The translations under genes were made by a program, and so were the position numbers. A DNA stretch of 64,000 nt from Octopus vulgaris (Eukaryota), in the NCBI GenBank assembly GCA_951406725.2, contig OX597835.1, positions 28,520,001 to 28,584,000 of the forward strand, written 5' to 3'. Numbering within the stretch: position 1 is the stretch's first letter; every line of letters begins with the position of its first letter. Below are positions 1 through 64,000 of this stretch, piece after piece. The notes below the pieces were generated by a model. It did no database searches. It was not told where the DNA came from and saw only the letters and a program-made list of their open reading frames with translations.

Positions 1-666
1 CGTAATTTCCAAAATTAATTTAGAAACAAAGGCAGTGTAATTTCAACAGAAATTTAATAACAAAAATGGGTTATTAAACAGCTGGGTGGGGAGGTGGGGC
101 GGAACAACAACAACACAAAACAAAATAAATTATTTCTCAGGAAGAAAGTAACTAAGGTGTTAACAAAGGTGAACTACAATCAGTCAAACATTAAAATAAA
201 TAAGTCGATAAAACAGATGTGTGAGTGAAAGCAGGTGCCTTTTTGCAGCTTGTATTTGTAAGAAGTTTTCAAATTCATTTATGTTTGCTATCTGAGGGAT
301 GACGGCTGGTCCCAATTTTGTTGAATATATAATATATAATGATGAATATGAATATGTATATATATATATACATACACATCATATATATATATATATATAT
401 ATATACACATCATATATATACACACATAATATATATATATATATATATACACATCATATATATATATATGTAAACCTCTATTATTGGTTGATGAGTACTC
501 AGCATCTTAAATCTGTTGTAATACTTACAACATTTAATGAAAGGATGTAGTACGAAACGATCGTACCAAATTACCGGAGTCATTCTTGTTGCTTATTTTG
601 ATTATATATATATGTATATATACATCATATATATGTATATATATACATCATATAGATATATACATC

Positions 667-699
<33 letters not shown>

Positions 700-749
700 C
701 ACGCACATTATATATATATTTAATATCATGTGCGTGATAAGCTTATAGT

Positions 750-1048
750 GTGCTTTACAAAGCTCTTCCACGGGTATCAGCTATCCTATGTTACCTTACA
801 GCAGGGATTCTCCTTTTACTGGATACACATGTGGAAATCCATTAATATCCACAGAATTCATTAAAAAAAAATTATTGTAATGATTTGGATTAAAGCCTAA
901 CACTGCGTCATGCTGAACCTCCCCAAGAACTACGTTAAGGGTACATGTGTCTGTGGAGTGCTCAGCCACTTGCATGTTAATTTCACGGGCAGGCTGTTCC
1001 ATTAATTGGATCAACTGGAACCCTCGTCGGCATAACCAATGGAGTGCC
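750..1048 (-). mobile_element. Interspersed repeat (SINE-like) fragment; related copy at ~16810-16965 (+)
   Basis: Shared segment 'cacatgtacccttaacgtagttct..gagg/gattcagc(a/g)tgac' at both loci. Confidence 0.55.
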
Positions 1049-1085
1049 ATATATATGTATATATATATATATGTGTATATATATG

Positions 1086-1118
<33 letters not shown>

Positions 1119-1151
1119 GTATATGTATATATATATATACATATATGTATG

Positions 1152-1188
<37 letters not shown>

Positions 1189-1458
1189 CTATATATATCT
1201 ATATATATATTATGTGCATATGACTATTAAAACTCAGAAGAATGAAGACATTGCTTTCTGTTTGTCCTCCTGCCTGCTTACCAAATTCTGTAATGCTTGT
1301 GTTTTCTTCTCATCCCAATTTGGTCATTCCCTATCCCATGATTAAAGATCTACCACTTCAAGACATTAACAAATGACATTCATTGGTTTATAATAACCTT
1401 GGCCTGATCTGAACCCCTGACTTTCGCCCCTTTACTTCCATTTCTAACAATTCCTGGC

Positions 1459-1680
<222 letters not shown>

Positions 1681-1959
1681 ATATCTAGTTGATTGTTATT
1701 TGTGGTAGATTGTCTGGGGTAATCAAAGAATTAGTAACGGTGAGCTCTGGTTTTGTTTCTTTCTTTAAATTCCAATTCTGTGGGTTACCATTTTTATCCT
1801 TCATTCTAATTTTGTCTCAATTATCCCCCCCTTCCACCTCCACCCGCATTGTTCTTACACCACCTCCCACCCTCGCTTTGTTTGGATTGGTGGGTGCCGT
1901 GGGAGAGGGCAGATAATCCCTGATGTCGCTTGTAACTTCCATTTTATCCCGCCACACCC

Positions 1960-1996
<37 letters not shown>

Positions 1997-2258
1997 CCTC
2001 TCTAGTCAAATTGTTTTACCCCTCATCTCCCCTCCCATTGATCAAATTTCTATCTCTATTGACACTTTGTCTCATATTGATGAGATAAATGGCAGCTGAT
2101 TTATTGATTGATTGATGATGATGATGATGGTGATGATGAATAAATAAATAAAATTTGTTATTTGTTAGATAACATTTATATCACACCTGGCTTTGTTCTT
2201 TTTTTTATTATATGCATTGAATGATATCTTTCCTGTTATAGATAATAATAATAATAAT

Positions 2259-2672
2259 AGGAGCAGGAGTGGCTGTGTGGTAAGTAGCTTGCTTACCAAC
2301 CACATGGTTCCGGGTTCAGTCCCATTGCGTGGCACCTTGGGCAAGTGTCTTCTACTATAGCCTCGGGCTGACCAAAGCCTTGTGAATGGGTTTGGTAGAC
2401 AGAAACTGAAAGAAGCCCGTCGTATATATATGTGTGTATATATACATACACATACATATATGCGTGTGTGTATATGTTTGTCCCCCCCCCCCCCCAACAT
2501 CGCTTGACAACCGATGCTGGTGTGTTTACGTCCTCGTAAATTAGCGGTTCGGGAAGAGAGACCGATAGTATAAGTACTGGTCTTACAGAGAATAAGTCCT
2601 GGGGTCGATTTGCTCGACTAAAAGGCGGTGCTCCGGTATGGCCGCAGTCAAATGACTGAAACAAATAAAAGA
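2259..2672 (+). mobile_element. tRNA-derived SINE family A, full-length
   Basis: Head ggagtggctgtgtggtaag...ggttcagtccc (A/B boxes), internal microsatellite, tail gactgaaacaa(g)taaaaga; more than 15 copies in the window. Confidence 0.9.
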
Positions 2673-2988
2673 ATTTTAAAAAATAGTAAAACGAAGAAAA
2701 TTACATATTTAAAAGTACAGGTTTCCTCGATTGAACGAATTCACAGCAGAGTGGTGTAAGGGAGGTAACTCCAACTAAACACGCGAATTTTATTTTATTC
2801 GTGAACTTAGTTTGAATCGTGACTCTGCAATATTTATAAAATGCGTTATTCTTTAAGAAAGGCTTAACAAGTTCTTATTTTCTCTGTTATGCGCTCGGTG
2901 ACCGATCTCTCTCGCTCTCTAGCGCTATATTTTAGTGTTTTTGCTTGATAAATTAAGCACGAGGAATAGGACTTTATCCGTAAGAGTG

Positions 2989-3031
<43 letters not shown>

Positions 3032-3076
3032 TATATATATGTGTGTATATGTATATATATATAAATATACATATAT

Positions 3077-3110
<34 letters not shown>

Positions 3111-3341
3111 GTGTATATATATATATGTATATATGTATATACACACACATATATATATACATATATATTTATACATACATATATATGTATATATATATAT
3201 ATATACATACATATAAATATATATATATTTATATATGTATGTGTGTGTCTATATATATATACATACATCTATATCTATACATACATACATATATATATGT
3301 ATGTGTGTGTGTATATATATATCTGTATACATACATCTATC

Positions 3342-3377
<36 letters not shown>

Positions 3378-3836
3378 TATATATACATACATACACACAC
3401 ACACACACATGTATATGTATATATACATACATACATATATATTAGGGAGTATATATATACATAAATATATATGTATATTTATGTATATATACATATATAT
3501 GTATGTATGTGTGTGTGTGTGTGTGTCTGTGTGTGTATCTATGTGTATGTATCTTTTTGTCCGCGTTTGTCCCTCACCACTGCATGACAACCAATGTTGG
3601 TTAGTTTACGTCTCCGTACCTTAGCGGTTCAGCAAAATAGACCGATACCAGGCTTATATATAAAAAAAATGCACTGGGGTTGATTAGATCGACTAAAATT
3701 ATTCAGAGTTGTGCCCCAGCATGGCCTCAATCGAATGACAGAAACAAAAAACAATAAAAGAACAAAAGACAGTTATTAAATAAAAAAAAAAGTAAATATG
3801 AGAGCTAGTAATTGTTTAAAAAATAAATATAAGGTA

Positions 3837-4078
3837 CAATTGCAGCGTGGAAGCCATTTAAGAAACACACAAAAGCCGTTCGATTCACTTCAACATTTAA
3901 GTTTAATTTGTCAAAATATTTTCGTCGCTTTAAGACCGCGACCTGTTCACTGACAAAAATCCGTGATGCATGTCAGTGAACAGGTCGCGGTCTTAAAGCG
4001 GCGAAAATATTTTGACAAATCGAACGGCTTTTGTGTGTTTCTTAAATGGCTTACAAACACCTTCCACGCTGCAATTGT
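3837..4078. mobile_element. Inverted-repeat (fold-back) element, Penelope-like remnant
   Basis: Arms acaattgcagcgtggaag...cctgttcactgaca and tgtcagtgaacagg...cttccacgctgcaattgt, with indels and a ~15-nt spacer. Confidence 0.7.
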
Positions 4079-4537
4079 TTTCGTTTCAGCACACGATTTC
4101 AGATCAGGTCACTCGCTATGCAAGTACATCTCCAAAATATAAAGGTAAATAACTCAGGAATATTTTAAAGGGAGATAAATCATCAACATTGTTTTTCAGA
4201 TGTCTCCGTACATTGGTTCGTTTCCAAAAGTCTGTCCGTCAATGTAGTCACTGCCACAGCTCTAGTTTTAAAACTATATCGGCGGAATTCTTGTTTAAGC
4301 CCCTCATATAACCCCTCACAACTTTTTAAAAAATATTTTGTTCGGAATTTTCAGAAAATTTTTGCGAATTTGTTCGGGGATGCTTACGATTATGAAAACA
4401 GACACCTTTTTTGTGTGATTTCAGGTCGATTTAGCTGTTGTTTTCAGCACATGTCACGATCACCTGATACATTCCTATTTTCTTTGCCCTTCTGACATGT
4501 ACTGATATTTTTCTATATAATAATAATAATCGGCAGA

Positions 4538-5083
4538 AGGCGGCGAGTTGGCAGAAACGTTAGCACGCCGGGCGAAATGCGTAGTCGTATTTCCGCCGAG
4601 GTCGACTTTGCCTTTCATCCTTTCGGGGTCGATAAATAAAGTACCAGGGGTCGATGTAATCGACTTGATCCCTTTGTCTGTCCTTGTTTGTACCCTCTAT
4701 GTTTAGCCCCTTGTGGCTAATAAAGAAATATATAATGCCGGGCAAAATGCTTAGCGGCATTTCGCCGTCTTTAAGTTTTGAGTTCAAATTCTGCCTAAGT
4801 CTATATTACCATTCGTGCCTTCGAGATGGTTAAAATGATACCAGTTATGCACTCGGGATCGATGTAATATGTTTGTGTGTCTGTGTTTGTCCCCCCAACA
4901 TCGCTTGACAACCGATGCTGGTGTGTTTACGTCCTCGTAAGCTAGCGGTTCGGCAAAAGAGACCGGTAGAATAAGTACTGGGCTTACAAAGAATAAATCC
5001 TGGGGTCGATTTGCTCGACTAACAGGCGGTGCACCAGCATGGCCACAGTCAAATGACTGAAACAAGTAAAAAGAGTAAAAAGA
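4538..5083 (+). mobile_element. SINE family B copy, a second B fragment, then a SINE A 3' half
   Basis: ggcggcgagttggcagaaacgttagc head, gcctttcatcctttcggggtcgataaa core, followed by the SINE A tail. Confidence 0.85.
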
Positions 5084-5133
<50 letters not shown>

Positions 5134-5152
5134 GAGAGATTGATAGATAGAC

Positions 5153-5207
<55 letters not shown>

Positions 5208-5434
5208 GAGAAATAGATGGATATGTATTGTGTGTGTGTGAACGCGCGTTCAGATGTCCTCACATAATCGAAGCTAGTCCCCCCCGCCCCCTCCTGTCTA
5301 ATAAGCATGTAATACATCCGACAACGCCACCGCCACTGCCACCTCCATCAATGGAATATACCCAGTGGAATTTCCTTGTGTTCCCTCTAAAAGACAGCAG
5401 CTCCCTCTAATGCCAGACACGCGTCCGCTTCTCT

Positions 5435-5591
5435 CAACCAGATGGCAGCACCAATAGGGAGAAGATTAGCTGATCCCGCATAATTCCTAATCGGGATTAT
5501 TGCTACAAGGAACATCTCCCTAATTTGGCCAGTGATCAAATAGGGTCAGATTTCTTGACCAACCGTCGCCACTGACCGCTGTCACGTGACA
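5435..5591. promoter_or_regulatory. Candidate regulatory cluster (CTCF-like, CCAAT, CLEAR/USF-type palindrome)
   Basis: caaccagatggcagca (5435-5450), ccaat (5451-5455), tgtcacgtgaca (5580-5591) in non-repetitive, CpG-retaining DNA. Confidence 0.4.
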
Positions 5592-5869
5592 TAATGGTTT
5601 CTAAAAATGTTTATTTAATATTTTAATTATTATTTCGTTATTTACAAGATGTCTGCTGCTTGTAATTATTATTTATATATTCATTGTTATTATCATTATG
5701 GTTAGCAAGTCGGACGATAGACTGGTGATTATTTTTTCCCGGCTCTATGTTCTGAGTTCAAATTCTACCGAGGGTTGTTAAAATAAGTACCAGTTGAGTA
5801 CTGGGGTCCATGAATCGACTTACTACTCTCCTGAAATTGCTGGCATTGTGCCTCTAGTAGAAAGGATTT

Positions 5870-6279
<410 letters not shown>

Positions 6280-7372
6280 TAGGCGGTAAACTGACTGAAT
6301 TGTTAACACGCCCGGAAAAATGCTTGGCGGTATTTCGTCTGCCGTTACGTTCTGAGTTCAAATTAAAAAGCAAAACGATACACCACCGCCACCACCAAAC
6401 AACAACAACAACAATCTCAGCATATGCACAACATGTACAAAAAGAACAACATTAATTGTAATGACATCATATGCACAACAACAACAACAACAACAACAAG
6501 ATTAAGTACGGCAACAACAGCAACAATAACAACGACGGCCATAACAAGAAACGCCGTATCTTTTCAGCTGTTGGAAAATAAACAAAGTGTGTTGAAGTGA
6601 TCCTCTACAATGGCCGCCCAATCGACAAATAGCAGACGACAATTGACAAATAGCAGACGACACACGCACGCACGCACACTCGCACGCACACACACTCGCA
6701 CGCACACATACACAGACACACACATACAAACATGCGCACGCACACACACACAGACACACACATACAAGCATGCGTGCGCGCACACACACAGACACAGACA
6801 CAGACACAGACACACACGCACACGGAGGTGTACACGCAGACTTATACACATGCACACACTGGCGAAAGAGGAAAATCCTAGAGAGAAGATGGATTGCAGA
6901 CGACGATATGTGCAAACAGAGACAGGCAGACAGATATGCGTAGGTATATGTTTGTATGTGTATGTGTGTGAGTGTGGGAAAGAGAGAGAGAATGTGTGTG
7001 TGCGTTTGTGTGTGTGTGTGGGGGGAGAGAGAGTGTGTGTGTGCGTATATGTACATATATATATAAATATATATTACATGTGTATATATGTATATATATA
7101 TATATAAAGAGTAAGAGAGAGAGAAATGAAGAGAAAGTGAGAGAGAGAGGAAGATAGGGAGACAGAGAACGAGAGAGAGAGAGATAAAGAGAAAAAGAGG
7201 AGAGACACAAAGAGAGAGAGAGAGATAAAGAGAAAGAGAGGGGGGAGAGAGAGAAAGAGAGATAGCAGAATGGATCGATGTCTGAATGGACAGAGAAGTA
7301 GTCATGTAGAATGACAGATAGACGGTTGTATACATAGATGGGTAGGTAGATAGGAAGAGAGACAGACAAACG

Positions 7373-7510
<138 letters not shown>

Positions 7511-7560
7511 GAGATAGAGATAGGCAGGTAGGTAGGTAGGTAGGTAGGTAGGTATGTAGG

Positions 7561-7651
<91 letters not shown>

Positions 7652-7794
7652 GTGGGTAAATAGACAGATTCGGCCTCACGTTTCCGATCTTTCAACGAAA
7701 TCTGAGGAATGAAACAAGAAAATCGTTAATAAGAATATTCAGAAGATGAAAAGAAAAGAAATGAAGCATTTGGTTGGAAGCATTTTTTTCTTTC

Positions 7795-8174
7795 TTTTAT
7801 TCTTTTACTTGTTTCAGTCATTTGACTGCGGCCATGCTGGAGCAACGCCTTTAGTCGAGCAAATCGACCCCAGGACTTATTCTTTGTAAGCCTAGTACTT
7901 ATTCTATCGGTCGCTTTTGCCGAACCGCCAAGTTACAGGAACCTAAACACACTAGCATTGATTGCCAAGCAATGTTGGAGGGGGGACAAACACACACATA
8001 TATTCATATATACGACGGGTTTCTTTCAGTTTCCTTCTACCAAATCCACTCACAAGGCTTTGGTCGGTCCGAGGCTATAGTAGAAGACACTTGCCCAAGG
8101 TGCCACTCAGTGGGACTGAACCAGGAACCATGTGCTGGGCAAGCAATCTACTTACCCCACAGCCACTCCTGCGC
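7795..8174 (-). mobile_element. SINE family A, full-length
   Basis: Reverse complement of the 2259-2672 consensus. Confidence 0.9.
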
Positions 8175-8277
8175 CTGCGTGTGTAACAATGGAATGACAT
8201 CACTGTTTTGTGGTGTAAGTGCAAAGGAAAATCCATAAAAATAAGACGAAATAAATCGACTCAAAAGAGCAAACTAA

Positions 8278-8350
<73 letters not shown>

Positions 8351-9136
8351 GCAATACAAGAAGAAGAAAAACATTAATTAGTGGTATGTTAGGCCACTCA
8401 CAAAATATCCTTTACGCTCAGATATTAGAATATTAAAGAAAGCACAGAAGAAACTATGAATATAATTAAGAAAATGAGTTAATTGAACGCAGATGAGAAT
8501 AAATATTATAAACTTTGAAAACGCATTTTAAATTGATTTTTCAGACAGAAAGGAAAATATGATAAAAAAAATACAAAATATTGGACAGAATATAACGTGG
8601 CACAGAAAAGAAATTGTTTAATGGAAAACAAAGGAAAACATGGGAATGAAAGCAAAAATATCAGAAACTTGTCTTTGAGTATTCTTCGGTGGTGACGGGT
8701 CTGACTTTTGAAAATTACATAGCAAACGTTTCATTCCATGCGAACTGTTACTGCGACTGTCATTTCTTGAATTCAAGCTGTTCTTCTTGTGCCAAACTAT
8801 TAACATCTTTCGCTTAAGCAGATGACCATTCCGCTGGTTTCTAGCGTTAGAACGCTTGTAAGAAGCCTCGAAAGACCAAGTTACACTGAAATTCTATTGC
8901 TATTTTCTCTTAATTTCCAGATATATTTAGAAAGCCAAGTTACAAATTTCCAGATTAGTTTGAACAACGAATATCCGTGTGTTTAAGATTCATTTATTGG
9001 CACTCCGATGTAAAATTTTGGTTGAGAGTCATTATCTAGTTTTCCCTTGGCACAGAAGACTATAAAACTGGTAAAGTAAGTTCCATTAAGTGGACATGTA
9101 AGAGACTTCATACAATTACACGTACGCTCGGTGATG

Positions 9137-9200
<64 letters not shown>

Positions 9201-9724
9201 TGACAAATATTTTGTATTAAAGCAATGACGGTACAGCTGTTTACACTAAGAATAAGAAATTTAAATAGAATCTCTGTGAAAGTTCTTTTATGTATAATAT
9301 TAAAGAGAGAAAGGAATAGTTCTATGGCTGCTTCGAACAGTGGAAAACGCGTCTGGACCGATGCGTTGCTTCAATTTGGGAATACTTTGAAGGCGATAAA
9401 AGTATAAACATGTAAAGCTAAGTGAATAAAACGACATTGCAAAATTACGGTAGCTTTTGGTTACGCCCTCGTATACAGAGAGCGCGGAACTCCGAGTAGC
9501 AGCTCAATGCAGACTTAGTTTCAATATACATACATCCATGATAACCATTTCCTCGTTCGCGAGTATAAAATGAAGATGCCGGTACGTCGAGCGATTCCTG
9601 TGAATGATGCTTTTCGAAGTGAGGAGAGGCCTTGCACACAACTAACGCCACTCTCTGGACAATGATGGCAGATACTTCGAGCAACAGAGCTCGTCATCAT
9701 CATTTGCTGCCACCGAGTCGCAGG

Positions 9725-10107
9725 TTCAATATCAGAGTTTTCCTTCTCCTAGAGCAGCGATGTCTTGACAAGGACTTAGGGGTCTCTCGCACCCAGTAAT
9801 GCGGTACACCATGCCAACATCCTCATTCTCATGCATCTCCGCACACTGAACCCTTTGTGCCTGTCCGTTGTTGGAAATGTGTCAATCCTCTGCACAGCCA
9901 CAGTGTTTCCTGCACCGAGGTCACCAGTTTGCCGATGACCACTGCAAGGACTATCGCCGCCCATCAGAAAAAGTAAGACCCAAAACTTGTGGACACAATA
10001 CTGGATGACCGTCGACTTTAATGATTTCACCCGTCCTTCGACAGGTTTTGTTTTTCGTCCTGCAGTGTCCAATCACCCTCTTCACTGGCCTAGCTGGGTC
10101 GTCAGTT
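9725..10107 (-). mobile_element. Probable RTE-type LINE 5'-region fragment
   Basis: gagttttccttctcctag is the reverse complement of ctaggagaaggaaaactc; a similar motif is at ~61650 (+); CpG-rich; no convincing ORF. Confidence 0.4.
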
Positions 10108-10467
10108 TGGGCGCATACATACTTACATACACATATATATGTACGCACACGCTCATACACAGACACACACACACGATTATATATATATACATATGCATGT
10201 GCACGCGCGCGTAAACATATTCGTGTATATATCACATTTCCAACTTTTAAGACAAATTTAGTTTTATGTTCGTCACGATCTTTCTACGTCGACGACGACG
10301 ATGACCTCCACCCCCTCACCCCTCACTCCCCTCACTCCCTCCTCTCCTCCTCCTCCTCCTTCGCCTCCTTTTCGTGCAACATCGTCATCATTGTCACCAA
10401 TTCCACCGCCATCATCACCGGCAACACAAACATCAAAACCATGCATTATTTCGCAATATTTCGCGAC

Positions 10468-11095
10468 ACACCACCACCACCACCACCACCACCACCATTG
10501 CCGCTGCCACCGCCACCGCCACCGTTAAAACCACCACCACCACCAAAACCACCACCACAACCACCACCAAAACCACTACCACCACAACCACCATTGCCGC
10601 CGCCGCCGCCACCGCCAAAACCACCACCACCACCAAAACCACCACCACAACCACCACCAAAACCACTACCACCACAACCACCATTGCCGCCGCCGCCGCC
10701 ACCGCCAGAACCACCACCACCACCACCATTACCACCACCACCACAACCACCATTGCCGCCGCCGCCGCCACCGCCAAAACCACCACCACCACCAAAACCA
10801 CCACCACAACCACCACCAAAACCACTACCACCACAACCACCATTGCCGCCGCCGCCGCCACCGCCAGAACCACCACCACCACCACCATTACCACCACCAC
10901 CACAACCACCATTGCCGCCGCCGCCGCCACCGCCAAAACCACCACCACCACCAAAACCACCACCACAACCACCACCAAAACCACTACCACCACAACCACC
11001 ATTGCCGCCGCCGCCGCCACCGCCAGAACCACCACCACCACCTAAAACACCACCACCACCATTACCACCACCACCATTGCCGCCACCACCACCAC
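10468..11095 (+). repeat. (CCA)n-derived higher-order tandem repeat (90-nt and 69-nt units)
   Basis: Units A (KPPPPPKPPPQPPPKPLPPQPPLPPPPPPP) and B (EPPPPPPLPPPPQPPLPPPPPPP) in order A A B A B A B'. Confidence 0.9.
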
Positions 11096-11196
11096 ACTTA
11101 AATCTCTGACAAAAGACAGTTTCAGCTGCTGATAAATAAACATATATTTGTATCGAACTTTACATCACATTCTGTCCGTCCGTCTGTCTGCTGTTT

Positions 11197-11264
<68 letters not shown>

Positions 11265-11280
11265 TCACTCTCTCATGTAT

Positions 11281-11328
<48 letters not shown>

Positions 11329-12019
11329 TATAGATAGATAGATAGATAGACACACACACACACACACACACACATTTACACACATACACACACACATAAT
11401 ATTTTCTCACGCTCAGGCGCGTACACATTCTCTCTTTCTCTCTTTCTTTCTCTCTCTCTCGCCCTACTCTCTCCACCCCTCAACCCCTCTCTGATCTTCA
11501 TTTCGTCACTGAAACTTCTTCGCAACATTGGAACCACCAAACTAATCTGCATGCAGAACAGCGCACACCTCCCCTCCTTCTCCCTCAACCTCACCCCAAC
11601 CTCATATCCACCCCATGTTTTACACCAACCAGCCAGCCAACCAACTAGCCAGCTAACCAATCAACCAGCCAACCAGCCAGCCAGCCAGCCAGCTAGCCAG
11701 CATTCACTTTCTTCGTCAACGGATATCATCAAATTTATCATCGTCACGGTTGCCACAGCTGCCGCCGCTGCCACCAAGATAACCACCATCACCACCACCA
11801 CCACCACCTCCACCACCAAGTAGAAGGCACTTGACCAAGTTGCGACGCAGTGGGACTGAACACAGAACCATGTGGTTGCGAAGCAATCTTCTTACCACAC
11901 AGTCATGCTTAATATATAATATATATTTTACTAACTATATGTATACGTATGTGTGTATATTTATATATGGGTATATATATATATTTATATATGGGTATAT
12001 ATATATATGTATATATATA

Positions 12020-12062
<43 letters not shown>

Positions 12063-12218
12063 CGTTTTTGGAGTCAAAACTATTGAAAAGGTTTGAAAAA
12101 GTTGCAAGACGCAACGAAAATTTTAGGAAAATAAAAAGACGAAATAAGTGGAAATTTTACCGGTGAGTGTGTTAAATAATAAGGTACTAAAAGAGAATGA
12201 CTCTCCCCAGACACAACA

Positions 12219-12289
<71 letters not shown>

Positions 12290-12299
12290 AACACACTCC

Positions 12300-12720
12300 T
12301 TCAGGATCTTCTATACTGCAGTATGCAGTAATATACGTATGGAAAATCCTAGAAAGGTTGGTACAATACTTTGGCATCAAGAGTTATACTAACCCACCGA
12401 ACTGGACGTCAATGCAGTGTTCCAAAGGTCCCACCTATCCCGTCTGGAGTGAGAACCAAGAACTGTAGTAAGTATTCAATAGCTCACAGCTAATTATTGC
12501 CTTGCCAAAATATCAGAGGGATCTTCATTGAGTAGGGATAGATGTTTCCAAGAAAGAATTTGGCCTCCAGCTGTTCAAGGCCCCAGAAGAAACCCAAAAG
12601 AGTGCAGCTGTGTCAAACTCCCTCCTTCACCAAAAGCCAATCGCATAAAGAATGGCCGCTGAAATTAGGAGCGTTCCAGCATGGCCACAGCCTTCTGGCT
12701 GAAAGATATAAAAGAATATA
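12300..12720 (+). mobile_element. CR1/L2-clade LINE 3' fragment with SINE-A-like tail
   Basis: YVWKILERLVQYFGIKSYTN resembles KILEGLLPNYGIKCYTN of 43270-43760; ends ccagcatggccacagcc..ctgaaa..taaaaga. Confidence 0.55.
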
Positions 12721-12809
12721 AGTATATATTTAACTTAGTATATATTTTTACTTGTATAATACATATTAGTAAATATTTAGTATATATTTATATATTATAT
12801 AGGTATGTA

Positions 12810-14053
12810 CACAGACAAGACAGGAGTAGACACCCTTATAATCATTAACATTTATTTAAATCTGAAATTATACATTCAAATTAATTATTAATTGTTATAA
12901 TGTGAATATCTAATATTTAGTAGATATGTCCTTTGCATTTTTCAATGCAAGGGCCCTATTAGGCATGTTGCTAATCAGATGACGAATATTATCTTGCGGA
13001 ATTTCTTGCCAAGTTTCATGCAGTAATCTCAAAAGATCTGGCTTTGAAGATGTTTTCTTGTTCTTTTTATGAAGTGGCCTGTCCATTATGTCTCAGGGGT
13101 GTCCAATAGGTTTCATATCTGGTGACTGGCTTGGCCATGGAAGCTTTTTAATGCTATTCTCATCCAACAAATCTTGGGTCATTTTAGCCGTGTGACAAGG
13201 AGCCCAATCTTCTGTAAATAAAGAGTCTTCTTTAATCATTTCATCTCTGGAGAAGATTGGAAAGAGGCCTTTCTGCAATATGGACATATATTTGAGTTTA
13301 TGTTTCCTTCACACTCCATCAGTTCTGATCAATCATTGCTTTATATTGCTCCCTTGACCATCACAGAATAGCTGCCATGTTTCATTGTTGGCTGCGATCT
13401 TTTTACATCAAATTCTTGATCGCAGAGTCTCTAGACCCACACTCGACCACTGTCAGGAAATACAGCAAATCTGAATTGATCAGAGAAAATGAAAGGGTCT
13501 TAAAATGCTCGCGGCCTCTCCACCATCTCACAGGCCCAATCTTTTCTCTGCTTGTTGTTGGCTGGTCGAAGAAGTGACTTCCTTCTTGCTGCTCTGCCAT
13601 AGTAGCCATGTTTGTGGAGATACCTGACAGCTGTTTTGGGACTGACATCAACATGTTCTGCTATGTCAAAGGCCTTGCAACGAGGATTTTCCTCCACACT
13701 TCTCATAACAAAGAGAAAGGTCCTGTTAAAGGGCCCTGGTTGATCTGGGAGAGGTGATGTGTACTCCTTCTCCTCTCTGGTGAATTGTACAATCACTCTA
13801 TTAACTACAGAAAGCGGAACCCCAAGGTTTTTTGCAATTTTACGCTATGTCCATCTTCAGACTATCCTACAATACGGCCTCTTTGAAATGCAGACAGTTC
13901 TCAGGCTTCTTTTGTACATGGCATGATTAAACAGTCACATATAGAATCTGAAACATAAAAATGTCACTTAATAACAAATATAAACCTTTACAAGTTAGAA
14001 TAAACATAAAACGATGTTTTATGAGGTGTTTATTTACTTCTGTCATGTCTGTG
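12810..14053 (-). mobile_element. Tc1-like DNA transposon, near full-length, frameshifted
   Basis: TIRs cacagacaagacaggagta and tacttctgtcatgtctgtg flanked by TA; peptides YGRAARRKSLLRPANNKQRKDWA and FTEDWAPCHTAK..LPWPSQSPDMKPI. Confidence 0.9.
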
Positions 14054-14119
14054 TATATACACAAATGTATATTTGCATGCTTGTGTGCGTGTATGTATGT
14101 GTGTATACATACATATCCT

Positions 14120-14192
<73 letters not shown>

Positions 14193-14299
14193 TGACAGGC
14201 TGACATACAGATAAATAGATAGAAAGACAGATAGATGAATGATCGGAAAAAAGAAAGAAATGACAGATGAATTGACGAAGCAAAGTGATTTGTTTCTGT

Positions 14300-14481
14300 C
14301 CGACACGTGCTGACGTCACGAGTTAGGGACGTTCATGAGAGTCGATTTGACGTTTGGTGGCAACTTCCGGCTGCATGCCTTGAATGAGGGAGGACGGCGA
14401 AATCCAAATAAATAGAAGGGAGGGTGGAATAACACGTGTGATTTGTGCCTGCGCCTGTTTGAGATTGTGTGCATGTGAGGC

Positions 14482-14535
<54 letters not shown>

Positions 14536-14655
14536 AGAGCAAGAAACACGCACACAAGCACACGTGCAAACACATAACATCTTTATAAATGTTTGTTTGA
14601 AATCTCGGCTTTTGGACAAAACAACATACCTCCGCCGCCCCCACCGCACGGACAC

Positions 14656-14739
<84 letters not shown>

Positions 14740-14780
14740 ACACATCGTTGACAAAATGGCGGACATTATCATTACCATTA
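14300..14780 (-). promoter_or_regulatory. Promoter-like region with possible non-coding first exon
   Basis: E-box cacgtg 14304, CRE tgacgtca 14311-14318, ETS acttccgg 14363-14370, YY1 caaaatggcgg 14752-14762; minus-strand donor gag|gtatgt at 14630/14629; CpG-rich. Confidence 0.5.
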
Positions 14781-14875
14781 GCAGCAGCAGCAACAACAAT
14801 AACAACAACATAATAAGCGTTATTAACAACAGCTAAAAACAACAGGAAACATACCAATAAAGAACAAACGTCGAA

Positions 14876-14922
<47 letters not shown>

Positions 14923-15494
14923 GAAACGAACAAATATATAATTAATGATGTGATTATTAATGACAAGGCCCTTGAGTGGAGGTGGGGTGGGGCAACAAGG
15001 GGTTGCTATGAACCGGGTGCAGGGCGGCCACACATAGAATGAAAGCCTGTCGACAGCCATTAACTGTCAAAGAATCGAAGCAGGGATTATCAAACCATAT
15101 GGGATTATTATTAGGATACACAAAAGGCGGTGAGCAGGCAGAAAATTTTGCCCGCCGGACAAAATGCTTAGCGGCATTTCGTCCGTCTTTACGTTCTGAT
15201 TTCAAATAACGCCGAGGTGGACTTGGTCTTTGGGAGTCAATGAAATAAGTTCCAGTTACGCAATTGACTTACCCATGAAATTGCTGGCCTTGGGCATATA
15301 TTTGAAGAGAATACGCAACACATCAAATAGCATTTATGCATAAATGTGGAAAAAACGCATGCATGCAAACGTACACACGCGATTGAGTAGACAGCACCTC
15401 CACCGTGCAAGTCATGGATGAGGAATACGAAAGTTGTGAGTTCGAACCTTACCCGAAGCACTGATATTTTGTCGCATATTTCACATATATATAT

Positions 15495-15739
15495 TCTTTT
15501 ATTCTTTTACTTGTTTTAGGAATTTGACTGCAGCCCTGCTGGAGCACCGCCTTTAGTCGAACAAATCGACCCCAAACATATTCTTTGTAAGCCTATTCTG
15601 TCGGTGTCTTTTGCTGAACCGCCATGTTACGATGACGTAAGCACACCAACATCGGTTGTCAAGCGATGGTGGGGAGACACAGATACACAAATACATACAT
15701 ACATGCATGCATACATACATACATACATACATACATACA

Positions 15740-15771
<32 letters not shown>

Positions 15772-15779
15772 CACACACA

Positions 15780-15825
<46 letters not shown>

Positions 15826-16118
15826 GAGCAAGTGTCTTCTGCTATAGTCTCGAGCCGACCAAAGCCTTGTGAGTAGATTTGGTACACGGAAACTGAAAGA
15901 AGTCCGTCGCATATATGGTTGTGTCTGTGTTTGTCTTCACACCATCGCTTGACAACCGTTGTTGGCGTGTTTATGTCCCCGTAACTTAGCGGTGCGGCAA
16001 CAGAGACCGATAGAATAAGATCTAGGCTTACAAAGAATAAGTCCTTGGGTCGATTTGTTCGACTAAAATGTGGTGCTCCTGCATAGCCGCAGCCAAATGA
16101 CTGAAACAAGTAAAAGAA
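15495..16118. mobile_element. Two SINE A fragments in opposite orientation (15495-15690 minus; 15821-16118 plus)
   Basis: Match to the SINE A 3' half and body. Confidence 0.8.
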
Positions 16119-16147
16119 TATATGTGTATGTGTATATATATATATAT

Positions 16148-16537
16148 AACTTATAATCAAGGGCAAAAGAAAAAAATTCTAATACCAAATATGCCGAAAA
16201 TAGACAAATTGTCAATAACCATATAATTTATCACTATAAACACGCGTCTCGATGTATGGCGACAGAAATTCCTTAACAATTCCGTTATGTCTTCTTCCAT
16301 GGGTATGAGTAAGTATTTCATTTATTTCTTATGTATTTATCGCTGACGAGGAGAAAATTCTTATGAATTAACTCTGAAATTGGGACCGAAACGATAATAA
16401 CGGAATTTCTAAGAAATTTCTGTCGGCTTACTTAGAGACGCGTGTTTATAGTGATAAATTATAGGGTTATTGACAATTTGTCTATATTCGACATATTTGG
16501 CATTAGAATTTTTTTCTTTTGCCCTTGTTCATAAGTT
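16148..16537. mobile_element. Inverted-repeat element (~140-nt arms) with a degenerate hammerhead-like core in the spacer
   Basis: aacttataatcaagggcaaaag... pairs with ...cttttgcccttgttcataagtt; ctgacgag...cgaaac at 16344-16392. Confidence 0.65.
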
Positions 16538-17354
16538 GTTTATGAATTTAACTTCTAAAGGTGTTTTTTAATATGCTGGCCATTGATAAAAAATTTTTCG
16601 AAAAGTTTTATCCTATATTAGATATATATGAGAAACAAGTTGAAAATAATGGTAATTACATATAATTCCTTAATTAGAACAAATAGACCAAACTTGGCTT
16701 ACAGCTGTTTCTAGTAGTCCTTATAAGTACATTATTAATAGGTTTAACCAATTGGTCTATTGATCTATTGAGGTAAATTGAATGACCTAAGAAAATTAAT
16801 GCTACTTTCGTCAGACACGTGTATGCTTGACGTAGTTCTCTGAGAGATTCAGCGTGACACAGAGTGTGACAAGGCTGGCCCTTTGAAATACAGGTACAAC
16901 AGCAACAGGAAGAAAGAGTGAGAGGAAGTTGTGGTGAAAGAGTACAACAGGGTTCGCCACCACCTCCTCTATGAAAAATATATGTATGTTAGGTGTGAAA
17001 AAAATAATCAGATCTTGTAAATTGCAAGTAAGAAATTGTAATTAAAACAGATTTATAAAAAATTCAAACCTCTCTGTGGTAATGTAAATAAAATAACCAA
17101 TAACAAAAGCAAACACTTAGTACACGTAAAGGAACTAATTTACTTAAAAAAAAAAAGGAAATAAAATTTACAGACCCCATAGCCTGAACTGAGATCTAAA
17201 GTGAAAGCTGATGATATATATATCTTTGAATGTAATATGTGACAAGTATTCGGTAGGCATGATAAAACTCCGAGTTTCGGAAGCCGGGGTGGAAATCCAC
17301 GCCGCCATCTCGTCAGTTATCCCGCCATCGGAAAAAATGCTATAAAAATGGCAG

Positions 17355-17415
17355 GATAACTGAAGAGATGGCGGCGTGGATTTCCACCCCGGCTTCCGAA
17401 ACTCGGAGTTTTATC
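17355..17415 (+). ncRNA. Type-I hammerhead ribozyme motif; inverted copy at ~17258-17318 (minus)
   Basis: gataa-CTGAAGA-(stem II with gtgga/tccac hairpin)-GAAAC-tcgga-GTT-ttatc; stem I gataa/ttatc. Confidence 0.7.
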
Positions 17416-17763
17416 ATGGCTACCGAATAATTGTTACATATTCACAGATAAATTCCTCTATTTCCATAAAATTGAGGTCTCTTTCATTATTTTGTTGTCT
17501 TACCAATTTTATCAATATATATTGCCTTCGAACGTGGAGTAGATGAAACAGGGACAACTGAAGAAGGGGAATATTCTTTATGTTGCATGTCTCGTTTCTC
17601 TGCGTTTTTCGTTGTTCGAAAAAAAGTTCGTTTCTATGTTTTTGTTTTTATGTTTTCGTTTCTCACTGTGTTCAACGTTATTTTGATGTCCTGTACCCAT
17701 ATATGCATGTATATATACATATATATATGTAGGTATGTGCACATATGTATGTATATATGCATA

Positions 17764-17801
<38 letters not shown>

Positions 17802-17936
17802 GGTCCCGGGTTGAGTCGGGGTTAACCACAGTAAATAAGGTACTCAATACATAGCAGAGTAAATTAATTTATTATATAGAAGGAGCTTCTACAGGACTAG
17901 AACTGTTTCATTCAAAAGAAATCATCAGGAAGCTCA

Positions 17937-17989
17937 GAGCTTCCTGATGATTTCTTTTGAATGAAACAGTTCTAGTCCTGTAGAAGCTC
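17937..17989 (+). ncRNA. Type-I hammerhead ribozyme motif; mirror copy 17883-17935 (minus) in a perfect 133-nt palindrome (17870-18002)
   Basis: gagcttc-CTGATGA-tttcttttgaat-GAAAC-ag ttctagtc ct-GTA-gaagctc; 7-bp stem I, real stem III; the closing pair of stem II is a U-U mismatch. Confidence 0.75.
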
Positions 17990-17993
17990 CTTC

Positions 17994-18024
<31 letters not shown>

Positions 18025-18036
18025 CTGTATATATGC

Positions 18037-18077
18037 AGTCTGACGATGTCTTACTAGGCCGAAACTTCGATGTCACT
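18037..18077 (+). ncRNA. Minimal hammerhead ribozyme motif
   Basis: agt-CTGACGA-tgtcttactaggcc-GAAAC-ttcgat-GTC-act. Confidence 0.55.
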
Positions 18078-18199
18078 ATCAACAACATTTTTGTATAACA
18101 ATAATAAATTTGTGCTCTAGAGAAACATAGAGTTGCCCATGAGATTAATGTAAAACTGTTTCTATTATAACTGAACATCAGAAAAAAAATCATTAATAT

Positions 18200-18600
18200 A
18201 GGAGTGGCTGTGTGGTAAGTAGCTTGCTTACCAACCACATGGTTCCGGGTTCAGTCCCACTGCGTGGCATCTTGGGCAAGTGTCTTCTGATATAGCCCCG
18301 GGCTGACCAAAGCCTTGTGAGTGGATTTGGTAGACGGAAACTGAAAGAAGCCCGTCGTATATATGTATATATATATATATGCATGTGTGTGTGTTTGTGT
18401 GTCTGTGTTTGTCCACCTAGCATTGCTTGACAACCGATGCTGCTGTGTTTACGTCCCCGTCACTTAGCGGTTCGGCAAAAGAGACCGATAGAATAAGTAC
18501 TGGGCTTACAAAGAATAAGTCCCGGGGTCGATTTGCTCGACTAAAGGCGGTGCTCCAGCATAGCTGCAGTCAAATGACTGAAACAAGTAAAAGAGTAAAA
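18200..18600 (+). mobile_element. SINE family A, full-length
   Basis: Consensus match. Confidence 0.9.
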
Positions 18601-18807
18601 GAGAGAGAGAGAGAGAGTATGTATGTGTGTGTGTGTGTGTGTGTGTGTATGAATATATAATGAGATATGCGTATGCACAAGTAAAGTGAGACATACATAG
18701 ACACATGCAGGTATGCATAAAGAAACCTCACTGTATACAAACACACACACATGCACATACAGATGTCTACATATCGCTCTCTCTCTATCTCCCCACCTCT
18801 CTCTCTG

Positions 18808-18881
<74 letters not shown>

Positions 18882-19266
18882 ATAAATGCGAAAACTAATT
18901 TCTGTGTGTCAGTGTGTCACACTTTGACCCAACCCCTCCCTCACTATTCAACGACACTTCTACTGTTGATGATGTTTTATTGAAAGTAGTAGTGCTGCTG
19001 GATGCAGTGGGAGTAATAACAAGAGAGAGAGAGGGAGGGAGGAGAGAGAGGGAGGGAGGAGAGAGAGGGAGGGACTGAACACTGAATTCATTTCCTTAGT
19101 ACCGCCACCACCATCGTCACCACATCTGCCATACACATAACATTAACACATCTAACGCCACCACCATCAATGCCTTTGACTTCGGTGCCTTCCCCTCGAC
19201 GGCCATCACCACTATCTTCCACATTGCTTACACTCACCGTCATCCCTGACCGACTCAGCTACCACT

Positions 19267-19297
<31 letters not shown>

Positions 19298-19339
19298 CCG
19301 CCGCCTCCACCTCTATCACATCTACAGCTCATACTATTA

Positions 19340-19567
19340 CCTATTTCTTTATTACCCACAAGGGGCTAAACACAGAGGGGACAAACATGGACAGACAAAC
19401 GGATTAAGTCGATTATATCAACTCCAGTACTTAACTGGTACTTAATTTATCGACCCCGAAAGGATGAAAGGCAAAGTCGACCTCGGCGGAATTTGAACTC
19501 ACAACGTAACGGCAGCCGAAATACCGCTAAGCATTTCGCCCGACGTGCTAACGATTCTGCCAGCTCA
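19340..19567 (-). mobile_element. SINE family B, full-length monomer
   Basis: Reverse complement of head gagctggcagaatcgttagc, the core, and tail gccccttgtgggtaataaaagaaatag. Confidence 0.9.
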
Positions 19568-19901
19568 TACTATTACCATCACCCCATTACCATGATAAAA
19601 TGGTTGAATGGTGTGTGTATGGAAGATGTGGTGGCGATAATGGTGGTACCGTTTTTTATCATGCAGTTTTGCAATAGGTTCCAAGTCGACAAATTATATT
19701 ATTTTGATGAAAATTGTTCATTGCTTGAAAAATATTGTTCAAGTTTAACAAAAATTTAATTTGTACTCTATGCATGAAGTGTCATTGTTAGGCCTAAGGC
19801 CTAACGTAGAGTCCTCCACAGGAGCTAGCTTAAAAGGCGCCCGATAGCGCTTAAGATATTTGAGGACAGATTTAGGTTTATAAAAAAAACAAATATAATA
19901 T

Positions 19902-20047
19902 AGGCGCAGGAGTGGCTGTGTGGTTGCGGGTTCAGTCCCACTGCGTGGCATCTTGGGCAAGTGTCTTCTGTTATAGCTCCGGGCCGACCAATGCCTTGTG
20001 AGTGGATTTGGTAGACGGAAACTGAAAAGAAACCCGTCGTATATATA

Positions 20048-20082
<35 letters not shown>

Positions 20083-20570
20083 GTAGTAGTAGTAGTAGTA
20101 GTAGCGAAGGTGGTGATAATAGTAGGAGGAGGAGGTGGAGCAGGAGGAGCTGAAGAAGAAGAAGAAGAAGAAGAAGAAGAAGAAGAAGAAGAAGAAGAAG
20201 AAGAAGAAGAAAAAGAAAAAGAAGAAGAAGAAAAAGAAGAAGAAGAAGAAGAAACAGAGAGCTTAATTAACGCAACTTAAGATCAAGTGACAACTTGAGA
20301 AAATATGTTTGTGGAGAGTTTGTCAGGAAATGAAGAATCTGTGGAATTTGGAATGAGACGTGTGTGTGTGTGTGTTTGTGTGTCTGTGTTTGTCTCCCTA
20401 GCATAGCTTGACAACCGATGCTGGTGTGTTTACGTCCCCGTCACTTAGCGGTTCGGCAAAACAGACCGATATAATAAGTACTGGGCTTACAAAGAATAAA
20501 TCCCATGCTGGAGTACTCATCTAAAGGCGGTACTCCAGCATGGCCGCAGTCAAATGTAGTAAAAGAATAA
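19902..20570 (+). mobile_element. SINE A 5' half (19902-20040) and 3' half (20370-20570) separated by microsatellites
   Basis: Consensus match in two pieces. Confidence 0.75.
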
Positions 20571-20599
20571 CTGATAATAACTTTATTTATCAATAAATG

Positions 20600-21300
20600 A
20601 TATGAGGATAAAAATAAACCTTCTTTTCTGTAATGTTATTCAATAAAGCCACCTTCTTCAATAACTGTTCCCTTACGAGATCTAAAACATCTACATTCAG
20701 GAATCAAGTGGTTCTGGTTCATTTTGGACATTACTCTGAATATGGCAGCTTTCAAAGAATTTTTGGTGCTATGGTCGTGTTCATTGACCTCTCTCTCAAC
20801 AACGCTCCACATGTAATAGTCCAATGGATTGAGATCTGGGGAATTAGGAGGCCAAATGTTAGGGATTATGTCATCGTGAAAATTTTCAACCTATGATACT
20901 AGAGCCATGTGTGATAGTGCAGAGTCTAACTGAAATACCTATGGCCTTCCATTGCATACACTGTCTATCCAGGGCTTAACAATTCTTTCTAGGACCTCAA
21001 TGTAGGCGGCAGGGTTAATTCTAAGGCTTTGTCGAAAGAAGTAAGGAGGTATCACATGATCTTCATTGCTGACAACCACTAAAAGCCAAACAGTTGCAGG
21101 ATATTTTGTATGCATAACACTTGACACTTCAGAAGTGTCTGCACATAACTATCTGTCATTTCTTCTGTTGACTTTTTGATCTTGGTCGAAGTTTTTCTCG
21201 TTTGAAAAAAACCAAATCAAATCTTCTTCAGTTTGTTTAAGAGCCTTTTAGATCTGATGTAATGGTTTCCTTTTGCTTTTTCTTACAAACTGACGTTTCC
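20600..21300 (-). mobile_element. Tc1/mariner-superfamily transposase relic
   Basis: PPNSPDLNPLDYYMWSVVE and HTKYPATVWLLVVVSNEDHVIPPYFF..YIEVLERIVKPWI; frameshifted. Confidence 0.85.
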
Positions 21301-21311
21301 TAATTATATAA

Positions 21312-21361
<50 letters not shown>

Positions 21362-21372
21362 GATTTTAATAA

Positions 21373-21515
21373 TAAGCAACAAGTTGCTTAATCCACATAC
21401 CGAAGATATTAGAAACAGCAGCCAATATTATTGGTTGCTCTCAAACCACGTGATTCAGTGTATTTTCGGCTGCTATTTCTAATATTTTCGGTATGTGGTT
21501 TAAGCAACTTGTTGC
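21373..21515. repeat. Short fold-back element; related half at 59540-59578
   Basis: gcaacaagttgcttaatccacataccgaagatattagaaacagcagcc pairs with ggctgctatttctaatattttcggtatgtggtttaagcaacttgttgc. Confidence 0.7.
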
Positions 21516-21643
21516 AAAAAACCCTTATTATTATAGTTATATAAAATTTTACCGAATATGGTCCTTTTCCATACCGAAATACTATCAGGTGAAATTTGTT
21601 GATTTTATTAAATTAATTATATTTCACCCTATATCTGTGTACG

Positions 21644-21846
<203 letters not shown>

Positions 21847-21858
21847 TATATATATATG

Positions 21859-22005
<147 letters not shown>

Positions 22006-23022
22006 TATATATTATATATTATACGCTGATTTCATAAACGGTGAAAGTGGAAATTTTAAATAATAGGAGTGGCTAATTGGCAATTCTACAACACTAAAAG
22101 CGGAAATTTATACGTCACTAACGTGACAAAGTACTGCACCAGTGATGGGCTGGTTCTAATTCTTAGCTGAGTACACGGAAACAAGGAATGAAGTACCTTA
22201 TTATTTTTTTTTTTCATCTCTTTGTTTCAGTCATCGAACTGTGGCCAAACTGCAGCACCGCAGATTGACCCCAATGCTTTTTTTTTTTTTAAAGTCCGGC
22301 ATTTATTCTATCGGACTCTTTCAACGAACCAATCCTTTACGGGAACGTAAACAAACCAACGCCGGTTGTTAAGACGTGGTTAGGGACAAACATAATGTCA
22401 CGTACACATAGATATATACACATATAAGTATATGGGAAGCTTCTTTCAGTTTCCGTCCACCAAATTCATTCCCGAGGTCATAGTAGAATACACTTTCCCA
22501 AGTTGCCATGCTGCGTGACACTAAAGACTTCTTACCTCACAGCCATACCTCAAAGAAGTAACTCAACCCCATTCCTAGGAATCGAACTCACGGACTTTAT
22601 TTCGCGCAGTGGATATCCTAATCACTGAATCACGTGGTTTTACTGCAACCAATAGCACTTGATTGCACTAATGAAATATCGTACAAATATAGGTTACCTC
22701 CCTTGAAATACTTACCTCTACGTGCGAGCAGGTTACGGGAGGTAACTCCCGTTTAATTACGTATTAAATGAAAAATTTGGCATTCGGAAAGACAGTTTGG
22801 TATATCAAGGCAGTGAATTGGCCGGACAATATGCTTAGGGGCATTTTGTCCGTCTTTACGTTCTGAGTTTAAGTTTCACCGTGGTTAACTTTGCCTTTGA
22901 TCGTTCTGGGGTCGACAAAAGAGAAAATCGTTGAGCACTTATTGTCGATATAATCGACTTATACCTTGTCCCGAAATTGTTGGTTTTCTGCTAACTTTGA
23001 AAACAATACTTATAATGCGATA

Positions 23023-23545
23023 ACACGCACGCACACACTCATGCACACACATACACACAAACACACACACATGCACACACACACGCCGTCTCACACACAC
23101 ACACGCCGGCTCACACAAATACACACACACGCAGACACGCACACACACATGCACACACGCGCGTGCACACACGCACACGCCGGCTCACACATACACACAC
23201 GCACACACGCACACACACACTCACGCCGTCTCACACACACACACGCCGGCTCACACACATACACACACGCACACACACATGCACACACACACACACACGC
23301 CGGCTCACACACATACACACACGCACACACACATGCACACACACATGCACACACACACACGCCGTCTCACACACACACACGCCGGCTCACACACATACAC
23401 ACACGCACACACACATGCACACACACACACGCCGGCTCACACACATACACACACGCACACACACACGCACACACGCGCGTGCACACACACACGCACACGC
23501 ATGCACACACACACACACACACACGCACGCACGTACACACGTGCA
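23023..23545. repeat. (CA)n-derived minisatellite with recurring cgccggct/cgccgtct interruptions
   Basis: Repeated cacacgccggctcacacacatacacacacg units. Confidence 0.9.
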
Positions 23546-23704
23546 TATTAATTTAACTTGTGTAATATATCGGTCATGTACGCGGTCGATGGTCAAGGTT
23601 TCTCGCCTTATTTTGGGTGTGCATTTTTTTGTGTATACTTTCGCTCGTGTATACGCAGTCACATTGAATCAACACGCACTGATATATATATAAGAGAAAC
23701 TGTG

Positions 23705-25992
23705 TGCCTACTGAAAGTAGGTGGAATTATATCAGGGAAACATCAATAGGTACTTTCGGCATGAGTGAAAGGCAAAACCCAGATTGGTTCAGTGCTGGGC
23801 TCTCAGAGCTGGAACCAGTTATCGAAGCAAAGCGCGCAGCTCTGATGCAATACAAGAGAGATTCTTCTACCAAGTCACTCGAAGAACTCAGAAAGGGAAG
23901 AAATTAAACCCAACTGACTGCCAGACGCTGTGCAAATAAGTATTGGCAGGAAATCTGTCAGAGTATCCAGTCAGCTGCTAACAGTGTCGTCACCCGTGGG
24001 ATGTATGCTAGTTTGAAGAAAGCCCTCGGTTCATCCGCAACCACGTCAGCCCCTCTGAAATCAACTACTGGAGATCTCATCAAGGACCAAAGCAAGCAAA
24101 TGGATAGATGGGTGGAGTGCTACCAGGATCTCTACTCACGGGAGACCACAGTAGCTGAGGCTGCAATCGAGGGTGTCAAGATCTTGCCAGCTATGTGCGA
24201 ACTTGACAGTCTGCCGTCTATAGCAGAGCTCACCAATGCTATTGACTCTCTAGCTATTGGCAAGACTCCGGGAAAAGATAGCATCCCCTCAGAGATCATC
24301 AAAGCCGGAAAAAACACCGCCCTGCTTCGGCACCTTCATGAGCTTCTGTTTCAGTGCTGGGAAGAGGGTACAGTCCCTCAGAATATGCGGGATGCTAATA
24401 TCATTACGCTTTACAAAACAAAGGTGACCATGGTGATTGTAACAATTACCGTGGAATATCTCTTCTAAGCACTGTTGGAAAGGCCTCTTCTTGCATTATC
24501 CTGTCCAGGCTGCAACTGCTTGCTTCTCGAATTTATCCAGAATCGCAGTGTGGCTTTAGAAGAAGCAAATCAACTATTTGACATGATATTCTCCATACGC
24601 CAACTTCAAGAGAAGTCCAGAGAGCAGAAAATGCCATTATATATAGCCTTCATTGATCTGACGAAGTAAGTAGTAAAGGCCTCTTCATCCTGCTCCAAAA
24701 ACTCAGATGTCCACCAAAGCTGCTGAGGATCATCAAATCTTACCATGATGATATGCAAGGCACCATACAGCAAAATGGTTCAATACCAGCCGCCTTCCAA
24801 ATAAAAAAAAAACGGGGTAAAGCAATGTTGTGTCCTTGCTCCAACATAATTTGGCATCTTCTCACTGCTGCTGTCACATGCCTTTGAGACATCAGATGAT
24901 GGAGTGTTTTTGCATAGTAGAAGTGACGGAAAACTGTTCAATCTCTCGTGTCTGTGTGCCAATACCAAAATCAGAAGCGTCCTGATTAAGGAGATGCTCT
25001 TTGATGATGATGCCGCTCTGGTATCACGCACAGAAGCCCTGCAAAAGCTCATCAGCTACTTTGAGGAAGAATGTAGCGACTGTGGCTTAGTTTTCAGCCT
25101 CAAGAAGACCAACATGGGTCAGGCTACATCGGACATCCAAAATATACATATTGGAGACCACAGACTACAGGAGGTGGAGAAGATTACCTATCTTGGCTCT
25201 ACCGTCACCTACAACCTATCCCTTGATGCTGAGTTCAATATACGCATTGGCAAGGCAGCTGCTGTGATGGCCCAACTCTCCAAACAGGCATGGGACAATA
25301 ATAAGCTGAGCAAGACCACAAAAATGAAAATTTACCAGGCATGTGTACTTATAACTCTACTGTATGGCAGGGAGACCTGGATGCCATACACACCCCAAGA
25401 GCGTCGCCTAAATATCTTTCACCTGCGCTGCCTCCGGAAAATACTTGGCATCAAATGGCAGAATCGTGTCTCCAATAAAGATGTCCTCAAGCAAGCAGGA
25501 ATACCAAGCATGTTTGTACTCCTCACACAAAGACGTATGAGATGGCTTGGACATGTTAGCAGTATGGAAGATGGCAGAATCCCCAAGGACATACTGAACG
25601 GAGAGCTTGCTAGAGGCACTAGGTCTATGGGAAGACCGTTCTTACGATACGAGGATGTTTGCAAAAGTGACATGAAGGTCTGCGACATCAATATTAGCAA
25701 CTGGGAAGCTGTTGTCAGCAACCGTGGAGATTGGCGACGTACCGTAGAAGAGGGAACACAAAGGAGTGACGGAGGGAGAGAGGAGAAATGGAAAGACAAG
25801 AAAAGACGTCAACAAGAAACTATGACATTACAACCAGCCAGGCAAAGTCTTCGCTACATTTGCGGCACCTGCCAGAGGGAGTGTTTGTCCAGGGTAGGAC
25901 TACACATCCACAGCAGGAGATGTATTAGGACATGAAATGTAAAAATCGGACTAGGTTATTTTATGCGCAACTCCATTGTCTCCAGAGACAAC
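23705..25992 (+). mobile_element. RTE-clade LINE (BovB-like), 5'-truncated, with disrupted RT ORF
   Basis: GKTPGKDSIPSE, DANIITLYK, YIAFIDLTK, MLFDDDAAL (FADD variant), YLGS, LLYGRETW, RWLGHV, C-terminal CxxC..H..C knuckle; stops and frameshifts. Confidence 0.95.
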
Positions 25993-25995
25993 AAC

Positions 25996-26044
<49 letters not shown>

Positions 26045-26790
26045 CAGAGGTTGAACAAAATAATAGAAACACCTTAAAATTTCAAATAAATTTATTTTAA
26101 TATGGGGTAGAACCGCCTTTAGCAGTAATTACAGCTTGAATTCTACGAGGTATGGACTCGTACAAAGTTTGAATTATTTCCAAAAGAACTTTTGTCCATT
26201 CTTCAGCTAAATCAGTCTCCAGTTCTTGTAGTGACGGTGGTGGAGGATATCGACTCCTACTTGTTTTTCTAAAATGCACCATAAATGTTCAATAATATTG
26301 AGCTCTGAGGACTGTGGTGGCCAGATAAGATGTTCAACTTCGATAGAATGTTCCTCGTGCCATTCAGTAACAACTTTAGCTGTGTGAATTGGTGCATTAT
26401 CATCCTGAAAGATTGCGTTTCCCTCCGGAAACAGTTCCACAACCATAGGATAAATTTGATCAGATAAAATGCTTAAATAGTCTTGACTGTTAATTCTGCC
26501 ATGAAGGAAAACCATTGGGCCGGCGGATTTCCAAGATTTAACCCCCCACCTCACCCCCACCAGATCATCAAAGATCCTCCTCCATGATTAACAGTTGTAA
26601 GAAGACAGTCTGGGTCACATGCTTCTTTTGACTGTCTTCACACGTATACTCGCCCGGTGGTCAGAAATAAGGTAAAGGATGACTGTCCGAGATAATATTC
26701 TTCCACTGCTCTAGGGACCAATTCTGTAAGTTTTTACTCCACTCTAAAAGTATATTGGATAGATACCATTCCTTTTGTGGCTTACCAACC
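26045..26790 (-). mobile_element. Tc1-like transposon, 3' half
   Basis: TIR cagaggttgaacaaaataatagaaacacc after TA; FQDDNAPIHTAK..WPPQSSELNIIEHLW..SIPRRIQAVITAKGGSTPY. Confidence 0.9.
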
Positions 26791-26804
26791 TCTAACTCTC
26801 ACGG

Positions 26805-26834
<30 letters not shown>

Positions 26835-26838
<4 letters not shown>

Positions 26839-28073
26839 ATAGCTTCCGCTACCTAGGTGACCAAGTCAGTAGCGGGGGTGGGTGTGCTGAAAGTGTAACT
26901 GCTAGAGTAAGAATAGCCTGGGCAAAGTTTAGAGAGCTCTTACCCCTGCTGGTGACAAAAGCCTCTCGCTCAGAGTAAAAGGCAGACTGTATGATGCATG
27001 TGTACGTACAGCCATGCTACATGGTAGTGAAACATGGGCTGTGACTGCTGAGGATATGCGTAAGCTCGCAAGAAATGAAGCCAGTATGCTCCGATGGATG
27101 TGTAATGTCTGTGTTCATAATCGACAGAGTGTAAGTACCTTGAGAGAAAAGTTGAACCTAAGAAGCATCAGTTGTGGTGTGCAAGAGAGACGTCTGTGCT
27201 GGTATGGGCATGTGACGAGAATGGGTGAAGATAGTTGTGTGCAAAAGTGCCACACTCTAGCAGTTGAGGGAACCTGTGGAAGAGGTAGATCCAGGAAAAC
27301 CTGGGACGAGGTGGTGAAGCACGACCTTCGAACTTTAGGTCTCACCAAGGAAATGACTAGAGACCGAGACCTATGGAAGTATGTTGTGCGTGAGAAGACC
27401 CGGCAAGACCAGTGAGAACAGTCAAAATCAAACCAAATCAACATCAGTGGAAATTGCAGCTGTGGTTAAGCGAACCATCCGATCGTTTGTCCGTTGCCAG
27501 CCTCGCCTGGCCCCCGTGCCATTGGCACGTAAAAGCACCATCCGCTCGTGTCCGTTGCCAGCCTCGCCTGGCCCCCGTGCTGTTGGCACGTAAAAGCACC
27601 ATCCGCTCGTGTCCGTTGCCAGCCTTTCCCGGCCCCCGTGCCGGTAGCACGTAAAAGCACCACCCATTCGTGTCCGTTGCCAGCCTCGCCTGGCCCCCGT
27701 ACCGTTGGTACGTAAAAGCACCATCCACCATCCACTCGTGTCCGTTGCCAGCCTCGCCTCGCCCCCGTGCCGGTAGCACGTAAAAGCACCATCCGTTCGT
27801 GTCCGTTGCCAGCCTCGCCTGGCCCCCGTGCCGGTGGCACGTAAAAACACCATCAGTTCGTGGCCGTTTGCCAGCTCTGTCTGGCACCAGTGCAGGTGGC
27901 ACGTAAAAAGCACCCACTACACTCACGGAGTGGTTGGCGTTAGGAAGGGCATCCAGCCGTAGAAACACTGCCAAATCTGACTGGGCCTCATGAAGCCTTC
28001 CAGCTTCACAGACCCCAGTTAAACCGTCCAACCCATGTTAGCATGGAAAACGGACGCTAAATGATGATGATGA

Positions 28074-28077
<4 letters not shown>
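26835..28077 (+). mobile_element. RTE-clade LINE 3' fragment with internal 61-bp minisatellite and (TGA)n tail
   Basis: FRYLG..MLHGSETW..RLCWYGHVTRM..GRGRSRKTW; 3' stem-loop ccgtcc..ccatg..catgg..ggacg followed by tgatgatga. Confidence 0.9.
27470..27915 (+). repeat. 61-bp GC-rich minisatellite, ~7 copies
   Basis: (c/t)acgtaaaa recurs at 27526, 27587, 27648, 27709, 27777, 27838, 27900. Confidence 0.95.
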
Positions 28078-28117
<40 letters not shown>

Positions 28118-28168
28118 GTGTGTGTATGTGTATGTATGTGTATATATACATACATATATACATATATT

Positions 28169-28222
<54 letters not shown>

Positions 28223-28553
28223 ATATGATACATATATGTATATATGTATATATATATGCATGTGTGTGTGTGTGTATATATATATAAAGATTACATGGTC
28301 ACAAGTGGCATGTTTTTGATCTCACAAATTCAAACTCAAAGTCAATGGTTAAACAAGATGGCCACTACCACCACCACTACCACCATCGACGACAACAACA
28401 ACATCAACAGCAGCAGCAGCAATAACTACAACTTCACACACAAAATCAAGAGCTAGAAACATTTTATCAAGATGTAAAGAATTTTATTATGCGATTTTTT
28501 TTGTATTTTTTCATTCTTTTTCTTTTGCCTTATTTTCGTATTACTATTGAAGA

Positions 28554-28624
<71 letters not shown>

Positions 28625-29121
28625 CAACAACAACAACAAATAAGAAATGAAATAAGATATTCTGATACACCAAAAAATAAAATAAAATTGTTTGAAAAAA
28701 TATGATTATCACGTTTTAGAATTTCATTTCTTTTTTTTTTTACAATTGTATTTTAAGAAGACCAAAAAAAATAAAAAAATAATGGAAATTATAATTTCTC
28801 TGTTATATGGAATTTATAAAATCAAAATCCATTTCTTCTCATATTTTGATATATAAACAAAAAAAAAACCAAATAAAAACAAAAACAAACAAACAAACAA
28901 AAATGTTAAAGATATGGAAAGCACGCTGATAAATGTATGTGTGTATGTGTATGTGTATATGTGTGTATATAAGCAAGTGTGCATGTGTGTGTGTGTGTGC
29001 ATACGTATGTGTGTACATGTGTGTTGTTGCTGGACATGTATATGCTTATAACCATTTGGACATATATATATCTATCCACCTATATGTATCTCTGTATGTG
29101 TGTGTATATATATATACATAT

Positions 29122-29216
<95 letters not shown>

Positions 29217-29276
29217 CACACACACCACAAATACATTCACACACAGAAACACACACGCACACACATATACATACAT

Positions 29277-29322
<46 letters not shown>

Positions 29323-29335
29323 ACATATGTATATT

Positions 29336-29373
<38 letters not shown>

Positions 29374-29444
29374 TACATATATATATACATACATTTATAT
29401 TTGTACATAAACACACACACACACATGCATACACACACACATAT

Positions 29445-29519
<75 letters not shown>

Positions 29520-30589
29520 TATACAGATATATATATATTTTATGAACAAAGTAAAATCACAACCATCATAAAATGTACATAATGTGTCTGTTTATTGAAA
29601 AGCTAATATGTTATATACTAATAATACTTAAACTTTACAACTGTCGGAATCTGTTCTGTTTTATGACCAGTAATACGGCTCTCAGTTTATGTCGCTGCAG
29701 AAGTTATATGTCTAACATTAGTATACCGAAAGGCCATTCATCTGATGATTGCATTTCTTACACACATGCGCGCACACACAGACATACACACACACACGCA
29801 TTACAATTTTAAAGTCCTAAGAACTTCGAACACTGAACAATGAAATAGATCCCGTAAGAAATAGACTTATACAGTTGGAAATATGATAGGCTGGGCAGGA
29901 GTATTATTTGTGAAGGGAGTAAGCATGAATACAATATCATCACAATTTGATGGGGTGAATATTTCACTAAAGGAAAATATGGCAGAGGGATACACAGTAA
30001 GTTTATTTGGGTGATCACATTAAGATGTGTAAAGTATAAATAATGCCATAAAACCCTCTGGATGTTGTTGGTGTACAGTTAGGTGGTATTATTTTGGTGA
30101 CTAATCTCAGATAATCCCTGAATGTGCAGATCTATGATTAACTATGTTTAAGCCCTGACCAATCTGTAATTTTATTTCTCTGTACGAAAATTTTATAGGC
30201 AGAGAAGAGGTTTACAGAAGGTGTGGAACCGAACCTGGAATAAGTTAGGACATACAGATACATGAAGGAATTCTAGAGGCGTGAACTGTAGTGTTGGGCC
30301 ATCTAGGACTGGGGTGAGAACAGGAGAGTAATGCCAAGCTGCCACTACACTCAAGTTAGTATGGCTTGGTAATGTGTGCCATAATTATTTTAATTGTTGT
30401 AGATACTTATGTAGTCATGAGCAGACATAGATCCCCTTCTTGGCCTAGAATTCTTTAGTCCATGGAATCCTATGTTCTTGGCAGACATAGACCCCCTTCT
30501 TGGCCTTCTCAGCTTTGATTGATCCAATGAAACATTGAAGATGTGACAGCTGGAGTAGGAGAGGGTTTTATCAGCTATGGGTTGCTACT

Positions 30590-30725
30590 CATTACAGCCA
30601 AGTTGGCTGAAGCAATGTGAAATGAAACACCTTGCTCAAGCACACAACTCACTGCCTGGACCACAATCTGAAGCAATGGCCTCATACTCACGAACCAAAC
30701 ACCCTAACCACTTGGCCACACATTG
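30590..30725 (-). mobile_element. Old, CpG-decayed tRNA-SINE family C copy
   Basis: Similar to 50240-50490 (gcaatgtgaaatgaa..cttgctcaag..cacaa..ctaaccact..gccac). Confidence 0.6.
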
Positions 30726-31629
30726 TTAAATCCCGAATCCATTAGGTATTTCATGGCCCCATTGAGGATTATCTTCATGTAGGCTGTCTCATATTTTCCC
30801 ATCTGTTTTAGAAGGCTAAAGCTATACTTATAGAAGGATTTGAGTTTATCTCAAACCACAAGCTAATAACAAATTCATCTATTACACACTACATTCCTTG
30901 TAGAGTCTACTTCTAGCTCAGCAGACCAGGTGTGTTGCACATAGATAAATCCCTTACTGTGCTGCTGGCAGCATTTGAACCATCAACCTCTTGATTAAAT
31001 GTCTGGTAGCTTATCAACTTAGCCATCTGATCTCTTAACATAGTAACTTACTCTGCAATACACCAAGGGACTCTCTATAATAAAGGAGTTTAATTCTATT
31101 TAATGGGAAACTTCATAGTTGGGTCACTATAATAGCAAAGAAGGTATGGTGAAATAATGTTTTTGTGAGGGTATGAGTAACAGTTGTCATATAAACAATA
31201 AGGAGTATTGACACTAACTATAAAGAGTACCTCCATCAACAATACAAGACTCATCCTCCTATCTTTCAACTAATTTCTGAAAATATATAGGCATAGGAGT
31301 GCATGGAGGGTGGGGTAGTGCCTTTGACTATTATAGGACACTTCAGACTTGAGAAATTAAAGAAGTTGATAATGTCACCTAATTATCTCTAGGTCAGTGT
31401 TTGTTGCAAGACCAAACCTTGGTGTGGAGGGAATGGCCCAAATGTTAGCAGTGAAGTGAAATTGGCTAAAAGCACCCAACAACAAAGGGCCAGGTGGTAA
31501 TGGAAGTGTTAGGAACAAGAGTAGGGTGTCATTCAAGGGACATTTGACTGTTATTTCTGGCAGGTGCAAATAATCATGCAGAGGCTTAAAATTTAATTGG
31601 TTGGGAAATGGCATATCATGATAGATTAC

Positions 31630-32268
31630 TGAGTGACACCTGATATACAGGTTATGGGCCCACCTGCCTGATGACATGCAGTGTGCCAATGCATCATGTG
31701 ACACATAGTAGGAGGTCATTCAATGACATATAGGTTATAGGTCACCTGCCTGTTGACATGCAGTGTGTCAGTGAACAATATAACTTCCCATGTTATTATC
31801 CCAGGTCAAATACAACAATAAATGATCACCTAATGATATATGATAATAGGTCATTAGGTCACATATCGGAGTAGATCACCTGGGGATATAGGGGAGTAGG
31901 TCACATATATTAGAATGTCATCTGGTGACTTAGAATTGCAGGTCACCAGGTGACATACAAAGAGAAACTCATCAAATGACATGCCCTGTCGCAAGGTTGA
32001 CTTGCAAAGGTCACATACTGACTGACATAGACCAGGACCCCACTGGTTATGCGTCTTGGCAGGTCATCCAGTGACACAGTAGGTCATTTGATGATGTGTC
32101 ATGAAAGGTCACCAGGTGACATGACAGGTCAATCAGGTGACTTAGTCATCAAGAGGTCACATGGTGACATGTCATGGATGTTCACCTGGTGACATGGCAG
32201 GACATTTCATATGACATAGCTAGTCACCAGGTGAAATATCACACTAGGTCACCAGGTGACATGCTAGG

Positions 32269-32270
<2 letters not shown>
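31630..32270. repeat. Degenerate array of (A)GGTCA-N5-TGACA(T) palindromes
   Basis: aggtcaccaggtgacat at 31940, 32107 and 32246, plus about 10 variants. Confidence 0.8.
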
Positions 32271-32316
<46 letters not shown>

Positions 32317-32721
32317 ATATATGTATATATGTATGTATATATATATGCCTGTGTGTGTGCATGTATATATGTGTGTACATATATGTATATATATGTATAT
32401 ACACATATATATTTATATATATGCAAACATATATGCACATATGTATGCATAGTTATACAATTGTATATATATATATTAATTATATATAATATATATATAT
32501 ACATTGTATATATATTGTATATATATATACACACCCACACACACACTGATACACTATAGTAGGGCATAAAGTGACATGGTACAGCAGGCCACTTAATGAC
32601 ATAATATAGTAAAAGTGTGACCCCAGTCACAATAAAAAATTGCAGGTCAACAGTTGACATAACAACAGTATGACATTGAGTGTCGCACGGAAGAATGTCA
32701 CCCCCAACTGACACCTACTAC

Positions 32722-32777
<56 letters not shown>

Positions 32778-33205
32778 ATAGTAGTACAGTAGTAGGTGAG
32801 AAATAGAATTAAAATTTCAATTTTTGGGGCCTATTAGCAAATGGGTATGGGAGGCGGTGACCACCACATGGGCAAATTCAACTCAGGAGGTGGTGATGGT
32901 AGTGAAGGAATGTACCAATGCAGTTCACATGACTAAAGGTCAAGAAACAACACAGATTTGACCACTTTTGATGAACTAGAGAGAGAGAGAGAGAGAGAGA
33001 GGGAAAGTGAGAGTGAGAGAGTGAAAGAGAGAGAGAGTGAGAGAGAGGCTGATAGACATAGAGTGAGAGAGAGAGAGAGAGGACAAAGGAGTACTGTGCA
33101 AAGACCAATAGAAAGGCTTCCAGGGACTAAAGAATTCTAACAAAGTCCAAAAGAATATTTAAAGGAACATAACATTGTCCAGAATCTGAAGTACAAAGAC
33201 ATACC

Positions 33206-33263
<58 letters not shown>

Positions 33264-33540
33264 GTATGTATGTATGTATGTATAATTGGTCATCCGTTAG
33301 GTTCCAAATTCACAGCTGAGGCTGGAGCTGTGGACTTGGAACATAACAGATACCAAATTATAGCACCTACTCAACTTACCTATTCATATATTCGTTATAT
33401 ATATATATATATATATGTTTATGTTTATGTTTTCCAGTTTCAGCTCTTGAGCTGTGGCCATGCTGGGGCACTGCCATTATATATATATATATATAGTTAA
33501 AGTAACAGCAGAATATGATTTATTGTGTCTTTCTGAGCCT

Positions 33541-33596
33541 TTCCTTACAATTGTTTCAATGATCCTCAACTTAAAGAAATCACTTCATCAGATGAT
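33541..33596 (-). ncRNA. Minimal hammerhead ribozyme motif with degraded stem I
   Basis: Reverse complement reads CTGATGA-agtgat..atcatt-GAAAC-aatt-GTA; palindromic stem III acaattgt. Confidence 0.55.
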
Positions 33597-34328
33597 TGTA
33601 CTGAAATATGCTGCTTTTTTTTTTTCAATTATTTCAGCTATACTAGGTTCTCCTTGTTACATTATAGCCTGAATTCAAATTTCTATCACTTTGTACAAAG
33701 CCGTATAGATATAAGAGAGATAGGTTCAATATGGTTCAAATGTGGACCTTAATTAGTATTGTACTGTGTTGTGTATTTCAAAGTATCAAAAAAGAACATG
33801 TTTTACATATGCACATATACATACACACACACACATATATATAGTTTTTCATACATATTCTTGCATGTACGTGTATATACATGTGTATATGTGTGTGTGT
33901 GTGTATATACACATATATTTATATATGCCTGTATAATTACATATATATATATATTAGTGTTATATATATATATGTGTACATATATTTATATATACAAGCA
34001 TATACAGGTATATATATACACACATATATATGTATAGTCATATATATACATGTATATATATATATGTATATGTGTGCGTTTGTGTGTGTGTGTGTGTGTA
34101 TATATGTCATTGTTCAGTAATAATAAAAACAATTTTACACTTTTATCTCGAGGTTTACTCCATACATCTGTAGAGTAAAAATATATTATTCCTTCAAAAG
34201 ACTAATATGGATATTGACTTCAAAATTTTGGCCATTTAAGCTACCATCAGACTGCCCAATGATGGCATGATGGCATAAGTCGGCCAAAACTTCACAGCAA
34301 CTGTGAATTTCTATTCTTGTTAAGGTAC

Positions 34329-34401
<73 letters not shown>

Positions 34402-34671
34402 GTGTATGTATGTAGGTAAGAATGAATCAAGCACCGAATGTGCCTCTGTATGCTTCTACGTTTGCGTCCAGCTGCTTCTGTGCCTCCCATCAACTACTAC
34501 CCGTAAGTTGAGCTCTACCAATTGGGATTAACCCACATCCTGGTAAACCAATCAAAAGTTTGCTTTCTTACAATGTGTTCACATGATTGTATGCATGTGT
34601 GTGTGTGTGTGTGTGAGGGTGGGTGTGCATTGTATACATATATGTATAACATATATATATATATATATAAG

Positions 34672-34709
<38 letters not shown>

Positions 34710-34860
34710 TATATATATGCATATATATACATATATATTTATGTATATATGCATATATTTAAATATATATATATATATTCATATATGTATATATTCATAT
34801 ATGCATATATATATATATATATACTATATATATCCATATATACATATATATATGTGCATA

Positions 34861-34905
<45 letters not shown>

Positions 34906-35239
34906 ATATATATATAGTCATTTATTGTACAAAATTCAATTTATATTATTATTATTATTATTACTGTTATTGTAATCATTATTATCATTTTTTAATAATA
35001 TTATTATTAATTAAGGTATATTTTAATCAACAGTTTAAAGAAAATAATTTATTTCCAAATAAATATAAACAAACAACAAAAACCAAGTGAATTTTTAAAA
35101 TAAAAATATTTCAAAGAAGAAAGAAAACAATAAATCTGGTTAAGAGTGGATCTTAAATGATGGAGTGGTTTGCATGAATATGCTGTGTGGGTTTATATGC
35201 ACATACATATATACATACATACATACATATATATATATG

Positions 35240-35364
<125 letters not shown>

Positions 35365-35365
35365 C

Positions 35366-35402
<37 letters not shown>

Positions 35403-36162
35403 CAGACATGTATATATATATATATATATACATATCTGTGTATATGTATGTATATGTATATGTGATTATATCATATATGTATATATATATATATATATAT
35501 ATACATATACATGTGTGTGTATATATGCATACATATATCAATTTAAATATAATATTAACTATAATATAAATGTATATATGTTATACATATATTATAAACA
35601 TGAACATACACATACATGCATATATACATATATATATATATATATGTGCGTATGTGTATGCGTGTGTGTATATATACATGTATGTGTATGCATGTGCACA
35701 CGTACATGCGTGTGTGTGTGTTTGTGTGTGAATGTTTACCACAGCATGTCTTTATTATTATAATGTCAATGCAAACACAGAAAAAGAAAAAAAAATTGTT
35801 TCTAAGTCAGGAATTCTCCTCTTTTTATATCCTCATCATCACCATAGTTACCATGTGCTATCTACATCTCATTATCACGAATATCAATATCATTATTATT
35901 ATTGTTTTTATTATTCTATAATCAATATTGGTAAATATATATTAGGGATATTACTGTGTATTTATTTTTTTGTTTAAAGTAATACTCTAGAGCTTATTAC
36001 AATTTTTCATAACCATTTCTCTTCATTCTATGTAAGATAATTCATCTTGCTCTAATTCCGCCGTCTTCAGATTTCCAGTCTTCGTGGTCTTTCCGTTTTA
36101 ACCCTATTCAAAAATTCAGTCCATGCACAATGGTAACAATAATTTATGAAACAAGATTCACA

Positions 36163-36212
<50 letters not shown>

Positions 36213-36385
36213 AAGCAATAATTCTTTAAAAAAAAATTGAAAAAAAAAAAAGAAATTGCTTTGACTTCTCTTGTTCGTTCTGTTTCCTCCTTCTTTGCTT
36301 CTGTTTATATTTAATAAACACAAAAGTTATTGCCTGTTAAATTCAGTTTGACATTCTTTGTGTGTGTATATATATATATATTTTT

Positions 36386-36417
<32 letters not shown>

Positions 36418-36421
36418 CTTT

Positions 36422-36466
<45 letters not shown>

Positions 36467-36993
36467 TGTTTTTGCATATATAGTATACATACAATATTGA
36501 AGTTCGTTTATATGTAGACGTATATATTTTTATAGATGAGTGTATATATATATATATATATACATGAGTGTGTGTGTGTGTGTATCAACATGTGTTTGCA
36601 GATTATAATATATGTATCCATATTCCATGTAGAATTTGTCCACGTGTGTGTATGTATGTGTACATGTAACTTATATACTCTTCTTCTATATGTGTGTTTA
36701 TATATATATATATATATTTATATACTTAAATGTATAAATATAATAATTTTATATATGTATATCATATTTGTCAATATGGGGTGCAAATATTTTCTGTACA
36801 AGTTTTTTTTTAGTAGTTTTTTTTTTTCTTTTTTAATTCTCTCAGTAAATAACTTTATAAAAACACAAACGTTTTAACTTTGTTTTAAAAATCTTTTCTG
36901 TCTGTTCTTATATAGTTTTTGGTCTCTCACACATATATGCCTTTCAGATATATATATATATATATACACATGTATATATACATATATATATAC

Positions 36994-37120
<127 letters not shown>

Positions 37121-37280
37121 CACACACATATATGTGTATATATGTATATGTATGTGTGTATGTATGTATATGTATGTGTGTATGTGTGTGGATGCATGAA
37201 TATGTGCGCGTATATTTTATTTATTTAAATTGTCTTTTTGTCACTTTTATCACTACTCAAGTTAGGAAGGAATTTTGAAA

Positions 37281-37516
37281 TCACAGCCTTCTTTTTAAAC
37301 AGATTTTGAAAGGTTTTGGCCGTATGGTCAAACCAGCTCGACCTGTAACGTCTGGTAGTGGTTCGCCTTTGGGGCATGTGAATACAAAGTTCGTTACTAG
37401 GTAGGCACAGAACATGAAAATTTCCATTTTTGCTACGGAGGAGCCGACACAAACTCGATGTCCCAAACCAAAAGGGAGGTAACTCTTGCCTTGATCTTGC
37501 GGATCCAGGAATCTTC
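37281..37516 (-). CDS. Cytochrome P450 (CYP17A1-like), last coding exon with heme-binding motif
   Basis: tttcccaatag acceptor; RRFLDPQDQGKSYLPFGLGHRVCVGSSVAKMEIF...KPFKICLKRRL*; FxxGxRxCxG motif; FNPRRF (PERF variant) formed across the splice junction. Confidence 0.96.
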
Positions 37517-37834
37517 CTATTGGGAAAAAGCAGAAGAAAAATGTTTATTAATTAAAGCAGTGACAAATAAGGATGTGTGTGTGTGCGTGTATACGCATAC
37601 ATACATACATATATACATACATACATACATACATACACACATACATACATACATACATACATACATGCATGCATACACACATACATACATACATACACAC
37701 ATACATGCACACATACCTACATACATACATACACACATACATGCACACATACATACACACATACATACACACATACATACATACATACATACACACATGC
37801 ACACATGCACACATACATACACACATACCTACAT

Positions 37835-37942
<108 letters not shown>

Positions 37943-38194
37943 CCCTATATTTCACTCCCCTACGACAAAACTACGAATCTTTTTTCGGCAGTACTATTTT
38001 GTGACTCACATGGTAGAAAACATTTTGGTGGGAAGTACGAATTCACTTGTCTATATAAATGTGGATATGTGGATATGCTGATTAGCTTTTATATGTTCCA
38101 ATGATGCTTGGTCGGAAATATAAGGGGTAAGTTTTCCTAGCATTTCTAGATTTATTTATATATATATATATGTGTGTGTGTGTGTATGTTTATA

Positions 38195-38405
38195 TGCTTG
38201 TGTGTCTGTGCTTGTCCCCCCAACATCGCTTGAGAACCGATGCTGGTGTGTTTACGTCCCCGTAACTTAGCAGTTCGGCAAAGGAGACCGATAGAATAAG
38301 TACTAGGCATACAAAGAATAAGTCCTGGGGTCGATTTGCTCGACTAAAGGCGGTGCTCCAGCATGGCCGAGAGTCAAATGACTGAAACAAGTAAAAGAAT
38401 AAAAG
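38195..38405 (+). mobile_element. SINE A 3' half
   Basis: Consensus match. Confidence 0.85.
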
Positions 38406-38414
38406 AGTGAGAAG

Positions 38415-39378
38415 AACTCGGTGCTATTATCTTCGTGAAGAATACAATTCTTCGCGCTCCACAGATCCGGCCGTTTTCGCCGCATGTTCTCCCTTAAACG
38501 CTTCAAAATGTTGCAGTCGAACTGTCGATTGACGGTCTGGCCCTGTAGGATGAATCCTCGATGCACGATACCACATTTCTGGGTACTGACGTTCCTGGCA
38601 TTTCTTATTTCTTTATTGCCCACAAGGGGCTAAACACAGAGGGGACAAACAAGGACAGACAAACGGATTAAGTCGATTACATCGACCCCACTGCGTAACT
38701 AGTACTTATTTAATCGATCCCGAAAGGATGAAAGGCAAAGTCGACCTCGGCAGAATTTGAACTCAGAACGTAACGACAGAAGAAATACCTATTTTTTTAC
38801 TACCTACAAGGGGTTAAACACAGAGGGGACAAACAAGGACAGACATACGGATTAAGTCTATTATATCGAGCCCAGTGCGTAACTGGTACTTATTTAATCG
38901 ACCCTGAAAGGATGAAAGGCAAGGTCGACCTCGGCGGAATTTGAACTCAGAACGTAGCGGCAGACGAAATACAGCTAAGCATTTCGCCCGGCGTGCTAAC
39001 GTGTTTGCCAGATCGCTCACCGTCTCCGAGGGACGTTCTACCGCTCTTGAAGCACCCATGCCATTCGAAACATTATGTACGACCCATTGTCTCGTGACCG
39101 TAAGCTTGCCAAAGCATGCTCAATGTCTCTCTGTAGCAAACGTCCCAAGTTTAACGCAAAATTTCACGTTGACTCTTTGTTCCAACTTCCTGCCCAAGAC
39201 AAAATTGCAGACCACAGCATACACGTGATTACAAAAAAACAAATTTCACAACTTGCAGAGTAAACACAGCGTTGTCACTCATGAAGGTCACTGCTATCTC
39301 TTACTGCGCACGCAACTGTGTGCTGCCTTCTGTTGGCACGCTACAGATCTAGTCCGGGAATGTTTTGATACCACCTCA
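38415..39378 (-). mobile_element. Mariner transposon relic interrupted by a SINE B dimer (38605-39010)
   Basis: TIR tatgaggtggtatcaaaacattcccggac; N-terminal QRVNVKFCVKLG..CFEWHGCFKSGRTSL; catalytic part GIVHRGFILQGQTVN..LKRLRENMRRKRPDLW..ILHEDN. Confidence 0.85.
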
Positions 39379-39463
39379 TATTTATGTGTGCATGCGTGTG
39401 TGCGGACCACCTAAATCAACAGCCATAACAACAATAAAAATCTAACCCCACTGGTATACTCAC

Positions 39464-39567
39464 GTGGATTGAACGTGTATGAGTCCTCCCATACATTTGG
39501 ATCATGGTGTATTGCCCAGATGTTCAGTATTACCATACTGTCTTCAGGAATGTGGTACCCCCGAACT
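39464..39567 (-). CDS. Cytochrome P450 (CYP17A1-like), exon, 104 nt
   Basis: tattccag acceptor and gtgagt donor; VRGYHIPEDSMVILNIWAIHHDPNVWEDSYTFNP; phases 2/1 fit both neighbours. Confidence 0.95.
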
Positions 39568-39613
39568 CTGGAATACATAAATGAATAAACAAACGTGATT
39601 GACACTATCAGTA

Positions 39614-39692
<79 letters not shown>

Positions 39693-39704
39693 CTTTTCTA
39701 CTGA

Positions 39705-39912
39705 AAGCATACTACCCACAAGGGGCTAAACACAGAGGGGACGAACAAGGACAGACACATGAATTAAGTCGATTACATCGACCCCAGTGCGTAGCTGGTA
39801 CTTAATTTATCTAAGTCGACCTCGGTGGAATTTGAACTCAGAACTTAGCGGCAGACGAAATACCGCTAAGCATTTCGCCCGGCGTGCTAACGATTCTGCC
39901 AGCTCGCCACCT
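39705..39912 (-). mobile_element. SINE family B with internal deletion
   Basis: Consensus match. Confidence 0.85.
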
Positions 39913-39947
39913 TCACAACAACAACAACAACAACAATAATAATAATG

Positions 39948-40015
<68 letters not shown>

Positions 40016-40184
40016 CAGCAATGTTGCAATTAGTAAAAAATTTTATTATCATCATAGACATATTTACTATGATAAAGTTAGCCAAAGGTCCCGTTTGTCT
40101 TGGAGCCCAATCCTGGTCAAGGCATTGCAGCGGCTTTCTGTCAATAAATAAATACTCTGGGGTCCTGTGCTTTGATTTGCGCAT

Positions 40185-41115
40185 TGTGGAGGTGGTGATG
40201 GTGGAGGTGGTAGTGGTGGGTGGATTAGAAGAGGAAAAGAGAGGAGACTGGAGGGAACGAGAAAGGGATGAAGAGGATGAAGGTAAATATGAAGGGGTAA
40301 GAAGACGAGGAGCGTGGAAGTATGAGGAGGAGGTGGGGATGGAGGAGATGAGGAAGAGGGAAGAGGCGAAGAAGAAGAAGGAGGAGGAGGAGGAGGGAGA
40401 CGAAGAAGGAGGAGAAGAATTATTAGAAGCTGGAAAGAAAAAGAAATAGAGAAGACAGAAAGAGAAGGAATGAGAGGGTGATAGCAAGAGAGGGGAGGGG
40501 AAAGAGTGGAGAGTGAGAGAGGGGAAAGACAGGAGAGTGAGAGAGGGAAGGAGAGAGGGAGAGTAAGACAGAGGGAGACGGGGAAGAGAGAGGGAGAGTA
40601 AGAGAAAGGGATAGAGGGAGGGAGAAAGAGATGGGAAGAGAGAGGAAGAGGGAGAGAGGGAGGGGAAAGAGAGAAGGAGAGCGGGAGAGTGGGAGAGAGA
40701 TTTGGAAAGAGAGGGGAAGAGAGCGGGAGAGATAGAAAGAGGGAAAGTGAGAGTGAGAGAGAAAGAAAGAGGCGGAGATAGAAATGCTTGATAAAAGTGA
40801 ATGAGAGCGTGAAGAAAAAATAACACAGACAAGAAAAAGAAGAAAGAAGAAATTGGTAACGAACGAGTGTAGTGAAAGAAATGAAGGAAAAGTATGAATG
40901 AAAAACATTTGAATAAATTAGGAGGAAAGAACACGAAGAGAGAAGGAAAGAGAGAGAAAGAGGAAGGACAGAATGAGAATGAGAGAGGGAAGAAGAATGA
41001 GAGATGAAGGAGAGGAGAGGAGACGAAAGAAAAGAAATAAGGGAAAAGAAAAGTTAAAAGAAACAAATAAAAAAAAATGGAAAGAACGAAACAAATGGAA
41101 ATGAAAAGAAAGAAG
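40185..41115 (+). repeat. ~900-nt purine-rich low-complexity tract
   Basis: GA/GGA/GAA-rich; produces the spurious 469-aa minus-strand ORF. Confidence 0.9.
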
Positions 41116-41512
41116 GACAAAGCGACGATGACAGCAACCAGAAGAGCAGTAACGACAAAGGACTTACAAAAGGCGAGCCAGCCGATAAAGCAGACGACAC
41201 CCATCATCTCGAGCACTCCGATCCGAAATAATGGCGATTAGTGACTTTAAGTGATACTCACAGAGGCTTTTTTTTTGTTTTGTTTTGTTTTTTGTCTTGT
41301 TTTTGAGTGGGTGAGTAGGGGGAATGAGAGGAGTTTGTCCTTCTTTCCTTGTCCTCGTCTCCTACACTTATCTCACAAGTCCCGCCACTCTTATTCTACT
41401 TGGGGAAACTACCGACTACCTAAGATTCACCAGGTGACTCATTATGCTATTAGATAGATTAGACTGATCGGTTAGCAGATAGATATAAAGATAGATAGAT
41501 AGATAGATAGAT

Positions 41513-41622
<110 letters not shown>

Positions 41623-41632
41623 CGATAGATAG

Positions 41633-41663
<31 letters not shown>

Positions 41664-41693
41664 GATAGATAGATAGATAGGTAGACAGATAGA

Positions 41694-41724
<31 letters not shown>

Positions 41725-42084
41725 GTGTGTGAGTGTATTTGTCTGCCTATTTAACTATATCTATCGACACCCCTCTCTCTACCTACCTATATATATATAT
41801 ATATATATTTACACACACATACGTGCACATACACGCATAGTATATTTATGTCGGTCCAGTGACCCGTTAACCCGGTAGCTTGTCTCTGGGGCAGCAGAAA
41901 TAATGATGCTGATTAAAACATAGATTTCCTCTAAACAATTGTCTGTCATACATGACGCATAGGAAAGACGACGAGTGTCCGCAGACACATGGACACATAC
42001 ATACATGCATGGACGGATGCATGCACATGTATATGCATAAATCCATCAATCCACCCGTGCTTCCGTCCGTATGTATGTGTATGC

Positions 42085-42175
42085 ACCTTTCTGGTTTTGA
42101 GAAGCCTAATTTCTCAAGATTGATATTTAGGCAGCGTGTTACATATCCCAGGACCCCAATAATTATAGGGGCCAT
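42085..42175 (-). mobile_element. Restriction-like-endonuclease LINE (R4/NeSL/CRE-type) C-terminal fragment; second fragment at 49390-49510
   Basis: PIIIGVLGYVTRCLNINLEKLGFSK and GALGYVTHCPNANLEKLGFSKQERRMLIRRLQ. Confidence 0.6.
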
Positions 42176-42297
42176 GTATGTATGTATGTATGTATGTATG
42201 TATGTATGTATGTATGTATGTATGTATGTATGTATGTATGTATGTATGTATCTATCTATCTATTCAAGTATATGTGCGTGCATATGTGTATACATCA

Positions 42298-42664
42298 ATA
42301 GGATTGGCGGAGGGCAAATGCATTCAAGGTGGACAGTAAAAGCGCTTGAAAGACAAGAGCTTTGAGGCCAACCCGGTGACCTGGGAAACGCAAGCGTAAG
42401 ACCCTCCTACCCGGTGAAGCTGCACCAGTACAGGTACCACCTCCTACGAACAGAACAGGGTTGCAGGGTCACAAATAAAACGCGAACTATGCAAGTCCAG
42501 AGCCAACTCCTGGCCTTCAGTCCCCAAAGACCACCGGTGCCCTACCTGTGGCAGGGCCTTCCTGGCACACACGCGAACTGATTGGCCAAAGCCGGACACA
42601 CCGCGCCCCGTCTTCTTCTCCCATATGATGTCCTTCGTCATCGACGACAACGACGGACGAACAA
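42298..42664 (+). mobile_element. RTE LINE 3' fragment
   Basis: HRCPTCGRAFLAH zinc knuckle; tail gtccttcgtcatcgacgacaacgacggacgaac. Confidence 0.75.
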
Positions 42665-42736
42665 TTACGCATCAATCAATCGATCAATCTATGTATGTGT
42701 TATATATGTGTTGTGTGTGTGTGTGTGTGTGTGTAT

Positions 42737-43022
42737 CTTTACTCTCTTTACTCTTTTACTTGTTTCAGTCATTTGACTGTGGTCATGCTGGAGCACTGCC
42801 TTTAATCGAGCAAATCGACCCCAGGACTTATTCTTTGTATGCCTAGCACTTATTCTATCGGTCTCTTTTACCAAACCGCTAAGTTACGGGGACGTAAACA
42901 TAGCAACATCGGTTGTCACGCGATGATGGAGGGACAAACACAGACACACAAGCACAAACACACACACACACACGACAGGCTTCTTTCAGTTTCCGTCAAC
43001 CAAATCTACTCACAAGGCTTTG
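42737..43022 (-). mobile_element. SINE A, 5'-truncated
   Basis: Consensus match. Confidence 0.85.
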
Positions 43023-43269
43023 TTTGGGAAATTGGGCGATTTTCAGCATGCGTGTGATATGGGGGGAAATGAGCTGCTTGGCGGAGGTCTGCATTCTCCG
43101 AGTGCTTTTCTAGTTTCCACTGCTTTCGCATTTGGTAGGGATTTCATATCACCGCTCCTGTATGTGTTTTTACCCCGATTGTTGCCCCATTTTGTGTATG
43201 AGGGAGTTTTTCAAACCGGGGCGTTAATTCATCAAGTATCATGGATAGTCTCTTTTTTAATACACCCAC

Positions 43270-43760
43270 TTCTACATTGTGTAGGTTAAAAAAAAATTTT
43301 TGGCAGACCATTGAAGAGCTTTGAGCCTTTGAATTCTAAGCTATTGCAGTCCCAGTTCCTTACTTTAGATGAAGTGGGAAGTGCTTTTGGTAGCACGAAA
43401 TTGTGTCTAGTCTGGGCATTTGTATAACACTTAATGCCGTAATTTGGTAATAGTCCTTCCAGAATTTTCACATGAAAATTCTTACATATACCTCACGTTT
43501 TCGTTCCAGAGAGTAAACTCGTAGTTTATTTCAGCCTCTCTTTATATTCATCTGCCGCATTTACAATCTTTTTGTGTTGTGACTTGAGTTTGGGACTACA
43601 TGGTGATCACAGGTAAAAGCAGTAGTCCAGGTGCTGAGAAAAAGGTCATCCACATTAACTTCTTGGTCACTTGACCCGAAGGAGCTTAATATCTACCCTG
43701 CCAGTTGTCTGCATTTTGTTGCCATCTTGGTAATGTGCATGTGAAATGATGCATCACAAC
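43270..43760 (-). mobile_element. CR1/L2-clade LINE 3' fragment
   Basis: HLDYC..WSP, YSLERKRE, KILEGLLPNYGI..KGSKLFNGLP. Confidence 0.65.
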
Positions 43761-43784
43761 ATAGAAGTCCTACATACATACATT

Positions 43785-43816
<32 letters not shown>

Positions 43817-43828
<12 letters not shown>

Positions 43829-44015
43829 GGCTGTGTAGTAAGTAGGTTGCTTCCACATGGTTCCTGGTTCAGTCCCACTGCAAGGTACCTTGGGCAATTG
43901 TTTTCTACTATAGCCTCGGGACGACCAAAGCCTTGTGAGTGAATTTGGTAGATGGGAACTGAAAGAAGGTCGCCGTATATATATATATATATGTGTATGT
44001 ATATGTATATAAATT

Positions 44016-44047
<32 letters not shown>

Positions 44048-44270
44048 TGTATGTATGTATATATGTGTGTATGTGTGTGTTTGTCTCCACCAACATTGCT
44101 CAACAACCGATGCTGGTGTGCGCACGTACCTGTGACTTAGCGGCTCGGCAAAAGAGCCCTATAGAATAAATACTAGGCTTACAAAGAATAAGTCCTGGGG
44201 TTGATTTGTCAAACTAAAGGTCGTGCTCCAGTATGACCGCAGGCAAATGACTGAAACAAATAAAAGATAA
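43817..44270 (+). mobile_element. SINE A, full-length, diverged
   Basis: Consensus match. Confidence 0.85.
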
Positions 44271-44391
44271 TATTCATACACATTCACACACACACACGCA
44301 TACAACTCATAGGTTGAGCGCATGAATCTAACACACGTGTGTTTTTCCCAGCTCTCTACTTTCTTCCGTGTCTTTTCGTGAACTTTCTTCT

Positions 44392-44428
44392 AGTATCCGA
44401 TGAAGGACTATATCCGAAACGTTATACT
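44392..44428 (+). ncRNA. Minimal hammerhead-like motif (Penelope-type, variant core)
   Basis: agtat-CCGATGA-agga ctata tcc-GAAACGTT-atact; palindromic aacgtt; core has C in place of U4. Confidence 0.45.
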
Positions 44429-44945
44429 CTGTATCTATATCCCTTCTTTCGAGTGTCAACTAAAAAAATTAGATGTGAACATCCTTAGGACTTTGCTGTA
44501 GATTTTCTATATGTACATACCCCCCCCCCCACACACACACGTGTGTGACATATATGTGTAAAGAAAATGATGTTTGTGTTTCTACGTAGAAGCACAAGGG
44601 TTCCGGTGTGCATAGTGAATATGACGGATGTCGAGGATTGGCGGAGAATTTTTTGGCATGTCAGTACACTATATACCCAGCGCCACCATCTGTTACCATT
44701 CCACGGGTACGTTGACAAAGGATGTGATGGGACGATCGGGTAGTTTGAGAACTGCGGAACACTAGTAACGCAAAGGCATAATGCCCTATATAGTTAGAAC
44801 ATTTATGTATGTACATGTGGTTGTGTGTGTTTTATATTACATTTAGTATAAGTATGTGCGTATGCACACACACACACAAATATATATATCCGCATATAAT
44901 TGCACACATACATGTATTTGTATACATAGCTATATACATATATAC

Positions 44946-45011
<66 letters not shown>

Positions 45012-45044
45012 GTGTTTATATATATATGTATATATATATATATG

Positions 45045-45075
<31 letters not shown>

Positions 45076-45111
45076 GTATATATATATTATATATATATGT
45101 ATATATATATG

Positions 45112-45302
<191 letters not shown>

Positions 45303-46085
45303 GTCTATATACGTATACATTATACACATATGCGTACTCATATATATATGTGCACATACACACACGCACACGCACACACACAAATTTCAATTGATCGGTT
45401 TTTTTTACCTTTTTGTTAACCCAGGAACACCAGCCATCAGACCATCCAAACAAAAGGAGTCGATGAAAGGGAGGAGACGTTAGAAGTGGCAGTAGAGAAG
45501 GAATAGGGGTAGGAGGAGGCTGAGGAGGACTGTGAAAAAAGAGTGGAAGATAAGGAGGAGGAGGAAGTGGAGGAAGGGGGAGGCGGTTAGCATTAACTGT
45601 AGAAGTGCCGGAAAAAAAGAGAGACGAGCTTATTGACATTGACGATACTGGTACCTCGCTAATGATCACATCTCTCTTTATTAGCTGTCTTTTTTTTGTC
45701 GTTGTATACTGGCCATTGTATGATCTGTGTGTGTGTGAATTTGTATATGTATTTAGGTTATTCATAGAAACACCCGTATCAGCCGTAACCACACATACAT
45801 AAATGTGTACAGACGGTTTGCCAGAATCTTCCATGCGTCAACATGTATCTCCTGGCGACAGTGTAACCTCTAATTCAATCAAGATATCCTTAGCCTGAAG
45901 AGTAGCCGGAGCTATACACCTCGCTTGGATTTTTACCACTTCTGAGGCTCCACCCGCTATGAAATCTATGTAACCTGGATCTTACCTTCTCCATTCTGTA
46001 ATTCTTGTGTATATGTGAGTGTGTATGTATGTAGTATGTATGTATGTATGTATGTATGTATGTATGTATGTATGTATGTATATAT

Positions 46086-46405
46086 ACATGGTTCCGGGTT
46101 CAGTCCCACTGCGTGGCACCTTGGGCAAGTGTCTTCTACTATAGCCTCGTGCAGACTAAAGCCTTGTGAGTGGATTTGGTAGACGGAAACTGAAGGAAGC
46201 CCGTCGTATATATCAATATATATGTGCGTGTATATGAGTGTGTGTATATGTTTATGTGTCTGTGTTTGTCCCCCTAACATCGCTTGACAACCGATGCTGG
46301 TTGTGTTTACGTCCCCGTAACTTAGCGGTTCGGCAAAAGAGACCTATAGAATAAGTACTAGCTCTACAAAGAATAAGTCCTGGGGTCGATTTGCTCGACT
46401 AAATG
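46086..46405 (+). mobile_element. SINE A
   Basis: Consensus match. Confidence 0.88.
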
Positions 46406-46536
46406 CGACTGATGGCCAGCTCCATAACTAAAGCTAGTTTCCGCTCTAAGAGTTTTGCTGGAAAAGGGACATAGGAAAGCTGCCCTTTCTCACCTGGCTA
46501 ACCAATGATATAAAATGGACAATCAAAATTACTCAC

Positions 46537-46706
46537 GTGGTATCTTTCATTAGTCTGTGTGGGAAACCGAGAGGCAATACAGATGCCAATCTTAATGTTT
46601 CCTTGATGGCTGCGTCTAAGTTTGGACAACAGTTGCGATCAAAAGGAGATAAAGGTCCTGTGGTTTCGATTCTTAGTCGCACTTCCTCAGATATAATTTC
46701 TTGCCA
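46537..46706 (-). CDS. Cytochrome P450 (CYP17A1-like), exon with K-helix ExxR, 170 nt
   Basis: tgtttacag acceptor and gtgagt donor; WQEIISEEV...LDAAIKETLRLASVLPLGFPHRLMKDT; phase 0/2. Confidence 0.95.
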
Positions 46707-46904
46707 CTGTAAACAAAACAAAACGACAAAAATAAACGATCGATATTTAATAATAAATAAATGATTGAAACGATAAATCGGTAGTTCCAAGTCAATCCCA
46801 ATCGAGCAGATTGGTAGACTGATAATCACAAGAATTCTAATTGTGGCAATCTCGTCGATTCTCATGTTCAGAGATTCAGAAACACATTACCTATTACGTC
46901 ATAT

Positions 46905-47126
46905 TCTTATTTCTTTATTGCTCACAAAGGGCTAAACATAGAGGGGACAAACAAGGACAGACAAAGGGATTAAGTCGATTACATCGATCCCAGTGCGCAA
47001 CTGGTACTTATTTAATCGACCCCGAAAGAATGAAAGGCAAAGTTGACCTCGGCGGAATTTGAACTCAGAACGTAACGGCAGACGAAATACCGCTAAGCAT
47101 TTCGCCCGATTCTGCCAGCTCGCCGA
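46905..47126 (-). mobile_element. SINE B monomer
   Basis: Consensus match. Confidence 0.88.
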
Positions 47127-47214
47127 CTTCAATTATTAAGTCATATTCTAAGACTGAAGGGTCTAGTTTGTGGGAGTTTTGGCTGAAACAAGTAAACGAT
47201 AAACGATAAGAGAC

Positions 47215-47261
<47 letters not shown>

Positions 47262-47269
47262 ATATATAC

Positions 47270-47321
<52 letters not shown>

Positions 47322-47397
47322 ATATGTATATATGTATATATGTTTCTGTATCCACACACACACACACACACGTGAATATTCATGTGTGTGTATATAT

Positions 47398-47799
47398 ACT
47401 CTCTTTACTCTTTCACTTGTTTCAGTCATTTGACTGCGGCCATGCTGGAGCACCGCCTTTAATCGAGCAACTCGACCCCGGGACTTATTCTCTTGTAAGC
47501 CCAGTACTTATTCTATCGGTGTTTTTTGTCGAACCGCTAAGTAACGGGGACATAAACACACCAGTATTGGTTGTCAAGCAATGCTAGGGGGACAAACACA
47601 GACACACAAACACACACACACGCATATATATACATATATACGACGGGCTTCTTTCAGTTTCCGTCTACCTAATCCACTCACAAGGCTTTGGTCGGTCCGA
47701 GGCTATAGTAGAAGACACTTGCAAGGCGCCACGCAGTGGGACTGAACCCGGAACCATGTGGTTGGTAAACAAGCTACTTACCACACAGCCACTCCTGCG

Positions 47800-47801
<2 letters not shown>
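47398..47801 (-). mobile_element. SINE A, full-length
   Basis: Consensus match. Confidence 0.9.
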
Positions 47802-47862
<61 letters not shown>

Positions 47863-47886
47863 ATGTATATATGTGGTTTCTGTATC

Positions 47887-47918
<32 letters not shown>

Positions 47919-48691
47919 CGTACCCAAATGTGTGTGTGCGTGTATACATGTATAAGTAAATATATGTATATTGATATATGTGTATGTGTATCCACAAACT
48001 CACAAACACACATATATATACGTACCCATATATGTGTGTGATTATTTGTGTGCGTGGGTGTGTATGTATGTGTGTATGTATGTATGTACGTATGTATGTA
48101 TGTATGTATGTATGTATGTATGTATGTATGTATGTATGTATGTATGTGTATGTATGTATGTATCTATGTATTTATGAATGCATGTAAGTAAGTATGTAGG
48201 CATGTGCGTTTAACTACACATGCCCGTCCAACCCATGCTAGCATTGAAAACGGACGTTAAACGAAAGAGAAATGAAACATTAAGTATGTCATATTCGTAA
48301 TGTTTGCATTCTTTAAGCCGCTTCAGATACACATTCCAGTTTTGTTTTCCTTGTGCCACGCATATGCACAACGGCAAATGGTTTTTACGCTGTTTGTATT
48401 CAAACCTCTAGCTGGACTTAGCAAGTCGTTTTGTTGGTGAGTGAGTGCGTGGAACTAAGATCGGAAAAGACCGCGAAATATCGACGTCTGTCACACTTTC
48501 GGAACTATTTAGTTTCGCCTAGCTTTGAGGTATACTGCGTTTTTAAACGCTATATGTTTTAAAAGGGGGTTTAATAAGGACTAGGTGCTGCAGTTTCAGT
48601 GTTTAATCAAGCACATACATTATGTAATAATAATATTTATAATAATAATAATGATAATAATAATAACAACAACAATAACAATAACAATAAC

Positions 48692-48746
<55 letters not shown>

Positions 48747-48798
48747 TGAGAATATTGTTAGAAAACCGATTATATCAGCAACTCTATCAATTCCTAGG

Positions 48799-48835
48799 GA
48801 TATCTGAGGAAGGAATTTTACTCCGAAATATTATC
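48799..48835 (+). ncRNA. Minimal hammerhead-like motif
   Basis: gatat-CTGAGGA-agga attttac tcc-GAAATATT-atc; palindromic aatatt. Confidence 0.5.
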
Positions 48836-48939
48836 AGACTATGAATGATTTAAATTACAGCAAATATATAGCTCATTATTTGTATTATAGTACTTTGTTG
48901 TACCATTCGCAACATTTTATTCTCTATAAATAATAGAGA

Positions 48940-49325
48940 TCCTTTCTACTGGGGGCACAAGGCCTCAAATTTGGGGGAGGAGACTAGTCGATCCCCCCCC
49001 CCAGTATTTCACTGGTACTTAATTTATCGATCCCAAAAGGATGAAAGGCAAAGCCGACCTCGGCGGAAATCGAATTCAGAACGTAACGACGAGCAAAATA
49101 CCTATTTCTTTACTACCCACAAGGGGCTACATACAGAGGGGACAAACAAGGACAGACAAACGGATTAAGTCGATTACATCGACTCCAGTGCGTAACTGGT
49201 ACTTATTTAATCGACCCCGAAAGAATGAAAGGCAAAGTCGACCTCGGCGGAATTTGAACTCAGAACGTAAAGGCAGACGAAATACGGCTACGCATTTAGC
49301 CCGGCGTGCTAACGATTCTGCCAGC
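48940..49325 (-). mobile_element. SINE B tandem dimer
   Basis: Two cores joined at aaaatac|ctatttcttt. Confidence 0.85.
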
Positions 49326-49332
49326 CGTCACC

Positions 49333-49388
<56 letters not shown>

Positions 49389-50239
49389 CTAATAGTTCCT
49401 TTGATGGATTTGATCTGAAGTCTTCGAATTAGCATTCTCCTTTCTTGTTTTGAGAAGCCTAATTTCTCAAGATTGGCATTTGGGCAGTGTGTTACATATC
49501 CCAGGGCCCCAATGTATGTATACAGAGTGGAAATCAAATAGATCTTAGCAAATTAGCTTCGAAGCACCTCCACGTAACCTTGACTAAGCAGATTACTCCA
49601 AAACAAAGTATTCCAGGTGATTCATCTGTCAGCATAGAGGTCCACGATAAGTTAAACAGTTGGTTATTGATGCCGGGTCTCCTGTAGATCCGTGCATGTA
49701 TTGAAGGTAGATTTTTTGCTCATTATGTATCATTTAGTAAGCAAACTCTTTTGGATTCGTTTTTGTTCGCACTCTTTCTTCCTCTCTTTATGGCCATGCG
49801 TGTGTGTGGTTCAGCGCGTGCGCGGTGTGTGTGTGTGTGTGTGTATGTGTGTGCATATTAGTATTTTACTTTATGAAAGTGATGTTAATAACCTGGTGTC
49901 AGAACTTAAACATATTCTCCAGTCGAGTACACAGCGGAATAAGAGATTATATGACAAAGGAACAAAACATTATGCAATGAACTTCTTTATTTTACAGCTG
50001 TTTCTGCAATAAAACGCGCTGCACTCATAGCTAAGTGCTTCTGTATTTATTTACCTTATACCTACGACGGAGTGTCAAAAGATGATACACAATAACACTA
50101 CTATGCGTGCATGTCATCATATACCGGAAACAACTGTAAGCCTGTCAAGTTCACAACATAATTTCTTGTTCTCTTTTACTCTTTTACTTGTTTCAGTCAT
50201 TTGACTGTGGCCATGTTGGAGCACCGCCTTTAAATAAAT

Positions 50240-50488
50240 GCACCCTTTTAAAGCTTAGCCAGGCTCATGGGCCCGGTTTCCCGGTTTCAGTGGCGTATGT
50301 GTTCCCCAGCTGGACGGGACGCCAGTCCATCGCAGCGTTACTCATTTTTGCCAGCTGAGTGGACTGGAGCAATGTGAAATGAAGTGCTTTGCTCAAGAAC
50401 ACAATGCGTCGTCCGGTCCAGGAATCGAAACCACAATCTTACGATAATGGTGCTGGCACCTTAACCACTAAGCCACGTGCCTCCACAA
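50240..50488 (-). mobile_element. tRNA-SINE family C; related copy 59898-60230 (+)
   Basis: Head tgtggaggcacgtggcttagtggttaag..ggtttcgattcc; 3' part gaaaccgggaaaccgg shared between both copies. Confidence 0.8.
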
Positions 50489-50504
50489 AATGTAAACACA
50501 GGAG

Positions 50505-50926
50505 AAATACCCATTTCTTTACTGCCCACAAGGGGCTAAACATAGAGGGGACAAACAAGGACAGACAAACGGATTAAGTCGATTACATCGACCCCACTGC
50601 GTAACTGGTACTTAATTTATCGACCCCGAAAGGATGAAAAGCAAAGTCGACCTCGGCAGAATTTGAACTCAGAACGTAGCGGCAGACGAAATACCTATTT
50701 CTTTACTGCCCACAAGGGGCTAAACACAGAGGGAACAAACGAGGACAGACAAATGGATTAAGTCGATTACATCGACCCCAGTGCTTAACTAGCACTTAAT
50801 TTATCGACCCCGAAAGGATGAAAAGCAAAGTCGACCTCGGCGGAATTTGAACTCAGAACGTAGCGGCAGACGAAATACCGTTAAGCATTTCGCCCGGCTT
50901 GCTAACGTTTCTGCCAGATCGCCGCC
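50505..50926 (-). mobile_element. SINE B tandem dimer
   Basis: Junction gacgaaatac|ctatttcttt at ~50695. Confidence 0.88.
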
Positions 50927-51027
50927 TCTTGAGAATCTTTATTGATCAATAAACATTCTCGTACCTTCCATCTTCCGTCACTTCCCACTAATCAAATATA
51001 TATGTGTGTATGTGCGTACGTATGTAT

Positions 51028-51082
<55 letters not shown>

Positions 51083-51089
51083 CACTTAC

Positions 51090-51299
51090 CTCTGGGTTGT
51101 GCAGTAGATAGATGATAAACCATAGAATGGTCATTGTGGTAGACTCAATGCCACCGCCAAACAGTTCGTATACAATATGCCCTATTGTGTTGTCGCTGAG
51201 GAATGTCTGAACTTCTTCGTTGCCCTCCTCTTTGGCTTTCTTCTGTTCTAAGAGAAGGAAATCGAGTAGATCCCGTACGTTGTCTTCGGATAATGTTTC
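51090..51299 (-). CDS. Cytochrome P450 (CYP17A1-like), exon with H/I helices, 210 nt
   Basis: cctttccag acceptor and gtaagt donor; ETLSEDNVRDLLDFLLLEQ...IVYELFGGGIESTTMTILWFIIYLLHNPE (I-helix motif; compare CYP17A1 IFGAGVETTTSVVKW). Confidence 0.95.
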
Positions 51300-51324
51300 C
51301 TGGAAAGGATAGAAGTGGGCGGAA

Positions 51325-51480
51325 GAAGAAATTTAAGAATGGTTTCAAATTTTGGCAGGGGTTTTGAAGAAATTTAAGAATGGTTTCAAATTTTGGCAGG
51401 GGTTTTGAAGAAATTTAAGAACGGTTTCAAATTTTGGCAGGGGTTTCGAAGAAATTTAAGAACGGTTTCAAATTTTGGCA
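51325..51480. repeat. 41-bp tandem repeat, ~3.8 copies
   Basis: atttaagaa(t/c)ggtttcaaattttggc at 51331, 51372, 51413, 51454. Confidence 0.95.
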
Positions 51481-52278
51481 CAGTGTTAGCAGTTTTTGAG
51501 GGGCGGGTCAAGAAGATTACATCGATCCCAGTAGTTGGCAGTTACCTATTTCATCGACCCCGAAAAAAATGAGTGGTAAAGTCGATCTTGGTGAAACTTG
51601 AACTCAGAACGTAAAGACGGACGAAATGTGGCTAAACATCTTGTCCGGCGTGCTAACGATTCTGCCAGCTATCTACCCTGAAAGAATTTAATGATCCTTC
51701 CTACTATAAATTTGGTGGGAATGGAGGCCTAGTCGATTACTTCGATACCAATATTTGACTTATTTCATCGCCCCCCTCCTGGAAGAGACGAAAAGTAAAG
51801 TCGACCTCTGCGGAATTTGAACTCGTAAAGACGGGACTAAACGTCGCTTAGTATTTTGTGCAGCGTGCTATCCGCCTTGGTAGAAATTAATAATTCTTTC
51901 TACTGGAAGCACAAGGCCTCAAATTTGGGGGAAGGGATTAAGTTGATTACATCGACACTAATGTTTTACTGGTACTTGAATTATCGATCCTGAAAAGATG
52001 AAAGGCAAAGTTGACCTCGGCGGAATTTGGGCTCAGGCGAAATACCTATTTCTTTATTACCCAGAAGGGGCTAAACACAGAGAGGACAAACAAGGACAGG
52101 CAAACTGATTAAGTCGATTATATCGACTCCAGTGCGTAACTGGCCCTTAATTTATCGACCCCTAAAGGATGAAAGGTAAAGTCGACCTCGGCGGAATTTG
52201 AACTCAGAACGTAACGGCAGACGAAATGCCGCTAAGCATTTCGTCCAGCGCCTTAACGATTCTGCCACCTCGCTGCCT
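51480..52278 (-). mobile_element. Cluster of four SINE B(-related) units
   Basis: Four atcgacccc..gtcgacctcggcggaatttgaactc-type cores in the same orientation. Confidence 0.8.
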
Positions 52279-52368
52279 TGAAGGAATTTAATAATAAAAT
52301 GAAAACATAATTATAGATATGTAAGAGAGCAAAAAAAATTTCGTAGATAACGAAATGAATGTATGCGT

Positions 52369-52410
<42 letters not shown>

Positions 52411-52850
52411 GCTAAAGTAGAAAGGAAAGGCAAACAGCTTGGCCAGACTTGACAAGTACATTTAATTTAATTAAGCTATTTAATAAAAGGCAGAGATAAT
52501 CTCTGACAGCTGCCTCTAGAATATTGGAACATCGTACCAAGGGAAAACTCCATATGCTGAGTAACCCATCATCGGAGAGAGCTGGGTTAAACATATGTAA
52601 CAGTGGAATAAAGTTCTTCAGCAATGATAGGTATTGTGGTTCTTTATGTCCAGAGAAAGAGGGGAGATCCCAATAAATCCAGTTAGATAGGGGTATTCGT
52701 TAGGTAAATACATGATCAGAGTGAATGGTTACATAGAAATCCACAGTGAGAGAAATGGATGCTAGCAGTTCCAAAATTGAACAAACATTGACATACATAC
52801 ATACATACATACATACGTACATACATACATACATACATATATATATATAT

Positions 52851-52955
<105 letters not shown>

Positions 52956-53292
52956 ATACGCCAGCTAAGCTAAGTTGAACTGTCTAAAGTCGTAAGACAC
53001 CCGTTGTTTTTGTCCTGTTATTACTATTATTGTTTTTTTTTGTATTTATATCCGTGTGGCATCGTCCTTTTTCTGTCCCTGTTTCGTATACATTCGATCC
53101 TTTTTCCAAGAAATCTAATGCTCGTAGCTTAGTTTTTCCTTGGTGCTGGCCAGATCGGAGCGATCTCAAGATTAATCAGCCGAAATTGCGAGCATGATCC
53201 GGTTCTTGACTGAAGATTGAAGTCTTCGAATGTCCCGTCCGTATTTTTTGTATCGTCTTCTAAATGTTTTGCGTTCTTGTCCCAGTTTTTTT

Positions 53293-53359
<67 letters not shown>

Positions 53360-53381
53360 TATGTACATATGTATATGTAGG

Positions 53382-53735
53382 CACATGGTTCCGGGTTCAG
53401 CCCCACCACGTAGCACCTTGGGCAAGTGTCGTCTACTATAGCCTCAGGCCAACCAAGGCTTTGTGAGAGGATTTGGTAGACGGAAACTGAAAGAAGCCCG
53501 TCGTATATATATGTGTGTGTGTGTGTATGGGTTTGTGTACTTGTGTTTGTCCCCCACTACCGCTTGACATCCCATGTTGGTGTGTTTACGTCCCCGTAAC
53601 GTAGTGGCTCGGCAAAAGAGACCGATGGAATAAGTACTAGGCTTACAAAGAATAAGTCCCGGGGTTGATTTGCGCGACCAAAAGCAGTGCTCAAGCATGG
53701 CCGCAGTCAAATGACTGAAACAAGTAAAAGAATAA
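53382..53735 (+). mobile_element. SINE A
   Basis: Consensus match. Confidence 0.87.
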
Positions 53736-53782
<47 letters not shown>

Positions 53783-54659
53783 ATCGAGGTGAGAGAAATA
53801 TAGGTAGATAGGAGCTTTGTATTAGATATAATATACTAACCAGTACGGCGAGGGGTGAGCATTCCTGACCTGAGAGGGATTAGGGACCGCGAGTTTAAAA
53901 TCAGATAAGAGATTAATCAAGCAGATGTCAACCCTTCAAGCTGGTTTATGGCATACCTATTTGAGCACTCGGGGTGCATACCTATTAGTTTGAATCACCC
54001 TGAGTAAAACTCCTCGTATCTTATGTGTGTGTGTGTGTGTGTGTGTGTGTACAACGGGCTTCTTTCAGTTTCCGTCTATCAAATCTACTCACAAGGCTTT
54101 GAGCAGTCCGAGGCTATAGCAGAAGACACTTTCCCAAGGTGCCAGGGTCTAATCGCTTCATAAGTGTGTGTGTGTGTGCGTGTGTGTGTGTGTGCGTGCG
54201 TGTGCGTGTGTGTGTGTGTGTGTATACTTCACTCCTACGTATTTTACCAGTCCCCAGAAGTTGTTTTTGGCAGGATTTGAATTCAGGAATTAAAGAGTCA
54301 TAACCAAAAACTCAGTTTTAACGAATCTTTATATTCCACCGTTCCGTCTTCCCCAATTTGCAGAATTAAATGGGAAAAAGTCTGCCAATAAATTTATCAG
54401 TGCCCACTCACTACCCCGCGTTAGAAACCCACATGTATATCTAGGGAGTCTATGAGGCGCCACACTGTGACAGAGGCGTCGGTTCGATACCCTCAGAGAC
54501 TGTTTTCAAACTTTGTATTCTTATTTTTCATTCATTCAGATGTTTATATTTGTTTCATGTATGTATGTATGTATGTATGTATGTATGTATGTATGTATGT
54601 ATGTATGTATGTGTGTGTGTATGTATGCATGTATGCATATCTGTGTGTATGTATATACG

Positions 54660-54698
<39 letters not shown>

Positions 54699-55074
54699 AT
54701 TACGCATGTTTTCTTAAGCATACTGTGTGTGTATGCGTATGTGTGTGAGTGTGTGTTGCAAATAGTTTGCTTTTGTGTAGGAGTATGTGTATTTAGAAAC
54801 ATTAGACACGATAAACCATTAAGAATCTGGCAGAAATCATAACAAAACATACTATACATACATACATAACACACACACACACACACATACACACACATAT
54901 ACATATATGTATGTATATATATGTAACGCATATGTATGTATTTGTGTGCACATATATAAATACACACACACACATATATATATATATGCATATATATACA
55001 TGCACAAATATAAACATGTATCTATATAAACAATAGATATATATATATATAATACACACACACACACGAAAATG

Positions 55075-55126
<52 letters not shown>

Positions 55127-55746
55127 CAATATGAAAGATTGAATTTCGCAAGTGGAATACCTTGGGGAGACATTACCATGATTCTGAGAAATGTAAAAAA
55201 AAAAAAGAAAAAAAAGAAAAGAAAACAAGAAAATACGAAAACAAAAAGAAAATACAATCAACAAAAAGGCATGAAAAAAACAAAAGAGAAAATCTGAAAA
55301 TCTGCAACAAAAACAAAACATTTTTATAGGGTGAGAGGGAAGGGGAAGAGGAAAAAATAACAAAATGACAAAAATGTGTGTGTGTAGATGTATGTGCGCA
55401 TGTGAATCTATGTTTGCGCGTGTGTGTCTGTGTGTGTGTGTGTGTCTGGAAACATTAGGAAATATTACATTTTGACAAATTATGACAGGACTGTCAAAAT
55501 AGATGCATTTCAGATGAAGACAGCATCACCAGTTGTGTTTATCAACAACCATGTGTCTGTTATTTCCCGGCTATTTTTAATGGCAGCCGGCAAGAGAACC
55601 CGTCACCCGCCGACAACCGTTGATAGACGTCGACAACCGACGACGTCCTTCGACGCTAGCCGCGGGGCTGTGTCGCCCGCCTCCCCGTTGGAAGGCTTGA
55701 AAAGGCGCGCAGACGATTTTTACAACCACATACAAGCGCACACGCA

Positions 55747-55982
55747 AAATACCTATTTCTTTACTGCCCACAAGGGGCTACACACAGAGTGGACAAACAA
55801 GGACAGACAAACGGATTAAGTCGATAATATCGATCCCAGTGAGTAACTGGTACTTATTTAATCGACCCCGAAAGGATGAAAGGCAAAGTCGACCTCGGCG
55901 GAATTTGAATTCAGAAGGTAGCGGCATACGAAAAACCGCTTAGCATTTCGCCCGGCGTACTAACGTTTCTGCCAGCTCGCCA
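55747..55982 (-). mobile_element. SINE B
   Basis: Consensus match; tail followed by gtatttt (sense strand). Confidence 0.88.
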
Positions 55983-56349
55983 AGGCATTTATTCCTTTGT
56001 ATACACACATACGTGCACAATCGTTTCTGTCTGCAATTTTGAGGGTAATGGGGAGCGGGGTTAGTCGCTATCATCGATTTCAGCTCATAACTGGTAGTCC
56101 TGAAGGGTGAAAAGTAACGTTCATCTTACCAGGATTTGAACTCTCAACCAAACCGAAAAATACCAGTCATGTACTGAGTCTGTAGTATAGATTAACCCAT
56201 TTTCAAGAAATTGGTGGCCTTGTGCCTATTATGGAAGCAGTTATTATGAATTCCGTTTTTCTAACTAAGAAACAAATTTTTAAAATATTTCGTATTTGTA
56301 TTTGGTTTACAAGATCCTTGATGTGAATTCGCGTGCTGAAATATATTTT

Positions 56350-56742
56350 GTTGTATTTCGGGAGAGTCATTATGCCAATAATAAACACACGCACTGGTTC
56401 TATTTCACTTCTTTATTATGTATGTCAATTGGTTAACTATGTAACTAGTTGACTAACCGATTGTTTGATTAATCATTTGGTTAATCGATCCATCAGATAC
56501 GTTCAGACAAGGCAGACCTGAAACTGACTTGGAGTAGAGAGGGCTGGTCATTGAAGAGGTCGCGAATGGCGACAAAAAGACTCATGCAAACACAAATGAT
56601 TGATTGAGTAACTGAATGATTAATCAAACAGTCGATTAGTTAGCTGCTTAAACAGTCAACCAATTGACGAATAATAAGGAAGTGAAATTGAACCAGTGCG
56701 TGTGTTTGTCATTGGCATAACGACGCTCCCGAGATACTACAA
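56350..56742. mobile_element. MITE/fold-back element with ~140-nt imperfect arms
   Basis: ttgtatttcgggagagtcattatgccaat..acacacgcactggttc pairs with gaaccagtgcgtgtgt..attggcataacgacgctcccgagatactacaa. Confidence 0.75.
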
Positions 56743-57169
56743 AATTTTTAATATGAAAGCCCACACATTTTACCTGGGGACGTATCATGAGATTGAATTA
56801 CAACCAACCATGCCATTTGGTTGTGATTTTTCGTTCTTTAATACCAAGTAAGCCTTAAGTGAGTTGACTTATGATCAAAGGCATTACATCTTTTTTGGTC
56901 TATTACTAAGACAACCTTAGTCAACAAATATCGTAAAGTTTCTAAAGTGTTGGGCTGATTTAAGGCCTGGGTTCTCAGGCAACGGGCCGAGGATAATCTA
57001 TTTTTCTGTTATTTCTATTTTATTAATTATCAAGGTCTGCAGAATGTTTTTGCATAATAAATGCAACGTATATTGTATTATATATGTAATGTATATATTT
57101 TTTTCTCCGATGACGGAATATATAATCCTAATTTTCAAAAAGATAAACAAGAGTTATTGCTCTAATTAC

Positions 57170-58410
57170 AAAGGAACCTCCTCGCTAAGCCTCTCCGGTA
57201 AAGTATGCAGGGAATCTGGCAGAGAGATATATTGATATTGACGAGTGCAAGCTACCTGACGAATAACGTGGTTTTTACCCCGGACGCAGCGCAGCCGACC
57301 AAATATTCACACTGCAACAAGTCTTCGCGAAATCATGCGAGTATGTCCATCAGGTGTATGTAGACCTCGGAAAGATATACGATAGTGTTTCCCGGGATGT
57401 TTTCTGGAAGATTCTACAAGAATATGGAATCGATGGCCTTAAAGTCCCTATACGAACGCACTATTATTTGTTTCGGATAGATGGTTCTAAACCGTAACCG
57501 TCTAAGGTGGGTGTCGGACTCCACGCAGGGTGCATACTATTACCTTTTCTGTTCATAATCTTCATGGACAGGTTTGACCTGTGTAGCCGATTTGGAAGTA
57601 ATATCAAGACCGGCGGATGTACGATCAGTCGGCTGAAATTTGCAGACAACATAGTACTACTACTCGACTCATCGATATGCACTTGACAGGTTTGGTGACG
57701 AGTTGCACTCGGCAGGAATGAAAATCAGTGCAGTGAAGGTTGAGACATACGTCTACATGTAAGTGGAGTTCCACTAAAGCAGGTGGAGAGTTCCAAGTAT
57801 TTTGGGAACGCTTTCAAGAGTGATGGAGGGCAGGGGAGTGAACTGAGTGCAAAAAAATGTAAGAGCTGGTGCAGTAATGCTCAAATTTCAGCATTCGATC
57901 ATCAGAAAAACGAAAGGTGTCAAAACCAAACGCGCTCTCTTCACTTCGGTGTTAGTACCTATCCTAACCTAGAGTAAGGAATCTTGGGTAATGATTAAAA
58001 AACTACAATCGCGAATACAGTCGGCAGAAATGGAGTTCATCCAAAGAGTCTTTGGAGTAGCGTTACTCGAGAGAGAGCGTAATTCGGAAATCAGAAAGGT
58101 GCTCCAGGTAGAGCCATTACTTTACCGAATTTAGAGAGCACAGCTCCGAAACAACGGACATAGGGTAAGAAAGTACCCGGAAAGAATCGCTAGACAAATT
58201 TTATGGATTCAAAAACCCAATCTGCAGGAGACCCAGAGGCAGGCGGCGAACGAAATGATTGGATAACATCTGTGAGCTCGGCTGGTTTCGCTTGGGGGAT
58301 CTAGCCGCTTCTGAGAAAGCCTGGTGGAAGGCGTGCTTGAGGACTCTACCCTCAAGGCCCTTCCAAGAGTAAGTGAGCGAAGAGGAGATGAGATGAGATG
58401 AGATAAGATG
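57170..58410 (+). mobile_element. Degenerate RTE LINE 3' part with (GAGAT)n tail
   Basis: DQIFTLQQ, VDLGKIYDSV, LFIIFMD, LKFADNIVL, FKYFG-like remnants; many stops. Confidence 0.8.
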
Positions 58411-59133
58411 AGTTGGAATAGATCTTTGCTATATCTCATTTTCCCTCCGATGACGGAAGACGTTGCTGATATATAGATAGTTACCACTTGCTTTTTACAA
58501 CATGCAGCGTCTGCGCATCTGTTCTTGAAACAGCTGTAGGAAACTTTCCCCACACTTATTTACATCTTCATTTCTTGTGATTTATGCTCATGTAACCTAA
58601 CCTAACCTGATGCCGGGTGTTTTGCCTTTTAGTACTTTTACCCTAATATGCTTGTATATGCTCAGTTGATAAACTTTATAGACTGTTGCCAAAGCTATGA
58701 CGTCTTTGCTTTAAATCGCAGTTCAAATTGAAGTTTTAGCGATATTAAGTGAGATGTATTATATATGTAATATATATGAATTATATATATAATAAATGAG
58801 CATTTTATCGTTTTGTTATGCACATTATCTTCCGGTTCGTGGAAAAATTGTCTTGCATAAAACAGGTTCGTGGTGCAGAAAAAGGGTAGGGGACAGCTGA
58901 TTTAAGAGACACAAACATTGAGAGCTATTTCAGGCGGGTAAGTGACCATACAGACCTCGTACCCTCGACAGAGAGGGGTCAACGATGTTATATAAATTGG
59001 CTTTTGCTTCTTTTTAATCATGTTATTAACCGAGATGCGAACGCGCTTCGTTGCAGGCAGTAAGCCTGCCCCCAACTTAGACACATCACAAGTCAACATT
59101 ATAAAATAGAATAAAATAAAAACGAAAACTTAC

Positions 59134-59220
59134 TCTGTGTTCCTTTATAACGTCTGCCATCCAAATGTCCTTGGTTTCCAAGCTTTTTTTGAACCGGGTC
59201 CAACTGGGAATCGGGAATGC
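59134..59220 (-). CDS. Cytochrome P450 (clan 2, CYP17A1-like), internal exon (F-G/G-helix region), 87 nt
   Basis: ttttcag acceptor and gtaagt donor; phase 0/0; translates AFPIPSWTRFKKSLETKDIWMADVIKEHR and continues in frame into ETL.. of the next exon. Confidence 0.85.
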
Positions 59221-59337
59221 CTGAAAATAGGACAGAAAATACTTCAGAAAATCATATATATATATACCACTCGGCGCTTGTAAGTCTGTTTACAAAGTAT
59301 TATCACACACACACATATACGCATACATATACATATG

Positions 59338-59404
<67 letters not shown>

Positions 59405-60236
59405 AAACAATAATAATAAAGGGTAAAATTCATTAATCAATTAATAATTAATAATTCTACCAAGTAGTTCGGTATGTTAAAAGAACCTTTATACAAAAAT
59501 TCTATAATTATTAGCATAATTATAATTAGGGTTCAGCAAAAATTGCTTCACCGCATACAGAAATTTAGAAATAGCAGTTAACTACTATTCCACTACCATA
59601 AGATATCTCCCAGACAGTAACCCTAATTATAATTATGCTTATAATTATAGAATAAATATATATATATATATAAATGCGTGTCTTTGAATTGAAAACTGAG
59701 GGAAAAAGATGAAATATAAAGATAAATCAGCTGAATTTACTGGAAAAAAAAATACGTAGGTAAACAAAGATTTATTAGAAACATCAGAACACTTCCACCT
59801 TCGTGACAGCGGTTGCTTGCAATGCATTGGAATAGCACAATACAATAAATAAACTGTGGAAGTTGTAAAGATAATTTATGAACACCCTATATGTATGTGT
59901 GGAGGCACATGACCTAGTGGTTAGAACAGCGGACTCGCGTTCGAGGGATCGCGGGTTGGAATCTCAGACCGGGCGATGTGTGTTTTTATGAGCGAAACGC
60001 CTAAGCTCCATGCGGCTCCGGCAGAAGGTAATGGCGAAACTTCTGACTCTTTCGCCACAACTTTCTCTCACTCTTTCTTCCTGCATCTTGCAGCTCACCT
60101 GCGACGGAGCGGCAGGTGAGTTGCAAGATGCTCACCTGCGACGGGTCCGTCCAGGTGGGGAACTATACGCCAAGGAAACCGGGAAACCGGCCCTTATGAG
60201 CCAGGCGTGGCTCGAGAAGGGACAAACAAAACTGTA

Positions 60237-60294
<58 letters not shown>

Positions 60295-60411
60295 GAGAAT
60301 TCACAAAAAAAAGAACAAAAGACGGAGACAGGTCGTGTAGGCAACGAACAGATGTATTAGTGTATAACGCTGGGGAAGTGAAAAAGTCTTTAACGTTTCG
60401 AGCCTACGCTA

Positions 60412-60457
<46 letters not shown>

Positions 60458-61339
60458 CATTGCGAGTCCAATAACCTGGCGTAAAGCTCAATATGCGTAT
60501 GTTCCAGAATGAAGCGTTAGCCGAGTATGGAGCGGCAATAAGAAAGCGAGATGAGAAAGGAACAAATGATTATCTTATGAACTTCATTACCTTACACCTG
60601 TTTCTGATATGAGATGTAGTAGACTCATAGTTGAGTACCTGAATAACACCTTATAGCTTCACAGGGGCTTCGAATATTAAGTGCAATTTATCTGGGAAAA
60701 GAATTATGTTTGTGTCTAAATAGGGAAAAGCATGTTTGGCTTTTTTCAACGTTGTTCCGCAGTATTGTACAAACAACAACTGAAACACTTCTGCCGTTCC
60801 TGGGCTGATTCCACAACTCAAATTGTTTCCAGTATCCATGGCGTCGCAACGTATTGGTTAAGTTAAGTATAAGCTTACATATCTGCTTTAAGATCCACCA
60901 ATCCGGATTTTCTGTGAGGGGTTAACCTCCTTTACGTTTCCTGTTGTTTTTTTCTTTTCTTTTTTAATTTTTTAAATGCTGGATAAATTTACATCACATG
61001 TTTTAGCTCAATAAACATTTGCTTGCAATAACAAACACCACAATGTTACAATGTATTAACAACTGACCAGACAATCAACACGCAACACCCGTGAGTGTGA
61101 AACACAAATGTTTGGAAACCAATTCGTATTTCTTTTATTTGTAAATATTGTTCAGAATTTTGCATGCATGCATGTATGTATGTATGTATGTATGTATGTA
61201 TGTATGTATGTATGTATGTATGTATGTATGTATGTATGTATGTATGTATGTATGTATGTATGTATGTATGTATGTATGTATGTATGTATGTATGTATGTA
61301 TGTATGTACGTACATACGTATGTATGTATGTATGTATAT

Positions 61340-61825
61340 GTCAGGTCACTTTCCAGTGCTACTGGAAACATGTAACCCAGTACAACCTGTTGCATGGTCG
61401 GGTCGTCGGCGACTAAACCGGCAACCCCCACCAAGCTTGCTTGGTGAGGAGGGTGTTTATTGGACACCCTGCGGGATGAAAAACAAAACCCGTCAAAGGG
61501 CGAGGGAACTCTTGAGAGTCAACGGCCATCCAATAAATGTCTTAAGGCTGTATCATGCACGGGGACATAGAAATAATCGGACTGAATACCCGATCGTGCG
61601 GTTAAACCATTGGGAGTGAAGGACTCCTAGCCTTTGTTAGGGCATCCTTCTAGGAGAAAGTAACTCAGGTAACTGGGATAACTCCGACATAAAACCTGCG
61701 GCTCAGTGGTTACTGATGATGCTGACTTGTTCTTCTTTTCGGATTATGGCTGCTGTTGCTGAGTGAGTGGGATTGACTCAGTGCACAGCCTTTTCCTCAC
61801 TTTAAAAAAATCTCTCTTGCGCTCA
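61340..61825 (+). mobile_element. Probable LINE (RTE) 5' UTR fragment
   Basis: gggcatccttctaggagaaagtaactc motif, CpG-rich, no credible ORF. Confidence 0.4.
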
Positions 61826-62199
61826 GTTTCTTTCCGAGATCGATGTTTATAGCCAGGCCGTCAAAATTTTCATAATTTTTAGCTCACCGCTGAATGGCAA
61901 ATGAAAAAATCGTTAGATTCTTCAACACAAGACATTTTAGAGTGTCCAAGACGAACATAATTTGACACGTGTCAGTCATTGATTGGTTGCACGTTTCGAC
62001 TGGGTCAAACTCTACATTTCTTTTTACTTTTTAATTTCCACCTCTCTATTTAAGTGAATGGCAATATAACCAAAAAAAGGTGGGTGGAACCATAATTTTC
62101 GGTAGGAAAAAGTTACAGATAAAAACCTGTTACTTTTGATTAGAGCAGCACAATTAAATTGTGCTGCTTAAGTCAAATATGTTAGGTAAAATAATTAAC

Positions 62200-62415
62200 T
62201 TTTATTCTTTTATTCTTTTACTTGTTTCAGTCATTTGACGGTGGCCATGCTGGAGCACCGCCTTTTAGTCGAGCAAATTGATCCCAGGACTTATTCTTTA
62301 TAAGCATAGTACTTATTCTATCGGTCTGTTTTGCCGAATCGCTAAGTTACAGGGACGTAAACACACCAGCGTCGGTTGTCAAGCGATGTTTGGAGGGATA
62401 AACACAGACACACAA

Positions 62416-62466
<51 letters not shown>

Positions 62467-62620
62467 CGACGGGCTTCTTTCAGTTTCCATCAACCAAATT
62501 CAATCACAAGGATTTGGTCGGCCCGAGGCTATAGTAGAAGACACTTGCCCAAGGTGCCACGCAGTGGGACTAACCCCAGAACCATGTGGTTGGTAAGCAA
62601 GCTACTTACCACACAGCCAC
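62200..62620 (-). mobile_element. SINE A
   Basis: Consensus match. Confidence 0.88.
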
Positions 62621-62835
62621 ATAATATGTAATAGTTTAAGCCACTTAATAAACTGACAATTCCTGATATGTATACTCTATACAGCGACAACGCAATTTAT
62701 ACAAAGGCATAAAAAAATAAGCACACACACACACACATGATCTTCATTTGTAATGCACTTTGTATCCAGTCTGATGATCGCCAGCGTGAAATTCTAATAG
62801 CTACATGTGATGTGCCAGTTATAATGACTACGCGC

Positions 62836-62875
<40 letters not shown>

Positions 62876-62876
<1 letters not shown>

Positions 62877-63171
62877 CGAGACAAAACCACTATTTTGCAA
62901 AACAAATAAGGAAAGACTTAATCAATACATAAAAATTTTTAATATAAAGAAATAAACCGCCACTACAATCGTTTCATGTCTTCAATGACATTCGTCAGGT
63001 GGATTTTCGATTCATAAATTAAAACAGATTAGGAGATCGAAAATCCACCTGACGAATGTCATTGAAGACATGAAACGATTGTAGTGGCGGTTTATTTCTT
63101 TATATTAAAAATTTTTATGTATTGATTAAGTCTTTCCTTATTTGTTTTGCAAAATAGTGGTTTTGTCTCGA
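62876..63171. mobile_element. Perfect 136-bp inverted repeat (62876-63011 / 63036-63171), Penelope-like element between (TA)n tracts
   Basis: Arms are exact reverse complements by inspection; 24-nt spacer. Confidence 0.9.
63045..63087 (+). ncRNA. Type-I hammerhead ribozyme; identical mirror copy 62960-63002 (minus)
   Basis: ccac-CTGACGA-atgtc attgaa gacat-GAAAC-gatt-GTA-gtgg: stem I ccac/gtgg, stem II 5 bp, short stem III, GUA cleavage triplet. Confidence 0.85.
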
Positions 63172-63256
63172 ATTAATATTATATAATATTTTACTATAAA
63201 ATTGGATTTAATCCTAAATCTGATTTTTTCCCTGTAAATTTGGATTTATTCCCTAA

Positions 63257-63298
<42 letters not shown>

Positions 63299-63501
63299 TA
63301 ATGAGGGAGATAAATTTAATATTAATTTAATTAATATCAATTTAAAACCAGTAGCCTAGCATACAAAAATCTGAAAAATCAGAGAAAATTCTAATACAAT
63401 TGTATATTTAAAGGGCTAAAAAACTTTCTTTTTAGTTTGGTCGTAGGTCATCTACTTCTAGCATAGGGCTGTCCACATAGTGGTTTTTTAGCCCTTTAAA
63501 T

Positions 63502-63560
<59 letters not shown>

Positions 63561-63897
63561 AATGTTTCTATATGATATATACACACACACGCCCACATAT
63601 ATATTTAGGTATATATTTGTATGTATATAGATATTGTTATTCCTTTCAATTCTGGCAGAGAGAACCTTGGTATGAAACATGTAGACATCTAGAATGGCGG
63701 TTAAAGTGGGGTCTTGTATTTCGTTGTGCCTCGCCCAGAGAATGCCATAATTGTTAGTCTTACTTCTGAGGGTATATTAAAGCCGTGTAATACCTGTAAT
63801 GTTTTAATGCGCTTCGTGTACAGGAAGTAGTTCTCCCAGCGTGTATGTTGACTGCAAGTGTTTAATCAGAAATTATCTTTATATATTTTGCGAACAT

Positions 63898-64000
63898 AGG
63901 CGCAGGAGTGGCTGTGTGGTAAGTAGCTTGCTTACCAACCACATGGTTCCAGGTTCAGTCCCACTGCGTGGTATCTTGGGCAAGTGTCTTCTACTACAGC
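63898..64000 (+). mobile_element. SINE A 5' part, runs off the window
   Basis: ggcgcaggagtggctgtgtggtaagtagc head. Confidence 0.9.

Follow-up and report, generated by a model that had tools for sequence, protein, structure and literature searches.

The perfect palindrome near the right end of the analyzed DNA very probably consists of two copies, arranged head to head, of the first ~250 nt of the spliced RNA of a Hydra-clade Penelope-like element (PLE). The DNA, here called the window, is a 64,000-nt stretch of the Octopus vulgaris contig OX597835.1 (positions 28,520,001 to 28,584,000). Comparison of genomic copies suggests that the palindrome was made in one insertion event, in which both nicked target strands primed reverse transcription. 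It is likely to be one of many short, dead copies of the spliced PLE start that are joined in this manner. The kind of insertion is one already known, an inverted PLE repeat with a one-sided tail, and the window copy is most likely a passenger. The single locus is ordinary; the pattern across its family bears on the open question of how PLEs replicate.

The positions of the features are collected in Table 1. The two inverted arms are complementary at 136 of 136 nt, with 24 nt between them, and (TA)n tracts lie on either side of the element, both as reported in the preliminary description of this DNA. That description also considered the element young. This is borne out, since 49 of the 60 genome matches that were scored cover the full 136-nt arm at 97 to 100% identity; scoring took in 40 of 1120 candidates in a genome of 2.8 Gb and 227 contigs. 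Its view of a fold-back element is right for the perfect arms and wrong for the symmetry: the right arm continues to ~63263 through a ~90-nt tailed end that the left arm does not have. At 30 loci, the flanks revealed an asymmetric element that extends beyond the perfect arms. One of its arms stops ~14 nt past the palindrome (the short end, R177, in the numbering of a natural 249-nt reference cut from L014). The other runs through a ~75-nt tail (the long end, ~R249 to R255). In the window, 5 nt are deleted from the short end of the left arm relative to most copies, and the perfect arm therefore ends at 62876. The tail (63189 to 63257) consists of two ~38-nt tandem units (31 nt at 77%) and is about twice the usual 30- to 40-nt PLE tail; the two units could be two binding sites for a protein dimer. 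Target-site duplications are unreadable because the target is (TA)n.

Table 1. Features of the insertion and of its host gene (positions in the window unless a contig is named)
Feature	Position	Strand	Remark
Left (TA)n target tract	62841..62872	.	basis: sequence
Short end of left arm	62867..62875	-	upstream internal priming site R177
Left arm	62876..63011	-	exon 2 of PLE 5' UTR, R28-163
Minimal type-I hammerhead motif	62960..63002	-	predicted cut after 62964; sense in P450 pre-mRNA
Head-to-head junction	63011..63011	.	1-nt microhomology; window locus is L001
Exon 1 of PLE transcript	63011..63035	+	27-nt leader, here R3-27; previously called the spacer
Exact exon-exon junction	63035..63036	+	1.1-1.6-kb GT-AG intron here in intron-retaining copies
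Right arm	63036..63171	+	exon 2, R28-163
Minimal type-I hammerhead motif	63045..63087	+	predicted cut after 63083; stem III self-complementary (dimer type)
Long end	63172..63263	+	short-site sequence plus ~75-nt tail (two ~38-nt tandem units)
Right (TA)n target tract	63262..63296	.	basis: sequence
Coding exon 2, CYP17A1-like host gene	59134..59232	-	exon 59229-59134
Coding exon 1, CYP17A1-like gene	G000:C22:28665661-28666398	-	aa 2-248

The 24 nt between the arms are exon 1 of the element and not a mere spacer. Parent elements carry, in order, a leader exon, a GT-AG intron, an exon with the hammerhead, the tail, and an open reading frame (ORF) for a reverse transcriptase (RT) and a GIY-YIG endonuclease. 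In 12 of 12 leader matches of long loci, a GT donor comes after the 27-nt leader. The parent intron, measured in 10 copies, is ~1.1 to 1.6 kb long, and its AG stands directly before the arm. The former spacer plus the right arm of the window is the exact spliced junction. Exact counts in the genome gave 204 spliced junctions, 55 unspliced acceptors, and 11 unspliced donors, and control counts were 0; the junction patterns were of unequal length and miss diverged copies. The left arm of the window ends precisely where exon 1 meets exon 2, and the same holds for the partner arm at L085 (2 of 35 truncated partners).

The leader starts within an initiator-like TCACTT. Among the 43 spliced arms that reach the start A, the base at -1 is G in 21, C (the genomic base) in 9, A in 7, and T in 6, as counted with a pattern that excluded G at -2. 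The binomial p for G in 21 of 43 is 6e-8, and 7 of the 43 arms retain the genomic bases at -2 and -1. Copying of the cap yields an extra G in L1, and the extra G found here is what a copied cap would give. Many of the extra Gs fall in one recurrent junction (13 copies), where the partner arm could supply the G. At L029, L139, L228, and L243, the extra G adjoins the target without a partner arm. Copies that retain the intron donor extend 74 to 1488 nt upstream of the start in 11 of 11 cases, compared with 2 of 19 spliced arms (Fisher p 1.4e-6). Spliced arms that run upstream of the start do occur (L104, L225, L233, and probably L012). Because L104, L225, and L233 exist, the division between spliced and read-through RNA holds as a strong tendency with exceptions.

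Exact splicing, stops at the start site, and the extra G together indicate a sense, capped template. In the published reading of head-to-head PLE repeats with palindromic junctions and intron retention, such repeats are proposed to arise by self-priming on an antisense template (passages of PMC3846280). For the family studied here, this is very improbable. The sense-strand GT-AG intron is exactly removed in 204 junctions, copies stop at the initiator-like start, and the extra G is seen, all of which speaks for a processed RNA of sense polarity; an antisense template could only come from transcription of a stub that was spliced beforehand.

We identified the parent by walking upstream from long copies. 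In genomic copies, arm and tail lie directly upstream of the RT/GIY-YIG ORF, which confirms the previously suggested origin in a PLE terminal repeat. The parent tail continues for ~60 nt to the ATG of that ORF. L063 is a partial tandem of the form repeat-ORF-repeat, with the repeat (95%) both up- and downstream of the ORF. At L062, arm and tail precede a broken ORF at 98% identity, the closest ORF-linked copy, and they also precede long open frames in sister copies. A protein search of the genome revealed many parent copies, several with open frames of about 820 to 860 aa. The terminal repeats of the intact ORFs (~820 to 850 aa) that we examined are only ~90 to 93% identical to the window stub.

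The parent protein, read in P0001, P0002, and P0010, has DKT, KWK for RWK, and a CxCx5C linker, plus a GIY-YIG-like region at its C terminus with CxxC/CxH. Pfam and PDB sequence searches with the parent ORF gave no RT or GIY-YIG match, so the domain call rests on these motifs and on a by-eye match to a Hydra alignment. By the same motifs and alignment, the parent is classified as a Hydra-clade PLE. The marks of this clade are DKT, RWK, the CxCx5C linker, CxxC/CxH around the endonuclease (EN) end, and no CCHH (passages of PMC8557442). The parent shows all of these, with KWK in place of RWK, and has the preference of the clade for (TA)n insertion and its hammerhead as well. By eye, the protein aligns with Hydra-1_Obim. 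However, the parent represents a different family from Hydra-1_Obim as far as the latter is described in those passages: the hammerhead is another one, the protein is clearly diverged by eye, and the parent here has a long Asn-rich insert and a long terminal repeat with a kilobase intron. The arrangement is that of an EN+ PLE, with partial-tandem and inverted copies and a tail at one end. A spliceosomal intron in the 5' UTR is found in parents and long copies and has been precisely lost from the window stub and most short copies. In P0010 (L211:4042-6492, minus strand) and P0001, the long asparagine-rich segment lies between RT and endonuclease; a similar segment was reported in rotifer Penelope ORFs (passages of PMC3846280).

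We then compared the two ends of each insertion across the family. For the spliced set, we took the first 100 entries of the 204 spliced matches listed and added the window and L003. This gave 102 anchored arms in 82 insertions, among which one duplicated locus is counted twice and one locus has three pieces. An inverted partner was present in 67 of the 82. In 64 of these, a long end was combined with a short end; none had two long or two short ends, and 3 had an interrupted partner. The remaining 15 insertions had no visible partner arm. Intron-retaining loci with a close inverted partner in view were long plus short in 14 of 14 cases (two older 82% neighbors were left uncounted). A later set covered 20 of the 22 start-reaching places outside the earlier sets; its two-armed loci were also long plus short (14 of 14), and 6 loci were solo. 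Overall, all of the 92 two-armed insertions that could be classified combine a short end with a long, tailed one.

The two-armed spliced insertions, minus the duplicate and the three-piece locus, were tabulated. These 65 insertions contain 54 distinct junctions. This number and the asymmetric ends do not fit a foldback or MITE-type DNA element or a self-propagating palindrome. The recurrent junction is found on both alleles and in both polarities, which rules out a palindromic master element as its source. The 47 clean junctions among the 65 have a mean microhomology of 2.3 nt versus 0.95 nt simulated, a level reached in 0 of 5000 simulations. Foreign sequence of ~100 to 125 nt was captured between the arms at the junctions of L012 (rc, 1350-1475) and L013 (rc, 1380-1480), and the piece in L013 matches inverted nearby flank sequence.

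The extent of the arms bears on how the second arm was made. In 12 of 65 insertions, the 5' reach of the short arm exceeds that of the long arm by at least 10 nt, and the reverse is found in 24 of 65. In those 12, neither arm can be the DNA template of the other, because the long arm alone has the tail and the short arm alone has the extra 5' sequence. The arms of two insertions (L024 and L109) do not overlap at all. In 50 of the 51 pairs that were clearly typed, a common indel allele is shared by both arms (10 more pairs were untyped or had other variants), and discordant arms were seen at L003 (site 132) and L103. The sharing suggests one RNA or one source locus; later arm-to-arm conversion could do the same. 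A single target-primed cDNA that folds back and copies itself into a second arm would also explain the shared alleles, as well as the junction microhomology. Such copying fits the 53 of 65 insertions whose short arm is not clearly further 5' than the long arm, but the other 12 contradict it as the sole mechanism. It would further require a second mechanism for these 12 and for L024 and L109, and a separate reason for the fixed short end, and we consider it unlikely.

Perfect palindromes can be artefacts. Consistent with this, none of the listed short-read contigs from four sequencing runs spans the window junction. However, the outer ends of the arms differ, and the center is a biologically exact exon. 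The same end rule holds in 92 insertions, most of which have diverged arms (only 6 of 43 long pairs are perfect). In addition, the arm is present at full length in most of the scored genome matches, and contigs of other runs contain the spliced junction and other head-to-head joints. These results leave an assembly artefact, which the preliminary description had raised, or a long-read fold-back artefact with a negligible probability.

We consider the following model, insertion by twin priming, to be likely. The template would be a capped, promoter-initiated sense RNA, as indicated by copies that stop at the initiator-like start and often carry the extra G. The endonuclease would nick both (TA)n strands, and one 3' end would prime after the tail and the other before it. 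The two cDNAs would halt at variable points, anneal via 1- to 7-nt microhomology, and be filled in. The orientation fits such priming: from each flank inward, the arm is an antisense cDNA that starts at an AU-rich site resembling (TA)n. If both strands prime at two internal sites, each palindrome therefore arises anew at insertion. Promoter-initiated spliced RNA would give short stubs only, because the priming sites lie within the 5' UTR. Full-length copies would need read-through RNA that spans two terminal repeats and mostly keeps the intron.

We lean, by a small degree, toward a stronger form of this model, in which twin priming is obligatory. In this scenario, a protein dimer would hold one RNA, and each strand would prime at its own fixed site flanking the tail. 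Capped spliced mRNA initiated at the internal promoter would give stubs only, read-through RNA would give the full-length copies, and the folded hammerhead would act as an RT stop or cut point. Obligatory twin priming would account for the inverted repeats, for the one-sided tail, and for a puzzle of long standing, the retention of the intron, and no antisense template would be needed. Insertion as modeled here would also explain genomes strewn with long perfect hairpins that would feed dsRNA pathways. Twin priming is known from LINE-1, in which the second target strand primes internally on the RNA and the cDNAs join by microhomology, so that an inversion results. Twin priming occurs only now and then in L1, where the second site varies and the parts do not overlap, whereas here both sites are fixed and both cDNAs usually copy the same stretch, giving a palindrome.

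An in vitro system for an anole PLE, the Poseidon element PAc, offers a closer comparison (passages of PMC11167929). There, both target strands are cleaved and extended on an uncut RNA template, from two adjacent internal start sites that delimit the tail, and ribozyme cleavage is dispensable. PAc belongs to another clade, and its start sites lie in an AC-rich stem-loop in the ORF, whereas those inferred here lie in AU-rich 5' UTR. The strands in that system did not differ in their start sites, and no coupling of strand to site is reported in those passages. Therefore, the strict one-long-one-short rule is not explained by that work. The rule connects the pair of start sites used in vitro with the pair of target strands and yields direct predictions for the existing system. 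Internal priming in the 5' UTR, if correct, would also resolve the intron-retention puzzle of D. virilis, where transcripts are mostly spliced, yet most elements keep the intron (passages of PMC2377424).

The hammerhead core previously noted on each arm is present, with CUGACGA at 63049 (+) and 62998 (-), a 5-bp stem II, GAAAC, and GUA. A scan of the whole window for minimal type-I hammerheads with stem I of at least 4 bp gave exactly two matches, one per arm. An Rfam search of 60000 to 64000 found no hammerhead among 45 matches at E<=1. The motif has the type-I core (CUGANGA, GAAA, and NUH, with stems I to III); its stem I has 4 bp, its stem II is closed by A-U, and its stem III has 2 bp and a palindromic loop. 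Eight nucleotides of stem III are self-complementary (predicted duplex, -5.8 kcal/mol), the dimer-type layout described for PLE hammerheads (passages of PMC4209133). The same passages describe dual minimal hammerheads on opposite strands, 100 to 700 bp apart, which share with the window motif the minimal type-I form, the short stem I, the palindromic stem III, and the occurrence in truncated-PLE pairs. Those pairs have a conserved G-C at 10.1-11.1, whereas the motif here has A-U and no extra base before stem II. How such pairs originate is not worked out there.

The hammerhead fold appears to matter to the parent, because it is kept between subfamilies by a compensatory change. In the sister subfamily, A-U is replaced by U-A in stem II, and the other changes are found only at N7, in loop II, and in the stem III loop. 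Mutation counts in inserted copies (core, 18/1712; whole motif, 58/5258; rest of arm, 187/10837) gave no clear sign of selection on the core. Cleaved RNA was rejected as the usual template. A pattern for a break at the cut site followed by a non-T base had two matches, one of them a point mutation and the other real. One copy (L172) clearly ends at the cut site, versus at least 259 junction-bearing arms whose 5' part extends beyond it. L126 and L225 also fit a stop there, though they are invisible to that pattern. The ends of truncated partner arms cluster at R68-76, where 7 of the 33 ends within R20-165 fall (binomial p 0.003, for an interval picked after the data were seen). Further stops near the cut site were found at R70 and R72 (unspliced loci), R75 (L225), and R69-70 (contigs of other runs). 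Most of the clustered arms go a few bases past the cut site, and RT stalling in the folded core is therefore likelier than cleavage; a microhomology preference is an alternative explanation of the cluster.

Non-LTR retrozymes are also noncoding, PLE-derived sequences with a type-I hammerhead (passages of bioRxiv 10.64898/2026.07.22.740005). They form head-to-tail tandems and are thought to arise via circular RNA, whereas the stub here is head to head and copies read through the cut site. The head-to-head layout and the single unit per arm rule out a non-LTR retrozyme.

The suspected placement in a P450 intron was confirmed. Coding exon 1, absent from the first 30 kb beyond the window, was located ~82 kb past the window end; exon 2 is in the window, and GT donor and AG acceptor are in frame. 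The insertion lies in intron 1 (~86 kb), ~3.6 kb upstream of the exon 2 acceptor. A fragment of the P450 shares 93% identity with an Argonauta protein. The coding part of the CYP17A1-like gene opens with one large exon of ~250 codons, followed by the ~86-kb first intron (G000:C22:28579232-28665661).

On either strand, the antisense arm is transcribed first, and the sense ribozyme follows in the later arm, after its perfect complement. The predicted energy of the hairpin is -235 kcal/mol (z -35), versus about -8 kcal/mol for a ribozyme-sized piece. The latter value is no better than that of shuffled sequences, and the predicted minimum-energy fold of this piece is not the hammerhead. These predictions and the order of synthesis argue against the proposed competition between ribozyme folding and the dsRNA hairpin. 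Self-cleavage from either strand, also proposed, loses support: the ribozyme is predicted to be locked in the hairpin, and minimal PLE hammerheads are inactive as monomers in vitro (passages of PMC4209133). In the P450 pre-mRNA, the ribozyme would be buried in the 136-bp duplex and stay uncut, and the stub would be a passenger. Folding predictions thus make a ribozyme/ADAR switch in the host transcript unlikely. A role of the long dsRNA as an ADAR or Dicer substrate is plausible.

Taken together, the preliminary description amounts to a nonautonomous ribozyme element, palindromic in form, that would spread as one unit and, within the host pre-mRNA, switch between ribozyme and dsRNA. Of 119 arms, 109 indeed have an intact hammerhead core, 13 copies share one junction, a compensatory change keeps the fold between subfamilies, and the P450 intron location is real. 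But the many different junctions, with the recurrent one on both alleles and in both polarities, speak against an element that propagates itself. The inserted copies lack clear selection, the hairpin is predicted to be far more stable than the ribozyme, and conservation between subfamilies reflects the parent elements. We judge this reading to be quite improbable.

Inverted pLTR insertions of EN+ PLEs with a one-sided tail (passages of PMC8557442; Pen2a_Av in passages of PMC3846280) share with the window element the head-to-head repeats, the tail on a single side, the TCACT start, the 5' UTR intron, and an AT-rich target. They differ in that here both arms are spliced 5' UTR only, with no ORF and no intron, and the tail is ~75 nt rather than 30 to 40 nt. 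Those passages contain neither the one-long-one-short rule nor a spliced majority, and no extra G is mentioned in them. Whether head-to-head PLE repeats derive from antisense self-priming or from a sense template was left open by the authors of PMC3846280, and what intron retention signifies is called unknown in PMC8557442, in the passages concerned. The PLE family is young and numerous enough for the mechanism to be read from its copies. Our literature search found no description of twin priming in PLEs, of an extra G or cap, or of spliced or intronless PLE copies, and passages of PMC12910113 offered nothing of relevance; Arkhipova/Evgen'ev papers of 2003, 2005, and 2006 may discuss such copies. 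The spliced, start-anchored, strictly long-plus-short form, and what it may imply for PLE integration, were not found in print within a search that did not extend to older subscription papers.

Several other features of the window were observed. A second head-to-head palindrome (17860-18012, with a left extension to ~17795) has 76-nt arms at 95% identity and a 1-nt center and lies between (TA)n tracts. Both of its strands contain CUGAUGA...GAAA words, it is extended on a single side, and it looks like the same architecture from another PLE family. At 18030-18080 (+), a hammerhead-like core (CUGACGA...GAAAC) stands directly after a (TA)n tract. At 60290-60410, a stub of ~120 nt is flanked by (TA)n tracts on both sides; it resembles a common repeat in the flanks of L013 and L021 and is possibly another PLE end. 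The sequence adjoining the right side of the insertion (63296-63500) is of high copy number, with very high contig depth, and also lies between (TA)n tracts. Finally, inverted copies of a SINE-like repeat (62528-62620 and 63908-64000; 93 nt, 92%) bracket the insertion and, from their sequence, could form a second long duplex in the same intron.
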